64,000 nucleotides of DNA from Bacteroidales bacterium. Its GTDB lineage: Bacteria; Bacteroidota; Bacteroidia; Bacteroidales; VadinHA17. Below, one piece after another: positions 1 through 64,000 of the stretch. The notes under the pieces were generated by a model. It was given only the letters and a program-made list of their open reading frames with translations. It was not told the DNA's origin and ran no database searches. A program made the translations under genes and the position numbers. The stretch covers positions 33,097 through 97,096 of the forward strand of contig JAOZPG010000010.1 of the NCBI GenBank assembly GCA_029932855.1. Direction: 5' to 3'. How positions within the stretch are numbered: the stretch's first letter is position 1; each line of letters starts with the position of its first letter.

Positions 1-162
1 ATAGGAGGAGGTTTTGAGTATTCTATTGGAGGGAGCACATCACTTATCGGGGGATTGTATTTTAACAATAGCTTTATTGATATTACTAAAGACCGGAACA
101 ATAAACCTGAGGATTACCTGAGGCTTAATTCTTTATCTCTAAGGATGGGTATTTTGTTTTAA
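1..162 (+). CDS. 3' end of outer-membrane beta-barrel (PorT/porin-family-like) protein, truncated by window edge
   Basis: Frame 1 reads IGGGFEYSIGGSTSLIGGLYFNNSFIDITKD...LSLRMGILF* (TAA 160-162). Alternating beta-strand pattern and C-terminal Phe. Confidence 0.7.
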   Translation: MGGGFEYSIGGSTSLIGGLYFNNSFIDITKDRNNKPEDYLRLNSLSLRMGILF

Positions 163-175
163 AAAAAATGCAAAG

Positions 176-1840
176 ATGAAAATCGGGCTGGCACAACTTA
201 ATTACCAGGTTGCTCATTTTAAGAAGAATGTATCTAAGATCATAGATGCTATTGATGAGGCAAAGAAACAAAAGACCGACCTGTTGGTTTTTTCTGAATT
301 GTCAGTATCGGGTTATCCGCCACTTGATCTTCTGGAGCGCAAAGAATTTGTGGATGCCTGTATGAAGGGTATAGAAGAGATTGCAGGGCATTGCCAGGGC
401 ATTGCAGCTATAGTTGGAGGTCCGGTTCAGAACCATCTTCCCGAGGGGAAAAACCTGTATAATGCTGCTTTTTTTCTTGAAGATGGAAGGATTAAGAAAG
501 TGATCAATAAAAGCCTGCTTCCTACTTACGATATATTTGATGAGTACAGGTATTTTGAGTCCAACCGTTTTTTTGAGCTGGTTGAGTTCATGGGTAAAAA
601 GATCGCCCTGACTGTTTGCGAGGATCTGTGGGATCAGCAGGAGTTTGAAACAGACTTTGGGAAGAGTCATCTTTACCTTATCTCACCCATGGATGAGCTT
701 GCCAGGCTTGATCCTGATCTGGTAATCAATATTGCTGCTTCACCATATTCTTATCATAAGGAGAGGGTAAAAAAGAAAATATTTATCGAGAAGGCAAAGA
801 AATATAATTTGCCGGTGTTTTATGTCAATCAGGTTGCCGGGCAGACTGAGTTGATTTTTGAGGGTGGATCCATGGCTGTCAGTCCCAATGGAGACATATA
901 TGATGAACTGTCATTTTTCATGGAAGACACAGGATATTTTGATCTGGATAAGGTGCTAAAGGGAAGAAAGTATCAGAGCAGGCAGGAATCAAAGCTTATA
1001 ATACAGAATATTCATGATGCCCTGGTAATGGGTATAAAGGATTATTTTTCCAAGATGGGTTTTAGCAAGGCTGTCCTGGGCTTGTCGGGAGGTATAGACT
1101 CGGCCGTATGCCTTGTTCTTGCACAAAGAGCACTGGGAGCTGGTAATGTTAAAGCACTTTTGCTTCCTTCTGCTTATTCCTCAGAACACTCTATTAGTGA
1201 CTCGCTTGAACTGCTTGAAAAGCTTGGTGTGGAGCATGAGATCATTTCCATTGAGAAGGCAATGCAAGCCTTCAAAGAATCTCTTGAGCCTGTATTCAAA
1301 GGAATGAAGGAAGATGCCACAGAAGAGAATATTCAGGCCAGGATAAGGGCTGTTTTGCTTATGGCTTACTCAAATAAATTTGGCCATATATTATTAAATA
1401 CTTCTAATAAAAGTGAAGCTGCCGTGGGCTACGGAACCCTTTATGGAGATATGAGCGGTGGACTTTCAGTGTTGGGAGATGTTTATAAGACAGATGTTTA
1501 CAATCTCGCAAAATATATGAATAGTGATAAGGAGATTGTTCCCTGTAATATTATTTCTAAAGCGCCCTCGGCTGAACTCAGGCCGGAACAGAAAGACAGC
1601 GACTCCCTTCCCGATTATTCTGTTCTCGACCAGGTGCTGTTCAGGTACATTGAATTACAGAAAGGATCGGAGAGCATAATCAGGGAGGGCTTTGATGAAG
1701 GCCTGGTAAGAAAGATAATTGATATGGTAAACAGGAATGAATATAAACGTTTTCAGGCGCCTCCGGTATTAAGAATATCTTCCAAAGCATTTGGATATGG
1801 AAGGAGACACCCCCTCGTGGCTAATTATAATTTCCTGTAG
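176..1840 (+). CDS. nadE: Glutamine-dependent NAD+ synthetase
   Basis: N-terminal nitrilase-type glutaminase (ELSVSGY, K..LPTYDIFDEYRYF, CEDLW) plus synthetase domain (GLSGGIDS, NKSE..VGYGTLYGD, PSAELRPEQKD). Confidence 0.97.
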   Translation: MKIGLAQLNYQVAHFKKNVSKIIDAIDEAKKQKTDLLVFSELSVSGYPPLDLLERKEFVDACMKGIEEIAGHCQGIAAIVGGPVQNHLPEGKNLYNAAFFLEDGRIKKVINKSLLPTYDIFDEYRYFESNRFFELVEFMGKKIALTVCEDLWDQQEFETDFGKSHLYLISPMDELARLDPDLVINIAASPYSYHKERVKKKIFIEKAKKYNLPVFYVNQVAGQTELIFEGGSMAVSPNGDIYDELSFFMEDTGYFDLDKVLKGRKYQSRQESKLIIQNIHDALVMGIKDYFSKMGFSKAVLGLSGGIDSAVCLVLAQRALGAGNVKALLLPSAYSSEHSISDSLELLEKLGVEHEIISIEKAMQAFKESLEPVFKGMKEDATEENIQARIRAVLLMAYSNKFGHILLNTSNKSEAAVGYGTLYGDMSGGLSVLGDVYKTDVYNLAKYMNSDKEIVPCNIISKAPSAELRPEQKDSDSLPDYSVLDQVLFRYIELQKGSESIIREGFDEGLVRKIIDMVNRNEYKRFQAPPVLRISSKAFGYGRRHPLVANYNFL

Positions 1841-1915
1841 ATGAGTTTGTAAGTGAGTGTAAGAAGAAGATTTTCCAAAGCTGGATTTTATTGTGAATAT
1901 ATGATGTGAGTTTCA

Positions 1916-1923
1916 TATATTTG
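1916..1923 (+). promoter_or_regulatory. Bacteroidota sigma-A -7 element (TATATTTG) for the Crp/Fnr gene
   Basis: Matches TAnnTTTG, 26 nt before ATG 1950. Confidence 0.6.
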
Positions 1924-1939
1924 TATGTTTTATAACATA
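1924..1939. promoter_or_regulatory. Cur/BT4338-type operator palindrome TATGTTTTATAACATA
   Basis: 6-bp arms TATGTT/AACATA with a 4-nt core. Fits the TATGTTnTAnAACATA motif I recall for the Bacteroides Crp-family regulator BT4338. Lies between the promoter and the start codon of the homologous gene. Confidence 0.75.
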
Positions 1940-1949
1940 ATGCCGAAGT

Positions 1950-2651
1950 ATGGCTAAAAAGGATTATTCTTGTGAGAATTGTTTAAATGATCCCAATTCA
2001 ATATTCAGCGTCTTAAGTGATGAGGAGAGGGAATATTTATTAAAATATCATTCCTGTGTTCATCACAGGAAGGGAAGTATTATATATAGTGAGGGAGACA
2101 AGCCGACAGGTTTGTTATATCTTACAAATGGCAAAGTTAAAATATTTAAAGAGGGTATAGGGGGCAGAGATCAGATAGTGAGGTTGGCCAAGCCACTTGG
2201 CTTTATTGGTTACAGGGCCCTTTTTGCCGATGAAAACTATTCGGCTTCTGCAGTAGCACTTGAAGAATCTGATATTTGCAATCTTGAAAGGAATGTGCTT
2301 TTTTCTGTACTGGGAAACAATTCTGCCCTGTCTTTTAAGCTGATGCAGTCTATGGCCCAGGAGCTGGGATTATCAAATACCAGGACAGTCTCGCTTACCC
2401 AGAAACATATACGTGGCCGTCTTGCTGAATCTCTGTTCTTCCTGATAAACACATATGGCTTTGATGTTGACCAGCAAACAATTAAGGTTTACCTGTCAAG
2501 GGAAGATATTGCTAACCTTTCAAATATGACAACCTCGAATGCTATACGTACCTTATCAATGTTTGCAAGTGAGGGTGTAATAAAGCTTAATGGCAGAAAA
2601 ATAGAAGTTCTTGACCTGGCACAATTAAAAAGGATAAGCGAGATGGGTTAA
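1950..2651 (+). CDS. Crp/Fnr family transcriptional regulator, probable Cur (BT4338) orthologue
   Basis: cNMP-binding-like domain (GKVKIFKEG..GRDQIVRL, GYRALF) plus HTH region QKHIRGRLAESL...SREDIANLSNMTTSNAIRTLS, typical of the Bacteroides Crp regulator. Confidence 0.9.
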   Translation: MAKKDYSCENCLNDPNSIFSVLSDEEREYLLKYHSCVHHRKGSIIYSEGDKPTGLLYLTNGKVKIFKEGIGGRDQIVRLAKPLGFIGYRALFADENYSASAVALEESDICNLERNVLFSVLGNNSALSFKLMQSMAQELGLSNTRTVSLTQKHIRGRLAESLFFLINTYGFDVDQQTIKVYLSREDIANLSNMTTSNAIRTLSMFASEGVIKLNGRKIEVLDLAQLKRISEMG

Positions 2652-2670
2652 GGCATTTTCCCCAGGCATA

Positions 2671-3543
2671 ATGAACTCCATACTTTATTACATATTATAT
2701 AGTGTACTGTGGCTTATTTCTCTTTTGCCACGGCAGGTATTATATTTTTTCTCCCGCTTAATTTACTTTTTTGTGTATTATATTTCTGCTTACAGAAAAA
2801 CGATTGTCTTTAAAAACCTCAGGAATTCTTTTCCTGAAAAGACTGAAGCAGAAATAAGGAAAATTGCAAGAGGCTTTTACGGGCATTTCAGCAATCTTAT
2901 GGTTGAATCAATTATGTCCCTTACATTGAGCAGGAAAGAGCATTTAAGAAGATTCAGTTATAAAAACCCTGAACTCCTGGAAGAAATATATGCTGCCGGG
3001 AAAAGTATAATCCTGGTATTACCTCATTATGGAAACTGGGAATGGATTGTTAACATGGAGTGTATATCTTCTTTTCATTTTTTGGCAATTTACAAGCCTT
3101 TGCATTCTTCTGCTATGGACAGGCTATTTATTAAACTCAGAGAAAGGTTTGGCGGGGAGACTGTCCCTATGAAACAATCACTGAGAAGGATTATGAAAGC
3201 CGTGAATGATAAGGAGCAGACCATAACATTTTTTCTTTACGACCAGAGGCCAAGGAAAAATGAAATGCATCATTGGCTTAATTTTATGAACCAGGATACG
3301 CCCGTACTACTGGGCGCAGAGAAGATTGCCAGGAAAACAGGGCAAACAGTTGTGTTTTTTAAGACTACCAGGATAAAAAGAGGTTATTACGAGAATGAGT
3401 TCATAAAGATGACAGATGATCCTGCTGGGTTGCCCATGTATGAATTAACCGATTCTTTTTTCAGGATAGTGGAAGATATGCTGAATAAAACCCCTGAATA
3501 CTGGCTTTGGACACATGACAGGTGGAAGTTTAAGAGGAATTAG
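2671..3543 (+). CDS. Lipid A biosynthesis acyltransferase (LpxL/HtrB family)
   Basis: N-terminal membrane anchor, [32 protein letters not shown]. Confidence 0.92.
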
Positions 3544-4120
3544 ATTCCCCCTGTTCTTTTACATAGCACTCCCTGCATAATGGCTGGTAAGCTTCTTTCT
3601 CCCCGAGCAGAACCCTCTTATCATCATTTGTCAAACGATAAGAATAAGAGGCCAGGTTACCACATCTTACACATATTGCATGCACCTTGGTAACATATTC
3701 GGCAATTGCCATTAATTGTGGTACCGGACCAAAAGGGACACCCAGGTAATCCATATCCAGTCCGGCGACAATTACTCTTACTCCACTATTAGCCAGCTTG
3801 TTACACACATCAATAAGTCCATCATCAAAAAACTGGGCTTCATCAATGCCCACTACATCAACATCTGAGCACATTAACAGAATATTTGCAGAGGTCTCAA
3901 CAGGAGTAGACATAATGGCCCTGGCATCGTGAGATACTACTTCTACATCAGAATACCTGTTCTCGATCTGGGGTTTGAAGATCTCCACCTTCTGGTTTGC
4001 AATTTTAGCACGTCTCATCCGCCGTATCAATTCTTCAGTTTTACCACTGAACATCGATCCGGCTATGACCTCTATCCATCCGTGTTTCCTGCCCCCTACA
4101 TGGGATTTCTCCAAAAACAT
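3530..4120 (-). CDS. tdk: Thymidine kinase
   Basis: [14 protein letters not shown] Walker A, IDEAQFF, Zn-binding CVRC...CREC. Confidence 0.97.
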
Positions 4121-4242
4121 CAGCTAAGAAATTCTAATTTATTATCATTAACTTTACCAAATCTTGCAATTTACAAAGCTATATATTGTTTATTGTAATT
4201 TTCTTTCAAAAATAAAAGTTTTAAAGAGGAAAGCCAGTAATA

Positions 4243-4992
4243 ATGGATATTAAAGATAGTCTAAAAAACCTCTCTAAAGATACACAAGAAATCCTGAAGA
4301 AGATATATAAGCTTGAGGATAATTCAGATATATCACCGGAAGAGATTAATGCGCTTAAAGTAAAAATACTTTCCCTGTATGATAATGTGTCCGGTATTGA
4401 GTGGATGATCAGGCAGGGATCTTCAATAGCTGAGCCGGAAAAGTCTGTATCTGTGGAAATGCCGCAGGTGGTAACTGATAAGCCGGAGGAACCTGTATCC
4501 GTGGAAGTGTCGCAGGCCGCAATTGATAAGCCGAAGGAATCAATGCCGGAAGAACCTGTACCCGGTGAAGTATCAGAGGGTATGACTGATGACAGGGTTG
4601 TAAGTGAAAAGCCGGAAAAAATAGTATCATCTGCCAGGAAGATGGAAAGATCGGCAGGTGTTATTTCTGATAAGTTCCGGAACAGCAAGTACAGGAATGA
4701 GGCCCTTAAAAAAGAAATGCCTATAAATGACCTTAGCTCGAAATTTTATGATAAGCCTATAAAAGACATCCCTGCAGCAATAGGTATTAATGAGAAGTTC
4801 AGGTATATCAGGGAGCTCTTTGACGGTGATTCATCCAGTTATAATAAAACTATTGCTTACCTGAACGAGGTTAAGTCAGAATCGGATGCTGTAGAGTATT
4901 TCAACAGTAATTTTGACTGGGATCATGATGATAAGCTTGTAAGAATGCTTCTTAACCTCACGAGTAGAAAACTGAGATATACAAAGAAATGA
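4243..4992 (+). CDS. Hypothetical protein with acidic Pro-rich linker and Bacteroidota-type C-terminal domain
   Basis: 249 aa ORF with C-terminal IGINEKFRYIRELFDGD...WD motif. Its stop overlaps the rsmI start (ATGA). Confidence 0.75.
   Translation: MDIKDSLKNLSKDTQEILKKIYKLEDNSDISPEEINALKVKILSLYDNVSGIEWMIRQGSSIAEPEKSVSVEMPQVVTDKPEEPVSVEVSQAAIDKPKESMPEEPVPGEVSEGMTDDRVVSEKPEKIVSSARKMERSAGVISDKFRNSKYRNEALKKEMPINDLSSKFYDKPIKDIPAAIGINEKFRYIRELFDGDSSSYNKTIAYLNEVKSESDAVEYFNSNFDWDHDDKLVRMLLNLTSRKLRYTKK
4435..4530 (+). repeat. Two imperfect 48-bp in-frame tandem repeats
   Basis: Units 4435-4482 and 4483-4530 encode PEKSVSVEMPQVVTDK / PEEPVSVEVSQAAIDK. Confidence 0.7.
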
Positions 4993-5660
4993 CCGGTCTT
5001 TTTCTTGTACCTACACCCATAGGGAATCTTGATGATATCACCAGGAGGGCTGTAGCAGTCTTGTCGGGGGTTGATACAGTACTTGCCGAGGATACCCGCA
5101 AAACTTCTTTCCTGCTAAAGCACCTTGAGATAGAAAAAAAGATCATTTCCCACCATAAGTTCAATGAGCATAGTAGCCTGGATTCACTTATTGAAAGGAT
5201 GAAAAAGGGTGAAAGCTTTGCCCTTGTGTCGGATGCAGGTACCCCGGCGGTATCAGACCCGGGTTTTTTACTGGTAAGGGCCTGTATTGAAAATGGTATT
5301 AATGTGGAATGTCTTCCCGGTGCAACGGCTTTTGTTCCTGCCCTGGTTGTTTCGGGACTGCCAAATGACAGGTTTTGTTTTGAAGGTTTCCTTCCTGCAA
5401 AGAAAGGAAGACAGAAAAGACTTAATGCCCTTGCCGGTGAGAGCCGGACAATGATCTTTTATGAGTCGCCTCACAGGCTGGTAAAATTGCTTAGCCAGCT
5501 AAGCGGGATAATGGGTCCCGACAGAAAAGCTTCTGTCTCCAGGGAACTCACAAAAATATACGAAGAAACCATTCGCGGCAGCCTTGCAGAGCTTTCGGAA
5601 CACTTTTTATCTAAAGCTCCAAAGGGCGAATTTGTGGTGGTTGTGGCGGGTAAGAAGTAA
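4989..5660 (+). CDS. rsmI: 16S rRNA (cytidine1402-2'-O)-methyltransferase
   Basis: VPTPIGNLDDIT.RA, AEDTR, VSDAGTP.VSDPG, FYESPHR, RELTK.YEE. Confidence 0.97.
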   Translation: MTGLFLVPTPIGNLDDITRRAVAVLSGVDTVLAEDTRKTSFLLKHLEIEKKIISHHKFNEHSSLDSLIERMKKGESFALVSDAGTPAVSDPGFLLVRACIENGINVECLPGATAFVPALVVSGLPNDRFCFEGFLPAKKGRQKRLNALAGESRTMIFYESPHRLVKLLSQLSGIMGPDRKASVSRELTKIYEETIRGSLAELSEHFLSKAPKGEFVVVVAGKK

Positions 5661-5733
5661 GTTGATTTCTATTTACTGACATTTCTAAATATTGGAATGA
5701 GCAAAGTTTTACAACTAATCAATTGTTAACATT

Positions 5734-6915
5734 ATGAATACAGCATTTGAGAATTTGAAGAACTTCTTTGATCGGATTAAGCACATTGGCTTTTGGCAAA
5801 GAATTTTCTACTGGAGGTCAATCAAGACACTTAGCTATGATGCTTATAACGAATTTAAAGAGTTAAACACAACAATTGAGCAATCTAAATTGGAGTTGGA
5901 ACAAAGCAAAAGCAGGGTTGCTACTCTTGAGAAAGAAAAAGAGATACTGGAATCAAAAAATGAAGGAATTCAAAAACTTGAATTTAAGATTACACAATTG
6001 GAAGAAGATAAAAATCATCTTATTCGTAACAAGGTGCAACTTGAAAAGAAAGTAACACAGTATGAGCAAACGGAAGACCTGCGGAAGAAAGATTATGAGA
6101 AAAAAATTGCTTCGATAGAGGCTGTACGTGATGGACTGGAAGGTGACAGAACCCGATTAAATGATGACCGGGTGCAAGAAAAAGAAGAAGCATTGCAACG
6201 CATGAAAGAATTGTGGAAGAATCACCAAGACAATGTTGAATCAACTATACGAGATGTTTGCAAAAATAATATCATCAAATATGTGGAAGATGTTCCATTT
6301 AAGGGGAAACCAGATAATACCATTATGATAGCTGATGAATATATCATTTTTGATGCAAAAAGTCCCTCGAATGAGGATCTTAATAATTTCCCAAAATATT
6401 TAAAAACACAGGCTGAGTCAGTTAAGAAGTATATTAAAGAAGAGGATGTTAAGAAGGATATTTTCTTAGTCATCCCTTCAAATACTACAAGCATCGTAAA
6501 GAATCACTTCATCAATATGGGTGATTATAATGTATATCTTGTTTCTGTTGATTCTCTTGAACCTATCATCTTATCTCTCAAAAAGATAGAAGAATATGAG
6601 TTTGCAGAACAGCTTACACCGGAAGAAAGAGATAACATTTGCAGGGTAATCGGGAAATTTGCCCATACAACGAAGAGAAAAATTCAAATTGATTACTTCT
6701 TTTCGCAACAGTTTCTGGAAATTCTTACGAAGTGTGAAACTGACCTTCCCGATGATATCATGAGTTCTGTTATCGAATTTGAGAAAGCAGAAAAATTGAA
6801 TCCCCCTCAAGAAAAAAGGTCAAAACAGATTCTTACGAAAGACTTGATAAAGGACAATGAGAAATTAGCACTTCTAGCAAGAGCTAAGCTAATGGGAGAG
6901 AATGATAACAAATAA
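5734..6915 (+). CDS. Coiled-coil protein with RmuC-like PD-(D/E)XK nuclease domain
   Basis: Long heptad region (about aa 40-165), then KPD-x11-FDAKSP and DIFLVIPS resembling the RmuC core. Visibly more AT-rich than neighbours. Confidence 0.6.
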   Translation: MNTAFENLKNFFDRIKHIGFWQRIFYWRSIKTLSYDAYNEFKELNTTIEQSKLELEQSKSRVATLEKEKEILESKNEGIQKLEFKITQLEEDKNHLIRNKVQLEKKVTQYEQTEDLRKKDYEKKIASIEAVRDGLEGDRTRLNDDRVQEKEEALQRMKELWKNHQDNVESTIRDVCKNNIIKYVEDVPFKGKPDNTIMIADEYIIFDAKSPSNEDLNNFPKYLKTQAESVKKYIKEEDVKKDIFLVIPSNTTSIVKNHFINMGDYNVYLVSVDSLEPIILSLKKIEEYEFAEQLTPEERDNICRVIGKFAHTTKRKIQIDYFFSQQFLEILTKCETDLPDDIMSSVIEFEKAEKLNPPQEKRSKQILTKDLIKDNEKLALLARAKLMGENDNK

Positions 6916-6917
6916 TA

Positions 6918-7430
6918 CTATTTCTTTAATGATTTGAATTCAGGTGGATTTGTAAGCTCCAAAAATCCATCCATCAGGTCATTATCAATAGTTACTGACA
7001 GATGGTAATGAGTTAATTTCCATTCATTATCCTTAAACACCATTACTCCCGATCCCCTGCAAACGCCCATCCAGGTGTCCAGGAGCTCGTCGAACCAGGC
7101 AGTATTTTTGCTGGCAGAGTAGTGTATTTGCCTGTTATATGGTTTGAAATCCCATGCTTTGCCTTTATCGAAATAGGGCCTGGCAAATGAGTAAAATTCT
7201 TCCTTGTTCCATCTTTCTGTGGCATCTGTTCCAAGGTAAACAAAACTGCTGTCCATTAATCCAAAAAACACTTCAGCATTGGCCCGGGCAGCAGCCATAT
7301 GCCATGAATCCATGACCTTATCCGGGTCAGCTGAATTATCTGATACCTTCCTGACACTCTCTTTTCCGTTGCAGGAGGAAAAAAGGATGAAAACAAATAC
7401 TAAGAGATATCTGGAAATGGATATATGCAT
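6918..7430 (-). CDS. SnoaL/NTF2-like lipoprotein
   Basis: Lipobox FSSC, then WHMAAA, YLGTDATERW, AWFDELL, CRGSGV, HYHLS. Confidence 0.8.
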   Translation of the reverse strand: MHISISRYLLVFVFILFSSCNGKESVRKVSDNSADPDKVMDSWHMAAARANAEVFFGLMDSSFVYLGTDATERWNKEEFYSFARPYFDKGKAWDFKPYNRQIHYSASKNTAWFDELLDTWMGVCRGSGVMVFKDNEWKLTHYHLSVTIDNDLMDGFLELTNPPEFKSLKK

Positions 7431-7444
7431 TTATCTGTTTGTTA

Positions 7445-8593
7445 TTACTTGATATGAGGGGGAAGCTGTATCTCAAAAATACTTTGTTCTATAAGTTTTT
7501 CTATGTTTTTCAGCAGCCTGATTTCTTCCCTGTTTACGAAAGTTATCGCCACACCTGTGGCTTTTGCTCTTGCCGTACGGCCCACCCTGTGAACATAATC
7601 CTCGGCATCCTTGGGCACGTGATAGTTGATCACAAGGTCAATATTATCAATATCTATCCCTCTTGAAACAATATCGGTAGCTACCAGTATATTGATCTTA
7701 TTGTTTTTAAAATCAAGCAGTGCCTGTTCCCTTTCCTTTTGTGTAAGATCGGAGTGTATAGGTGATACCAGCATGTTTTTGCTTTTTAGGGTCCGTGCCA
7801 GTTGTTTCACCTCCAGTTTTGTGCCGGAAAAAAGCAATATCCTGTTCAGGTCTTTACCCTCAAGCAGGTCCACCAGAAGCTGTATCTTTTTATTATTCTC
7901 TATCCTGTAAATTGCCTGTAAGACTCCCTGTGCAGGTTTTGATACCGCAAGGTCTATCTGTTCGGGTTCCTTCAGGAGTTCTTTGGCCAGTTTCCTGATG
8001 GTAGGAGGCATGGTTGCCGAGAACATAAGTGTCTGACGCTTTACAGGCAGGGTTTTTACTATTTGTTTAATATCGGCATAAAAACCCATATCAAGCATCC
8101 TGTCTGCCTCATCAAGGATGAGGAAATCGAGATTACTGAAGTCCAGGTAGCCAAGCTGAAGGTGGGCAATAAGCCTGCCGGGAGTTGCAATGATGATATC
8201 AGATCCTTTCTCAATAGCAGTTCTTTGCTGGTCCCACGATATTCCGTCACCTCCTCCATACACGGCAATTGAGCTGATATTTGTGAAATAAGATAATCCA
8301 AGGAACTGCTGATCTATCTGTGTTGCCAGCTCGCGGGTGGGGACTATTATCATGGCACTTATGCCTTTCTTCTCTTTCTTGTTTATTATCCTGTGGAGTA
8401 CAGGCAGCAGGAAGGCAGCTGTCTTGCCGGTGCCTGTCTGGGCACAACCAATAAGGTCTTTACCCTGCAGGATAAGGGGTATTCCAAGCTCCTGTATAGG
8501 GGTAGGTAGACTAAAGCCCATAGCCTCAACGCCCTCCATTATGGAGCTGTCGAGATTAAATTCGGAGAATGACATTATTTTATCTTTACTCAC
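7445..8593 (-). CDS. DEAD-box ATP-dependent RNA helicase
   Basis: Q motif, AQTGTGKT, PTRELA, TPGRL, DEAD, SAT, SRGID, HRVGRTAR. GTG start overlaps the upstream stop (GTGA). Confidence 0.96.
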   Translation of the reverse strand: MSKDKIMSFSEFNLDSSIMEGVEAMGFSLPTPIQELGIPLILQGKDLIGCAQTGTGKTAAFLLPVLHRIINKKEKKGISAMIIVPTRELATQIDQQFLGLSYFTNISSIAVYGGGDGISWDQQRTAIEKGSDIIIATPGRLIAHLQLGYLDFSNLDFLILDEADRMLDMGFYADIKQIVKTLPVKRQTLMFSATMPPTIRKLAKELLKEPEQIDLAVSKPAQGVLQAIYRIENNKKIQLLVDLLEGKDLNRILLFSGTKLEVKQLARTLKSKNMLVSPIHSDLTQKEREQALLDFKNNKINILVATDIVSRGIDIDNIDLVINYHVPKDAEDYVHRVGRTARAKATGVAITFVNREEIRLLKNIEKLIEQSIFEIQLPPHIK

Positions 8594-9666
8594 TGTGCAG
8601 AGATTTTAAGAATTTCAACTATCATTCCCAGTGCCTTTTCCATATCGGAGATGCTTATATGTTCTTCAGTGGAATGTTCCAGATGGGCTCCTATTCCCAC
8701 TACTGCCATTTCAATATCATGATTGTTGTAAACCGAAGCATCGGTGAATCCTGTAATAAAACCTGTTCTGGCATCAATGCCAACCGATTTAAGTGCTTGT
8801 TTTGAAACCATTACAGTTTCAGAATTGTCTGAGATCTCAACTGCCTGGAATGGGTTTTGCACATCGATTTTAACTGTAGCCCCGGTAGACTCAACCTTCT
8901 CCCTGATAATAACTTCCATCTTTTTTGCCAGTTCCTCAGCCTTCTTATCATTAAGACTGCGGCATTCTGCCAGGAAGAAAGTTTCATCAGGTACACCATT
9001 CCTGATAATTCCACCTTTAATAACACCTACATTGGAAGTTGTTTCTTTATCTATCCTGCCCAGGGGGAGTGCAGATATTGCTTTTGATGCAGCCAGTACT
9101 GCATTAATTCCTTTTTCAGGTTCCATACCTGCATGTGCCGACCTTCCTTTTATCTCAACATCAAGAGTGAAATATGAGGGACCTCCAATAACTATAGTAT
9201 CAAGTGTGTCATTATCCAACAGGTATCCTTTTTTTGCTGTTAGCCAGTCGAAATCAAGGTTCTGAACCCCAATAAGTCCCACTTCTTCCTGGCGGGTAAT
9301 AGCAATTTCAACCACCGGCCTTGTATCTGCTATCCTCAGCGCTTCAAGCATTTCTGCTATACCGGCTTTATCATCGGCACCCAGGATGGTAGTTCCGTCT
9401 GAACGGATCACTCCATCTTTAATAACAGGCTTAATAGCTTTTCCTGGTTGCACCGTATCGGCGTGGCATGACAGTAAAATGCTTTCACTGTTAGAAGCAT
9501 TCTTTGAGGGCAAACGTCCAAGCAGGTTGCCGTAAGGATCTATATATGTTTCGGCACCTAATGCTTTTAATTCTTTTTCAAGGTATTCTATAAAATGCTT
9601 CTCTTCACCCGATTCACTGTCGATCTTTACCATCTCCAGGAACTGATTAATCATTCTTGACTCCAT
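8590..9666 (-). CDS. M20 family peptidase (PepT-like/YqjE tripeptidase)
   Basis: HADTV, LGADDKAG, QEEVGL, SAHAG..PEKG, TDA, H(S)TEE. Start placed at ATG 9666 (MESRMIN) rather than the track's 9720. Confidence 0.9.
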   Translation of the reverse strand: MESRMINQFLEMVKIDSESGEEKHFIEYLEKELKALGAETYIDPYGNLLGRLPSKNASNSESILLSCHADTVQPGKAIKPVIKDGVIRSDGTTILGADDKAGIAEMLEALRIADTRPVVEIAITRQEEVGLIGVQNLDFDWLTAKKGYLLDNDTLDTIVIGGPSYFTLDVEIKGRSAHAGMEPEKGINAVLAASKAISALPLGRIDKETTSNVGVIKGGIIRNGVPDETFFLAECRSLNDKKAEELAKKMEVIIREKVESTGATVKIDVQNPFQAVEISDNSETVMVSKQALKSVGIDARTGFITGFTDASVYNNHDIEMAVVGIGAHLEHSTEEHISISDMEKALGMIVEILKISAQ

Positions 9667-9920
9667 ATTATATATTTTGATTGCTTGATATCTGCTTGTG
9701 AAACAGCTGTAAATATACAAAGACTGCCCAAAAGATCAGACTGCTTATTGAAATTAAATTCTCAGGCAGAGATTATACTATAATTAATTACAATAATTAA
9801 GGAGAGCTTATAAATTAGTTATAATTTTAGTCACTCTATTATATGTTTTCAGGTAATTGATAAGGCCTGGATCAGGATGCCGGGATGAAGCTAATAATAT
9901 CTATTACATAAGACCAGGCC

Positions 9921-10613
9921 ATGACAAAGTATAAACACATTTTTTTTGATATTGATAATACCCTCTGGGACTTTAAAGCTAATTCCGACCTGACACAGCA
10001 TGAAATGTACAAGCAGTTCGGGCTTGATGAGTTTTTTTCAGGTGCTGAGGAATTTATAAGTATTTATCATGAATATAATGATGAGCTATGGGAAGATTAT
10101 CGTAAAGGAAGAATTGAAAAGAGTAAGCTTAAATGGTACAGATTTTATTTAAGCCTTAAGGAGAAGTTCGTCGAGAATGAAAGGCTTGCCAGGGAGCTTG
10201 ATGATTTTTATCTGACTGAGAGTCCAAAAAAGACAGGATTGATACCGGGAGCTATTGATCTGCTTGAAGAATTAAAAAAGCGTTATTCTCTGCATGTTAT
10301 TACAAATGGTTTTAATGAAGTTCAGTATACTAAGCTTGATAACAGTAACTTAAGAGTTTATTTCAAGACTGTTGTAACTTCTGAGGATGCCGGTATAATG
10401 AAGCCGGATCCGGCTATCTTTGAGTTTGCTCTTGAAAAAGCAGGTGCAAAGAAGGAAGAAAGCATAATGGTTGGTGATGTTCTGGGGGTTGATATCCTGG
10501 GAGCCAGGAATGCAGGTATTGACCAGATTTACCTGGCACCAAATGGGCACAGGCATAATGAGGAGATAAGTTTTCAGGTCAGCAGGCTGGAAGAAATTCT
10601 GGAAATCCTTTAA
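9921..10613 (+). CDS. YjjG-family HAD pyrimidine nucleotidase
   Basis: FFDIDNTLWDF, ITNGF.EVQ, KPDP.IF, MVGD...DI.GA.NAG. Confidence 0.9.
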   Translation: MTKYKHIFFDIDNTLWDFKANSDLTQHEMYKQFGLDEFFSGAEEFISIYHEYNDELWEDYRKGRIEKSKLKWYRFYLSLKEKFVENERLARELDDFYLTESPKKTGLIPGAIDLLEELKKRYSLHVITNGFNEVQYTKLDNSNLRVYFKTVVTSEDAGIMKPDPAIFEFALEKAGAKKEESIMVGDVLGVDILGARNAGIDQIYLAPNGHRHNEEISFQVSRLEEILEIL

Positions 10614-12134
10614 CTAAAAAGGTTCATCCTCGCTCAGGCCGTCATTCTCAAAACTGTTTCCTCCACCTTTCAGGTCATCATTCATTTTCGATCCGTATGA
10701 TATCGATGATATGCCCTTTTCATTGTCAAGCCCTGCAATATCCATTTCATCGGGTTCTACAAACTTGGCCATTTCTTCTCTGAACCTGAGGGTTACGTCA
10801 TCTATGGGTCCATTACGGTGCTTGGCTACAATTATCTCGGCCAGTCCCTTGTTTGAGTTGCCATCCTCATCTGTGAGGAAACCATATTTCTCGGGACGGT
10901 GAATAAATAATACCAGGTCGGCATCCTGCTCTATGGCACCCGATTCCCTAAGGTCGGAAAGTTGTGGTCGCTTGGAGCCTGTACGTGTTTCAACCGATCT
11001 GTTTAGCTGGGAAAGTGCAATGATAGGTATCTCCAGCTCTTTGGCAATCGCTTTAAGCGACCTGGAGATACTGCTTACTTCCTGTTCCCTGCTTCCACGG
11101 TTATCTGCCGAGCTTGTCATTAGCTGAAGGTAGTCAACAACTATAATCTCAACATGGAACTGTAGTTTCAGCCTTCTTGCCTTGGCCCTGAACTCAAAAA
11201 GTGATATTGCAGGCGTATCATCAATGAATATGGGAGCATCAACAAGGGTTTTTATATTGGATTCAAGTTGCTTCCATTCATGGTCGTCGAGTTTACCGTT
11301 ACGAATCCTGTGTGATGGGAGCTCAGTCTCACTTACAATAAGCCTTGTTACCAGTTGAATGGATGACATCTCGAGTGAAAAGAACCCGATAGGTCTTCCA
11401 TGATCAACAGCAATATTCTTAGCCATAGAAAGAGCGAATGCTGTTTTTCCCATAGATGGCCTGGCTGCCAGAATTATAAGGTCCGACTTTTGCCATCCAG
11501 AAGTGATACGGTCAAGCTTGGTAAAGCCCGAAGGTACGCCTATAAGACTGCCTTCGGTCTTGCCGGCTTCCTCGATTTGCAGAATGGCTTCTTTTATAAG
11601 AACATTTATTCTTGCTGTTTCTCTTTTTATATTTCCTTCAGCTATCTGGAAGAGTTCCTGTTCGGAGAAATCCAGCAGGTCGTCAACATCAATGCTTTCG
11701 TCAAAGGCCCTGGTCTGTATCTCGGAAGAAACGCGTATCAGTTCACGTTGTATATGTTTCTGTGCAACTATTCGGGCATGGTATTCAATATTAGCTGCCG
11801 ATGCCACCCTGTTTGTGAGTTTGGAAATATATATTGATCCTCCAACTTCTTTCAAAAGGCTTTTTTTCCTAAGCTCCTCGGTAACAGTAAGTATGTCTAT
11901 AGGCCTCTCGGCGTCTGAGAGAGCCAGTATGGCCTGAAAAATTTTCTTATTTGCCTCATTATAAAAACTATCTGCTTTAAGGATGTCTATTACTGATATA
12001 AGAGCATCTTTTTCAAGCATAATGCCACCCAGTACGGCTTCTTCAAGCTCCATAGCCTGTGGGGGAAGTTTGCCAAGTTCGAGGCTTGCCGTGCTGAGTG
12101 AAGAGCTGCTTCTTACTTTTTCTTTAAGAGCCAT
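10614..12134 (-). CDS. dnaB: Replicative DNA helicase
   Basis: PPQA.ELEEAVLG, AARPSMGKT, FSLEMS, VDYLQLM, LSQLNR, DLRESGAIEQDAD. No intein. Confidence 0.98.
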   Translation of the reverse strand: MALKEKVRSSSSLSTASLELGKLPPQAMELEEAVLGGIMLEKDALISVIDILKADSFYNEANKKIFQAILALSDAERPIDILTVTEELRKKSLLKEVGGSIYISKLTNRVASAANIEYHARIVAQKHIQRELIRVSSEIQTRAFDESIDVDDLLDFSEQELFQIAEGNIKRETARINVLIKEAILQIEEAGKTEGSLIGVPSGFTKLDRITSGWQKSDLIILAARPSMGKTAFALSMAKNIAVDHGRPIGFFSLEMSSIQLVTRLIVSETELPSHRIRNGKLDDHEWKQLESNIKTLVDAPIFIDDTPAISLFEFRAKARRLKLQFHVEIIVVDYLQLMTSSADNRGSREQEVSSISRSLKAIAKELEIPIIALSQLNRSVETRTGSKRPQLSDLRESGAIEQDADLVLFIHRPEKYGFLTDEDGNSNKGLAEIIVAKHRNGPIDDVTLRFREEMAKFVEPDEMDIAGLDNEKGISSISYGSKMNDDLKGGGNSFENDGLSEDEPF

Positions 12135-12307
12135 AAGGATAGGTGTATTATTAGTTTTTCGCTGTCAAAAATAAGAAATTGAAAAAGACAGCCTCTTATA
12201 TTTGCCTGTTTCTTTTAAACAAAAAGCTGTTTAAAAATAAAGGGAATTGTTAATAAAAAGATACATTTGTGATAAAGGCTGTAGCTGTAGCTTTACAGAG
12301 TAGAATT

Positions 12308-13141
12308 ATGATTTGTTATCCCAATGCAAAAATAAATCTTGGTCTTAATATTGTTGAAAGAAGGCCTGATGGATTTCATAATATTGAAAGTGTTTTCCTT
12401 CCAACAGCTTTCACAGATATTCTTGAGCTTTTGCCTGATCCCGGGGCTAAACCGGGAGATTATTTGTTTTTTGAGTCGGGAATAAAGATTAATGGTCATG
12501 CCGATGATAATCTTGTTGTAAAGGCATATAAACAAATGGCTGAAGATTACGACCTGCCGGCGGTGAAGATAGCCCTTCACAAGCAGATACCCTGGGGGGC
12601 AGGACTGGGGGGTGGTTCGGCAGACGGGGCCTTTATGCTTATGGCATTGAACAGTCTTTTTAAGCTTAATCTATCTGTCGGTCAATTGGGTGTTTATGCT
12701 GCCAGGCTTGGAAGCGACTGTCCTTTCTTCCTTGAGAACAGGATTTCTTTTGTTACAGGCAGGGGAGAGATAATTAGAAAACTTGATATTGATACCGGGA
12801 ATTTTTTTTTGATAATTGTAACGGCTAATGTAAAGATTAATACTGCCATGGCTTATTCCGGGATAAGGCCGGTCAGACCTGTCTTAAGTTTGCCTGAATC
12901 ACTGAAGGAAGGCAGGAAGGCCTGGAAGAAACTTATTAGCAATGATTTTGAGAAAGAAGTATTTGGTCGCTATCCCAGGCTGGGACAAATAAAAGAAGAA
13001 TTATACAACATGGGTGCATTCTACAGCTCCATGTCGGGAAGCGGATCGGCTGTTTATGGATTATTTGAAAATGAGCCCGATCTGAAAGGCCGGTTTGCTA
13101 ATGAATTAAAATGGAGCGGATGGTATGGTGGCATCACCTGA
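12308..13141 (+). CDS. ispE: 4-diphosphocytidyl-2-C-methyl-D-erythritol kinase
   Basis: PNAKINLGL, KQIP.GAGLGGGSAD, LGSDCPFF, NDFE, MSGSGS. Start at ATG 12308 preferred over GTG 12269. Confidence 0.95.
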   Translation: MICYPNAKINLGLNIVERRPDGFHNIESVFLPTAFTDILELLPDPGAKPGDYLFFESGIKINGHADDNLVVKAYKQMAEDYDLPAVKIALHKQIPWGAGLGGGSADGAFMLMALNSLFKLNLSVGQLGVYAARLGSDCPFFLENRISFVTGRGEIIRKLDIDTGNFFLIIVTANVKINTAMAYSGIRPVRPVLSLPESLKEGRKAWKKLISNDFEKEVFGRYPRLGQIKEELYNMGAFYSSMSGSGSAVYGLFENEPDLKGRFANELKWSGWYGGIT

Positions 13142-13152
13142 TCAAGATACTA

Positions 13153-13500
13153 TTATTCCATTTCGAATATCAGTTTCCCCTTGGGTACCAGTTCCCCTTC
13201 TTTCACATTAACTTTCTTCACTATACCGGCCTTTGGGACATAAACCCTGTTTCTCATCTTCATGGCTTCAAAGATAAGGGCAAGCTGACCATTTTTCACC
13301 TTTTTCCCTGCACTGATCTTTACTTTAATAATAGTGCCGGGGATAAATGAAAATACCTTCTTAACATCCGGCTTTTCCCATTTTGTTCTCTGACTGAACT
13401 TGGTGGTATAATGGGTTTTGTATTTGGTTCCATCAATATTTATTGACTTTAATCTGCCTGATTTTGCTGACTCTGATGTTTCCATGGATTTATTTTTCAT
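13153..13500 (-). CDS. Biotin carboxyl carrier protein
   Basis: EAMKM biotinylation motif. Downstream of the carboxyltransferase gene. Confidence 0.9.
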   Translation of the reverse strand: MKNKSMETSESAKSGRLKSINIDGTKYKTHYTTKFSQRTKWEKPDVKKVFSFIPGTIIKVKISAGKKVKNGQLALIFEAMKMRNRVYVPKAGIVKKVNVKEGELVPKGKLIFEME

Positions 13501-13521
13501 AAATAATAGAACAGGATATTA

Positions 13522-15066
13522 TTAAAATGGAGGTATTCCATGTTTTTTATTCGGACTTGCTATTGCCTTATTGGAGGATACCTTAATAGCATGAAGAAAT
13601 AGTTTCCTCGTTTCCTCGGGTTCAATTACAGCATCTATATAACCTTTGGCTGCAGCAACATAGGGATTGGAAAATTTAGACTTGTATTCCTTTATTTTCT
13701 TTTGCCTCATCTTTTCAGGATCATCAGCTTCATTTATTTCTTTCCTGAAAATAATATTAGCTGCACCTTCGGGACCCATCACAGCTATCTCGGCGCCGGG
13801 CCATGAAAAGACAAAGTCGGCCCTGAGATGCCTGGAACTCATTGCTATATAACCTCCGCCATAGGCTTTTCTTATTATCAATGTTATCTTGGGAACTGTT
13901 GCCTCGCTATATGCATACAGGAGCTTAGCCCCGTGCCTGATTACTCCGGCATGCTCCTGGTCCACACCCGGAAGATAACCAGGAAGGTCAACAAGTGTGA
14001 TGATAGGGATATTGAAAGCATCACAGTACCTGATAAAGCGGGCAGCCTTATCTGAAGAATCCACATCCAGTACTCCTGCCAGAACAAGGGGCTGGTTGCA
14101 AACGAAACCTACTGTTTTTCCACCAAGCCTTCCAAAGCCTATAACCATGTTAGCTGCCCACATTTTCTGTACTTCAAAGAAGTCTGAATCATCTACAATG
14201 CTATTGAGAACATCCCTGACATCATATGGTTGCCTGGGATCATCAGGAACTATCTGCCCGATCTTAAATTCTTTTTTTGGTGCTTTGATTTTGCAAATAT
14301 CAGACTTGTCGGTATTATTCCATGGAATAAAGGAGAGCAGCTTCTTTATCTGGTCCAGTGTCTCAACTTCACTTTCGGCAAAGAAATGTGCATTGCCCGT
14401 GATCTCGCTATGTACGCGCGCACCTCCCAGGTCTTCCATGGAGATCTCTTCACCCAGTACTGTCTTTATCACCTCGGGTCCGGTGATGAACATTTTTGAT
14501 ATTTTATCAGTTACGAAAACAAAATCGGTCAGGGCAGGAGAATATACGGCTCCGCCGGCACAGGGTCCCAGTATTACAGATATCTGAGGTATAACCCCTG
14601 AGGAAAGTGTATTCCTGAAGAATATTTCGCCATAACCTGCAAGCGAGTTAACTCCTTCCTGTATTCTTGCTCCACCCGAATCATTAATCCCGATCAGGGG
14701 CATTCTCATTTTCAGGGCATAGTCCATGATCTTGGTGATCTTCCTGCTGTGCATAAGTCCCAGTGACCCGCCTGCCACTGTAAAGTCCTGTGCAAAAATG
14801 GCAACAGGCTTTTTATGTATGGTGCCTGTACCTATAATAACACCGTCGCCATGTAATGTTTTTTTGTCCATGTTGAAGTCACGGGCTTCGTGCTCAACGA
14901 AGAGATCATATTCGCTAAAGGAGCCTTTGTCAACAAGACTGATTATTCTCTCACGGGCAGTAAGCTTACCCATGGCAATTTGTTTTTCTATTGCTTTCTC
15001 ACCACCACCGGCAAATACTTCCTTACGCCTTTTCTGCAATTCCCGGATATTTTTCTTTAATGCCAT
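13522..15066 (-). CDS. Acyl-CoA carboxylase carboxyltransferase (PccB/MmdA-like)
   Basis: GKLTARERI, DSGGARIQEG, GPCAGGAVYSPALTD, KAYGG, VMGPEGA, KKHG.PP. Confidence 0.95.
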   Translation of the reverse strand: MALKKNIRELQKRRKEVFAGGGEKAIEKQIAMGKLTARERIISLVDKGSFSEYDLFVEHEARDFNMDKKTLHGDGVIIGTGTIHKKPVAIFAQDFTVAGGSLGLMHSRKITKIMDYALKMRMPLIGINDSGGARIQEGVNSLAGYGEIFFRNTLSSGVIPQISVILGPCAGGAVYSPALTDFVFVTDKISKMFITGPEVIKTVLGEEISMEDLGGARVHSEITGNAHFFAESEVETLDQIKKLLSFIPWNNTDKSDICKIKAPKKEFKIGQIVPDDPRQPYDVRDVLNSIVDDSDFFEVQKMWAANMVIGFGRLGGKTVGFVCNQPLVLAGVLDVDSSDKAARFIRYCDAFNIPIITLVDLPGYLPGVDQEHAGVIRHGAKLLYAYSEATVPKITLIIRKAYGGGYIAMSSRHLRADFVFSWPGAEIAVMGPEGAANIIFRKEINEADDPEKMRQKKIKEYKSKFSNPYVAAAKGYIDAVIEPEETRKLFLHAIKVSSNKAIASPNKKHGIPPF

Positions 15067-15150
15067 AATTTATGCAGTTATATTAGAGATATATACTTAT
15101 TAATATAGCAGTGCAATATTACAAATTATTTATAAAAGAATATTTTATGG

Positions 15151-16254
15151 CTATTTGGGAGCATAGTAATACAGGAATCCGGCAATAATGGCAAATATTA
15201 TGTTTGGCATCCATACGGCAAGCAGTGGGTCAATGGAACCCCCAACGGCAAATTGTGAAGAAAACTGCAGAAACAATATATAGGCAAAACTAAGGGCTAT
15301 GCCGGCTCCTATATGACCACCTATGCCACCCCTGATCTTTCTTGAAGACAGGGTGACCCCTATAAGAGTTAATATGAAGGTTGAGAAAGGAAATGCCAGT
15401 CGCTTGTATTTTTCAATAAGGAAAGGAGTGATATTCTCAGAGCCCTGCAGTTTTTGCTGGTCAATAAATCCCCGGAGCTCCCTGATATTCATATTTTGTA
15501 CAAAGTCGTCATTTCTTGAGAATTCCTCGGGACGAAGGGTTAATGTGGTATCAATCTCCCTGCCATAGGATAGCTTCTCAGTTCCATCATTAAGGAATAT
15601 TCTTGAATAATAATTCCTGATGGTCCAGTTCTCCTTATCCTCATTCCACTTTATATAATCGGCCAGTAACTTTGATTTTAGCTCACCCTTCTCCGAGAAC
15701 TTCTCCATAGAGAATTTATATCCTATACCGGAATTGTTACTGAAACTCTCCATGTATATATACTCATTGGGATGTAGCTGGAGATGAATATTTCTCCTGT
15801 TCACAGACCGGGGTCTTTTATTTATGTAAGCATTTTCGAAATCGGTTCTTTTTTTATTGGCCGGTGGAATTATGTAATTGCCGGATACAAAGGTGAAGCC
15901 TGCAATTGTAAGGGCTGATATAAAATAGGGAAAGAGCAGCCTTCTGAATCTTAGTCCGCTGCTAAACATTGCAATTATCTCGGAGTCATAAGCCAGCTTG
16001 GATGTAAAGAATATGACTGAAATAAATGTAAACAGGGGACTGAAAAGCAGTGCGAAGTATGGTATGAAGTTAAAGTAGTATTTGAATAATACATCCCTGA
16101 AGGGAGCGTTGTTTTCAATGAAGTCATCCAGTTTTTCAGAGATGTCGAAAACTATGACTATAAGCATCAGCAAAGTAATGGCATAGAAAAAAGTACCCAG
16201 GAACTTTTTAATTATATATATATCAAGTATTATGCTTCCCTTAAATTTTCGCAC
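15151..16254 (-). CDS. LptF/LptG family LPS export permease
   Basis: LDIYIIKKFLGTF, SEIIAM.SSG, six-TM layout, AVWMPN. Downstream of tgt as is usual in Bacteroidota. Confidence 0.92.
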   Translation of the reverse strand: MRKFKGSIILDIYIIKKFLGTFFYAITLLMLIVIVFDISEKLDDFIENNAPFRDVLFKYYFNFIPYFALLFSPLFTFISVIFFTSKLAYDSEIIAMFSSGLRFRRLLFPYFISALTIAGFTFVSGNYIIPPANKKRTDFENAYINKRPRSVNRRNIHLQLHPNEYIYMESFSNNSGIGYKFSMEKFSEKGELKSKLLADYIKWNEDKENWTIRNYYSRIFLNDGTEKLSYGREIDTTLTLRPEEFSRNDDFVQNMNIRELRGFIDQQKLQGSENITPFLIEKYKRLAFPFSTFILTLIGVTLSSRKIRGGIGGHIGAGIALSFAYILFLQFSSQFAVGGSIDPLLAVWMPNIIFAIIAGFLYYYAPK

Positions 16255-16271
16255 GTCTTTTTTTCCTTATA

Positions 16272-17396
16272 TCATAACCTGGTTTTGAGCTTTGGCAGCA
16301 TTTGATTTTTCCATCCGGCAAAACTGTTATCTTTTATTTTTTTTCTTGCTTCGGTCATCAGCCATTTATAAAATTCAAGGTTATGCAGGCTTGCTATCCT
16401 GGCACCCAGCATTTCTTTGGCATATATAAGATGACGCAGGTAGGCTTTTGAATATTGTTTGCCTGCGTCTGTAAAATTATCAATGGGTGAAAAGTCATCC
16501 TTCCATTTTTCATTCCTGATATTTATTATGCCCTCTGCTGTGAAAAGCATCCCGTTTCTTCCGTTCCTGGTAGGCATAACACAGTCGAACATGTCAATGC
16601 CCAGGGCAATGTTCTCAAGAATATTTACCGGTGTGCCAACGCCCATAAGGTACCTGGGTTTATCTTTTGGCAGTATTGCGGTCACTGTCTCACACATTTC
16701 ATACATCACTTCTTCAGGCTCACCAACAGAAAGTCCCCCTATGGCATTTCCTTCCTGTTGCATTGAGCTGATAAACTCTGCAGACTGCCGCCTGAGGCTG
16801 GTATATATACTGCCCTGAACAATGGGGAAGAAGCTCTGACTATGACTGTATTTCGGACTGCCAGCATTGAAATGTTTTACACCCCTTTCCAGCCACCTGT
16901 GTGTTAGCCCCATAGATTTATTTGCATAATCATATTCACAGGGGTATGGTGTGCATTCGTCGAGGGCCATGATAATATCAGAGCCTATGGCTCTCTGAAT
17001 GTCCACAACTGATTCGGGAGTGAACAGGTGCTTTGAACCGTCTATATGAGAGCGAAAGGCATATCCTTCTTCCGTTAATTTACGATTGGCGGCAAGTGAA
17101 AACACCTGGTATCCCCCGCTATCTGTCAGAATTGGCCTGTCCCAGGCCATAAATTTATGTAAGCCACCCGCCTTTTCAAGTATGCCGGTTCCGGGTCTCA
17201 GGTAAAGGTGATAAGAATTTCCCAGTATTATTTCTGCGTCAATCTCCTTTTCCAGCTCATTTTGTGAAATGCCTTTAACGCTTCCCACAGTTCCAACAGG
17301 CATAAATACCGGTGTCTGAATTTCTCCATGATCAGTTATCAGCCTGCCTGCCCTGGCTGAAGATCCGCTGTCGCTATGAGATATGATGAACTTCAT
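16272..17396 (-). CDS. tgt: tRNA-guanine(34) transglycosylase
   Basis: TPVFMPVGT, TDSGGYQVFSL, IGGLSVGE, PRYLMGVG, DMFDCV.PTRNGRNG. Confidence 0.98.
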   Translation of the reverse strand: MKFIISHSDSGSSARAGRLITDHGEIQTPVFMPVGTVGSVKGISQNELEKEIDAEIILGNSYHLYLRPGTGILEKAGGLHKFMAWDRPILTDSGGYQVFSLAANRKLTEEGYAFRSHIDGSKHLFTPESVVDIQRAIGSDIIMALDECTPYPCEYDYANKSMGLTHRWLERGVKHFNAGSPKYSHSQSFFPIVQGSIYTSLRRQSAEFISSMQQEGNAIGGLSVGEPEEVMYEMCETVTAILPKDKPRYLMGVGTPVNILENIALGIDMFDCVMPTRNGRNGMLFTAEGIINIRNEKWKDDFSPIDNFTDAGKQYSKAYLRHLIYAKEMLGARIASLHNLEFYKWLMTEARKKIKDNSFAGWKNQMLPKLKTRL

Positions 17397-17566
17397 TGTG
17401 ACAAAGATAGGGAATAGTTCGGTTCTTAATATGAGTTTTATTTTTGCATCATCTTTTTAAAAATAATAGTTTACTGGGAAAAGATTAAGGGATAGCCTGG
17501 TTTTATGGCAACTGTCAATTTGGATTAACAAAAAAATTGTAATAAAATTACTGCATAATCAATAAC

Positions 17567-18706
17567 ATGATCCAAAAGTTGTTTTACAATCCTGCCCTTA
17601 GCGATATACTGCTTATCCTGTTTTTGCTAAGTATGGCCATACAGCTTTTCTACTATCTTTTTTTCTATGCAAGGATGGCCTTTGGCAGGGTCAAAGCTAA
17701 AAAGGCTGCCAGGCAGCCCGTTTCTGTTGTTATCTGTGCCAGGAATGAAGAAGATATGCTTAAGAAAAACCTGTCTTTGATAATGGAACAGGATTATGAT
17801 GATTTTGAAGTAATTGTTGTGGATGATTGCTCTGAAGATGCAACAGCAGAGGTGCTGGAGCAATTCAGCAAAAAGTATCCTAAGCTGAAGGTGACCACAA
17901 TAAAAAAGGATGAAAAGTTCAGTCATGGGAAGAAACTGGCCCTTACAATAGGAATAAAAGCTGCCAGCAATGAATGGCTGCTGCTTACAGATGCCGATTG
18001 TGCCCCGGGGAGCAACAGGTGGATAAGCGGTATGCAAAAGAACTTTAGTTCAAAAACATCTGTAGTTCTGGCTTATGGTCCATACAAGCAGGAAAAAGGA
18101 TTACTGAACAGCTATATAAGGTTAGATACTTTCTTTATAGGATTACAATACATGAGTTTTGCCATTGCAGGTATTCCCTATATGGGTGTAGGCAGGAACC
18201 TCGCTTACAGGAAATCGCTCTTTTTTGATAACAAGGGATTTGCCTCACACAGGAAACTGGCTTCAGGAGATGATGATCTTTTTATTAATGAGGTTGCCCA
18301 TGGCCGCAATACAAAAGTGGAATATTCTCCCTGTACATTTACATATTCAGAGGCAAAGAAAAACCTAGGGGAATGGATGATGCAGAAAAAGAGGCATTTA
18401 AGCACAGGGACTCATTATTCTGCTTTAACGAAATGGTTACTTGCAGGAGAGATTATTTCCAGGCTCTTGTTTTATGCCCTGTTTGTAATACTCCTGGCTG
18501 GCACGGAGCAGTATCATTATTATCTGCTGGCTGCTTTTACCTTAAGGCTGTTGGTAATGCTTAGTGTTTTCAAATCAGCCATGAACCGTTTGAATGAAAC
18601 AAATTTATTTGTACTTTCGTTTTTTTATGATCTGGTTTCGCCCTTTATTAATTCTGTATTGTATATCGCTAACATTTTTAACTCCCGAGTATCTTCATGG
18701 AAGTAA
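17567..18706 (+). CDS. GT2 family membrane glycosyltransferase
   Basis: SVVICARNEE, VDDCSED, TDADC, SGDDD, Q(K)xRH, flanking TM helices. Confidence 0.9.
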   Translation: MIQKLFYNPALSDILLILFLLSMAIQLFYYLFFYARMAFGRVKAKKAARQPVSVVICARNEEDMLKKNLSLIMEQDYDDFEVIVVDDCSEDATAEVLEQFSKKYPKLKVTTIKKDEKFSHGKKLALTIGIKAASNEWLLLTDADCAPGSNRWISGMQKNFSSKTSVVLAYGPYKQEKGLLNSYIRLDTFFIGLQYMSFAIAGIPYMGVGRNLAYRKSLFFDNKGFASHRKLASGDDDLFINEVAHGRNTKVEYSPCTFTYSEAKKNLGEWMMQKKRHLSTGTHYSALTKWLLAGEIISRLLFYALFVILLAGTEQYHYYLLAAFTLRLLVMLSVFKSAMNRLNETNLFVLSFFYDLVSPFINSVLYIANIFNSRVSSWK

Positions 18707-19296
18707 ATGAAAATCTATCTGAGAAAGCCCGTTATGATTGTGTGCTGGTAGAGAGGGCTCTGGATGGAGAAGAGAAGGCCTATGCTGAATTAATGAATCG
18801 TTACAGGGATGCAATCTACTATATGCTTCTGAAGATGGTTAGCAGCAGTGTTGATGCAGAAGATCTTACAATAGAGGCTTTTGGCAAGGCCTTCAAGAAT
18901 CTTAATCAATATACACCCAAATTTGCTTTTAGTACATGGCTGTTTAAGATAGCAAGTAATAACTGCATTGATTTTATACGAAAGAAAAGGGGGAATACTA
19001 TCTCTATAGATCAGGGAGATGAACCATCAGACTCATCGCCCCTGTCAATACAGTCTGGTACTCTTGATCCCGAGGAAAACCTGATTAAGAAACAGAAGCA
19101 GAAACTCCTCAGGGATATTGTAACACAGCTTAAGCCCAGGTATCGCAGATTGATAGAGTTAAGATATTTTAAGGAGTATTCGTACGAGGAAATTGCCATT
19201 GAGCTTGACCTGCCCCTGGGTACGGTTAAGGCCCAGCTATTCAGGGCCAGGGAACTTCTTTATAATATTTTAAACAAAACCGGATCGGGTGTGTGA
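18697..19296 (+). CDS. ECF sigma-70 factor (RpoE/SigW-like)
   Basis: DAEDLT.EAF.KAF, FSTWLFKIA.N, SYEEIA..L..P.GTVKA.LFRAR. Confidence 0.95.
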   Translation: MEVNENLSEKARYDCVLVERALDGEEKAYAELMNRYRDAIYYMLLKMVSSSVDAEDLTIEAFGKAFKNLNQYTPKFAFSTWLFKIASNNCIDFIRKKRGNTISIDQGDEPSDSSPLSIQSGTLDPEENLIKKQKQKLLRDIVTQLKPRYRRLIELRYFKEYSYEEIAIELDLPLGTVKAQLFRARELLYNILNKTGSGV

Positions 19297-19310
19297 CATG
19301 ATCTGTCCGT

Positions 19311-19940
19311 ATGGATATAATTAAAAAATATTTCCCACAGCTCTCCGCCAGGCAGTATGAGCAATTCATGCAAATGGGAGATATATATGGCTACTGGAAT
19401 GAAAGAATCAATCTTATATCGCGGAAAGATATAAAAAACCTCTATTTACATCATATACTGCATTCCCTGTCAATAGGTCTTTACCATCCTTTTAAGAAAA
19501 ATATGCTGGTGATGGATGTGGGTACGGGTGGAGGTTTCCCTGGTATTCCCCTGGCCGTTTTGTTTCCTGAGACAGAATTTTATCTGATCGACAGTATTGC
19601 AAAGAAGATAAAGGTGGTAAATGAAGTAGTTGTCTCCCTGGGTATTAAAAATGTAAGGGCAGAGCAGGTACGTGCCGCAGATGTGAAAGTTAAATGCAAC
19701 TATGTTGTTAGCCGGGCCGTTTCTTCCCTGCCGGTATTTTATGACTGGGTGAAGGATAAATTTGCCATCCTTCCAGGCAGGCAAAGTCATGGGCAGGAGC
19801 AGGGGATATTGTATTTAAAAGGAGGGGATATCAATGAGGAGCTTATATCTGTCCCGGGAAGAGCCAGGGAGGTTTTATTGTCAGAATATTTTGAGGAGGA
19901 TTTTTTTGAGACAAAAAAAATCGTGTTTATTCCTGTTTAA
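19311..19940 (+). CDS. rsmG: 16S rRNA (guanine527-N7)-methyltransferase
   Basis: WNERINLISRKD, HILHSL, DVGTGGGFPGIPLA, SRAV, LKG. Confidence 0.96.
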   Translation: MDIIKKYFPQLSARQYEQFMQMGDIYGYWNERINLISRKDIKNLYLHHILHSLSIGLYHPFKKNMLVMDVGTGGGFPGIPLAVLFPETEFYLIDSIAKKIKVVNEVVVSLGIKNVRAEQVRAADVKVKCNYVVSRAVSSLPVFYDWVKDKFAILPGRQSHGQEQGILYLKGGDINEELISVPGRAREVLLSEYFEEDFFETKKIVFIPV

Positions 19941-20039
19941 ATATATGTGTTTGCCGCAGTATAGATACAATCAGGGCTTTTATTATTTCCAACTATGTTT
20001 ATTTCCGATATTATTTGAGCTTTAATTTTAACTTAAGCT

Positions 20040-20069
20040 TTTGTGATAAAGAAAAAAAGATTAAATTTG
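20040..20069 (+). promoter_or_regulatory. Sigma-A promoter of rpmH (TTTG-N18-TAAATTTG)
   Basis: TTTG 20040-20043 and TAAATTTG 20062-20069. Confidence 0.6.
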
Positions 20070-20102
20070 CAAACTCAATTTTGGAATTAAGACAAGACAG
20101 CA

Positions 20103-20261
20103 ATGAAAAGAACATTTCAGCCATCAAACAGGAAGAGAAAAAACAAGCATGGATTCAGGGAAAGAATGTCCACTGCTAACGGAAGGAAAGTGCTTGCTTC
20201 AAGAAGGGCAAAAGGCAGAACAAAGCTGTCGGTGTCCGATGAGTCAAGGCCTAAGATCTAA
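20103..20261 (+). CDS. rpmH: 50S ribosomal protein bL34 (not in ORF track, 52 aa)
   Basis: Hand translation: [52 protein letters not shown]. Confidence 0.98.
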
Positions 20262-20283
20262 TTTAAGGGATATTTTAAAATAG

Positions 20284-20313
20284 AAAAGGATCAGCAATGA
20301 TCCTTTTTTTTTT
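20284..20313 (+). terminator. Intrinsic terminator after rpmH
   Basis: AAAAGGATCA-GCAA-TGATCCTTTT hairpin with GNRA loop, followed by a long T run. Confidence 0.88.
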
Positions 20314-20354
20314 CATAATTTTACAACCTTAATTGCTTTTATAGATTATGGATT

Positions 20355-21458
20355 ATGGAATTTCCGGAAATAAAAACAGCTGCGATAAAGGATATTTATG
20401 AGAAGGTATTATCGGGAACAAGAATAAGTTGCGATGAGGCTCTTGTACTCTATACTGAGGCAGAGCTTGGTGAACTTGGGATAATGGCCAGTCATGTATG
20501 CAAAAGTCTGAATGGGGACAATGTATATTTTAACAGGAATTTTCATTTCGAACCTACCAATATATGTATCTATAACTGTAAGTTTTGTTCTTATAAAAGA
20601 AATATCAATGAACCCGGTAGCTGGGAATATGGTTACGATGAGCTACAAAAACGATTGGATGCTTATAAAGGGAAAGAACTCAGTGAAATACATATAGTGG
20701 GGGGGGTGCATCCCAAACGTGATCTTCATTATTACGGGAAGATGCTACAGCTTGTAAAAAAGCAAAGGCCCGATATACATATAAAGGCATTTACAGCAAT
20801 TGAACTCGATTTTATGATCCGTAAAGCGGGGATGAGTCTTGAGGAGGGATTGCTTGCATTGAAAGATTACGGTCTCGATTCCATTCCCGGGGGCGGTGCC
20901 GAGATATTTGACGAGGAAATAAGAAGGCAGGTATGTGAAGAGAAATCAAGTTCTGACTTATGGCTTAACATACACAGGAAAGCACATGAGCTGGGAATAC
21001 CCTCTAATGCAACTATTTTATACGGACATATTGAGAATTATTCCCACAGAACAGATCATCTCAACAGGTTGAGGGAGTTGCAGGATGAGACCGGGGGCTT
21101 TAATGTGTTCATTCCTCTTAAATATAAAAAAGAAAACAACCAGCTTTCGGAAGCCGGCGAGGTATCGGGTATTGAAGATCTCAGGAATTTTGCAGTATCA
21201 AGGATATTCCTTGATAATTTCCCACATATAAAAGCTTACTGGCCCATGTTGGGTAAAGAGCTTACCAGGCTTTCACTTTCCTTTGGTGTTGATGATATTG
21301 ACGGGACGATTGATGATTCAACAAAGATATACTCTATGGCCGGTTCGGAGGATAAGGCTCCCGGTCTCAGCAGCGGGGAGCTTATCGGTATTATTAAAGA
21401 TGCCCGTCGCAGTCCCGTGGAGAGAGATACTCTTTATAATATAATAAAGCGGTATTGA
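20355..21458 (+). CDS. mqnE: Radical SAM CofH/MqnE family, probable aminofutalosine synthase
   Basis: EPTNICIYNCKFCSY (CxxxCxxC), HIKAFTA.E, PGGGAEIF, LQDETGGF, HIKAYW.M, DD.DGT, ERDTLY. HIKAYW favours MqnE over MqnC. Confidence 0.8.
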   Translation: MEFPEIKTAAIKDIYEKVLSGTRISCDEALVLYTEAELGELGIMASHVCKSLNGDNVYFNRNFHFEPTNICIYNCKFCSYKRNINEPGSWEYGYDELQKRLDAYKGKELSEIHIVGGVHPKRDLHYYGKMLQLVKKQRPDIHIKAFTAIELDFMIRKAGMSLEEGLLALKDYGLDSIPGGGAEIFDEEIRRQVCEEKSSSDLWLNIHRKAHELGIPSNATILYGHIENYSHRTDHLNRLRELQDETGGFNVFIPLKYKKENNQLSEAGEVSGIEDLRNFAVSRIFLDNFPHIKAYWPMLGKELTRLSLSFGVDDIDGTIDDSTKIYSMAGSEDKAPGLSSGELIGIIKDARRSPVERDTLYNIIKRY

Positions 21459-21508
21459 TCATATAATTTTTTTTATATCTATTCGTTAATTAATAAACAT
21501 TTAGATAA

Positions 21509-22351
21509 ATGTCAGCAGCTAAAAGTTTTTTACGATTCATTATCAGCAAGGTATTCTTAAAAAATCTGGGTATCGCAGCCATACTTACAATTGTAATAAT
21601 AGTACTTGTGTTTTCCGGACTGCACCTGTTTACCCAGCATGGAAGAACAAGAGCTGTTCCCTCTTTTTACGGACTGGACCCTGATGCAGCAGCTGAAATG
21701 GCAGATGATAATAAGCTCAGGATAGAGATAATTGACTCGGTTTATAATGTGGATGCTGAGAAAGGTACTGTTGTTGAGCAAAATCCTCTGCCCGGTAAGA
21801 TGGTGAAAAAAAGCCGCAGGATATTTCTTATTATAAATGCCCGTAACAGGGAGATGGTTATTATGCCAGATATTGTTGGAGTAACTCACAGGCAGGCCAA
21901 GGCAACACTGGAGATGACAGGCCTGGAGATAGGCAGGTTAGGTTATGCTCCTGACATTGCCGTGAATAATGTTCTTAAACAAATGTATAAGGGTAAGGAG
22001 ATTGAGCCTGGAGATACTATAATAAAGGGTGCACATATTGATCTTGTCCTGGGAACAGGTCTCAGTAACAGGAGGACAGGCGTACCCGATCTGACAGGGA
22101 TGAGTTTTGAACAGGCAAAAGACCGGATACTGCGTGCTTCCCTGAACATGGGTGCTGTGCTTTATGACATATCTGTAATAAACGGGGAAGATTCAGCAGC
22201 AGCTTTTGTATGGAAACAAAATCCGGAATATAGTGAAGACAGGAAGTTGAGATTGGGATCACCTGTATATATCTGGTTAAGTGTTGATTCACTTCGCTTA
22301 CCGCAGCCTGATACATTAAGCAATAATTTTCAGGATGAAGTACCCCGCTAA
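21509..22351 (+). CDS. PASTA domain membrane protein
   Basis: N-terminal TM, T.HG...VP, three PASTA-like repeats (VP..G...A...Q.P..G). Confidence 0.9.
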   Translation: MSAAKSFLRFIISKVFLKNLGIAAILTIVIIVLVFSGLHLFTQHGRTRAVPSFYGLDPDAAAEMADDNKLRIEIIDSVYNVDAEKGTVVEQNPLPGKMVKKSRRIFLIINARNREMVIMPDIVGVTHRQAKATLEMTGLEIGRLGYAPDIAVNNVLKQMYKGKEIEPGDTIIKGAHIDLVLGTGLSNRRTGVPDLTGMSFEQAKDRILRASLNMGAVLYDISVINGEDSAAAFVWKQNPEYSEDRKLRLGSPVYIWLSVDSLRLPQPDTLSNNFQDEVPR

Positions 22352-24203
22352 TTACAGGCTTCTGCTTTCTTTGTTGTTCACAACGCTTTCACTAAGCTTG
22401 TGGGGACAGGAGGCACTTGTGGGCCTGGAAGAGAATTCATTGCTCAGGAATTATCACAGTGAAGTGAAAGCCTCAGTGAAAGCATTAATGACTACCGACA
22501 CCCTGGGACTTCCGTTTTTTGACGATTTCTCAAAAGAAGACATATTCCCCTCGCCTGATAAATGGGAAGACAGGGAAGTTTTTATAAATACTACATGGGG
22601 AATTCATCCTCCTTCCCTGGGAGTGGCAAGCTTTGATGTCTTAAATGAACAGGGACTTATATATGAATATGCCGAGACATATGGTTTTATAGCCGATCAT
22701 TTAACATCTGTGCCGCTGGATCTTAGTAGCGGGGGCCCCGGGGATACTTATCTAAGTTTTTATTACCAGCCCGGTGGACTGGGAGATATGCCCAATGAGG
22801 GAGATTCTCTTTTTCTGGAATTCCTGTCTCCTTCTGATACTGTCTGGGACAGGGCCTGGGCTGCCGGAGGACCAGAAACTGATTCTGTACCGGAGTTCAG
22901 GCATGTTATGATACATATAGACAGCCTTAAATACCTGGATAAAGGATTCAGGTTCAGGTTTATGAACCTTGCTAGTATAAGCACTTCGGGTGATATCCCT
23001 GGTATCAGGACTAATTGTGACCACTGGCACATAGATTATGTGTTTCTTGATACCGACAGGACCCTTAATGATACTGTTCCGCATGATGTTGTGATATCAG
23101 AGCCCATGCAGTCGATACTCAATAATCATGAAGCTATGCCCTGGCGGCATTACAAAGAGAATATTTATAATGAAATGGGTGGCTATATTCCCATTATTTA
23201 TACCAATCTTGATTCAATCACAAGAAATGTAACAAGAGATTTCCAGATATGGGATGTTTATGATGATATGGAATCTCATTCCTATTCTGCAGGTGCAGAA
23301 AACATCAGTCCCTGGCAAACTATTGAATATAATTCAAACCTTCTCTGGAATTTTGGTTCTTCACAGCAGGATTCTGCCCTGTTCAGGATAAAAGCATGGC
23401 TTGTTACCGATGACTTTGATAAAAAAGTAAATGATACAGTTGTTTTTTACCAGCATTTTGCCAACTATTTTGCTTATGATGACGGTATCCCTGAAGCAGG
23501 TTACGGATTAGCCGGCGAAGGAAGTGAGAATATGAGTGTCGCCTACAGCTTCAGGTCATATATTCCGGATAGTTTGCAGGCAGTAAATATTTTCTTTAAC
23601 AGGTCATACCTTGATGAAAATGACAGTTACTTTCATCTTACTGTCTGGAATGATAATGAAGGACAACCGGGTGATATAATTTATTCAGATGAGAATAAGA
23701 AGCCAAAGTACAGGGATAGTCTTAACTGTTTTGTGACTTACCCCCTTGATGAAAAAGTACCGGTTGATGGTATCTTTTATATTGGCTGGCAGCAAACATC
23801 CAAGGTTTTTCTTAATATAGGATTTGATAAAAACAGGAATAAAAACAGCAAGATACTGGTACAGAAGATGGGAGAGTGGAACATGACAATATATGAAGGT
23901 GCTTTAATGATGAGACCTGTTGTGGGTGGGAATATTTTAAGCTCAATACCGGAACGATCTGCAGATATACAGTTCGAGATATATCCAAACCCGGTATCCG
24001 GCATGCTTAAGTTAAGATATGTCCCTGTTGTGCGTAGCACAGGACAGGAAGTGAAGATATATGATTCATGGGGCAGGCTGGTGAGATATTATGAATATCT
24101 GCCCGCCGAAATTGATGTCTCCTTTCTTTCTCCCGGATTGTATATATTTGAACTGAAAGATGCCTCAGGCATATGCAGGAAGAAATTTATAAAAAACAGC
24201 TAA
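22335..24203 (+). CDS. Secreted protein with T9SS type A C-terminal sorting domain
   Basis: Signal peptide, LPFFDDFS and AYDDG.PE.GYG motifs, C-terminal IYPNPV...IYD..GRLV...L..GLY...KKFIK. Confidence 0.85.
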   Translation: MKYPANYRLLLSLLFTTLSLSLWGQEALVGLEENSLLRNYHSEVKASVKALMTTDTLGLPFFDDFSKEDIFPSPDKWEDREVFINTTWGIHPPSLGVASFDVLNEQGLIYEYAETYGFIADHLTSVPLDLSSGGPGDTYLSFYYQPGGLGDMPNEGDSLFLEFLSPSDTVWDRAWAAGGPETDSVPEFRHVMIHIDSLKYLDKGFRFRFMNLASISTSGDIPGIRTNCDHWHIDYVFLDTDRTLNDTVPHDVVISEPMQSILNNHEAMPWRHYKENIYNEMGGYIPIIYTNLDSITRNVTRDFQIWDVYDDMESHSYSAGAENISPWQTIEYNSNLLWNFGSSQQDSALFRIKAWLVTDDFDKKVNDTVVFYQHFANYFAYDDGIPEAGYGLAGEGSENMSVAYSFRSYIPDSLQAVNIFFNRSYLDENDSYFHLTVWNDNEGQPGDIIYSDENKKPKYRDSLNCFVTYPLDEKVPVDGIFYIGWQQTSKVFLNIGFDKNRNKNSKILVQKMGEWNMTIYEGALMMRPVVGGNILSSIPERSADIQFEIYPNPVSGMLKLRYVPVVRSTGQEVKIYDSWGRLVRYYEYLPAEIDVSFLSPGLYIFELKDASGICRKKFIKNS

Positions 24204-24221
24204 GGAAGATTATCTATAAAC

Positions 24222-25259
24222 ATGCCGGAACAGATTTTACCAGGTGAAGAGAAAGAACTTTATGAACATTTTCATATTGATGTTGACAGGGGACAGACTA
24301 GCCTGAGGATAGATAAATTCCTGGTCAATAAGCTTGAGAATGCTTCCCGGTCGCGAATACAGGCCGCCGCCCAGGCCGGAAATATTCTTGTAAATTCAAG
24401 GCAAGTAAAACCAAACTACAAGGTTAAGCCCGGAGACAGCATTTCAATAGTGCTTGCATACCCTCCCAGGGAGTATGAACTGATACCTGAGGATATTCCC
24501 CTTGATATAGTATATGAAGATAATGACATTGCCATAGTGAACAAGAAGGCGGGAATGACGGTTCATCCGGGGATAAGTAATTACTCGGGTACCCTTGTAA
24601 ATGCTCTGAGCTGGTATTTTAAAGACCTGCCCCTTTTCAGTTCGGGTGAGTTCAGGCCGGGACTGGTACACAGGATAGATAAGAATACTTCGGGGCTGCT
24701 TGTTGTGGCTAAAAACGAACTTTCGCTGAACAGGCTGGCAAAACAGTTTTTTGATCACACTGTTGACCGGAGGTACCAGGCGCTGGTATGGGGAATGCCC
24801 CCGGACAAGGAGGGAACAATTACCGGACATATAGGCCGCAATCCCAAGAATCGTACAGTAATGAGGGTGTTTCCCGACGGGAGCCAGGGTAAGCATGCAG
24901 TTACTCATTATAAAGTACTTAAGGATCTTGGATATATATCGCTTATTGAATGCAAGCTTGAAACGGGAAGGACACACCAGATAAGGGTGCATTTACGTTA
25001 TATAGGGCATCCTCTTTTCAATGATAGTGAGTACGGGGGAAATGCCATCCTCAGGGGAACCACCTTCTCGAAATACAAGCAATTTGTTGAGAACTCATTT
25101 AAAATTATACCACGGCAGGCTCTTCATGCCAAATCACTCACCATAACACATCCTGTATCGGGCGAGAGGCTTTATTTCGATTCTGAGCTTCCTGCCGATA
25201 TGAAAGCTATTATTAAGAAGTGGGAGACATATACTTCATCACGAAAAGAACTTAAGTGA
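24222..25259 (+). CDS. rluD: RluA/RluD family pseudouridine synthase with S4 domain
   Basis: RIDKFL S4 domain, VHRIDKNTSG, LETGRTHQIRVH, RQALHA. Confidence 0.9.
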   Translation: MPEQILPGEEKELYEHFHIDVDRGQTSLRIDKFLVNKLENASRSRIQAAAQAGNILVNSRQVKPNYKVKPGDSISIVLAYPPREYELIPEDIPLDIVYEDNDIAIVNKKAGMTVHPGISNYSGTLVNALSWYFKDLPLFSSGEFRPGLVHRIDKNTSGLLVVAKNELSLNRLAKQFFDHTVDRRYQALVWGMPPDKEGTITGHIGRNPKNRTVMRVFPDGSQGKHAVTHYKVLKDLGYISLIECKLETGRTHQIRVHLRYIGHPLFNDSEYGGNAILRGTTFSKYKQFVENSFKIIPRQALHAKSLTITHPVSGERLYFDSELPADMKAIIKKWETYTSSRKELK

Positions 25260-25397
25260 GCAGAGCTTAGTGTTTTTTTGATTACCGGCTTTTTTACAAT
25301 AATAATCCCATGTATTTGATACAGTTCTGTGACTAATATGATTAAGTTGGGATAATTCTGATATATTTGCTGGAATTTTATTTTAAAGCATTAATAA

Positions 25398-26513
25398 ATG
25401 AAAAATCTTTTTTACTTTTTTGCTGCAGCTATCTTGCTGCAATCCTGTTCTACTGAACCCGGCTATGTTATCAATACACAACTTGACGGAATTACAGACG
25501 GCAAGGCCTTTCTTGTACAAAGAATTGATGGCGAATATGTTAATGTCGATTCTGCTCTTATTGAAAACGGGAAGTTTATCATGCAGGGCTCAGTTGTTAT
25601 ACCCGATGTATTTGATCTGAAGATTGACGGAAAAAGGGGAGCAAAAAGATTTTACCTCGAAAACTCAGTGATTGAGATAAGAGGAAACGCCGATTCTCTT
25701 CGCGAGGCGGAGGTGTCAGGCTCACAAACTAACGATGAGTATGGTGTATATACCGATACACTTTATCAATATTATGATGTGTTGAGGGGATATTCATTAA
25801 AGATGAGGGAAGCAAGGGCCGGGAAAGATGAAAGCCAGGGAGAAAAGGATCTTGCCGGTCTCGAAGAGGAGTATATGGCAAAGTCAGATTCAGTGTATGA
25901 TGAGATGGTCTCATACCAGATGGACTATCTTAAGGCAAATCCTTCTTCATATTTATCCCCTTCCATACTTCAGGCTAATTCATATTCAATGGATGCTACT
26001 GAACTTGAGGAATACCTGTCCGCAATGGATGAATCGCTGTCTGCTTCCAATATTGTAAAGAACCTGCAGGCAAGGGTTGAGGTATTAAAGAAAGTTGCAA
26101 TTGGTCAGCCTGCTCCCGATTTTACTCAAAACGATTCTATGGGCAATCCGGTATCACTGTCATCCTTTAAAGGTAAATATGTGCTTATTGATTTCTGGGC
26201 TGCATGGTGCGGACCATGTCGTGGTGAAAATCCCAATGTTGTTAAGGCATACAATACGTACAACGACAAGGGATTTGAAGTACTGGGAATATCTCTCGAC
26301 GATAACAGGGACAGCTGGTTAAAAGCAGTTAAGGATGATCATCTCAGCTGGACACATCTGTCTGAGCTTAACGGCTGGTCTAACTCGGCAGCCAGGCTGT
26401 ACGGGGTAAATGCCATTCCTGGAAATTTCCTGATTAACGATGAAGGAATAATAGTGGCCAGGAATATACGCGGGGAGGAGCTGCAGGAAAAGCTGGCAGA
26501 GATCTTTAATTAA
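25398..26513 (+). CDS. TlpA/AhpC-TSA thiol-disulfide oxidoreductase lipoprotein
   Basis: Lipobox LQSC, APDFTQ, DFWAAWCGPCR.ENP, cis-Pro AIP. TATATTTG at 25362-25369 upstream. Confidence 0.92.
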   Translation: MKNLFYFFAAAILLQSCSTEPGYVINTQLDGITDGKAFLVQRIDGEYVNVDSALIENGKFIMQGSVVIPDVFDLKIDGKRGAKRFYLENSVIEIRGNADSLREAEVSGSQTNDEYGVYTDTLYQYYDVLRGYSLKMREARAGKDESQGEKDLAGLEEEYMAKSDSVYDEMVSYQMDYLKANPSSYLSPSILQANSYSMDATELEEYLSAMDESLSASNIVKNLQARVEVLKKVAIGQPAPDFTQNDSMGNPVSLSSFKGKYVLIDFWAAWCGPCRGENPNVVKAYNTYNDKGFEVLGISLDDNRDSWLKAVKDDHLSWTHLSELNGWSNSAARLYGVNAIPGNFLINDEGIIVARNIRGEELQEKLAEIFN

Positions 26514-27002
26514 TTATTTTTTCAATATCAGCTCAATATTCCTGTCAAATACTTCAGTCTCGTAGTAGGGGTTAAAATCAGGATTGGCTACTTGTTTTCC
26601 TGACTCAGTATCAAAGAAACCCATTATGAACTGTGCGGGCAGGGTGTAGATCAGCATTTCATTGTAACCCATTACCGGGGGGTATTTGGTTAGTACCTCT
26701 GAGAAATGAGATCCGCTGTTTACCAGTTTCCGGTTAATTGACTCTATGAGCTCGTTGTTTATCTGTATTACAATGGCTACTTTCCCATAGGCCCTGCGGA
26801 TATTTATGAAATATGTGAGTTCTATAATATCATCCGGAGAAACATGATCGGTAGTGTTTCCCAGGTGGTTCTCAAACATAAAGCCTTTATGCATAATCTT
26901 TTCTGCAAGTCTTGTATCTCTTAGCCTGTGAAGAAAAGTGGCCAGTTTTTTATCAGTACCGATAAAACTGCTTAGTTCTTTTATAATGTCGGGATCATCC
27001 AT
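26514..27002 (-). CDS. Hypothetical protein, possible ADP-ribosyltransferase-like fold
   Basis: 162 aa ORF filling the gap between genes. Fold motifs are described in findings. Confidence 0.6.
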   Translation of the reverse strand: MDDPDIIKELSSFIGTDKKLATFLHRLRDTRLAEKIMHKGFMFENHLGNTTDHVSPDDIIELTYFINIRRAYGKVAIVIQINNELIESINRKLVNSGSHFSEVLTKYPPVMGYNEMLIYTLPAQFIMGFFDTESGKQVANPDFNPYYETEVFDRNIELILKK

Positions 27003-27169
27003 AAGGGCGGATTAAATATTTTATGATTCATTGAACACAAGAAATTATATTCTAATGTGCTTAGAAATTTTATTCTAAGATAAGACAAAGAAAGGAAATA
27101 CTATAAATGAATTATATGATAAGATATTTTTAACTTTATACATTATTGAAAATAAATGATTTTGAACGA

Positions 27170-28570
27170 ATGGAACGAATAAAATATGATCTGTTGATAA
27201 TTGGCAGTGGTCCCGGAGGCTATGTGGCTGCAATAAAGGCTTCACAACTCGGACTGAAAGTGGTGGTGATAGAGAGGGATGAGATAGGTGGGATATGCCT
27301 TAACTGGGGTTGTATCCCTGCCAAGGCATTATTAAAGACTGCCCAGGTAATGGACTATATAAAGCATGCCGGGGATTATGGCATAGATATTAAGGGAAGC
27401 ATTGAGCCCGATATGAAAAAAATAGTTGAGCGTAGCAGGAATGTTGCCGAGGGCATGAGCAAGGGGGTTCAGTTTCTTTTCAGGAAGAATAAGATTGATG
27501 TTATCAAAGGTTCAGGGAAACTGGTGTCGGCTAATGAGGTTGAGGTCAGTTCGCCTGATGGGAAAACAGAACTGATGGTGGCAGATCATATAATCCTGGC
27601 AACAGGGGCAAGGTCGAAAGAGATCCCCGGGCTTAAGCAGGATGGCAAAAAGATAATTGCATACAGGGAGGCGCTGACACTTAACAGGATACCTGAATCC
27701 ATGATAGTTGTCGGTTCGGGTGCAATAGGAAGTGAGTTTGCATGGTTTTACCATTCCATGGGAACAAAAGTAAGCCTTGTGGAGTTCCTGCCTCATATTG
27801 TGCCCGTTGAGGATGAAGAAGTATCAAAGCAGCTTGAAAGATCGTTTAAGAAAGCTAAGATTAAAGTGATGACCGGTTCGGCTGTGGAATCTGTTGATAT
27901 ATCCGGAAAGCTCTGTAAGGCAAAGCTGAAGACCAGGAAGGGTATTGAAGAGATTGAAGCAGAGCTGGTACTTTCAGCTGTGGGTGTCAGTCCCAATATT
28001 GAAGGACTGGGACTTGAAGAACTTGGCATTGCAACAGAGAATGGCAGGATAAAGGTTGATGACTATTATAATACCAGCCTGAAGGGGGTTTATGCAATTG
28101 GAGATATTGTTCACGGTCCCGCCCTGGCCCATGTGGCATCGGCTGAAGGGATAATATGTGTTGAAAAAATAGCGGGTAAGGATCCCGCGGCCCTGGATTA
28201 TGAAAATATTCCTTCCTGCACCTATACTTCCCCGGAAGTTGCTTCTGTGGGTATTACCGAGTCTGCTGCCAGGGAAAAGGGACTGGAAATAAAAGTTGGT
28301 AAGTTTCCTTTTACCGCTTCAGGTAAAGCCAGTGCTGCCGGCAGGAGAGATGGTTTTGTAAAGCTTATTTTTGATGAAAAATACGGGGAACTGCTGGGTG
28401 CCCATATGATAGGGGACAATGTAACTGAGATGATAGCTGAGATAGTGGTGGCGAGGAAGCTTGAGACCACTGCACATGAAATGATAAAAAGTGTACATCC
28501 GCACCCAACAATGTCGGAAGCTGTTATGGAAGCGGCGGCAGCAGCATATGATGAGGTGATACACCTGTAA
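27170..28570 (+). CDS. lpdA: Dihydrolipoyl dehydrogenase
   Basis: GSGPGGY, GGICLNWGCIP, GSGAIG.E, HPHPTMSE. Start at ATG 27170 preferred over TTG 27146. Confidence 0.97.
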   Translation: MERIKYDLLIIGSGPGGYVAAIKASQLGLKVVVIERDEIGGICLNWGCIPAKALLKTAQVMDYIKHAGDYGIDIKGSIEPDMKKIVERSRNVAEGMSKGVQFLFRKNKIDVIKGSGKLVSANEVEVSSPDGKTELMVADHIILATGARSKEIPGLKQDGKKIIAYREALTLNRIPESMIVVGSGAIGSEFAWFYHSMGTKVSLVEFLPHIVPVEDEEVSKQLERSFKKAKIKVMTGSAVESVDISGKLCKAKLKTRKGIEEIEAELVLSAVGVSPNIEGLGLEELGIATENGRIKVDDYYNTSLKGVYAIGDIVHGPALAHVASAEGIICVEKIAGKDPAALDYENIPSCTYTSPEVASVGITESAAREKGLEIKVGKFPFTASGKASAAGRRDGFVKLIFDEKYGELLGAHMIGDNVTEMIAEIVVARKLETTAHEMIKSVHPHPTMSEAVMEAAAAAYDEVIHL

Positions 28571-28594
28571 TTTTTTGAGCTGAATTATTATATT

Positions 28595-29701
28595 ATGAGA
28601 GTAAATAAAAGCGGGGCCCGTTATTCGGCCATAGTAGGCATAGGAGAAAAAATAAAGGAACTCAGTAAGCAAACAGCCAGGGAATATCTTTTCCTGAACA
28701 GGGGGGTCAATGCGGTTTGTAATATAAACCTGAATGAGGTGGTAAAAGATATTGATTTCAACTCGGGTACTATACAGGTTTACCCGCCTAATTCCGGTTT
28801 CCCCAGGCTTAAATCTGCTATTAACGAGATATACTTTCATAATAGAACCAGGGATGATAATATTACCATTTCTGCAGGAGGTATGGGTGGGCTCGACCTT
28901 GTTTTTCAGACCCTGGACATAGATAAGATATTGCTTCCAAGGTTTTACTGGGGTGCTTATGCTAATATTTTACTTATCCGTAATGTGCCCAACCAGACCT
29001 ATAACAGTCTTCCTGAATTGAAAGCTCTGGCAGGCAGCATGGCAGGTACTGCAGTGATTATTTGTGATCCTAATAATCCTGTAGGAAACAAGTATGATGA
29101 TGCGGAAGTGCTTGAAACAGTTAAGCTGCTTGAATCAAAAGGTGCGGTTGTGGTCTTTGACAGCCCTTACCGCAGGGTGTTTTACGACAGGGATGAACCA
29201 ATGTTCGCTGAACTTGCACAGCTTGATAACGTAGTTATAGTTGAGAGTTTCAGTAAGTCTGTAGGCCTGTCCGGACAAAGGCTGGCATTTGTACATTCAG
29301 GCAATGAGGAATTTAATAATGAACTGGGAATACGTATTCTTTATGCAAATAATGGCATTAATGGTTTTGCACAGGAGCTGGTAAGCCGCTTGCTGGTATC
29401 GGAGGAAGGGAAAAAGGCTGTTGATAACTTCAGGAAGGAGACCGTAAGAGATATAGGGCTGAATATTAGGTATTTGAAAGAAAAAGGTCTCCTGGCTGAT
29501 AATGAATTTTATTCCGATTCTGATCCTATGGGGATTTTTGTCATTGTTAATAAAACGGAAAAGGAATTGCTTGAAAAATACATAGGTAGTGTTTCTCTGA
29601 GTTATTTTACAAAAGATGAAAAACAATGGGCATCACAGTTCTCAAGGCTGTGTGTTTCAGTTCCCCATTCCGGCTTTGTAGAGTTTTTCAGCAGTTTCTA
29701 A
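28595..29701 (+). CDS. PLP-dependent aminotransferase class I/II
   Basis: PNNPVG, DSPY, ESFSK..GLSG.R PLP-lysine motif, C-terminal Arg. Confidence 0.85.
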   Translation: MRVNKSGARYSAIVGIGEKIKELSKQTAREYLFLNRGVNAVCNINLNEVVKDIDFNSGTIQVYPPNSGFPRLKSAINEIYFHNRTRDDNITISAGGMGGLDLVFQTLDIDKILLPRFYWGAYANILLIRNVPNQTYNSLPELKALAGSMAGTAVIICDPNNPVGNKYDDAEVLETVKLLESKGAVVVFDSPYRRVFYDRDEPMFAELAQLDNVVIVESFSKSVGLSGQRLAFVHSGNEEFNNELGIRILYANNGINGFAQELVSRLLVSEEGKKAVDNFRKETVRDIGLNIRYLKEKGLLADNEFYSDSDPMGIFVIVNKTEKELLEKYIGSVSLSYFTKDEKQWASQFSRLCVSVPHSGFVEFFSSF

Positions 29702-30375
29702 TAGTAATAATCTATTTCCTTACTGTAAGCAGATCCTTCGTAGTTGAGGACAAGAATGAACTTTGTTGAGTGAGCATTGGAATTTTGCAGGGAGCTGATA
29801 TCAAATGATACATGATCTCCTATCCATGCCTCGCAAAGATCTCCGTTGGCATTATGGCACAGGGCCAGCACCGGCAGCATTCCCTTTGAGGTATTTTTCA
29901 TTGTTGGTAGTATTGTTAAAGAAAAATCATGCTCATGGCAGCCACCACTATAGTGCAGCGCCAGGCCCAGGCAATCGCCATTTATTCCGAGGGTGTCGAG
30001 GCTGAAAGGGTCGGAGGGGAGTTTTGCAGAATAGGGGTTTAAGTCTTTGCACTCCAGCTCCCTTATGCTATCTATTCTTACTGTCTTCCCGACCATGCAG
30101 ATGCTCATATTGCTTAATTCGGTATAGGTCAGTATCACCCTTTGCCCGTCCATCAGCACAAAGTTCTCATCATTTATTTCAACGGGTTCCAGCTTATCAC
30201 CATTAATCAGCTCAATGATAAAACCACAGCCGTCCAGGCCTGTGTAATCACGAACAATACCTTTTACTTCGTTCTTAATTATAACAGGATTATCCTCACA
30301 GCTGGAAAAGTTTAAAAAAACAGATGCCAGTATCAGTATAACAAAATGTTTCTTTTTCATGATCCAGATTTTCAT
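29698..30375 (-). CDS. NigD-like lipoprotein
   Basis: Lipobox FSSC, N-terminal OB-like G.VRDYTGLDGCGF...DGQRV, C-terminal GD.L...YSGGC.EH.F.L...L.HNA..D.CEA. Confidence 0.65.
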   Translation of the reverse strand: MKIWIMKKKHFVILILASVFLNFSSCEDNPVIIKNEVKGIVRDYTGLDGCGFIIELINGDKLEPVEINDENFVLMDGQRVILTYTELSNMSICMVGKTVRIDSIRELECKDLNPYSAKLPSDPFSLDTLGINGDCLGLALHYSGGCHEHDFSLTILPTMKNTSKGMLPVLALCHNANGDLCEAWIGDHVSFDISSLQNSNAHSTKFILVLNYEGSAYSKEIDYYY

Positions 30376-30391
30376 AAATGAGAGTATCGTA

Positions 30392-31663
30392 TTATTCCGG
30401 GTTTTCCACCTTGCCCATAAACATAATGGCCCCGGTTGTGTTTTCTTTTATTATATAAACAAAAGGATGGTTTGCCCTGAACTCAATACTGTTATCTCCT
30501 CCGCCGCCTGCCGATGTAACGCCTATTGTAACTGAGGTTACAGCTGCTGCCTCTGTGCCTTCTTCGTCAAGCTCGATAAAAGTCTTATGTTTTACCGAAG
30601 AAATATACAGGTCAACATCAGAGTTTATCTTTGAGAAATCTGCTGCACCCTTACTATCAAAGGCAATTCCCATTCCTAACTGAGTCAGGTCGGGTATTAA
30701 TTCCTTTTTGTATTCTATCTTGAATTTTGGAAGGAAAATATTTACTGCTGTCTCATCAGAGAAGTCCGCATTCCAGTTATCCCATGCGTCCTGGTTCATG
30801 GCTGATACAAGGCTGTCGAGGCTTACATTATAATTCGGCAGCAATATGGCCATGCTGAAGTTACCCTGCCCGTATGGAAGGTCAACCGCGCTGAATAGTT
30901 GATTGGAAGTATATTTTATATTTTCCTTGAAAGACATGGTTTGTACATTATTGATAATGTTCCCTTCCTGGTCGTAAAATGCTTCTTCTTTTGTTTCTTC
31001 TTTGTTAAACTGGTACTTCCAGGTAGCTTTAAAGTAAATCGCATTGATCAGGAACATAATATTCTCAGGATCGATCTGTTCAATGATCTTGTCAATCTTA
31101 TCATGTGTTTTTTCAGCTACCCAGCCGTTTATTATTCCCACAGATGCAGGGTCGGTAAAATCAAGGCGGTTGACTTTTGCATCATAAAAAGTCTTGTTGA
31201 CATTCAGGAAGTCTTCTTTCACCGGAAAATTATCGCGGTACCATATAGAGTTGCCAATCTCCATTATCACTTTCGGGTCTACACTGAGCAGGGCATTTAT
31301 TAAAAGCTGGTAGGACTGGTTGATCTCTTCCAGGCTAAGGCCGGTAAGGTGCATCACTTCTTCAAAAGCTTTTTTTGTATCCCCCTCAGCTCCGTTGTAG
31401 GTCATGGCCAGTGCAAGAGAAATGCTTAATGGGGAGATCATTAGATTATCCTCGTCCTCCTCAAGTAAATTTGTTGTTTTAAATATATCGAAAGCAAAAT
31501 CATTGCTTGTTTTAAGCAGGAGTAGGCTTTTCTGGTCCAGGTTAATTTGCTTTGGTCCTGCCGGGGAAACAGGGTCCTTTTCGCAGGAAGCAATAAATAT
31601 AGCTGCTGCGAGTATTACAGATGACAGTATAATAACAGTTTTTGATCTAAATGGAGTTTTCAT
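30392..31663 (-). CDS. Serpin lipoprotein (miropin-like serine protease inhibitor)
   Basis: Lipobox IASC, N.MISPLS, INAIYFK..W, hinge EEGTEAAAVT, FRANHPF, FMG.V.NP. Confidence 0.95.
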   Translation of the reverse strand: MKTPFRSKTVIILSSVILAAAIFIASCEKDPVSPAGPKQINLDQKSLLLLKTSNDFAFDIFKTTNLLEEDEDNLMISPLSISLALAMTYNGAEGDTKKAFEEVMHLTGLSLEEINQSYQLLINALLSVDPKVIMEIGNSIWYRDNFPVKEDFLNVNKTFYDAKVNRLDFTDPASVGIINGWVAEKTHDKIDKIIEQIDPENIMFLINAIYFKATWKYQFNKEETKEEAFYDQEGNIINNVQTMSFKENIKYTSNQLFSAVDLPYGQGNFSMAILLPNYNVSLDSLVSAMNQDAWDNWNADFSDETAVNIFLPKFKIEYKKELIPDLTQLGMGIAFDSKGAADFSKINSDVDLYISSVKHKTFIELDEEGTEAAAVTSVTIGVTSAGGGGDNSIEFRANHPFVYIIKENTTGAIMFMGKVENPE

Positions 31664-31699
31664 GACATATATTTTTTCAGGGCATACCCGGTTTATGTT

Positions 31700-31729
31700 T
31701 AGACAACTTTAACAGCCTGTAAGTTGCGT
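31700..31729 (-). promoter_or_regulatory. Putative ECF promoter toward the serpin (ACGCAAC-N18-GTCTA)
   Basis: Minus strand reads ACGCAAC TTACAGGCTGTTAAAGTT GTCTA, an AAC -35 / GTC -10 ECF layout. Confidence 0.6.
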
Positions 31730-31781
31730 CTGGTGAATAATAAATGCAAGCAAATTCTGTGCCATCATCATTAATATAAAT

Positions 31782-31811
31782 ACGCAACCATTTATCATCT
31801 TAAATCATCAA
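31782..31811 (+). promoter_or_regulatory. Putative ECF autoregulatory promoter (ACGCAAC-N18-ATCAA)
   Basis: Same ACGCAAC heptamer and spacing as the divergent copy. Points into the sigma gene. Confidence 0.5.
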
Positions 31812-31880
31812 ATGAATGCAAAAGTTCTTTGAAAAAACCTTAATATGATTGTTTAGCTCTAATATAAGCTGTAATTTTGA

Positions 31881-32474
31881 TTGACGCAGGCCTTAAAAAT
31901 TATAAGGGTGGAAGAAAAACTACAGCGCTTAATTAGCGAGTGCATTAAAGGTAATCAGTTGGCACAAAGACATTTGTACGACAAGTATGTCTCTGTAATG
32001 TTTGGTATTTGCCTGAGGTATGCCAAAGATGCTGATAGTGCTAAGGATATACTGCAGGATGCTTTTATTAAGGTTTTTAGCAAGCTGAAGCAATATAATG
32101 GGCATGGTTCTTTTGAAGGCTGGTTGCGAAGGGTATTTATAAATACTGCCCTTGAGAAGTTCAGGAACAAGACGCCCATACTTTCTCTTGATGACAAGGC
32201 TGAACTTACAATTGGGGAAGTGCCCGAAAACATAATATCTGAGCTTTCTGCCGGGGAGTTGCTGGAAATGATTCAGGATCTTTCACCGCAGTACAGGCTG
32301 GTATTTAACCTGTATGCCATTGAAGGATATTCGCATAAGGAGATAGCAGAAAGCCTTGGTATATCAGAAGGAACTTCGAAGTCGAATTTGTCGAGAGCAA
32401 GAAGCATTCTGCAAAAGAGGATTATAAGTCTTTCAGCTATGGAAGGAAGGAGAAAAAAAGTAAATGAAGGATAG
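31881..32474 (+). CDS. ECF sigma-70 factor
   Basis: AQR.LY, CLRYA, D.LQDAFIKVF, SFEGWLRR, VFNLYAIEGYSHKEIA..LGISEGTSKSNLSRAR. Start may be GTG 31908. Confidence 0.95.
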   Translation: MTQALKIIRVEEKLQRLISECIKGNQLAQRHLYDKYVSVMFGICLRYAKDADSAKDILQDAFIKVFSKLKQYNGHGSFEGWLRRVFINTALEKFRNKTPILSLDDKAELTIGEVPENIISELSAGELLEMIQDLSPQYRLVFNLYAIEGYSHKEIAESLGISEGTSKSNLSRARSILQKRIISLSAMEGRRKKVNEG

Positions 32475-33957
32475 GCCAAATAATATTGACAGTGTATTTA
32501 AGTCCGGTCTGGACAATTTTCAGGCTGAACCGCCGGCTGATGTTTGGGCGTCTGTAAAAGAAGGCCTGTTTAATCAGGCAATAAGGGATAAATTATATTC
32601 TTATGAATCTCAGACCCCCTACGGTTCGTGGCCGATAATTCGTGCAGGTATAGCTGATGAGCTAAGGCCTGTTTACAGCAATATTGCAGCAGCAGTGGCT
32701 GTACTTGTGGTGGTTGTAGCCACTGCATTCTGGGCAATGAGGACTAACTTAAATCAACCGGCAGCCAGTATGCTGGCTGAGCAGGCAATAGTACTTCCGG
32801 CAGAAACAATAGATAAAGCCCCTGTTAGAGAGATAGTTGTGCCTGAGCAGTCTCCTGCAGGAAATGATAATGCAGAAGCTCTTCTTGCCGAAAATTCAGC
32901 CGGCTTATTTCCAGCCGGCCAGGACTATAAAATTGTTGCCCGGGAGAACATTTCTGAAGTGCAGGCTAATTCTTCTAGCCTTTTTACATCTCTCAGGTCG
33001 CAGTCTGTGGCAGCAAACTATACGGGAAATGCTTCCGGTGACCTTTCTCCGGGACCCGAAGAAGAGAAATCCTTGCTTCACATGGAAACACAAAAAAGGA
33101 TGGGCTTTATGGGTCAGGTAAATTCAGGGGACTATCCGGGTAATCTTGTGGTTCCGGAGCCGGTGCAGTATGCTAATAAATGGACTGTGGCAGGTAACTA
33201 TACGCCTGTTTATTCCTTCAGGTATGCTAATTCAGAAAATACTCTTAAGACAGATAATTATTATTATAATTCCGAGACCCCGGTAATCTCTTTTACAAGC
33301 GGTGTAAGTGCAGAGTACAATTTTGAAAAGAGATGGTCGGTCAGGTCCGGGATACAGTATTCAAAAAATGGAGTTCAGGTAAATAATGTAATTTTTTACC
33401 AGGATGTTCAGACAGGCAGGCTTCTTAGTTCAGGTATTTTTAACGAAGATATTCCTTATCCCTTTGAAACTTCCCTGGGAAACATCTCTTCGGGTGATTT
33501 CACTCACTACATTGCGGATTTTAAAATGCCGGGTGGCGATTATTATACCGGGAACCTGTCTGCTAATCCCGAGTTTGCCTCATATGAGATGATGAATACC
33601 GACCTTACTCAGAACCTGGAATTTCTTGAAGTACCTGTAATAGTGAAGTATAAACTTATTGACAGGAAGCTTGGAGTTAATTTGCTGAGCGGACTGGGAG
33701 CAAGTTTCCTTATCAATAATGAGGTTTATATGACATACCTGGGTGAGCAGTTTGCTATGGGACGTACCTCTGATATCAGGTCTGTTAACCTGGTGGGGAC
33801 AGTTGGTATGGGACTGGAATATCTGATAAGTAAATCACTTGCCTTAAATATTGAACCAAGCCTTAAGTACTTTCTTAACTCTATGAATACCGAATCAACA
33901 CTTTCTACCCATCCTTATTATTTTGGAGTTTATTCAGGTATCAGCATTTCTTTTTAA
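32464..33957 (+). CDS. Putative anti-sigma factor with TM helix and C-terminal outer-membrane beta-barrel
   Basis: Overlaps the sigma gene. N-terminal PP..VW motif, TM AAAVAVLVVVVATAFW, long linker, barrel strands (SG...Y, LEVPV.VKY, GLEY, EP..KY), terminal Phe. Confidence 0.75.
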   Translation: MKDRPNNIDSVFKSGLDNFQAEPPADVWASVKEGLFNQAIRDKLYSYESQTPYGSWPIIRAGIADELRPVYSNIAAAVAVLVVVVATAFWAMRTNLNQPAASMLAEQAIVLPAETIDKAPVREIVVPEQSPAGNDNAEALLAENSAGLFPAGQDYKIVARENISEVQANSSSLFTSLRSQSVAANYTGNASGDLSPGPEEEKSLLHMETQKRMGFMGQVNSGDYPGNLVVPEPVQYANKWTVAGNYTPVYSFRYANSENTLKTDNYYYNSETPVISFTSGVSAEYNFEKRWSVRSGIQYSKNGVQVNNVIFYQDVQTGRLLSSGIFNEDIPYPFETSLGNISSGDFTHYIADFKMPGGDYYTGNLSANPEFASYEMMNTDLTQNLEFLEVPVIVKYKLIDRKLGVNLLSGLGASFLINNEVYMTYLGEQFAMGRTSDIRSVNLVGTVGMGLEYLISKSLALNIEPSLKYFLNSMNTESTLSTHPYYFGVYSGISISF

Positions 33958-34027
33958 AGGAGATCTTATAGCTTATTGTTAGTTCCCAAAAAGAACTATT
34001 TTTGCAGAAGCTTTAAAAGATCACAAA

Positions 34028-35005
34028 ATGCTTGCATTCAAAAATATATTCAGGAGAAGGGCAGTTTATTTTATTCTTGCATTTCTTATTCCGCTTATAC
34101 TGTTTGTTATAAATAGTTTTGATTCTGAATCTGATGTATTGGAGGAATCCTTCCAGGATTTATTCAGAAAGAATTACTCGATCTTTGCACTTCCGCTTCC
34201 TTCAGAGATGGAATATGCAGGAGAAAGAGTTCCTCTTGAGAATTTTGACGTAAGAGAGGCCCTGGACAGGGAGTTGCTGGTAAATACATACTGGCAGTCG
34301 CAAACATTGCTTTTTTTAAAGCGGGCAAACAGGTATTTCCCAATAATTGAAGATGTATTAAAAAGAAATTCTGTCCCTGATGATTTTAAATACCTTGCCC
34401 TTGCGGAAAGCGGACTTATCCAGGTTGTTTCTCCCACGGGGGCCACAGGTTTCTGGCAGTTCATGTCAGGAACAGCCCGGGATTACGGACTGGAAGTAAA
34501 TAATGAAGTTGATGAACGCTATAACATCGAAAAATCCACAGAGGCTGCTTGCCGCTACCTGAATGAATCATACAAAAAATTTGACAGCTGGATACTGGTG
34601 GCGGCTTCCTATAACAGGGGGCGAAAAGGGATTAACGAACAACTCTCAAGGCAGGAGGAGGATAATTATTTCGATCTCTTGCTGAATGAGGAGACCTCGA
34701 GGTATGTTTACAGGCTGTTGGCACTGAAGCTTATTGTTAGTGATCCGGGGAAATATGGTTTTAACTTCAGGCCTGACGATCTGTATCCACCACTTTCTGT
34801 GAGGAAGGTGAAAGTTGATACGGCAATTAAATCAATGATTGATTTTGCGGCACAGTTTGATATGAATTACAAAATGCTTAAATATTTTAATCCATGGCTG
34901 AGGGAGATCCGGCTCAGTAATAAGAGTGCTAAGACTTACGAAATACTGATACCATGCAAGAATTTCAGAACGGGGGTATATGATAATCAAATGCCCCCGG
35001 AATGA
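34028..35005 (+). CDS. Lytic transglycosylase (SLT/MltD-like)
   Basis: PDDFKYLA.AES, GATG.WQFM..TA..YGL, VDER...KST.AA..YL, ASYN.G, ET..YV. Confidence 0.93.
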   Translation: MLAFKNIFRRRAVYFILAFLIPLILFVINSFDSESDVLEESFQDLFRKNYSIFALPLPSEMEYAGERVPLENFDVREALDRELLVNTYWQSQTLLFLKRANRYFPIIEDVLKRNSVPDDFKYLALAESGLIQVVSPTGATGFWQFMSGTARDYGLEVNNEVDERYNIEKSTEAACRYLNESYKKFDSWILVAASYNRGRKGINEQLSRQEEDNYFDLLLNEETSRYVYRLLALKLIVSDPGKYGFNFRPDDLYPPLSVRKVKVDTAIKSMIDFAAQFDMNYKMLKYFNPWLREIRLSNKSAKTYEILIPCKNFRTGVYDNQMPPE

Positions 35006-35060
35006 GGAATTGCCCTGAATATTAATTTGCCGGCTTGTGGCAGGTGAAAGATAAGAGTGA

Positions 35061-37886
35061 ATGGAAGCTAATATAAATGTTTACGGTGCAAGGGTGCATA
35101 ATCTCAAGGATATTGATGTTTCTATTCCCAGGAACAAGCTGACTGTAATAACGGGCCTCAGTGGCAGCGGGAAATCATCACTTGCCTTCGATACCATATA
35201 TGCCGAGGGCCAGAGACGTTATATGGAAACCCTTTCTGCATATGCCAGGCAGTTCCTGGGCGGACTTGAGAGGCCTGATGTTGACAGGGTGACCGGACTG
35301 AGCCCTGTGATTGCTATTGAACAGAAAACAACAATTAAGAATCCACGGTCAACGGTTGGGACCATTACCGAGATATATGATATGCTCAGATTGCTCTATG
35401 CCAGGGCAGGGATAGCTTATTCCTACAATTCGGGAAAGCCTATGGTGAGGTATTCTGATGATCAGGTATTAAGACTGATCAGTGAGAAGTATGATAAGAG
35501 GAGAATATATATTCTTGCTCCTGTTGTTAAGGGCAGGAAAGGCCATTATAAGGAGCTTTTTGAGCAGATCCGGAAAAAAGGCTTCCTGAATGTGCGTATA
35601 AACGGGGAGATTAAGGAGTTGAGTCCTGGCATGAAGCTGGACAGGTATAAGACCCACTTTATAGAAATAGTTATAGATAAGCTGCAGCTAATGCAGGATG
35701 ACCTGAAGCGCCTTAAAGAATCGGTGAAGCTGGCTATGAAGCATGGTAATGGAGTGATAATAACACTCGACAAGGATAGTGGGGAACAGCAATATTTCAG
35801 CAGTCATCTGATGTGTCCTGATACCGGTCTTTCTTATAATGAACCTGCGCCTCATACATTTTCTTTTAACTCTCCGCAGGGAGCATGTAAGATGTGCAAC
35901 GGACTGGGTAAGGTGTCTGAGGTAGATGTGTCAAAGATCATTCCGGATGATAGCCTTAGCATAAGGAAAGGTGGGATAGAGCCACTGGGTACTTATAAGA
36001 AGGGACTGATATTCTGGCAGCTGGAAGCTATAGCTGAGAAGTATGGCTTTAGTATGGATACTCCCATCAGGGATATTCCCGGGCAGGCAATGGATATTAT
36101 ACTTTATGGCTCGGATGAATCATTTATGATAAAGAATTCCTCACTGGGCGTTTCTTCTAATTACTTCCTGAGCTTTGAAGGTGTAATAAACTATATATCC
36201 AACCAGGAATCCCTGAATAACACTTCCATGGCCAGGAAGAAGAACAAGTTTGTTAAATATGTAACATGCCCGGAATGTGGAGGGTTCAGGTTAAAAAAAG
36301 AATCGTTATGGTTCAGGATACATGATAAGCATATTGGAGAATTGACCGCAATGGACATGAAAGAGCTTCTCTTATGGCTGAAAGAGCTTCCGGCCCATCT
36401 GTCGGACAAACAAAAAATCATTGCAAGGGATATTTTAAAAGAGCTCAATTCCCGTCTGCAGTTCCTGCTTGATGTGGGACTTGATTACCTGGCACTGGGG
36501 AGACCGACAGGAAGTCTTTCGGGTGGTGAAAGCCAAAGGATAAGGCTTGCTACCCAGATAGGCTCAGAGCTTGTTAATGTGCTGTATATACTGGATGAGC
36601 CAAGTATAGGTCTGCATCAGAGCGATAACCAGAAGCTTATTCTATCCCTTAAGAAGTTAAGGGATGCCGGTAACTCGGTCATAGTTGTGGAGCATGATAA
36701 GGCTATGATCACTTCAGCAGATCACATTATCGATATGGGACCCTTTGCAGGCAGGCACGGGGGAAACATTGTAGCCCAGGGAGGCCTGGGAGATGTGCTG
36801 AAAACAAGCTCCCTGACCTCTGAATACCTGAAAGGGGAGAAATCCATTTCTCTTCCCAAAGAACGGAATAAAGGCAATGGTAATTTTCTTTTGCTTAAAG
36901 GGGCAAAGGGGCATAACCTCAGGAATATAGATGTTAAGTTTCCTCTGGGCTTATTCATATGTGTTACCGGGGTTTCCGGCAGCGGGAAATCATCGCTGAT
37001 AAACCAGACCCTTCATCCTATATTAAGCAAGATTTTCTACAGATCGGTAAAGGAATCGCTTCCCTATGAGAAACTGGAAGGAATAAAATTTCTTGACAAG
37101 GTAATAGAAGTTGACCAGTCGCCCCTGGGAAGAACCCCGAGGTCTAACCCTGCCACCTATACAGGTGTGTTCGGGGATATAAGGAAACTGTTTGAGCAAA
37201 GTCCCGAAGCCAGGATAAGAGGCTATAAAGCAGGCAGGTTTTCTTTTAATGTTAAAGGAGGGAGATGCGAGACATGCCAGGGGGCGGGACTGAGGACAAT
37301 AGAAATGAATTTTCTGCCTGATGTGTATGTGAAGTGTAGTGATTGTAACGGTAAAAGGTATAATCCTGAAACCCTCGAAGTAAGGTATAAAGGATCAAGC
37401 ATAAGTGATGTGCTGGATATGACCATTAACAGAGCATACGGGTTTTTCGAGAATATTCCCTCTATAAGTCATAAGCTCAGGGTGCTTATAGATGTGGGAC
37501 TGGGCTATGTAAGGCTTGGTCAGCCCTCAACCACACTTTCAGGAGGGGAGTCGCAAAGGGTTAAGCTTGCTACCGAACTGGCAAAGAGGGATACGGGAAG
37601 GACTCTGTATATTCTGGATGAACCTACTACCGGCCTGCATTTTGAGGATGTAAGGGTATTGCTGCAGGTACTTAGCAGGCTGGTAAGCAAGGGAAATACA
37701 GTTATTGTAATCGAACATAATATGGATGTAATAAAAGTGGCCGACCATATTATTGATCTGGGACCCGGGGGAGGAAGGAATGGGGGAGAGGTAATAGTTA
37801 GCGGGAGTCCTGAAGAGATAGCAGATAATGAAAAAAGCCTTACCGCCAGTTATCTCAAAGAGGAGCTTAGTCATTCATCATTATAG
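35061..37886 (+). CDS. uvrA: Excinuclease ABC subunit A
   Basis: Two GxSGSGKS Walker A motifs, two LSGGESQR signatures, Zn fingers. Confidence 0.98.
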
Positions 37887-38091
37887 TATCCCATGATAGT
37901 TCCTTGCTACCTGACTGGTGGAGATCTGTAGTTAAAGTATTAACTTTTTAAGCATTTGGTTCTGCAACTGACTAAGTTTTTGTACTTTTATTAATCAATC
38001 ATTAAGGAGAATCAGCTTATTCAAAGCATGCTCCAGTGGGGGTTTTATTATAAAATGAATCAGGGATGCTGATAATTTAAATAGGATAATT

Positions 38092-38799
38092 ATGTCAGGA
38101 GATGATAAAGTAAAGAAGGCCTTTAAGCAAAAAGACTGGAATGAGATACGAACAAGCAATTCATGGGGGGTATTTAAGATACTGTCGGAATTTGTTGAGG
38201 GCTTTGAGAAGTTGTCGAGAATAGGTCCATGCGTATCCGTATTTGGTTCTGCCCGCACAGAGCCGGGGGACAAGTATTTTAAACTTGCTGAGGAGATTGG
38301 TTTTAAGCTTACACAAAAAGGCTATGGGGTAATTACCGGAGGGGGGCCGGGAATAATGGAGGCTGCAAACATGGGGGCCAAAAAGGGAAATGGCAGGTCG
38401 GTTGGAATAAATATTGACCTGCCTTTTGAGCAAAGTGCAAACCTTTTTATCGATCATGACAAACTTATTTCATTTGATCATTTTTTTGTAAGAAAGGTGA
38501 TGTTCATGAAGTATTCCCAGGGATTTATTGTCTTGCCGGGTGGATTTGGGACCTTTGATGAATTGTTTGAGGCAATAACCCTTATTCAGACCGGGAAAAT
38601 AGGGAAGTTCCCAATAATACTGGTCGGATCGGAATACTGGCAGGGGCTTGTTAGCTGGATAAAAGATGTAATGCTGAAAAAGGAAGCTAATATCAACAGG
38701 GAAGATTTAGACCTGTTTGTGCTTGTTGATAGCGCGGAAGATGCAGTGAGCCAGATAGATAGCTTTTATTCAAAATATCTGCTTTCTCCTAACTTTTAG
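38092..38799 (+). CDS. LOG family (TIGR00730-like) nucleotide phosphoribohydrolase
   Basis: VFGSAR, TGGGPGIMEA, FFVRKVMF, PGGFGT.DE. Confidence 0.92.
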   Translation: MSGDDKVKKAFKQKDWNEIRTSNSWGVFKILSEFVEGFEKLSRIGPCVSVFGSARTEPGDKYFKLAEEIGFKLTQKGYGVITGGGPGIMEAANMGAKKGNGRSVGINIDLPFEQSANLFIDHDKLISFDHFFVRKVMFMKYSQGFIVLPGGFGTFDELFEAITLIQTGKIGKFPIILVGSEYWQGLVSWIKDVMLKKEANINREDLDLFVLVDSAEDAVSQIDSFYSKYLLSPNF

Positions 38800-38918
38800 T
38801 CTGTGTCTCTTATACTGTGCATTATTCCTCGTTTTTTGGCTTTATGATTCAAACAATAATTGTTATACTTGTAATTAGCTCAACAACAAAAACAACTAAC
38901 AAAATAAACTTATAAGCA

Positions 38919-40202
38919 ATGAGATACATTATTTCAGTATTATTCCTGGTTTTTTCGGCTATGTTTATTAATGCCCAGGATGTAAATGTTAATATCAACT
39001 CACCTTCAGAGATCACTGCCGGTGAACCTGCAATTATTGAGATAGTTATATCAAAAGGTTCTCTTAATGGTTTTGCACGCTTGCAGCAGCCTTTTCCTGC
39101 TGCAATAAATGTTAAGGCAATTGAATCGGCCGGTGCCGATTTTAGCTTTTCAGATGGTAAGCTGAACATTATATGGCTTAACCTTCCTTCAAAACGGGAA
39201 CTCAGTTTAAAGTACGAGCTTGTTGCAGATGCCAGGGTGGAGGGTGATTTTAGCCTGGAAGGTAAGTTTTCGTATATATATGAGAGTGAAAGAGAGGAAA
39301 TATCAGTTGATCCCCAAAACATACATATTAATCCCTCAGACCAGGTAAGTGCTGACCTTATTGTTGATGTTATGGCTTTTACGGGTGATTTCCAGGGAGC
39401 AGAGAAAGCGGTTGTATTGCCTGTTGCAGCTTACAGGGAGGCACCCTATATCAGTCCTTCCTCCGATGGGTGGATAGTGAATGTACTGGTTAGCAAAGGT
39501 GGTATTTCCAAGCTTGCCAGGGTTGAGGAGGATATACCCGGGGGTTATATGGCCGAAGCAATAGAAACAAAAGATGCAATATTCAGTTTCAAGGGAGGCG
39601 TTGCCAAGTTTCTGTGGATGACACTTCCCCCGGAGGCATATTTTTTGATCTCATATGAGATTAAATCTGAAGGAGGAAGTTCTGATGAGGCACCCGGGAT
39701 AAAAGGAATGTTTTCATATATGGAGGATGATAATGTTAAGTCCATTCCCATAGTACAGAAAGATGCGGCTATAGGCAGCATGAGTGATGAAGAGTTTGTA
39801 GCCCTGATATCCGGGTCTGCACCTGCGACAAAGCCGGTACAGAAACCACTGATTGTAGATAAGCCGGCGAAGAAAACAAAACCAGCTCCCAAACCGGTAC
39901 AGCCCAAAGCTCCTGTCAGTGAAGGTATAGTGTTTAAGGTACAGGTACTTGCATCCAATATAGTTATTAATACCGACAGGTATTTTGCAGGCAAGGATAT
40001 TGGAAGGCTTGAGATGGAGAAGCATGATGGTATGTATAAATATACCTCGGGTAGTTATAAGTATTATAAGGATGCCCGTTCTCATATCACTGAACTGATG
40101 AATGCAGGCCTGCAGGATGCCTTTGTTACAGCTTATAAAGATGGCCGGCGCATAGAAGTTAAAGAAGCATTAAGACTGAGCAGGCAAAAATGGTTTGAGT
40201 AA
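38919..40202 (+). CDS. Exported protein with two Ig/cohesin-like repeats, Pro/Lys linker and SPOR-like C-terminus
   Basis: Signal peptide (INA-QD). Duplicated SKG...AR....P...A.FSF..G...W..LP...Y....G.FSY unit. C-terminal FKVQV.A...YKY..G...A......G..DAFV.AYKDG.RI. Confidence 0.7.
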   Translation: MRYIISVLFLVFSAMFINAQDVNVNINSPSEITAGEPAIIEIVISKGSLNGFARLQQPFPAAINVKAIESAGADFSFSDGKLNIIWLNLPSKRELSLKYELVADARVEGDFSLEGKFSYIYESEREEISVDPQNIHINPSDQVSADLIVDVMAFTGDFQGAEKAVVLPVAAYREAPYISPSSDGWIVNVLVSKGGISKLARVEEDIPGGYMAEAIETKDAIFSFKGGVAKFLWMTLPPEAYFLISYEIKSEGGSSDEAPGIKGMFSYMEDDNVKSIPIVQKDAAIGSMSDEEFVALISGSAPATKPVQKPLIVDKPAKKTKPAPKPVQPKAPVSEGIVFKVQVLASNIVINTDRYFAGKDIGRLEMEKHDGMYKYTSGSYKYYKDARSHITELMNAGLQDAFVTAYKDGRRIEVKEALRLSRQKWFE

Positions 40203-40222
40203 GAGTTCTGCCTGAAAAATAT

Positions 40223-41557
40223 ATGAAGCTGATATACAAATATTGTTCAATTTTTGTCCTGGCTGCTACATTTTCACTTGCAGGCTTTGGACAAGAAAAT
40301 TATTTTGACAGCCTTCTGATCGAAGAAGTAAAGGTTGAGAATCCTATATATAAGCCGGTTGTAGGGATGGCTGCGGGGGTATTTAATTTTTATGGTGATG
40401 TAAATAATAACTATCGTAACCCATCAATGATAAATCCGGGGGGGAAACTTATAATATCGAGTTATATAGATAAGCAACACATTTTTATGTATGATATCTA
40501 TGTGCTTTTCGGCGAACTCTCAGGCAATGAATCAGGTCTTGAAAGGAATCTTAATTTCTCAACCCGCGTTTTCAGCATGGGTGCAAACCTTCATTATGAG
40601 TTTGCACATTTCGTTGGTAACAAGCATCTTACAGCTTCTCCTTTTGTAGAGATTGGCCTGGGGACCCTGCAATTCAGTCCCAAAGGCGACCTGGAAGATG
40701 AGAACGGGAATCTCTATGTGTATGCTCCTGACGGAACAATACGTGATGTTGGAGATATGATCATAGGGCGTGATTTTGTTTACGAGTCCGATCTAAGGAG
40801 CCTTGATCTGTACGGGCAGGGTAATTATTCACAGTTTGGAGTGGTTATGCCTGTGGGATTGGGACTGAATGCCAACCTGTCGAAGAGGGTAAGCATGCGT
40901 GTTGGAACATCATTTAATTTTACTACTTCTGATTATATAGATAATGTAGGTAATAAAGCCGGTCTGGAGCTGAAAAACAAAAGGCCCGACTTCTTTAATT
41001 TTTCATATTTAAGCTTTCACTTCGATCTTTTCTCAGAGCCTGAATATGTTACAGTTGAAAAGATGTATCTGGACTTTGAGGAGGATGATATCCTGATGGG
41101 AGATGAGGATATGGACTGGGTGCTGGACTTTGGGGATGAATGTCCATTCACCCCTTATGGTATTGAGGTGGATACAATGGGATGTCCTCTTGACAGTGAC
41201 AATGACCTTATAGCTGACTACCTTGACAGGGAGGTTGATTCACCGGAGAATGCATTTGTAGATGATTATGGTGTACAGATAGATGAAGCAGAATTAATAG
41301 CTATGATGCAGCCTGGAGAAGCTGCTCCAAGAGAAGATGTGGAGTATTACCTTGCCATGATGAGGGAGTCTGACCGGATAGTGATGGCCAGGCCGCATGG
41401 TGTTCCCCTTAAGTTTAAGGCTTTCGATATGGATGATGATGATTATCTTTCTTTCGACGAGCTTTTATTCGGCATAAGGCAGTACTTCGATTTTCGTACA
41501 TTCCTTTCATTGCAGGATATATACGAAATGATGGAATTCTATTTCATACAGGATTAA
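40223..41557 (+). CDS. Outer-membrane beta-barrel protein with TSP3-like acidic repeats and EF-hand-like tail
   Basis: Signal peptide, barrel strands, T.SDYIDN, D.D.D.V.D..D.CP.TP....VD..GCPLD.D.D, DMDDDDYLSFDEL. Confidence 0.7.
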   Translation: MKLIYKYCSIFVLAATFSLAGFGQENYFDSLLIEEVKVENPIYKPVVGMAAGVFNFYGDVNNNYRNPSMINPGGKLIISSYIDKQHIFMYDIYVLFGELSGNESGLERNLNFSTRVFSMGANLHYEFAHFVGNKHLTASPFVEIGLGTLQFSPKGDLEDENGNLYVYAPDGTIRDVGDMIIGRDFVYESDLRSLDLYGQGNYSQFGVVMPVGLGLNANLSKRVSMRVGTSFNFTTSDYIDNVGNKAGLELKNKRPDFFNFSYLSFHFDLFSEPEYVTVEKMYLDFEEDDILMGDEDMDWVLDFGDECPFTPYGIEVDTMGCPLDSDNDLIADYLDREVDSPENAFVDDYGVQIDEAELIAMMQPGEAAPREDVEYYLAMMRESDRIVMARPHGVPLKFKAFDMDDDDYLSFDELLFGIRQYFDFRTFLSLQDIYEMMEFYFIQD

Positions 41558-42003
41558 CGCGTTCTTATCCTGTCGAGATCCCTGTTAATATCCTTTTTCT
41601 TTATAGACTCTCTCTTGTCATATTCCCGTTTACCTCGGGCAAGGGCTATCTCAAGTTTGGCAAGGCCTTTTTCATTTATGAAAACCCTTAATACGACTAT
41701 GGTCAGTCCCTTTTCATTTACCTTCTTCTCAAGCTTGTTCAGTTCCCTGCGTTTCATCAGGAGCTTACGGTATTGCATGGGCTCATGACTTACATAACCA
41801 CGATGTGAGTATTCGGAGATGCTCATATTATGTACAAACAATTCGTGGTTTGAGAAAGCACAGTATGCTTCAGTAAGACTTGCTTTTCCCTGCCTTAGCG
41901 ACTTGATCTCTGTTCCCCTGAGCTGAATTCCTGTAATATATTTTTCCAGGAACTCGTAATTGAACCAGGCTTTCTTATTTTTTATGTTTATTCCTGCTGA
42001 CAT
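41554..42003 (-). CDS. smpB: SsrA-binding protein
   Basis: NKKA.FNY, GI.L.GTEIKSLR, RKLL, ARGK..YDKR..IK. Confidence 0.97.
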   Translation of the reverse strand: MSAGINIKNKKAWFNYEFLEKYITGIQLRGTEIKSLRQGKASLTEAYCAFSNHELFVHNMSISEYSHRGYVSHEPMQYRKLLMKRRELNKLEKKVNEKGLTIVVLRVFINEKGLAKLEIALARGKREYDKRESIKKKDINRDLDRIRTR

Positions 42004-42172
42004 TGATGTCTGGTTTTTCCCGGCTTTACATGCTTCTTCTGTTTAACTAACTCAGGCAGTCCTGTTTCTTTTGCATGCCCCACTTACTCTGCCTGCTTTA
42101 CAGGATTTTTTATTTGTCGATTTATATGATGAGCACAAATTTAGCTAATTTTATAAGATAAAAATCCAATTT

Positions 42173-43111
42173 ATGTCTCAATCCTATAACCTGATTGTTA
42201 TTCTCGGACCCACAGCAACTGGAAAGACTGAGCTTGCAGCACATCTGTCACATAAGCTTGATACAGAGATCATAAGTGCCGATTCCCGACAGGTCTATCG
42301 TGGCATGGATATAGGGACAGGTAAGGATTATGAAGATTATAAGCTTACAGGCCTGCCGGGACAGCATGATAAAAAGATGCCTGTCCACCTGCTTGATATT
42401 GCAGATGCCGGTTATCATTATAATGTGTATGAGTATCAGAAGGATTTTTTCAGGGTTTTCAGTGAACTCAGAGACAGGGGAAAGATCCCTGTCCTCTGTG
42501 GGGGCACGGGCCTGTATATTGAAGCTGTGCTGAAGGGCTACAGGCTTATTAAGGTTCCTGATAACCAGCAGCTCAGAAGCGGGCTTGAAGATAAGAGCAT
42601 GGATGAACTTGCAGAGATACTCAGCTCATTTAAGAGGCTGCATAATACAACTGATCTTAAGCACAGGAAGAGGCTTATCAGGGCCATAGAGATAGAGACA
42701 TATTATACACAACATCCGGAGACTGCAGATGATCTGCCGGTAATTGATCCTGTAATATTTGGGAATGGTATCAGCAGGGAGAAAAGGAGGGAGAGGATAT
42801 CTCTAAGGCTTAAAAAGAGAATGGAAGAGGGTATGATTGAGGAAGTTAAGGCTCTTATAAAAAGTGGTGTTAAGAAAGAAACTCTTGTTTATTATGGCCT
42901 GGAATATAAATATATCACCTATTACCTGGATGGAGAGCTAAGCTATGAAGAGATGTTCGGGCAGCTGGAGACGGCTATACACCGCTTCGCAAAACGTCAG
43001 ATGACATGGTTCAGGGGAATGGAAAAACGTGGTATCACAGTTCACTGGCTGGATGCTTTGGCGCCCATGGAGGAGAAGCTGGATTTTATCTTAAGTAAGA
43101 TAAGTCTTTGA
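42173..43111 (+). CDS. miaA: tRNA dimethylallyltransferase
   Basis: GPTATGKT, ISADSRQVYRGMDIGTGK, GGTGLY, AKRQMTWFR. Confidence 0.95.
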   Translation: MSQSYNLIVILGPTATGKTELAAHLSHKLDTEIISADSRQVYRGMDIGTGKDYEDYKLTGLPGQHDKKMPVHLLDIADAGYHYNVYEYQKDFFRVFSELRDRGKIPVLCGGTGLYIEAVLKGYRLIKVPDNQQLRSGLEDKSMDELAEILSSFKRLHNTTDLKHRKRLIRAIEIETYYTQHPETADDLPVIDPVIFGNGISREKRRERISLRLKKRMEEGMIEEVKALIKSGVKKETLVYYGLEYKYITYYLDGELSYEEMFGQLETAIHRFAKRQMTWFRGMEKRGITVHWLDALAPMEEKLDFILSKISL

Positions 43112-43116
43112 TGATT

Positions 43117-43725
43117 TTACCAGTTATGCCCCAGGGTTTCCCGTATGTCTATAACCTGCATGCCTGCTCTTTTTGCAGCTTCTATTCCCCTGTCTCCATC
43201 TTCAAAAACAAGGCATTTTGCAGGATCAGCATTCATTAGCTCTGCACATTTCAGGAAAGTGTCGGGTTCTGGTTTATGATGTTTTACATCTTCAGCACTC
43301 ACCACAGCTGCAAAATACTGAAGCATATTAATATGTTTAAGGGTTTTTACAGCACCTGCCTTTAGTCCCCCGGTGCCAACAGCCATAGGTAGCTTGCCGT
43401 AATATTTCAATACAACATCTGCTACTTCCTTAATAGTCTTAATCAGCCCACGGCGTTTATCAAATTCACTCATTTTTTTTGCAACAAGCTCTTTTATCTT
43501 ATCAGGATCACTCCTGCCAAATGTTTTTTCCAGCAGTGCTGCAGAGATCTTATAGGTGGACAAGCCTGCAAACTGCATCATCTCCTCTTTATTGCATGTT
43601 ATCCCAAAACTTTCACAGGCCGCTTTCCATGCTTCGAAATGAAGCTTCATGTTATCTGCCAGGGTTCCGTCAAGATCGAAGATCAATGCCTGAGTATCCT
43701 CCGGGATAAAAAAATCTTTTTCCAT
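43117..43725 (-). CDS. HAD phosphatase (YqaB/beta-PGM family)
   Basis: IFDLDGTL, KPEPD.FL, VFED...G..AA..AGM. Confidence 0.9.
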   Translation of the reverse strand: MEKDFFIPEDTQALIFDLDGTLADNMKLHFEAWKAACESFGITCNKEEMMQFAGLSTYKISAALLEKTFGRSDPDKIKELVAKKMSEFDKRRGLIKTIKEVADVVLKYYGKLPMAVGTGGLKAGAVKTLKHINMLQYFAAVVSAEDVKHHKPEPDTFLKCAELMNADPAKCLVFEDGDRGIEAAKRAGMQVIDIRETLGHNW

Positions 43726-43786
43726 AGTTTGATATTCTCTATATTATGAATTTTTTAGTAGTGACTTATCCGGATCTCTCCTGGCA

Positions 43787-45829
43787 TCACTTATTCATAT
43801 TATAAAATTTCAGTGCTTCTTCTGCCACTTGTCTTCCGGTATATCCCAGTTTCTCATCAAGTACAGCTGCAGGGGCTGAGAAGCCGAAGCTCTCCATTCC
43901 TATTGCCACCCCTTTTGGCCCTACCAGTCCGGCCAGAGTAACCGGCAGGCCTGCTGTAAGTCCGAAAGCCGGTATGTCTGCAGGAAGTACTTTTTCCTGG
44001 TACTCACTGTCCTGATCCCTGAAGAGTCCTTCGGATATTGCTGAGACAAGCCTTATTTTAATTTTATTCTCCTTTTCAAGTATGCTTGCGGCCTCATAGA
44101 GGGTTGAAACTTCTGAACCACTGCCTACCATTATCATATCGGGTATCCCTTTTGTTTCTTTAACTACATAAGCACCTTTCTTTGCGGCCTGTGCATCTTC
44201 ATATCTTGAATTCCCCAGGGCAGGGAGATCTTTAATGCCCTGTCTTGACAGTATCAGGGCCGTGGGCCTCGACGTGTTCTCAAGGGCCATCTTCCATGCA
44301 ATGGTTGTTTCAGCGCTATCGGCAGGCCGCAGTACCAGCATGCTCCTCCTGCCGGAATGGTTTCTGAGGTGTTCAAGCAAGCGTATCTGGGCTTCTTGTT
44401 CCACAGGCTGGTGTGTGGGGCCGTCTTCACCCACCCTGAAAGCATCATGTGTCCATACATATTTAACAGGCAGCTCCATAAGGGCCGCCATTCTTACAGC
44501 GGGTTTCATATAATCAGAGAATACAAAGAATGTTCCTCCGGCAGTGATTACGCCTCCATGAGCTGCCATGCCATTCATTACCGCCGCCATTGTTAGTTCG
44601 GATACCCCCATCTGCAGGAAAGCACCGCTAAAATCGTTTTTTACAAATGCCCTTGAGTTTTTCAGGAAACCATCTGTCTTATCGCTGTTGGACAGGTCTG
44701 CCGATGCTACTATCATATTCTCAAGAGTAGCTGCCAGAACTCCCAGCACAGTCCCCGAGGCAGCACGACTGGCAATATTTTCTTTCTGGCTGATCCCTGC
44801 AAAATCAATATCGGGAAGCTCACCATTATAGAACATATGACGTTTGGCTGCCAGTTCAGGGTTTTCCTTTTCCCATTTTTCCCTGATGCTGTCCTGACGG
44901 TCTGCATAAGTTTTTTTAGACTCCAGTACTTTCCTGTAATGCTCCGCCACTTCAGGAAAAACTTTAAAAGGATCAGCAGGATCACCTCCCAGCTTCTGAA
45001 TTGTTTTTTCAAATGAGGCTCCTGCACTGCCTATTGGCTGCCCGTGTGTGGATGTCTTCCTTTCAAAGCTACTTCCGTCATCTTTTATACATCCTTTACC
45101 CATAATGGTCTTTCCAATTATAAGTACGGGCATTTCTTTTTCCTCTCCGGCTGCCTTCAGACTGGTCCGGATCTCATTCTCGTTATTACCGTCTATGGTG
45201 TAAACCCTCCATCCCCAGGCTTTGTATTTTGCTGCAGTATCTTCTGTGCTTACCGACTCTGTGCCGGTAGATAGCTGTATGTCGTTGGAGTCGTAAAATA
45301 ATACCAGTTTATTCAGGCCCAGGAATCCAGCCAGTCTTCCCGCACCCTGAGAGATCTCTTCCTGAACACCTCCGTCGGAGATAAAGCTATATGTGTTATG
45401 AGCCATCCATTCCCCAAAGCGGGCTGTAAGGAAGCGCTCTGCAATGGCAGCCCCCACAGCCATTACATGGCCCTGTCCGAGAGGCCCTGATGTATTCTCT
45501 ATCCCCTTGTTGATATTCATCTCCGGATGTCCTGGTGTGGAGCTTCCCCACTGCCTGAAATTCTTAAGTTCATCCATAGCGAAATTACCTGTGAGGTGTA
45601 ATATGGAATAGAGCATTGGAGACATATGCCCGGGGTCGAGGAAGAACCTGTCACGCTCGGGCCAGTTCATATCAGAGGGATTGAATTTCAGGAATTCAGA
45701 ATAAAGTATATTCAGAAAATCGGCACCACCCATGGCTCCTCCAGGATGACCCGATTTTGCCTTTTCAACCATGGCGGCTGATAAAATACGGATATTGTCT
45801 GCAGCTCTTACTGTTATAGATTTTTCCAT
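43787..45829 (-). CDS. tkt: Transketolase
   Basis: SGHPGG, TPGHPE, GPLGQG, SDGGVQE...YDSN TPP motif, GEDGPTHQPVEQ, LSRQ. Confidence 0.97.
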   Translation of the reverse strand: MEKSITVRAADNIRILSAAMVEKAKSGHPGGAMGGADFLNILYSEFLKFNPSDMNWPERDRFFLDPGHMSPMLYSILHLTGNFAMDELKNFRQWGSSTPGHPEMNINKGIENTSGPLGQGHVMAVGAAIAERFLTARFGEWMAHNTYSFISDGGVQEEISQGAGRLAGFLGLNKLVLFYDSNDIQLSTGTESVSTEDTAAKYKAWGWRVYTIDGNNENEIRTSLKAAGEEKEMPVLIIGKTIMGKGCIKDDGSSFERKTSTHGQPIGSAGASFEKTIQKLGGDPADPFKVFPEVAEHYRKVLESKKTYADRQDSIREKWEKENPELAAKRHMFYNGELPDIDFAGISQKENIASRAASGTVLGVLAATLENMIVASADLSNSDKTDGFLKNSRAFVKNDFSGAFLQMGVSELTMAAVMNGMAAHGGVITAGGTFFVFSDYMKPAVRMAALMELPVKYVWTHDAFRVGEDGPTHQPVEQEAQIRLLEHLRNHSGRRSMLVLRPADSAETTIAWKMALENTSRPTALILSRQGIKDLPALGNSRYEDAQAAKKGAYVVKETKGIPDMIMVGSGSEVSTLYEAASILEKENKIKIRLVSAISEGLFRDQDSEYQEKVLPADIPAFGLTAGLPVTLAGLVGPKGVAIGMESFGFSAPAAVLDEKLGYTGRQVAEEALKFYNMNK

Positions 45830-45927
45830 AAGAAAAGTAATAATGAAAGTTTGATAAAGACCAAAAGTATTAAGATTTTCTTTCAGTAACTTAAGTTCTT
45901 TATAAAACTTATTAACGGGATATCAGC

Positions 45928-45964
45928 AAAAAAATGAGAAGCCCGGAAAAAGATAATCCGGCTA
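45928..45964 (-). terminator. Probable terminator after the C26 hydrolase gene
   Basis: AGCCCGGA/TCCGGGCT stem (45940-47 / 45957-64), followed on the minus strand by TCTCATTTTTTT. Confidence 0.5.
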
Positions 45965-46001
45965 TAAATATGCCCATGAAATATGCTGCAGGCGGGTTTT
46001 G

Positions 46002-47129
46002 TTAAAACAGGCTGCTGAAGTATTCCCAGAATTCAAGCTGGAAAGGATAAGATCCAAGACTGTTAATGTAATCGTGCTCAGTTTGCAGTATCGTATCGCC
46101 AGGTTCTATCCTGTACTTCGTACTGCCGGGATCGTGTAAGTTAAGGCCCTCCGGATGAAACTGGGTTCCAAAAACATTTTTGTATTTATTGTGGTAAATA
46201 GCTTCAATTATTTTTCCGTCCATTGAGTATGCCGAAACATCAAATCCCTTGCCTGTATTTTTTATTGCCTGGTGATGGCTGCTCACAACATAGGGGTGAT
46301 AGTCCTTATCCTTCTTCATGTTCTCTGTGAAAAATTGTCCGTCAACAAATTTTATCTGGTGGTAGCTGTGAAACGTTCCCCTGTTGTCGAAGTTAAGGCT
46401 ATATGAATAAGCCCTGTGAACATTATTCTTATCCTGTGCCACTACATCTTCAAAGTATTGCATCCCGTAAACTTCTGATGGGATATCCTGGTACAGATCC
46501 CCTCCTGTGGCCACATTCATGCTTTGCAGTCCCAGGCATATGCCATAAACAACATAGTCAGGCTTCTTTTCCAGAAGAGGTATATAGTTATCATCTTCAC
46601 GACCCAATAAATGATAAAGGAACGAAAGCTCAAAAAGATGCCTGTTAGGAGTCCTGATTGCTGTAAGCAAACTGGTTTTTTGATTATATGCAGCTGCCGG
46701 AAGATCTGCCCCGCCCAGGAAGATGACCCCGTCGCTGTTTTCAAATAGTTTGATAAAACTGTCTGTGCAGGAATTTTTCTTATACAGATTTGCGACATTA
46801 AGATTACCGTCAATCTTTTTAAGGCTGATATAAGAAATGCCATTATCTTTCACATATTTCTCAGCCTCTTCATAACTTACTTCATTCCTGGTATAAAAAA
46901 CTGCCTGGTATTCAAGATTATCAATATTAATAATATCATTCTCAGTCATATAGACTAAAGATTCCAGGTAGTAAACGCCGGGATTCATAAGGATGATCCT
47001 GTTTTTCTCAAGGCTTGAATTGTTGTTGCTGGTATTGCTGTTGTTGCTGCTATTGTTGTCCTGTACGCATCCTACTGAAAACAGAGCAAGAATAACAACA
47101 AGTAAGCCGGCCAGGAATGATCGTTTCAT
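46002..47129 (-). CDS. Peptidase C26 / gamma-glutamyl hydrolase-like (class I GATase) lipoprotein
   Basis: GG.D, GICLG.Q.MNVA.GG.LYQDI, SSHHQA, G.QFHPE. Lipobox SVGC plus Asn/Ser linker. Start at ATG 47129. Confidence 0.85.
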   Translation of the reverse strand: MKRSFLAGLLVVILALFSVGCVQDNNSSNNSNTSNNNSSLEKNRIILMNPGVYYLESLVYMTENDIINIDNLEYQAVFYTRNEVSYEEAEKYVKDNGISYISLKKIDGNLNVANLYKKNSCTDSFIKLFENSDGVIFLGGADLPAAAYNQKTSLLTAIRTPNRHLFELSFLYHLLGREDDNYIPLLEKKPDYVVYGICLGLQSMNVATGGDLYQDIPSEVYGMQYFEDVVAQDKNNVHRAYSYSLNFDNRGTFHSYHQIKFVDGQFFTENMKKDKDYHPYVVSSHHQAIKNTGKGFDVSAYSMDGKIIEAIYHNKYKNVFGTQFHPEGLNLHDPGSTKYRIEPGDTILQTEHDYINSLGSYPFQLEFWEYFSSLF

Positions 47130-47266
47130 AATAAAAGTTTTAATGATCAAAAATAATATAAAACACAGGTTTTTTAGCAATAAGCTGGTAAATTTGGAAG
47201 TATAAAGTCTCAATTGCCATATAAATTTGACATTGAGGATTATTTAATCAATAAATATCAGCTATT

Positions 47267-48064
47267 ATGAAAAAGACACTTATTCTTTTATTAGCTTTTG
47301 TCTTGCTTTCGTCTCATGAATTATTCCTTAAATCTGATAATTACTTTCTGAATGCCAATGAGGAAAGTGAACTATTTCTTTTCAATGGAACATTTGATAA
47401 AAGTGAAAACAGTATAAGCCGCGACAGGATCAGAAGCGCAAAGATCATTGGTCCCGATTACCAGTTCCTTCCCTCTCAAGAAGATTATTATGACAAAGAT
47501 GATATTAGCTACCTGAGGTTTAAAACAGGAAAAGGAGGGACATACCTTGCCGGTATTTCAACTTTGCCAAGTGAAATAAGTCTGAGTGCAGATGAGTTTA
47601 ATGAATACCTTGAACATGAAGAGCTTAGGGCTATTATAGCAGAACGGAAATTAAAAGCTATTAGCAATAAACCTGCCAGGGAAAAGTATTCAAAACACGT
47701 AAAGGCGATATTGCAGGTTGATGATGAAAGAAGCAATCATTATAAGAAGGAACTGGCTTATCCGATTGAATTTATACCACAAACAAACCCCTATGAGCTA
47801 AATAAGGGAGACAGGCTTTGGTTTTTATTATTAAAGGATGCAAAGCCCCTGGCAAAGCATGTTGTTCATTATGGCAGCCATTCCGGTTCAGGGAATAATT
47901 CTGATCATGAACGTTCAGTCATGACAGACGAAAAAGGTTTATTCTCAATTAAACCGGACAAGGCAGGTAAATGGTATATAGCTACAATTCATATGACTGA
48001 ATGTGATGAACCGGATATTGATTACGAATCTAACTGGGCGACATTGACTTTTGAGATAAAATAG
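47267..48064 (+). CDS. DUF4198-like exported protein
   Basis: Signal peptide ending SS-H, F..YL..E, E.YSK.VKA, EFIP..NPY, TD..G, YES.WATLTF. Confidence 0.8.
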   Translation: MKKTLILLLAFVLLSSHELFLKSDNYFLNANEESELFLFNGTFDKSENSISRDRIRSAKIIGPDYQFLPSQEDYYDKDDISYLRFKTGKGGTYLAGISTLPSEISLSADEFNEYLEHEELRAIIAERKLKAISNKPAREKYSKHVKAILQVDDERSNHYKKELAYPIEFIPQTNPYELNKGDRLWFLLLKDAKPLAKHVVHYGSHSGSGNNSDHERSVMTDEKGLFSIKPDKAGKWYIATIHMTECDEPDIDYESNWATLTFEIK

Positions 48065-48195
48065 ATTACACATAAGCTGTGAAAACGATGTAATATAAGA
48101 AATGGATTTAACAGAAATATTAAACAGAACATATCCTCAAACACTGAACAGGTAGAAGATCACTCTTGTATTATTTTGTAGCCTGATATGTGTAA

Positions 48196-48744
48196 TCAGA
48201 AAATGAAAGGAATAAAGCGTTTACTTTTTTTCATATAGCCTGCATATTTGTCGCCAAAGTAAACAATACATTCTTTCTCATCGAAATATGCGGTAAGATA
48301 AAGCAAAATAGTGATCAGTAATATAACTATAAGGAGACCGGCAGAAACATTCTTCAGGAAGATGCCCCAGGCAAGAAACAGCAATGATGAATACAGGGGA
48401 TGCCTGATATATTTATAGATACCGGTATCAATAAGCTCGGAGGTCTTTTCCCATTTATATAATTCTTTTTCTTTTCTGAGGGCTGAAGCCCTGCCTTTTT
48501 TTCTTAGGAGCATAGTTCCTGCAACAACCGGGTAAATAGAAATAAAAAGTAAGGCCCAGGAAAATAAATGTTGTATGCTGAAAGGATCGGCAAACCAGTA
48601 TTTATAGTTACTTACAAAAAGCCATATTATTCCTTCCCAGGCTAAGAATCTGTAGAAACCGTGACTTTTGATATTAAATAAAGTATGCCAGGATAGAATT
48701 ATTACCGGAACACTTAATGCTGCGAATAAGATCAGTTTTTCCAT
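48196..48744 (-). CDS. Isoprenylcysteine carboxylmethyltransferase/PEMT family membrane protein
   Basis: L..TG.Y.YIRHPLYS, E.....FG..Y..Y......FIP. Start at ATG 48744. Confidence 0.88.
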   Translation of the reverse strand: MEKLILFAALSVPVIILSWHTLFNIKSHGFYRFLAWEGIIWLFVSNYKYWFADPFSIQHLFSWALLFISIYPVVAGTMLLRKKGRASALRKEKELYKWEKTSELIDTGIYKYIRHPLYSSLLFLAWGIFLKNVSAGLLIVILLITILLYLTAYFDEKECIVYFGDKYAGYMKKSKRFIPFIF

Positions 48745-48751
48745 AGGGCTC

Positions 48752-48785
48752 AAAAAAAAGTCACACTATAAATATAGTATGACTT
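48752..48785 (-). terminator. Intrinsic terminator after the small OMP gene
   Basis: Minus strand AAGTCATACTATA-TT-TATAGTGTGAC followed by T8. Confidence 0.75.
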
Positions 48786-48808
48786 GATTAATTATTTTCT
48801 ATTAAGGC

Positions 48809-49309
48809 TTAGAAATGAAAGAAAAATGCAAAATGGAGAGAGGAAAAATCGATTCCCAGTGCAAAGTGTCCGTCACTTGTCCCTCCTTCCCAGCTTGTCT
48901 GGGAATATCCAATATTACCCAGGGTTGCAGCCATAGACCATTGTTGGGTAAACCAGTATTGTACTCCGGGACGTACACCAATACCGAATGAACTATAATC
49001 GGTGGCTCCTGAACTGCCTCCGCCAATTGACAGGTAACCGTCGCCATAAAACTTAAAATTATCTTTTATTGGTTTGTACATCCTGAAATATGGTTCAATA
49101 GCCCAGAAGGCATCACTAATGGTGAGTGTGCCTCCAACAGCCATAACATCGGTTAGCATCATCCCAAAACTCGGTCCCAGGGTGTATGTGTTATTGGTGG
49201 TGAAAGACAGCTGTCCGCCTATCCACATTTTTGTTGAAGTAGCTTGTTCCTGGGCATAGATATTGGTAAATATTACCAGTCCCAGGGCAATGGTCATTAG
49301 TTTTTTCAT
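48809..49309 (-). CDS. Small outer-membrane beta-barrel protein
   Basis: Signal peptide (IYA-QE), amphipathic strands (PYFR.Y, G.RPG..Y), terminal F.F. Confidence 0.8.
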   Translation of the reverse strand: MKKLMTIALGLVIFTNIYAQEQATSTKMWIGGQLSFTTNNTYTLGPSFGMMLTDVMAVGGTLTISDAFWAIEPYFRMYKPIKDNFKFYGDGYLSIGGGSSGATDYSSFGIGVRPGVQYWFTQQWSMAATLGNIGYSQTSWEGGTSDGHFALGIDFSSLHFAFFFHF

Positions 49310-49384
49310 TTGAATAGATTTTAGATTTTTAAGATTTCAGGCTAATATAAGCTTTTTTGCAAAATACAGAAATAAGAAGCATTC

Positions 49385-50503
49385 TTAATTAAAGCCCAGT
49401 TCTCTGAGTTTTAAAAGTATTTCCGGGTCGATATTATTATGCTCAATTGTATATGCGGGAAACTCTCTGCGGACGGGGTAATTTGTCCTGAGGGATTCGA
49501 ATTTTGATATATCCCTGATTAATGTGTGGTGGTCTTCCATTATGGGATAAGTTGTTAGAATAGCCTGGCTGAGTATTTCCTGCTCAGGCAGCAGCTTATT
49601 GTCAAATCTTATTATTCTGTCAGTAGTGTCCCTCATATGGCTTTCCCAGTTATCAAGGCCCAGCTTAAAGAAGCTGCTTAAGGCTTTTACTATTATGCTT
49701 GTGCCCATGGCTTTTCCGTCGGCTGAATAGCCTGCTATATGGGGGGTGCCCAGATCGGCAAGCTTAAGGAGTTCAGGATTACAGTCAGGTTCATTTCTCC
49801 ATACATCAAGAACAGCGCCCGACAGTTTCCCGGTTTTTAGATTTTTTATAAGCTGATCTTCATCCACCACTTCACCACGGGAACTGTTTATTATTATTGC
49901 ACCTCTCTTTGTACCTTCAAAAAAATCACTGTTGCACAGTTCGGTGGTTTTGTCCACTCCTTTTGTGATCAGGGGGACATGAAAGCTGATTATATCAGAT
50001 TCTTTAAGTATTCTTTCTATGGGAACAAAGGCTTGTGGCCCCTCATTTCTTTCACGTGGAGGGTCATTGAGCAACACTCTGAGGCCCAGTATTTTGGCCA
50101 TCCTGGCAAGCTTGCTTCCAACATGGCCGGCACCAACTATCCCAAGTACCTTATCGTGAAATCTGAAATTATGTTTTTTAGCCAGAAAGGATAGTGCAGC
50201 AGCTATGTACTGCATGACTGAAGAGGAATTGCATCCCGGGGCATTCTCCCAGTGTATTCCGGCCCTCTTACAATAATCTATGTCTATATGGTCTATTCCT
50301 GCCGTGGCGGTGCCAATAAACTTTAATTTGCTGTTTTTCAGCAATTCCCTGTTTATCTTTGTGCGGGTTCTTATTAGCAGGGCATCAGCATCCTTAACTG
50401 TCTTATTATTTATTGAGTCAGCCTTCAGGTAGTTAACATTGCATATATCATCAAGGGCCCCATATATGTACGGAATATCCTTATCTATTACAATGTTTAT
50501 CAT
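49385..50503 (-). CDS. pdxB: Erythronate-4-phosphate dehydrogenase
   Basis: D..IPY, RTRT, TATAG.DH, APGCN..SV, G.G.VG, LDVW..EP, TPHIAGYS.DGK, R..YP.RRE. Confidence 0.92.
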   Translation of the reverse strand: MINIVIDKDIPYIYGALDDICNVNYLKADSINNKTVKDADALLIRTRTKINRELLKNSKLKFIGTATAGIDHIDIDYCKRAGIHWENAPGCNSSSVMQYIAAALSFLAKKHNFRFHDKVLGIVGAGHVGSKLARMAKILGLRVLLNDPPRERNEGPQAFVPIERILKESDIISFHVPLITKGVDKTTELCNSDFFEGTKRGAIIINSSRGEVVDEDQLIKNLKTGKLSGAVLDVWRNEPDCNPELLKLADLGTPHIAGYSADGKAMGTSIIVKALSSFFKLGLDNWESHMRDTTDRIIRFDNKLLPEQEILSQAILTTYPIMEDHHTLIRDISKFESLRTNYPVRREFPAYTIEHNNIDPEILLKLRELGFN

Positions 50504-50536
50504 AAGAAAGGTAGTTATTCTTACCAGGCCCTTTCC

Positions 50537-51409
50537 TTACCTGGCAATTTGTTCAAGCAGATCGGCTTTACCGTTTTCCAGGTCTTCTTTTTTCTTCAGG
50601 CTAAGGTAAAGCAATACACCAAAAATAGGAAATACCGGCAGCAACAGGGCATTTGTGATACTTGTTATAAGCAGCTGTATGGGGTTGACAATATTATTTG
50701 TAATATTCTCTGCACCCATAGGATCTTTTAGCATATCAATAAAATCACCGGCAAAAGGTGCCATAGCAAGAACTCCCAGGATCAATGATATTACTAAATA
50801 AATAACAAGTACTGTTACTACAAGGCCTGTGGTCTTCCAAAAATCGGAATGTGTCATCCTGAAGCATCTTCTTATGGCATCGACGGGATTTAGTTTTTCT
50901 ATTATAACAACAGCGGTCAGGGGAAAAAATACCACAAGCAGGTAAATGGCAACAAAAAGGGCTCCTATAATAAACAGCAGCAGTCCCAGCATAGAACCGA
51001 AAAACAGGATGATACCGCTGATCACAGAAGCGCCAAGCAATGGCAGGAAATATTCCTTTACAGATTCTTTAAACAGCTCCAGGTGTCCCTTCTCCTGTAT
51101 CTCATCCTGGTTCAGGACCAGGTATGATAGAAATAGCCCTGCAAGAGTATAGATAAGAACAGATGAGAGTAACATTATCACCAGATTGGCCAGTAAACCG
51201 CTGATAAGTTCAGGGTTTTCAGTAATCGATTGAATATCTTCCATATAGGGACCGATAAAATATGAGTTAACTACCTGAAGTATTATCATTGCCATTAAGC
51301 TGTAGAAAAAGAACCAGCCAAAATTCTTCCGGTATATTTCCCAGCCCGCCTGGAAAAAATTATCGAGATTCATCTCTCCGTAATATGGATGCTTCTTGTA
51401 ATTGATCAT
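50537..51409 (-). CDS. Multi-pass membrane protein (GDPD membrane-domain-like)
   Basis: About six hydrophobic segments, E.....DAI.R...M....FWKT motif. Confidence 0.7.
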   Translation of the reverse strand: MINYKKHPYYGEMNLDNFFQAGWEIYRKNFGWFFFYSLMAMIILQVVNSYFIGPYMEDIQSITENPELISGLLANLVIMLLSSVLIYTLAGLFLSYLVLNQDEIQEKGHLELFKESVKEYFLPLLGASVISGIILFFGSMLGLLLFIIGALFVAIYLLVVFFPLTAVVIIEKLNPVDAIRRCFRMTHSDFWKTTGLVVTVLVIYLVISLILGVLAMAPFAGDFIDMLKDPMGAENITNNIVNPIQLLITSITNALLLPVFPIFGVLLYLSLKKKEDLENGKADLLEQIAR

Positions 51410-51518
51410 TCTTCAGTATTTGCTTATTGGTTTCCTGCAATTTTAAGAGAGGCAAATTTACAGATTTATTTCTTAATCTTTTTATCTTTATTGAATAGTT
51501 CATAATCGTTTTTATATC

Positions 51519-53093
51519 ATGATCCATTACCAGCGTTCGTATCCGGCCAGGCTATTTTACCTGTTGATTTTTATTGTAGCAATAAGCTTCTCAGCCTGTT
51601 CTCAGAGGGGGACAAAGCTGCCTGAAAAGCCAAATATTATTTTTATAATGTCTGACGATCATGCTTACCAGGCAATTAGTTGTTATGATAGTTCTTTGAT
51701 AATAACACCTAATATTGACAGGCTTGCAGAGGGTGGATTGAAGTTTACCAATTCTTTTGTCTGCAATTCTATTTGTGCCCCCAGTCGTGCAAGCCTCTTA
51801 ACAGGTAAGCACAGTCATGCTAACGGCGTATATGATAACAGGCAAATCTTTGACAGCAGTCAGGTTACTTTTCCGAAACTTATGCAGGATGCAGGTTATC
51901 AGACAGCCATAGTTGGAAAATGGCATCTGAAGAGCCAGCCATCCGGATTTGATTACTGGAATATTTTGCCGGGCCAGGGGCAGTATTACAACCCCGATTT
52001 TATTGAAATGGGAAAGGAGTCAAGGCTTGAGGGTTATGTAACAAATCTCATCACCGATATCTCAATTAACTGGCTGAAAGGGAGAGATAAGGATAAGCCA
52101 TTCTTACTGATGATACATAATAAAGCTCCTCACCGTAACTGGATGCCCGACACTGCTTATTTTGACCTGTTTAAGGATAAGGAATTTGCTGTGCCTGCTA
52201 ATTTTTTTGATGATTATAAGGGGAGGGAGGCGGCAGCACAGCAGGAGATGAGTGTGATAAAAAATCTTGACCTGATCTTTGACCTTAAGATGCTTGACAG
52301 GGAAGGGCAGCTGGACTCGGATTACCGTTCATGGTTTCAGGACATGTTGCTCAGGATGAACGAGAAACAAAGAAAGGCCTGGGACAGGGAATACCAGGCA
52401 AAGGCGGAAGAGTTTATCAGGGCAGACCTGGAAGGAGATGATCTTGCAAGGTGGAAGCTGGGTCGTTACCTTGAAGATTACCTAAAATGTATAGCTTCGG
52501 TTGATGATAATGTTGGAATCCTGCTGGACTATCTTGAACAGACAGGCCTGGATAATAATACTATTGTTGTTTATACCTCCGACCAGGGATTTTACCTGGG
52601 AGAACACGGATGGTTCGATAAACGCTTTATGTACGAGGAATCTCTGAGGATGCCGCTTCTTATGAGGGTTCCCGGTGCGAAAAAACAGGGACAGGTGAGT
52701 GAGATGGTGCAAAACATTGATTTTGCCCCTACTTTTCTTGATATGGCAGGGATTGAAATTCCTGGTGAGATGCAGGGCGTTTCCATGCTTCCGGTAATCG
52801 AGGGAAAGGATACTGAGGACTGGAGGGAAGCTATCTATTATCATTATTATGCATATCCTGCCTGGCACAGCGTGAAAAAGCATTATGGAATACGTACTTC
52901 AAGATATAAACTGATACATTTTTATTACGATATAGACTCATGGGAGCTGTTTGACCTGGAGAATGATCCGCATGAAATGAATAATCTTATAGCTGATAGC
53001 TCATATGCAGAGATCATTTCCGGACTAAAAACCCGGCTGCTGGATCTGGCCGCAGAGTATGGAGACAGCCTTGTGTTGGGGATGAGGGAGTAG
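51519..53093 (+). CDS. Cys-type formylglycine-dependent sulfatase lipoprotein
   Basis: Lipobox FSAC, PNIIFIMSDDH, CAPSRA.LLTG, GKWHL, YTSDQG..LGEHG..DKR. Confidence 0.95.
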   Translation: MIHYQRSYPARLFYLLIFIVAISFSACSQRGTKLPEKPNIIFIMSDDHAYQAISCYDSSLIITPNIDRLAEGGLKFTNSFVCNSICAPSRASLLTGKHSHANGVYDNRQIFDSSQVTFPKLMQDAGYQTAIVGKWHLKSQPSGFDYWNILPGQGQYYNPDFIEMGKESRLEGYVTNLITDISINWLKGRDKDKPFLLMIHNKAPHRNWMPDTAYFDLFKDKEFAVPANFFDDYKGREAAAQQEMSVIKNLDLIFDLKMLDREGQLDSDYRSWFQDMLLRMNEKQRKAWDREYQAKAEEFIRADLEGDDLARWKLGRYLEDYLKCIASVDDNVGILLDYLEQTGLDNNTIVVYTSDQGFYLGEHGWFDKRFMYEESLRMPLLMRVPGAKKQGQVSEMVQNIDFAPTFLDMAGIEIPGEMQGVSMLPVIEGKDTEDWREAIYYHYYAYPAWHSVKKHYGIRTSRYKLIHFYYDIDSWELFDLENDPHEMNNLIADSSYAEIISGLKTRLLDLAAEYGDSLVLGMRE

Positions 53094-53136
53094 TTCATTA
53101 CCTTCGGTAACTCGTGATCCCGTTATGGAGTTCCCT

Positions 53137-53275
53137 GCAATAAACAAAAAGGTCTTTGCCTAACAGCAAATACCTGTTTTTCTTTCCCATTCCCCTTACA
53201 AAAGAAATCTTTTGACGGTGCCTGTGAAACAAAAATCCCGCCACTTAGCAGTGACGGGACTTTATTGTTTATTGC
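53137..53275. repeat. Degenerate ~140-bp palindrome (inverted duplication of the tRNA 3' flank)
   Basis: Outer arms match 16/18 (GCAATAAACAA...GTC). Central hairpin CAAAAGA-AA-TCTTTTG at 53199-53214 lies on the symmetry axis. Confidence 0.7.
53231..53263 (-). terminator. Intrinsic terminator of tRNA-Ser
   Basis: Minus strand GTCCCGTCACT-GCTA-AGTGGCGGGAT-TTTT. Confidence 0.8.
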
Positions 53276-53362
53276 GGAGAGAGAGGGATTCGAACCCTCG
53301 GTACGCACAAGGCGCACAACGGTTTTCGAGACCGCCCCGTTCGACCACTCCGGCATCTCTCC
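53275..53362 (-). tRNA. tRNA-Ser (anticodon CGA), CCA not encoded
   Basis: GGAGAGA acceptor stem, D arm, anticodon arm GCGGT-CT-CGA-AA-ACCGT, long variable arm, GTTCGAATC T loop, G discriminator, 88 nt. Confidence 0.97.
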
Positions 53363-53511
53363 ATAAAACCAGTGCAAATATCCGACTATTATTTAAAACT
53401 TCAAAAGCTCTACTGTCATAAAACAGCCGGTGGAAGCTTTTTAATGTTCCTGCCGGCTAAGAGCTCAGGAAAATTTAGTAATTTCAGGAATTAACTCATA
53501 ATTATATACAA

Positions 53512-54780
53512 ATGAGAAGAAGAGGATTTATTATAAGCAGTGGCCTTTCGCTGGCAGCATTTGGCGGACTGGCCGGTATCTCATCTGCACTGGATATAAG
53601 TGGCAACGACAGTTTGCAGATAGATGAGCTTACAAGGGGATTAAAAGCCCTGGCACCTGAAGATTATGTAAAGAGGCAGGAAAAAGCAAAGCAGCTGATG
53701 GAGCAGAATGGCATAGACGGATTATTGCTGACAGGTGGCACTAATATGTCGTATTTCCTCGATATGTCGTGGTGGCGAAGCGAACGTTTTTTTGGAGCAA
53801 TACTGAACACCAAGGGCGACCCTGTATGGATATGTCCGGCCTTTGAGGAGAAAAGAGCGAGGGAAATGATACAGTTCGGATCAGATATCCGTACATGGGA
53901 AGAAAATGAATCTCCCTATAAACTGGTAGCATGTATCATGAAGGACCTTGGAGCGCCCAGGGGAAAACTTGCAATAGGGCCTACGGTAAGGAATTTTGTA
54001 GTTGAAGGGATACAGGCAGACGGGAAGGGGCGGAAGTTGAGACTGGCCGATGGCTCGGTGATAACAAATGGATGCAGGGGAATAAAGACAAAAAAAGAGC
54101 TGAAGTTTATGGATGTGGCAAACAGGATAACCAAGCTGTCCTATGCCGAGGGGTTCAGGCACTTAAAAGAGGGAATGTCATCTGCAGACCTGGCAAAGAT
54201 CATCAGTGAAACTCATTCCAGCCTTGGTGCCAAGGGGGGTAGTTATCCACAGTTCGGTACAATATCCGCTTTTCCACATGGGTCTAAAGAAGATCCCCCG
54301 CTCAGGGAAGGAGATATAGTATTGAATGACGGAGGATGTTCAGTTCAGGGATACCGGTCGGATGTTACCAGGACTGTCATTTTCGGGAAACCATCTGACA
54401 GGCAAAAAAGAGTTTTCGATATAGTCCTGAAAGCGCAACAGGAGGCTTTTAAAGCTATTCGTCCCGGTGTAACGGCAGAATCTGTTGATGCTGTGGCTAG
54501 GAAAGTGATAGAAGATGCCGGCTTCGGTCCCGGCTACAAGTATTTTGCACATCGCCTGGGACACGGGATAGGGATGGACGGACATGAATATCCCTACCTG
54601 GTGGGAGGTAATAAACTTAAGCTGGAGCCAGGCATGACTTTTAGTAATGAGCCTGGAATATATATCTATGGTGAGTTTGGAGTAAGGATTGAGGATTGCT
54701 TTGTGGTTACCGAAGATGGTGCCCGTTACCTGGGGGGGATGACCACCAGATCGATAGATGATCCCTTTGGAGCAACCTGA
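53512..54780 (+). CDS. Xaa-Pro peptidase (M24B) with Tat signal
   Basis: MRRRGF twin-Arg leader, PHG, D.G....GY.SD.TRT, HRLGHGIG...HE, EPG.Y...GVRIED. Confidence 0.92.
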   Translation: MRRRGFIISSGLSLAAFGGLAGISSALDISGNDSLQIDELTRGLKALAPEDYVKRQEKAKQLMEQNGIDGLLLTGGTNMSYFLDMSWWRSERFFGAILNTKGDPVWICPAFEEKRAREMIQFGSDIRTWEENESPYKLVACIMKDLGAPRGKLAIGPTVRNFVVEGIQADGKGRKLRLADGSVITNGCRGIKTKKELKFMDVANRITKLSYAEGFRHLKEGMSSADLAKIISETHSSLGAKGGSYPQFGTISAFPHGSKEDPPLREGDIVLNDGGCSVQGYRSDVTRTVIFGKPSDRQKRVFDIVLKAQQEAFKAIRPGVTAESVDAVARKVIEDAGFGPGYKYFAHRLGHGIGMDGHEYPYLVGGNKLKLEPGMTFSNEPGIYIYGEFGVRIEDCFVVTEDGARYLGGMTTRSIDDPFGAT

Positions 54781-54798
54781 TGATATGCTGTGCTATAT

Positions 54799-54830
54799 TT
54801 TGAAAAAGTAAATGATAATGTTTACATTTG
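54799..54830 (+). promoter_or_regulatory. Sigma-A promoter upstream of thx (TTTG-N20-TACATTTG)
   Basis: Canonical Bacteroidota -33/-7 elements with 20-nt spacing. Confidence 0.7.
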
Positions 54831-54883
54831 ACTATATTATTGAGGCCTGAATTTTGGATATATTGTTTTAACAGGAATTTATT

Positions 54884-55189
54884 ATGGGAAAAGGGGATAA
54901 AAAGACCAAACGGGGTAAAATTGTTGCAGGATCTTATGGGGTAAGAAGACCAAAAAAGAAAAAAACAACTTATAAACCCACAGCTAAAGCTGTTATAAAA
55001 AAGACTGAAACTGTTGCAAAGCCGGTTAAGGATACAACTGAAAAGAAAGTTGCTCCGAAAAAAGCAGCTCCAAAGAAGGCAGTTCCTGCCGTCAAACAGG
55101 AAAGCAAAGCTAAGAAGCCTGCTGCAAAAGCTGCAGAGAAGAAGGCCACACCTGCCGTCAAAGAGAAAAAGAAATCAGCTAAAGACTAA
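54884..55189 (+). CDS. thx: 30S ribosomal protein bTHX with Lys/Ala/Pro-rich extension
   Basis: N-terminal MGKGDKKTKRGKI..GSYG.RRP THX signature, plus about 75 aa of KKAAPKK-type tail. Confidence 0.9.
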   Translation: MGKGDKKTKRGKIVAGSYGVRRPKKKKTTYKPTAKAVIKKTETVAKPVKDTTEKKVAPKKAAPKKAVPAVKQESKAKKPAAKAAEKKATPAVKEKKKSAKD

Positions 55190-56547
55190 TGTTTTCCATG
55201 GGACTCTTCATTGGCCTGTTGTTGATAATAACAGCAGGCTTTTTCGTGAGTGCAGTCCTTCTTTTCTCGATAGAGTCGTTTAGGGAAAATGAAGCTCGTG
55301 CAGGATGGATATTACTGTCGGCCGTCTTTATCCTGTTGGCTCTTTATATGCTTGTTTTCTTTTCTGGCAATATCCCGGCATTATGGATATTTGCTATATC
55401 TCCATGGTTAATTATGATACTTTTATTCTGGCCTGCCGGGAGTAACAGGGAGGGGGATAAGGGACCTGATCCCCGGGGACAGATTGATGAAAGGGATATA
55501 ATGTTTTCAAGACGCCTGTTAAAGGAAGGAAGCAGGAGGTACAGGAAATATTATTCGCAAAATCCTGAAAAGAAAGAGTCAGATGACAGGTCAAGGGCTA
55601 AGCCTGGCCTCTTGTCACCTCGTTCCCAGTATTACCATCCCCTGCAGTTTGCTGCTGCAAATGCAAGCTTCACTGCCGTTGAAGCATTGGTTCCGGCAAT
55701 AGATAAACCGGCCACAGCAGAAAAGGTAAAGATCGAAGCTGCTGCCCTGAGCACTTTCCTGAAGGGATGGGCAAGGAAGCTTGGTGCACTTGATCTTGGC
55801 ATCACCTTATTAAAGACAGAGCATCTTTATAGTTACCGGGGGAGGGAACATAATTATGGTAAAAAGGTGGATAAGAGGCATAAGTATGCTATTGCCTTTA
55901 CGGTAGAGATGGATAAGGAAATGATTGACAGGGCTCCTCTTGGACCGGCAGTAATGGAGTCGGCCGGAAGATATATGCATGCAGGTTCTGTTGCCGTACA
56001 GATAGCTGCTTTTATCAGGGAGCTTGGCTATGATGCAACGGCTCATATTGACGGGCATTATGAACTGGTTGCACCCCTGGTAGCCAGGGATGCCGGGCTG
56101 GGTGAGATAGGAAGGATGGGGCTGCTTATAACAGCTAAAGAAGGTCCCAGGGTTAGGATTGGTGTTGTAACAACGTCAATGGAGATGAAAGAGGATACTG
56201 TAAAGAGAGACCTCTCTGTAACGGAATTCTGTGATATTTGTAAGAAATGTGCTAATAATTGTCCCGCAGCAGCAATACCCTCCGGTGAGCAGAAAATGAT
56301 AAACGGGATTAAGAGGTGGCAGATAAACCAGGAGAAATGTTATGACTACTGGTGTATTGCAGGGACTGATTGTGGAAGATGCATAGCTGTTTGCCCTTAT
56401 TCTCATCCCGATAATTACCTGCACAGGCTGGTAAGGCTGGGAGTAAGAAGATCTGCTCTTTTCAGAAAGATTGCAGTTCCCCTTGATGACTTCTTTTATG
56501 CTAAGAAGCCCATTAGCCGCAAGCCTCTTAAATGGATGAACCCATAA
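55189..56547 (+). CDS. Reductive dehalogenase-like cobalamin/2x[4Fe-4S] protein with N-terminal TM helices
   Basis: Three hydrophobic N-terminal segments, no Tat motif. Motifs DERD..F.R, A..LGA..LGI, I..LGY.A, A..AGLGE.GR.G.LIT...GPRVR...V.T, CxxCxxCxxxCP and C-x10-CxxCxxxCPY. Confidence 0.85.
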   Translation: MFSMGLFIGLLLIITAGFFVSAVLLFSIESFRENEARAGWILLSAVFILLALYMLVFFSGNIPALWIFAISPWLIMILLFWPAGSNREGDKGPDPRGQIDERDIMFSRRLLKEGSRRYRKYYSQNPEKKESDDRSRAKPGLLSPRSQYYHPLQFAAANASFTAVEALVPAIDKPATAEKVKIEAAALSTFLKGWARKLGALDLGITLLKTEHLYSYRGREHNYGKKVDKRHKYAIAFTVEMDKEMIDRAPLGPAVMESAGRYMHAGSVAVQIAAFIRELGYDATAHIDGHYELVAPLVARDAGLGEIGRMGLLITAKEGPRVRIGVVTTSMEMKEDTVKRDLSVTEFCDICKKCANNCPAAAIPSGEQKMINGIKRWQINQEKCYDYWCIAGTDCGRCIAVCPYSHPDNYLHRLVRLGVRRSALFRKIAVPLDDFFYAKKPISRKPLKWMNP

Positions 56548-56611
56548 ACCTCGGGGGTCATTATTTCTTAAACATTAATTCCTTATTTTCGTTGTCTGAT
56601 AATGCAGGCTA

Positions 56612-58306
56612 ATGACAGTAAGGAATAGCGATATATGGTTAAAAGCAGCGGTGGCCGGAAGCCTGTGGGCATCCGTGGAGATTGTTGTTGGCAGCTTCCT
56701 GCATAACCTGAGGGTGCCCTTTGCCGGTACCATACTGGCAGTGATGGGGATAAGCCTGATGATTGCTTTTCAGTATAAATGGAATGACAAGGGACTTATC
56801 TGGCGGGCGGGGCTGATTACAGCCATCATGAAGTCACTCTCACCCAGTGCCGTAATCATTGGTCCTATGCTTGGCATATTAACCGAGGCCGTATTGCTGG
56901 ATTTTGCAATTCGCTTATTCGGACGAAATATGCTGGGCTTTTTAACAGGTTCGATAGCAGCAGTGCTTAGTGCACTGGTACATAAAGTGGCCACAATCAT
57001 TATCCTCTATGGATTCAATATTGTCAATATACTGGAAAATGTATATCAATATGCACGAAAGCAGCTAAGAGTGGAAGGTCCCGAACCCCTGATGCTTGTG
57101 CTTTATCTTATTTTATTATACATCTTATTTGGGATACTTGCAACGCTGACAGGGATGGCTTCGGGCAGAAGGATAGGAAAGTATGTAAATGAGGAAGACT
57201 ACAGCAGGGAGATCATAAATGATGAATTCAGCCTGCAGGGAGATGAAAAATACTCTATCTTCTTGCTGATTTTTCACCTGCTGGTGTTGGTTACCGGCTT
57301 ATACCTGGTAAACAGCCTTAACATATTGCTCTCTTCCGTCATAATCCTGCCCTATATTGTATTCGTCTTTATAAAATATAAAAGATCTTTGCGGAGGCTG
57401 GCAAAACCATTGTTCTGGTTCCAGCTGGTATTGATCCTTCTCTTTGCCGTATTGTTCTGGAATGGTTATTCAAAGGGATCATTGCTGGATATTGAAGGTT
57501 ATATCATTGGTGCCAGGATGATTATCAGGGCCCTGCTGGTGGTACTGGTCTTCTCTGCCGTCAGTGTTGAGCTGAGAAACCCTCTTGTAAAGGCAGTGCT
57601 TTATAAAAGAGGATTCTCAAAGCTTTATACTTCCCTGGGACTTGCATTCTCGGTATTGCCTGCTGCCATGAACCGTATTGCCAGGCCTGCGGGATTGATC
57701 CTGAGTCCTATACGATCACTCTCGGAGATAGTTCAGTATTCCGGCAAGCTTTATAATTCATTCAGGGAAAGGATGGAGGTGATGAATCCTGTTTTTATTA
57801 TTGCCGGGAACCACAGGGAAGGAAAGACAAGCTTCCTGAAAGAGACAATTGACATACTAAGGAAGGCCGGGACCAGGGTTGGTGGAATAATGACCGAGGG
57901 AATTGACAGGGAGGGGGAGAGGTTTGGCTTCATGCTGGTGGATGTTTCAAGTGATGAGAAGGTATTGCTTTGCCACAAGGAAAAGACTGAAGAATGGAAG
58001 AAGACAGGCAGGTTTTATTTTAATCCGGAGGGACTTGCTTTCGGAAAGAAGATACTAAAGCAGTCAGGCAGCAATAACATTATGGTGATTGATGAGATTG
58101 GACCCCTTGAGCTAAAAGACGGAGGATGGAGCAGGCGGCTGGAAGAGTTGATATCTGCCTACGAACATCCAATGATATGGGTAGTGAGAAGAAATCTTAC
58201 AGAGAAGATAATTAAGAAGTTCTCATTAAAGAATGTTATCATTATGGATATTGCACGTTACAAGCCCCCGGAACTGGCAGATCAGCTACTCAAGCTTGAT
58301 AGCTGA
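56612..58306 (+). CDS. Polytopic membrane protein (ECF S/T-like) fused to THEP1/DUF2478-like NTPase
   Basis: About ten TM segments in aa 1-390. C-terminal G....GKTS, VGG..T, R.GF.L.D, G...F...G, IDEIGPLE...GW. Confidence 0.7.
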   Translation: MTVRNSDIWLKAAVAGSLWASVEIVVGSFLHNLRVPFAGTILAVMGISLMIAFQYKWNDKGLIWRAGLITAIMKSLSPSAVIIGPMLGILTEAVLLDFAIRLFGRNMLGFLTGSIAAVLSALVHKVATIIILYGFNIVNILENVYQYARKQLRVEGPEPLMLVLYLILLYILFGILATLTGMASGRRIGKYVNEEDYSREIINDEFSLQGDEKYSIFLLIFHLLVLVTGLYLVNSLNILLSSVIILPYIVFVFIKYKRSLRRLAKPLFWFQLVLILLFAVLFWNGYSKGSLLDIEGYIIGARMIIRALLVVLVFSAVSVELRNPLVKAVLYKRGFSKLYTSLGLAFSVLPAAMNRIARPAGLILSPIRSLSEIVQYSGKLYNSFRERMEVMNPVFIIAGNHREGKTSFLKETIDILRKAGTRVGGIMTEGIDREGERFGFMLVDVSSDEKVLLCHKEKTEEWKKTGRFYFNPEGLAFGKKILKQSGSNNIMVIDEIGPLELKDGGWSRRLEELISAYEHPMIWVVRRNLTEKIIKKFSLKNVIIMDIARYKPPELADQLLKLDS

Positions 58307-58312
58307 ACATTT

Positions 58313-58987
58313 TTAATACTCCCATATTCCTTCCCTGCTTGGTTTTTCCAGGCTTTTTTCAAGCATTTTTATGAACCCTCTCCTGGATATCTCTTTTGCT
58401 CCCATCCTTTTTAGATGATCGGTAGGCACCTGTGCATCAATAAAGTCAAATTCCCATTCTTTAAGCAATTGCACAAGCCGGTGCAATGCTGCTTTCGATG
58501 CATCACTCTCTGTCTGAAACATAGACTCGCCAAAAAAAGCTGCACCCAGTGAAACCCCGTAAAGGCCCCCCACAAGCCTGCCATTATAAAAAGATTCAAC
58601 AGAATGAGCATATCCCTGCCTGTGCAGTTCAATATAAGCCTGCTTCATTTTATTTGTTATCCATGTTCCTTCCTGTCCTTTCCTTTCCAGGCCCGAACAT
58701 GCATCTATCACCTCTTCAAAAGAGCTGTCTGTCCGGTATTCAAACTTGCCCGACTTAATTGTGCGGGCCAGGCTTTTTGATACTTTCATCTCTTCCGGAA
58801 GAAGTATGAGCCTGGGATCGGGAGACCACCATAATATTGGTGAGCTCTCGTTAAACCATGGGAAGATTCCTTTTGAGTATGCATCTAGCAGAGTGCTTGT
58901 TGAGAGGTCTCCTCCAATTGCCAGAAGGCCATCTTTATTGGCAGTAGATGGATCCGGGAAGATGCTTTTATTATTTTCGCGATTCAT
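58313..58987 (-). CDS. aat: Leucyl/phenylalanyl-tRNA-protein transferase
   Basis: GLLA.GGDL, AY..GIFPW, WWSPDPR, TWI, AHSVE, GGLYGV, F.GESMF, ASK, D.Q..T.HL. Start at ATG 58987. Confidence 0.96.
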   Translation of the reverse strand: MNRENNKSIFPDPSTANKDGLLAIGGDLSTSTLLDAYSKGIFPWFNESSPILWWSPDPRLILLPEEMKVSKSLARTIKSGKFEYRTDSSFEEVIDACSGLERKGQEGTWITNKMKQAYIELHRQGYAHSVESFYNGRLVGGLYGVSLGAAFFGESMFQTESDASKAALHRLVQLLKEWEFDFIDAQVPTDHLKRMGAKEISRRGFIKMLEKSLEKPSREGIWEY

Positions 58988-59106
58988 TGGGAATAACTTG
59001 GACAAAGTCTCAATTTACAAAGAAATACCGGTATTGTTTACCCTCATTCTTCATTTATTATTATTTCGGGATTTCTTTGTACATTCACAAAAAATAATTG
59101 AGAAAT

Positions 59107-59550
59107 ATGAATGCTGATGGTTCAAAGATCCTGCTTCCCTTTAATGTTCCGAGAACATTAAAAACAATGGAATTTGATTTTGATCCTGATACTGAGACTA
59201 TCAGTCTCAGAGGTAAGTTTATTCCTGAAGACAACCTCGTTTTTTTCGAACCAATACTTGAATGGATGGATACTTTAATTCAGAATCCGCCCCCACGTAT
59301 AAAGGTCCTTGTTCAAATTGATTATTTTAATACTTCTTCATCAAAGTTCATCCTTAAGATATTTAAGAAGCTTGATGAGGCCAGCAAAGCCGGTTCGGAT
59401 ATTGTGATACACTGGATCTATGAACAGGATGACTGGGATATGCGCGATTGCGGCCTGGATTATAAGGATATTGTGAAGGTTCCTGTTAAGCTGGTTGAAA
59501 TATCGGAGACAGATGGTATGAGGATGGAAGAAGAAGATAATCCTGAGTAA
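59107..59550 (+). CDS. SiaC-family (DUF1987) phosphoprotein
   Basis: L.G...PED...FFEP...W, YFNTSSSK, W.Y...D.DM...G.DY. Confidence 0.85.
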   Translation: MNADGSKILLPFNVPRTLKTMEFDFDPDTETISLRGKFIPEDNLVFFEPILEWMDTLIQNPPPRIKVLVQIDYFNTSSSKFILKIFKKLDEASKAGSDIVIHWIYEQDDWDMRDCGLDYKDIVKVPVKLVEISETDGMRMEEEDNPE

Positions 59551-59578
59551 AGCAGGGACTAAGGCTCACTACAGCTTA

Positions 59579-60598
59579 TTAATTATATTTTTTTGTAGAT
59601 AATAATCCACAGGCTGCATCAATATCCTGACCCCTTGATTTGCGTATGGTCGCAATTACTCCCCTAGCATTCAGCTGATCCCTGAATTTTTCCATTTCAA
59701 AATGCCTTGTGCCGGAAAGATCCGTATCAGGTATTGAATGAAAATATATCAGGTTCACCATGCACTTAAGTCCGTTGAGCTGTTTAGCCAGGTCTAGGGC
59801 GTGCTGCCGTGAGTCATTTACTCCTTTAAACATTATATACTCAAAAGACAACTTCCTGTACCTGCTTATCTCTGTATTTTTCAGTTCCCTGATTATCTCA
59901 GCTGCGGGATGTAGCTTCTCAACAGGCATTAGCTTCAGCCTTTCCTCAGGGTAGGGACTATGAAGGCTGATAGCGAGGTTGCAGGCAGTTTTTGCCAGGA
60001 ACTCTTTTACAGCCGGTAATATGCCAATGGTAGAAACTGTTATTCTTTTCGGGCTCCAGCCAAATCCCCAGTCAGAGGTCATTATCTCCAGGCTTTTCAT
60101 CACTTCGTCGAAATTATCGAAGGGCTCACCCATACCCATGTAAACAATATTTGTGAGATCTGCCGATTCGGGAATACTTTTTACCTGGTTGATAATTTCT
60201 CCGGAAGTCAGGTTTCCAAGGAGGCCCTGCCTGCCTGTCATGCAGAATTTGCAGGCTCTCTTACATCCTGCCTGTGTTGAAACGCAAAGTGTATTCCTGC
60301 TTATTTCGGGGATATATGCCGATTCGATATAATTACCCCCTGCAAGTTTAAAAAGATATTTTTTTGTTCCGTCTTTAGATTCCTGCACCCCGGCAGGCTC
60401 TGTCAGCCCGATCTCAAATTTATTTTCAAGTATGGTCCTGGCTTTCTTGCTCAGGTTAGACATCTCATCAAAGCTCTTAACATCTTTTTTATAAAGCCAG
60501 CCGGCAAGCTGGGAAGCCGTAAAAGAAGGCAGCCCGATTTTTTTAACAATGACTTTTAGTTCATCAAGAGTTTTTCCGAATAATATTTCTTTCTCCAT
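59579..60598 (-). CDS. rlmN: 23S rRNA m2A2503 radical SAM methyltransferase
   Basis: DGT.KYLF, CVS.Q.GC...C.FC.TG, MGMGEP, ISLH, SRG.DI.AACG.L. Confidence 0.96.
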   Translation of the reverse strand: MEKEILFGKTLDELKVIVKKIGLPSFTASQLAGWLYKKDVKSFDEMSNLSKKARTILENKFEIGLTEPAGVQESKDGTKKYLFKLAGGNYIESAYIPEISRNTLCVSTQAGCKRACKFCMTGRQGLLGNLTSGEIINQVKSIPESADLTNIVYMGMGEPFDNFDEVMKSLEIMTSDWGFGWSPKRITVSTIGILPAVKEFLAKTACNLAISLHSPYPEERLKLMPVEKLHPAAEIIRELKNTEISRYRKLSFEYIMFKGVNDSRQHALDLAKQLNGLKCMVNLIYFHSIPDTDLSGTRHFEMEKFRDQLNARGVIATIRKSRGQDIDAACGLLSTKKYN

Positions 60599-60646
60599 AA
60601 TACGAGCTTTGACAGAGGTATATATAATTAATGAAGCCCGACCGGT

Positions 60647-61804
60647 TTATTTTGCAGGTTGGTTCACAATTTTCTTCAGGCCAATCAGTATTTTTTCCAT
60701 TTCTGCCTTTTGTTCCTGGTCTTCCTCCTGTTCCACAGCAGCCTGCATGTCGGGAATAGCATCGGTATATTCTGTTTCAAGCAGGTATTTGGCAGCATGC
60801 ATTCTTACTTCCGGTGATTCATGACGCAGTAGTCCTATAGACCAGCGTATGGAAGGTCTTGAACGAATTGAATATAGCTCGTCAAGGGCATTTATCACTA
60901 TGGAGTCATCTTCACTGAAGAGTTTCCAGAAGTTCTTCTTTTCAGATTTTATTTGTTCAGAAAAGTAAAGCACTTCCTTATGGTTCAGTCCGGGACGAAT
61001 AAGCTTATCGGAATATGTAACAAGCTCATTCCCGCTTACCCACCTTGCCATCCTGGGAATTATCCATCGCATGCCTGCCGTGGCTTCAGGGTGACCAACA
61101 GAGATAAATACTTTTCCTTTGCCATACTCGGAGGTGGCAAAGATCAGTTTCCCCGGTGTTGTGCCTTCAGGGTATCCTGGCTTGTTTGCTACATCGGAAT
61201 AAAAGCTAGCCAGTATATCTGCTCTATCCGACTCTGGGTATTTAAAGATTGGGCCATCATAATATTGAATATATAAAGAATCCTCCTTTGCCAGTTCATA
61301 GAAGATCTCTTTACCTTTTTCATTCAGGTGAAATGCAACAAGCCCTCTTCCCCTGTCATAATATCCGTCCCTGATATCCGGTTCGGGAAATATCTGCAGG
61401 CTGGGATATCCCGGGGTGGTAGATAAAATAAAACCTCCTGCACATATACCTATGAGTCCTTTTCCATCTTCATATGCAAATTTTCTTACTTTTTCTGCAG
61501 CCTGCTGGCCCAGGTTATTAAACTCTGTGCTTCCGCTTCCGCCGGGAAAGATCAGTACATCCAGCTCATTGAGCTTTCCCTGCATAATTTCTTCGCTGGT
61601 TACTTCACAGGGAGTGATCTCCTTATCAATTTTAAGGGCTTCACTTACTTCAATAAGTCCAATAAAACTTCCACTTCCGCCACCGCTGAATACTCCCACT
61701 TTAATGTTATTATCTGTGGCGGCCTGGTTTTCATTATTGGCACATGAAGTAAGCAGTATCACAACTGCCAGCATTGATAGTAAGTTTATTCTTGTCATTT
61801 TCAT
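60647..61804 (-). CDS. BPL_N/class I GATase-like lipoprotein with C-terminal HEAT repeat
   Basis: Lipobox LTSC, DVLIFPGGSG, GICAG, Y..GP, YGKG.V....HPE, HEAT-like LLRHESPEVR..AA..L. Start uncertain (61798-61816). Confidence 0.75.
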   Translation of the reverse strand: MKMTRINLLSMLAVVILLTSCANNENQAATDNNIKVGVFSGGGSGSFIGLIEVSEALKIDKEITPCEVTSEEIMQGKLNELDVLIFPGGSGSTEFNNLGQQAAEKVRKFAYEDGKGLIGICAGGFILSTTPGYPSLQIFPEPDIRDGYYDRGRGLVAFHLNEKGKEIFYELAKEDSLYIQYYDGPIFKYPESDRADILASFYSDVANKPGYPEGTTPGKLIFATSEYGKGKVFISVGHPEATAGMRWIIPRMARWVSGNELVTYSDKLIRPGLNHKEVLYFSEQIKSEKKNFWKLFSEDDSIVINALDELYSIRSRPSIRWSIGLLRHESPEVRMHAAKYLLETEYTDAIPDMQAAVEQEEDQEQKAEMEKILIGLKKIVNQPAK

Positions 61805-61897
61805 TTCTTTTCCCACTATGTTGATTAAATGAATTATTTCTGCCGTTATCCTGTTTTTTTTGTTTACCGGCTTGAGCCTGCAATATTTATTTGGGGA

Positions 61898-63133
61898 CTA
61901 TTTATTAATGCTGATACCGAAATTCTTCTTATAAAATGCCGGTACCTCAAGGTCTACCCAATTATAGAAATCCTGCATTTCTTTATTACTTATCTCCGAC
62001 TCCCTCCATTTTTTAAGCATTGCATCCGCCCTGTCGAATATCTCATCTTCAAAAGGAGTGATCTTCTGTATGCTACCGGTGTTATCAGCATTTACCAGGC
62101 TGTTTATATTTATGTAACTCTCACTATGGCCGGTCCACCTGTAAGGGAATGATCTCATTTTTACGTCCATCCCCATATAGCACATAGGGGAATCTTTCAG
62201 TTTCTCATTGTATGTGAAAATTGCAGGCAGCTTTGTTTTAGGACTATTCCATACCGGTATACAAACTGTTGACAGGGGCCAGCCAAGCACTGTCCACATC
62301 GTTGTATATGCAGGATCCTCACCTTTTTTTACTCCCTGGATCACAGCTACTGAGGCAGTGCTTCTACGGACTATGAAATCTGTGAAGAATACATGTGTTT
62401 CATTGTGTTCAGGAATATCTGAATAATCATAAAGATCAACTCCTGTTAAAGAATGATACAGGCTGCGACTAAATTCCTGTATAATTGTTTGGGGCCTTAG
62501 ATTATTTTCTTTAGCAGCTTTCTTTATCAGTTTCTCGGCAGTTTCATACCTGATATATCCATGACCGGAAAATACCTTTTCCCCTGTGAAAGAATAATTT
62601 GTTCTTATAACATATCCATAGGGGGCTATTTTAGGATCATTAACATCTATTTTTTCAACTACGAAGTTACCTACCTCGAAATAGGCAGCTCCGCCTTTTG
62701 CATCTATAACCCCATAATTGGCTGCCACCCTGGTAGGTTGCTTGAGGGACCTGAGTAATTGCTCAAACTCATCAATATCAGCACATTCTTCAAGTGCCCT
62801 TTTCATGAGAACACCTTCTCTCCCCGTTCCTTTAATTGTATCATTATTGATGTTATAGCTTGCAGTATTCATAATTGCAAATCCTTCTGAATTCATGCCA
62901 TACCATATGCTTTTATTAAGGCTGTCGGTTGAATTTACTACCCCGGTATAGCTGTATTTGCCTTCTTTGCTGAAGATGATTTTGTTCAATAAGGTATTCG
63001 TATCGCGATGCTTCCATAGCAGAGGACGGCCATCGACGGTATATTTTCCGGAAATAACAGCAGATGTACATGAGTAAGCATGGATGTTTACTGCAAAATA
63101 CAACAGCAGGATCAATAGGGAATATTTTTTCAT
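61898..63133 (-). CDS. Exported Ntn hydrolase (C45/choloylglycine hydrolase-like)
   Basis: Signal peptide followed by CTSAVISGK...DGRPLLWKHRD (N-terminal Cys nucleophile), G.NS.GFA..N, N.GV.D, RTN. Confidence 0.8.
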   Translation of the reverse strand: MKKYSLLILLLYFAVNIHAYSCTSAVISGKYTVDGRPLLWKHRDTNTLLNKIIFSKEGKYSYTGVVNSTDSLNKSIWYGMNSEGFAIMNTASYNINNDTIKGTGREGVLMKRALEECADIDEFEQLLRSLKQPTRVAANYGVIDAKGGAAYFEVGNFVVEKIDVNDPKIAPYGYVIRTNYSFTGEKVFSGHGYIRYETAEKLIKKAAKENNLRPQTIIQEFSRSLYHSLTGVDLYDYSDIPEHNETHVFFTDFIVRRSTASVAVIQGVKKGEDPAYTTMWTVLGWPLSTVCIPVWNSPKTKLPAIFTYNEKLKDSPMCYMGMDVKMRSFPYRWTGHSESYININSLVNADNTGSIQKITPFEDEIFDRADAMLKKWRESEISNKEMQDFYNWVDLEVPAFYKKNFGISINK

Positions 63134-63201
63134 TATTAAAAAAATTAAAAGTTTAAAATAAACCCTTAAAAGTAGAAAAAAAATGTAATGCTCAGTCCTG
63201 C

Positions 63202-63417
63202 CTAATTATGTTCTTTACCACATTCGCAGTTGCTCAGGTTGATATATACCAGTAAACAGATGGTTAACAGCAGGAAACTGTTTGCCACATGGAAATAGTT
63301 TACAGCATGGTTTACGCCAAACAGATGTGTTCCGAACAAAAAGTTAACACTGCCGCAGAATATTGATGCAGTGGCAATGATGCCTGTAGCCCAGCTTAGC
63401 CAGTTAAGTGTTTTCAT
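63202..63417 (-). CDS. Small two-TM membrane protein
   Basis: 71 aa, two hydrophobic helices, AT-rich leader, co-oriented with both neighbours. Confidence 0.65.
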   Translation of the reverse strand: MKTLNWLSWATGIIATASIFCGSVNFLFGTHLFGVNHAVNYFHVANSFLLLTICLLVYINLSNCECGKEHN

Positions 63418-63511
63418 AATCAGGTGTATTAAAGTTTAGAACAAGTAAGTTAATAAAATTCAGCATGATAGCAAAAGTTTCAAAGCCGGACAGCTGTTCC
63501 TGTTCCCTGTT

Positions 63512-63985
63512 TCAGTGCTTATGAAAGTAGCTGTTTTCAATGGCAGCAAGTGTGTTTCTAAGCTTTTCCACATATACCAGATCGGTAGTTTGTTTGCTTT
63601 TCATTGAATAAACCAGCATAGTATGCATAAGTTGCAACTGCTCAAGGTATTTATTGTATGCTTCATGGTTTTCGGGCTCCTGTATTTTTATTCGCTGGTG
63701 AAGAAAATACTGGCTTATTACTTCCTGTATCTTGCCTGCATGCTCTTCCTTGTTGTTTATCCAGCGCACCAGTTGGTTATAGTTAATAATTTCAGCTGCA
63801 GAAAGCTCGTTTATCATATTCATTGATTTCTCAATGGTTTCAATATGCTCGTAAAGCAAGGCAATACGAATGGAGTCGCCATAGATGCCACAGGGAATTT
63901 CACAGTGGGCAGATACTTTTTGCACAGACAGGTTGAACATAGCCGTTATAACCAGTAAGAGAATGCTTTTCTTAAATTTTTTCAT
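63512..63985 (-). CDS. sodN: Nickel superoxide dismutase with Sec signal peptide
   Basis: Ni-hook HCEIPCGIY directly after an AxA-like site (VSA), plus NQ..RW...KE.HA and K.KQ. Confidence 0.92.
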   Translation of the reverse strand: MKKFKKSILLLVITAMFNLSVQKVSAHCEIPCGIYGDSIRIALLYEHIETIEKSMNMINELSAAEIINYNQLVRWINNKEEHAGKIQEVISQYFLHQRIKIQEPENHEAYNKYLEQLQLMHTMLVYSMKSKQTTDLVYVEKLRNTLAAIENSYFHKH

Positions 63986-64000
63986 GATAATTATTGTTAA

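Follow-up and report, generated by a model that had tools for sequence, protein, structure and literature searches.

ECF transporters are built from an S component, which is a small integral membrane protein with a six-helix fold, an EcfT or CbiQ subunit made up of membrane helices and cytoplasmic coupling helices, and two ABC ATPases (EcfA/EcfA′, CbiO); the coupling helices of EcfT carry conserved Ala-Arg-Gly/Ser motifs, and we know of no role for the S-component fold beyond substrate capture and translocation. THEP1 (NTPase_1) proteins, such as those of Aquifex (1ye8) and human (2i3b), are small and soluble. MobB, which serves MobA as a GTP-binding adaptor when molybdopterin guanine dinucleotide is made, is likewise a P-loop NTPase found beside or fused to MobA and is not, to our knowledge, membrane-tethered. 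ModABC, WtpABC, and TupABC, which supply molybdate or tungstate, belong to the type I ABC importers and use a periplasmic binding protein. Free molybdenum cofactor (Moco) is chemically labile. According to one review, the finished cofactor cannot be taken up and has to be synthesized in each cell that needs it, C. elegans being the sole known exception (PMC9026282); section 2.1 of that review gives uptake as known only in this animal, for which protein-bound Moco is the form proposed (PMC9026282; PMC7849362). Our literature searches found no description of bacterial Moco uptake, nothing relevant on ECF transporters with molybdopterin or Moco or on MobA without Moco biosynthesis in Bacteroidetes, and nothing relevant on DUF2478.

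The window (the whole stretch of DNA analyzed, 64,000 nucleotides) contains an ORF that puts S-like, T-like, and NTPase parts into one polypeptide. The first-pass annotation had called such a fusion apparently undescribed, and literature searches on THEP1 together with ECF transporters likewise gave no description of it. The features are as follows.

56612..58306, + strand: the whole ORF, 564 aa plus stop, one chain comprising the S-like, T-like, and NTPase domains
56612..57181, + strand: ECF S-component-like helical membrane domain (aa 1-190), with 7 helices in the model
56666..56728, + strand: intramembrane motif W19-x3-E23-x3-G27-x3-H31-N32-x3-P36-x2-G39 (aa 19-39), invariant in the alignments of 62 and 74 members
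56831..56845, + strand: K74-S-x-S77-P78 motif in the helix 3-4 region (aa 74-78), conserved in 62 and 74 members
57182..57256, + strand: acidic, low-confidence linker from the S-like to the T-like domain (aa 191-215), pLDDT 51-62 in both models
57257..57781, + strand: EcfT/CbiQ-like scaffold domain (aa 216-390), with VIA matches starting from model aa 204
57782..58303, + strand: THEP1-type (Pfam NTPase_1, PF03266) P-loop NTPase (aa 391-564)
57806..57829, + strand: Walker A, G399-N-H-R-E-G404-K405-T406, with G404 invariant and K405 at least 90% conserved
58079..58102, + strand: Walker B region, I-M-V-I-D494-E495-I-G497, with D494, E495, G497, and E500 invariant
55189..56547, + strand: membrane-anchored Rdh-like Fe-S protein, context only, upstream and ending 64 nt before the target ORF

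The ORF starts with ATG, and the annotated start is plausible because homologue alignments begin at residue 4-8. The motifs quoted in the first-pass annotation are present in the 564-aa translation: W19..VE23...G27..LH31....P36F.G39, G67...A71..K74, and L344AF..LP350 in the membrane part, and Walker A G399NHREGKT406 and D494EIGPLE500 in the NTPase; their residues are mostly invariant or at least 90% conserved among 62 family members. Among 7,999 scored candidates, 825 are homologues at E ≤1e-3, and those at E ≤1e-30 form 343 representative clusters in which full-length fusions of 555-625 aa predominate; with such numbers, the fusion is far beyond chance.

Sequence and fold both place the C-terminal domain among the THEP1-type NTPases, with Walker A and B intact. 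PF03266 matches aa 395-549 with 83 bits (E 2.9e-23), above its gathering cut-off of 23.9, and matches 61 of the 74 family members; the family profile also matches PDB entries 2i3b (E 1e-15) and 1ye8 (8.4e-15). A Foldseek search with the full-length model returned 1ye8 (TM 0.77, rmsd 3.1) and 2i3b (TM 0.68) as the sole matches at E ≤1e-3. The score against NF010248 (PRK13695), 80 bits, does not reach the equivalog cut-off of 156. The translation bears out a P-loop NTPase with GKT and DEIG.LE, and the LSGGQ signature of ABC proteins does not occur in the 564-aa sequence; where ECF transporters have two ABC-type ATPase subunits, this NTPase_1 domain is the only NTPase domain, one per chain. Unlike known THEP1 proteins, it is fused to a membrane module and, in relatives, to MobA. 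It also differs from MobB by sequence, with no match between PF03205 (MobB) and the target at E ≤0.01, although PF03205 appears at E ≤0.1 in 21 of the 74 members (best, 1.4e-4).

The membrane part is recognizable through its predicted fold. AlphaFold2 gave models of the full-length protein (pLDDT 87.5, pTM 0.83) and of aa 1-390 (pLDDT 90.7, pTM 0.87). In a VIA-align structure search, all against 48,161 chains, the top match of the S-like domain is 5edl_A (Z 13.1, 173 aligned, rmsd 6.6), with further matches to BioY (4dve, Z 9.3) and FolT (8.7), and to PanT, ThiT, RibU, NikM, and CbiM too. ECF S components make up 14 of the top 15 VIA rows (Z 13.1 to 7.1), over model aa 1-200, which assigns the S-component fold to aa 1-190 within this set of chains. 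For aa 204-390, the best matches are EcfT 5d3m_D (Z 8.1; 122 aligned, model 204-333) and CbiQ 5x41_Q (Z 7.0; 175 aligned, model 204-390), values in the Z 7-8 range that VIA flags as reachable by common helical arrangements.

Sequence comparisons did not recover either membrane domain. Pfam searches with the membrane halves at E ≤10 gave no membrane family. The aa 1-190 part has no Pfam match and no sequence-level link to an S-component family; PF02361 (CbiQ) matches neither the protein nor its halves even at that threshold, so the T-like domain, which at about 175 aa is short, is not an EcfT/CbiQ family member by sequence. PF02361, like any other membrane family, is absent from the best 25 of 80 families matched by the 74 members, and the family profile searched against PDB sequences matched the NTPase part alone. 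Canonical EcfT/CbiQ was found in none of six carrier genomes, and a six-frame CbiQ search of the window's own genome returned nothing. The S-T-NTPase architecture read from the sequence in the first-pass annotation therefore stands at the level of fold (AlphaFold2, VIA, and, for the NTPase, Foldseek) and finds no Pfam or PDB sequence match for its membrane domains. In the structure comparison that it had called for, domain by domain against S and EcfT, VIA agreed for the S-like domain and put EcfT and CbiQ first for the T-like one, there within the flagged Z range. A Foldseek search of the PDB with the model of aa 1-390 returned uninformative rows of the MFS type (TM about 0.16), none at E ≤1e-3. 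On balance, the models support a three-part fusion of S-like, EcfT/CbiQ-like, and THEP1-type NTPase domains.

Conservation picks out particular residues in both membrane domains, and extends to a distant subfamily whose homology to the main family is shown by hhalign (99.7%, E 5.4e-27). The S-like domain has an invariant polar set within the membrane (W19, E23, H31/N32, K74, and S77), and in the distant subfamily the aa 19-39 motif likewise keeps its W, E, G, H, and P without exception, as the aa 74-78 motif does K74 and the S-P pair; we regard the aa 19-39 motif as a candidate ligand site. In the T-like domain, R306-A307, E320-L-R-N-P324, and L344AF..LP350 are conserved. R306-A307 is nearly invariant, and an Arg aligns in the distant subfamily; any equivalence to the EcfT motifs would be tentative. 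As leads only, the nearest named clusters in the ESM atlas carry PF09605 for the S-like domain (score 0.88) and CbiQ for the T-like domain (0.84 and 0.82).

Gene neighborhoods of the main family (86 loci) point to molybdenum-cofactor metabolism. A MobA-like gene lies directly upstream of the family member at 38 loci; these neighbors match MobA models at E 1e-24 to 1e-40 and CobY at 1e-5 to 1e-7 (CobY being listed in four of eight), and score best against the bifunctional MobA/MobB models NF011056 and NF011059. A molybdopterin oxidoreductase is encoded within 7 kb at 11 of the 86 loci, often together with Fer4_11, NrfD, and Sulf_transp; DUF364 is directly upstream at seven, a NifX/ORP-like gene is present at four, and TonB-dependent receptors adjoin the family member at 10. 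The NTPase is not seen at 36 of the 86 loci, including eight membrane-only ones whose flanks extend to as much as 7 kb. QueA is upstream at 10-11 of the loci, but is limited to one gene order, QueA-NTPase-MobA-membrane, for which reason we rejected a queuosine link.

The distant subfamily (32 loci in 32 genomes) has operons containing the membrane protein, NTPase, MobA, FdhD, and a YdeP-type molybdoenzyme, the order membrane-NTPase-MobA-FdhD-DUF7009-YdeP among them, and 26 of the 32 loci have a Moco-related neighbor: MobA at 20, FdhD at 14, and an FdhF/YdeP-family enzyme at 10, with XDH subunits and MOSC also among the neighbors. The YdeP-family neighbor scores 917 bits against TIGR01701, above the cut-off. 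Here, the NTPase is fused to MobA at 13 loci, free at 13, and fused to the membrane protein at others, so that over both sets (38/86 and 20/32 loci, with 13 NTPase-MobA fusions) it keeps the kind of operon and fusion partnership with MobA that is typical of MobB. The conserved neighbors of the family are Moco genes and not corrinoid genes, although no Moco gene is adjacent in the window itself, where the neighbors are the Rdh-like gene and aat.

Moco gene content across genomes adds a second line of evidence. In a class sample of 401 genomes, MoaC is present in 3 of the 33 that carry the family vs 167 of the 368 others (odds ratio 0.12, p 2.6e-5), and MoeA_N occurs only in the same three carriers, leaving 30 of the 33 in which neither MoaC nor MoeA was detected. 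Related genomes do not count as independent cases (one family, f17, contributes 12 of the 33 carriers), and the absences are drawn from MAGs or draft genomes that are 91-100% complete, in which one assembly gap can remove several Moco genes because these are clustered. All eight of the MoaC-less carriers tested encode at least one strong molybdoenzyme gene, whereas among 10 MoaC-less non-carriers none has an XDH-type MoCoBD_1 and none has a strong PF00384 match. The window's own genome (96.1% complete) has no MoaA C-terminal domain, MoaC, MoeA, or MoaE detectable by HMM, and tblastn with proteins of two related genomes found no MoeA, MoaA, or MoaC; it keeps MobA (143 bits) and a single PhsA/PsrA-like molybdoenzyme operon. 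We treat MoaE (PF02391) as non-diagnostic, since a single genome of 12 gave a match and some with clear MoaA, MoaC, and MoeA gave none. The MoCF_biosynth matches in MoaC-less genomes lie in ORFs of 418-454 aa (576 and 607 aa in G095 and G222), which probably encode CinA-like proteins rather than MogA. The Moco riboswitch RF01055 was found in none of five genomes. Four main-family carriers (G386, G401, G402, and G403) do have MoaA, MoaC, and MoeA, and salvage is therefore not obligatory there.

We propose that the protein is a single-chain ECF-like transporter of the Moco pathway, whose likeliest role would be import of pre-formed Moco that is handed to MobA; we consider the case for this to be about evenly poised. 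This functional reading draws on the fold, on the genes nearby, and on which genes the genomes have or lack; transport and Moco binding are both putative. Counting against it are the lability of free Moco, the absence of Moco genes next to the ORF in the window, the loci at which no NTPase is seen, and the five genomes without a Moco riboswitch match. The substrate, taken up from the environment, would be Mo-molybdopterin or a pterin closely similar to it. The S-like domain may bind it at the outer face and carry it across the membrane as ECF S components do, and the NTPase may dock on the T-like domain and act as a MobB-like adaptor or switch that passes the labile cofactor straight to MobA. 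MobA would then turn it into the guanine dinucleotide form required by PhsA/PsrA- and YdeP-type enzymes. This conversion might in addition hold the substrate in the cell by metabolic trapping, and so account for membrane-only forms with MobA but without an NTPase close by. In the genome that the window comes from, the client of the importer would be the single PhsA/PsrA-like molybdoenzyme. A complex prediction for the full-length protein with that genome's MobA gave no answer (score 0.00; mark, 0.32) and weighs neither for nor against the proposal.

The proposed high-affinity capture of a scarce cofactor would be the same kind of role that ECF transporters have, and the pre-formed cofactor would come from outside as in C. 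elegans, although that is an animal. We also suggest, slightly more tentatively and at a little short of even chances, that many anaerobic Bacteroidota-type bacteria are Moco auxotrophs that keep MobA, FdhD, and molybdoenzymes and obtain Moco through a transporter class not recognized before, in which an ECF-like S-T module works with a THEP1-type NTPase that delivers the cofactor to MobA. Whether bacteria salvage Moco, and by which route, can now be put to a direct test on a named candidate gene. If the proposal is correct, the family would be the first Moco importer from bacteria and would give the THEP1/NTPase_1 family its first cellular role, and possibly DUF2478 and DUF7009 a function as well; the ECF S/T membrane architecture would be workable without ABC ATPases, Moco would join the cofactors exchanged in anaerobic communities as a 'public good' like B12, and the protein could be a tool for Moco delivery into cells.

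The foremost alternative, though unlikely, is that the protein imports molybdate or tungstate (possibly thiomolybdate), as an ECF-like counterpart of ModABC, WtpABC, and TupABC that feeds de novo Moco synthesis. It shares with those systems a Moco-supply neighborhood and the DUF364 neighbor, which is reported to adjoin molybdate/tungstate uptake genes (PMC2954201, section 3.3; bioRxiv 10.1101/2024.03.05.583561). The protein has neither a periplasmic ModA-type part nor an ABC ATPase domain, and ModA itself (TIGR01256) scores above cut-off in none of 12 carriers vs 8 of 14 control genomes, a contrast in favor of this alternative. Metal-ion ECF S components exist, with CbiM and NikM among the VIA matches here, and a molybdate/tungstate role fits the four carriers with a full pathway equally well. 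However, with MoaC and MoeA_N undetected, 30 of the 33 carriers could not convert imported molybdate to Moco, and most carriers lack detectable molybdate-using enzymes even though MobA, FdhD, and molybdoenzymes adjoin the gene. Moreover, the conserved partner is MobA, which acts at the last step, and not MoeA or MogA, which insert the metal, and an invariant intramembrane E23 would be odd in an oxyanion site. Were the substrate molybdate or tungstate after all, the family would represent a new Mo/W importer class even then.

Somewhat less probable still, we think, is that the protein does not transport at all and is a platform or chaperone that keeps MobA and a MobB-like NTPase at the membrane for the late steps of Moco maturation or for delivery of Moco into molybdoenzymes. 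Fusion of the NTPase either to MobA or to the membrane protein, reminiscent of known MobA/MobB fusions, is consistent with this, as is the membrane association of some partner enzymes (PhsA/PsrA-like, with NrfD). Yet partners of the YdeP, XDH, and MOSC types are soluble and cytoplasmic, the fold is one tied so far to substrate capture and translocation, and TonB-dependent receptors adjoin the gene at 10 loci; a platform would also leave unexplained where the 30 carriers without detectable MoaC or MoeA get their Moco.

It is improbable that another species of the pathway, namely cPMP, metal-free molybdopterin, MGD, or a guanine nucleotide, is imported in place of Mo-molybdopterin. The same Moco gene context would apply, and cPMP is the most stable intermediate of the pathway, but cPMP and metal-free molybdopterin would still require MoeA, found in only three of the 33 carriers, whereas with imported MGD there would be no need for the conserved MobA, and import of GTP has no rationale.

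Import or handling of a corrinoid for the adjacent Rdh-like enzyme, as the first-pass annotation had inferred, has the same-strand gene 64 nt upstream and the existence of ECF-type corrinoid/cobalt S components (CbiM being among the VIA matches) in its favor but is largely refuted by context and very improbable, since the Rdh-like neighbor recurs at 1 of the 86 loci and at none of the five distant-subfamily loci with a membrane gene that were searched for it (L008, L012, L013, L017, and L022), there is no cobalamin riboswitch in the window or in 12 related loci, and the MobA-like neighbors match CobY only at the weak values given above, where at all. The neighborhood check it had suggested, for btu, cob, and rdh genes and B12 riboswitches, instead turned up recurrent Moco genes: cob or btu clusters are not among the recurrent neighbors at the 86 loci or at the 32 distant-subfamily loci, so neither riboswitch nor btu/cob context is conserved, Rfam searches of the window and 12 fused loci returned tRNAs only, and the adjacent TonB-dependent receptors score 71-124 bits against a BtuB model with a cut-off of 599.7. 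The Rdh-like gene itself scores 143.8 bits against TIGR02486, below the cut-off of 160.35, and the single other locus at which the pair is retained, L033, is the closest relative. In the window, a terminator-like hairpin (58337-58353) lies right behind the stop codon of the target ORF.

The target ORF follows an Rdh-like gene on the forward strand and faces aat:

55189..56547, forward strand: Rdh-like gene
56612..58306, forward strand: target ORF, ATG start, 564 aa, beginning 64 nt after the end of the Rdh-like gene
58313..59005, reverse strand: aat, convergent with the target

The motifs quoted in the first-pass annotation (W19..VE23...G27..LH31....P36F.G39, G67...A71..K74, L344AF..LP350, GKT406 and D494EIGPLE500) are all present in the translation, which, as had been noted there, contains no LSGGQ. 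Among 7,999 scored candidates, 825 proteins match the target at E ≤ 1e-3, and a library of 50%-identity representatives gave 3,078 matches at E ≤ 1e-3 and 343 at E ≤ 1e-30. Nearly all of the 120 listed homologues are 557-625 aa long, with 95-100% of the target query covered; source labels are 'nucleoside-triphosphatase (THEP1)', 'DUF2478 domain-containing protein' or 'hypothetical', and the named sources are Bacteroidales, Prolixibacteraceae or Bacteroidota MAGs and one Methylomirabilis MAG. Residues W19, E23, G27, H31, P36, A71, P78, P85, I89, P350, G404, D494, E495, G497 and E500 are invariant in 62 aligned members.

Only the C-terminus of the target is recognisable by sequence: aa 395-549 match Pfam NTPase_1 (THEP1; 83 bits, E 2.9e-23) with an intact P-loop, and matches to DUF2478 and to the NCBIfam NTPase PRK13695 (80 bits; cut-off 156) fall under their cut-offs. 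No Pfam model matched aa 1-390 even at E ≤ 10, a Pfam scan of 74 individual members gave no membrane family among the 25 families shown, and the only PDB chains matched by the family profile were of the THEP1 type (2i3b at 1e-15; 1ye8 at 8.4e-15). AlphaFold2 with family alignments reached pLDDT 87.5 and pTM 0.83 for the full-length target and 90.7 and 0.87 for aa 1-390, and predicted the following order:

aa 2-190: seven helices
aa 191-215: acidic low-confidence linker
aa 216-389: helical region
after the aa 216-389 helices: alpha/beta domain

Foldseek returned only noise for the aa 1-390 model and, for the full-length model, only THEP1 structures at E ≤ 1e-3 (1ye8, TM 0.77; 2i3b, TM 0.68), with no ABC ATPase or MobB at that threshold. 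We also aligned the model to 48,161 representative chains with VIA-align. ECF S components fill 14 of the 15 top rows for aa 1-200, led by 5edl_A (Z 13.1, 173 aligned, rmsd 6.6) and followed at Z 9.3-7.1 by BioY, FolT, two S chains of whole ECF complexes, PanT, ThiT, RibU, NikM and CbiM. For aa 204-390 the best matches are EcfT of a folate ECF complex (5d3m_D; Z 8.1, 122 aligned) and CbiQ (5x41_Q; Z 7.0, 175 aligned over 204-390), after which come unrelated helical bundles at Z ≤ 6.4. Because Z below about 8-13 can be generic in helical proteins, we take the model-based assignment of aa 1-200 as an S component to be firm, and that of aa 204-390 as an EcfT/CbiQ-like T component to be probable. 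Language-model look-alikes, used as leads only, are CbiQ-bearing clusters for aa 205-390 (0.84, 0.82) and PF09605, which we take to be an ECF S-component family, for aa 1-200 (0.88). The S-T-NTPase fusion proposed at first pass thus stands at the level of fold (VIA-align, Foldseek), but not as CbiQ or ABC family membership by sequence. The membrane part would work like an ECF transporter, although the target fails two defining features of that class, ABC ATPases and CbiQ sequence membership; its NTPase is a bona fide member of THEP1/NTPase_1, a family for which we know of no cellular role, and a literature search found no link between THEP1 and ECF transporters.

We compiled 86 loci with a main-family member: five from genome contigs, one from the class sample and 80 from metagenomes, the last being the best 80 of at least 592 matches and many of them short. 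As a simple rule we took the longest ORFs as genes and clustered them by blastp; cluster representatives were annotated. The sole strongly recurrent neighbour is a MobA-like NTP transferase of ~200 aa, encoded immediately upstream in 38 of the 86 loci (37 by tblastn), one copy lying on the opposite strand and one being a fragment. Eight MobA-like proteins from different loci, each sharing its locus with a member, match MobA models at E 1e-24 to 1e-40 and 83-140 bits, under the equivalog cut-offs of 152-164; CobY is listed for four of the eight, at 1e-5 to 1e-7 only. Molybdopterin oxidoreductases (PF00384 with PF01568) lie within 7 kb of a member in 11 loci, often immediately downstream with Fer4_11, NrfD and Sulf_transp. 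DUF364/DUF4213 is immediately upstream in seven loci, a NifX/ORP-like Nitro_FeMo-Co protein occurs in four, and TonB-dependent receptors adjoin the member in ten, scoring 71-124 bits on BtuB models (cut-off 599.7). The NTPase is present in 50 loci, fused in about 34 and otherwise a separate gene adjoining the membrane gene or placed upstream as NTPase-MobA-membrane; none was seen in 36, eight of which have the membrane gene only, with flanks of up to 7 kb.

Two clades have gene orders of their own. QueA is found in 10-11 loci, always in a single order; in one clade with split genes (loci L001-L004, L035, L037, L048 and L054) this is QueA-NTPase-MobA-membrane protein, with a His kinase on the other strand between NTPase and MobA in some loci and a DsrE2-DsrC-DUF1641-Pyr_redox_2 block next on the opposite strand. 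In a fused-form clade (L059, L061, L074, L076 and L080) the member belongs to a conserved block of FUR, ferritin, AhpC, OsmC, (NifX/ORP-like), the target homologue and a transglutaminase-like gene, a setting of oxidative stress and metal homeostasis.

When 401 genomes of the class were searched with the target protein, the full-length fused form appeared only in the window's own genome and in genome G386, and the weak matches were 330-360-aa membrane proteins with 160-aa NTPases encoded next after them. The membrane proteins form a distant subfamily, shown by hhalign to share homology with the main family (99.7%, E 5.4e-27), seven aligned members keeping its W, E, GG, H, P, K and S-P invariant. 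A profile of the subfamily finds the family in 33 genomes at E ≤ 1e-14, including 12 of the 13 genomes of one taxonomic family (f17); these are the carriers below, from which a weak partial match in G020 was left out. ORFs in about 17 kb around 32 members were clustered and annotated.

Genes at the 32 distant-subfamily loci, in their recurrent order (gene; loci; basis)
Membrane protein; 32; family profile
THEP1 NTPase, separate gene; 13; Pfam NTPase_1
THEP1 NTPase fused to MobA N-terminus; 13; profile E 1e-27 to 1e-56, and Pfam NTPase_1 plus NTP_transf_3
THEP1 NTPase fused to membrane protein; 2; ORF length and domains
MobA; 20; NTP_transf_3 and MobA models
FdhD; 14; NF001943, 321 bits, above cut-off
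DUF7009; 7; Pfam
FdhF/YdeP-family bis-MGD oxidoreductase; 10; TIGR01701, 917 bits, above cut-off 582

Other neighbours are a MOSC protein (three loci) and xanthine-dehydrogenase-type subunits (three and two loci). A neighbour related to the molybdenum cofactor (Moco) is present in 26 of the 32 loci, and none was found in the roughly 17 kb fetched at each of L116, L118, L120, L123, L141 and L144; the distant subfamily tells the same Moco-neighbour story as the main family, more clearly. The DUF7009 protein (123 aa) lies between FdhD and the YdeP-family molybdoenzyme in L127, L135, L138, L142, L143, L115 and L124, and may be one more accessory protein, for Moco handling or for a specific enzyme. 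In L120, L115 and L122, from three genomes of family f39, an IscS-NifU-Fe-S_biosyn (IscA-like) cluster immediately adjoins the membrane gene.

The early Moco pathway was not found in most carriers by six-frame HMM searches of these draft genomes. MoaC (PF01967) is present in 170 of the 401 genomes (one of them, G180, flagged unpublished and only a single background positive): three of 33 carriers (G173, G357 and G386) versus 167 of 368 others (odds ratio 0.12; Fisher p 2.6e-5, overstated since related genomes are not independent). MoeA_N occurs in exactly the same three carriers and was not found in the remaining 30. Each of the eight MoaC-less carriers examined encodes one or more strong molybdoenzyme genes (PF00384 at 75-154 bits, MoCoBD_1 at 280 bits or more, or MOSC at 85 bits or more). 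Seven of these genomes carry the distant subfamily, and in five of the seven such a gene is found no more than about 3 kb from the membrane gene. As a control, ten MoaC-less non-carriers (99-100% complete) were scored for MoCoBD_1 and PF00384; they gave no MoCoBD_1 and only two marginal 26-bit PF00384 matches, in ORFs of roughly 1,050 aa. ORFs of ~1,040-1,090 aa with weak PF00384 (21-32 bits) are found in both carriers and non-carriers (G216, G073, G222, G386, G402, G003 and G010); they probably encode a cofactor-less molybdopterin-like domain protein, and our guess is a resemblance to ActB of alternative complex III.

For the window's own genome (44 contigs; 96.1% complete) no HMM match was obtained to MoaC, the MoaA C-terminal domain, MoeA_N or MoaE; tblastn with MoeA, MoaA, MoaC and MoaB/MOSC of two related genomes found one weak radical-SAM-type match only, and flanking housekeeping genes from those genomes were matched. 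It has a MobA (NF001457, 143 bits; cut-off 164) and, on another contig, a PhsA/PsrA-like operon with a 750-aa Mo-bisMGD subunit (NF012032, 475 bits; cut-off 694), Fer4_11, NrfD, two Sulf_transp and two rhodaneses. MoaA, MoaC and MoeA are all present in four further main-family carriers (G386, G401, G402 and G403), which counts against a simple auxotrophy story. ModA scored above cut-off in none of 12 carriers versus eight of 14 control genomes, and canonical CbiQ/EcfT was found in none of six carriers.

We consider it highly probable that the family is a Moco-pathway membrane module, not a corrinoid system. Genomes that keep MobA, FdhD and molybdoenzymes with no detectable MoaC or MoeA would have to obtain the pterin-metal unit from outside, and the S-T module is the candidate importer because it is the sole membrane protein conserved in these operons. 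Import of molybdate or tungstate instead is unlikely: DUF364 neighbours (in excerpts of PMC2954201 and bioRxiv 10.1101/2024.03.05.583561, DUF364 is a neighbour of molybdate/tungstate uptake genes), carriers without ModA and some carriers with full Moco pathways speak for it, but it would bring no benefit to the 30 of 33 carriers in which neither MoaC nor MoeA was detected. That the NTPase is fused in some loci to the membrane protein and in others to MobA suggests a ternary assembly of membrane module, NTPase and MobA, in which the NTPase, occupying MobB's place, may be a MobB-like adaptor or switch and the labile cofactor would pass from transporter to MobA, never free. MobA conversion could also trap the substrate metabolically, as in trapping-driven vitamin transporters, which may explain membrane-only forms with MobA and no nearby NTPase. 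Somewhat less likely again than molybdate import is a membrane platform that transports nothing and serves the late steps of Moco maturation; it would match the same MobA/MobB-like logic, but leaves the Moco source unexplained, and the partner enzymes are mostly soluble. For an importer, the species that fits is Mo-MPT, since cPMP or metal-free MPT would need MoeA and MGD would make MobA redundant; import of another Moco-pathway intermediate we rate as improbable.

The reading of the family as a Moco importer delivering Mo-MPT to MobA is, in our judgement, evenly poised, and the prospect that this putative ECF-like transporter brings a new capability is substantial. A literature search found no bacterial Moco importer, ECF-type or other, and no report of MobA-only Bacteroidota. 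An excerpt of a review (PMC9026282) gives C. elegans as the sole organism known for Moco uptake, and a single sentence in an excerpt of a preprint speculates that cobalamin or molybdopterin could be taken up with the help of some outer-membrane T11SS proteins (bioRxiv 10.1101/2024.09.26.615229).

Corrinoid import serving the adjacent Rdh-like enzyme, the role first suggested for the target, is very improbable: tblastn with the window neighbours places an Rdh-like gene near a main-family member at one of the 86 loci, and Rfam, searched for a B12 riboswitch, gave tRNAs only in 12 related loci and a single tRNA (53275-53362, reverse strand, 57.2 bits) in the 64-kb window. The one locus, L033, is the closest relative (61-67% identity) and keeps aat as well. 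The Rdh-like protein is membrane-anchored, with N-terminal TM helices and two 4Fe-4S motifs, and its TIGR02486 score of 143.8 bits falls slightly short of the 160.35 cut-off, with no more than 31 bits on QueG. Besides lying next to a family member in the window, where it is convergent, and in L033, aat divergently adjoins a distant-subfamily member in genome G117 (L022); these adjacencies may be coincidence. Upstream of the Rdh-like gene is ribosomal protein Thx (54884-55189, forward strand), with a 27-aa domain (TIGR04560, 52 bits) and a Lys/Ala/Pro-rich C-terminal extension of ~75 aa; its TAA stop shares one base with the Rdh-like ATG (TAATG), an overlap that points to an odd pair of genes transcribed together and coupled in translation.
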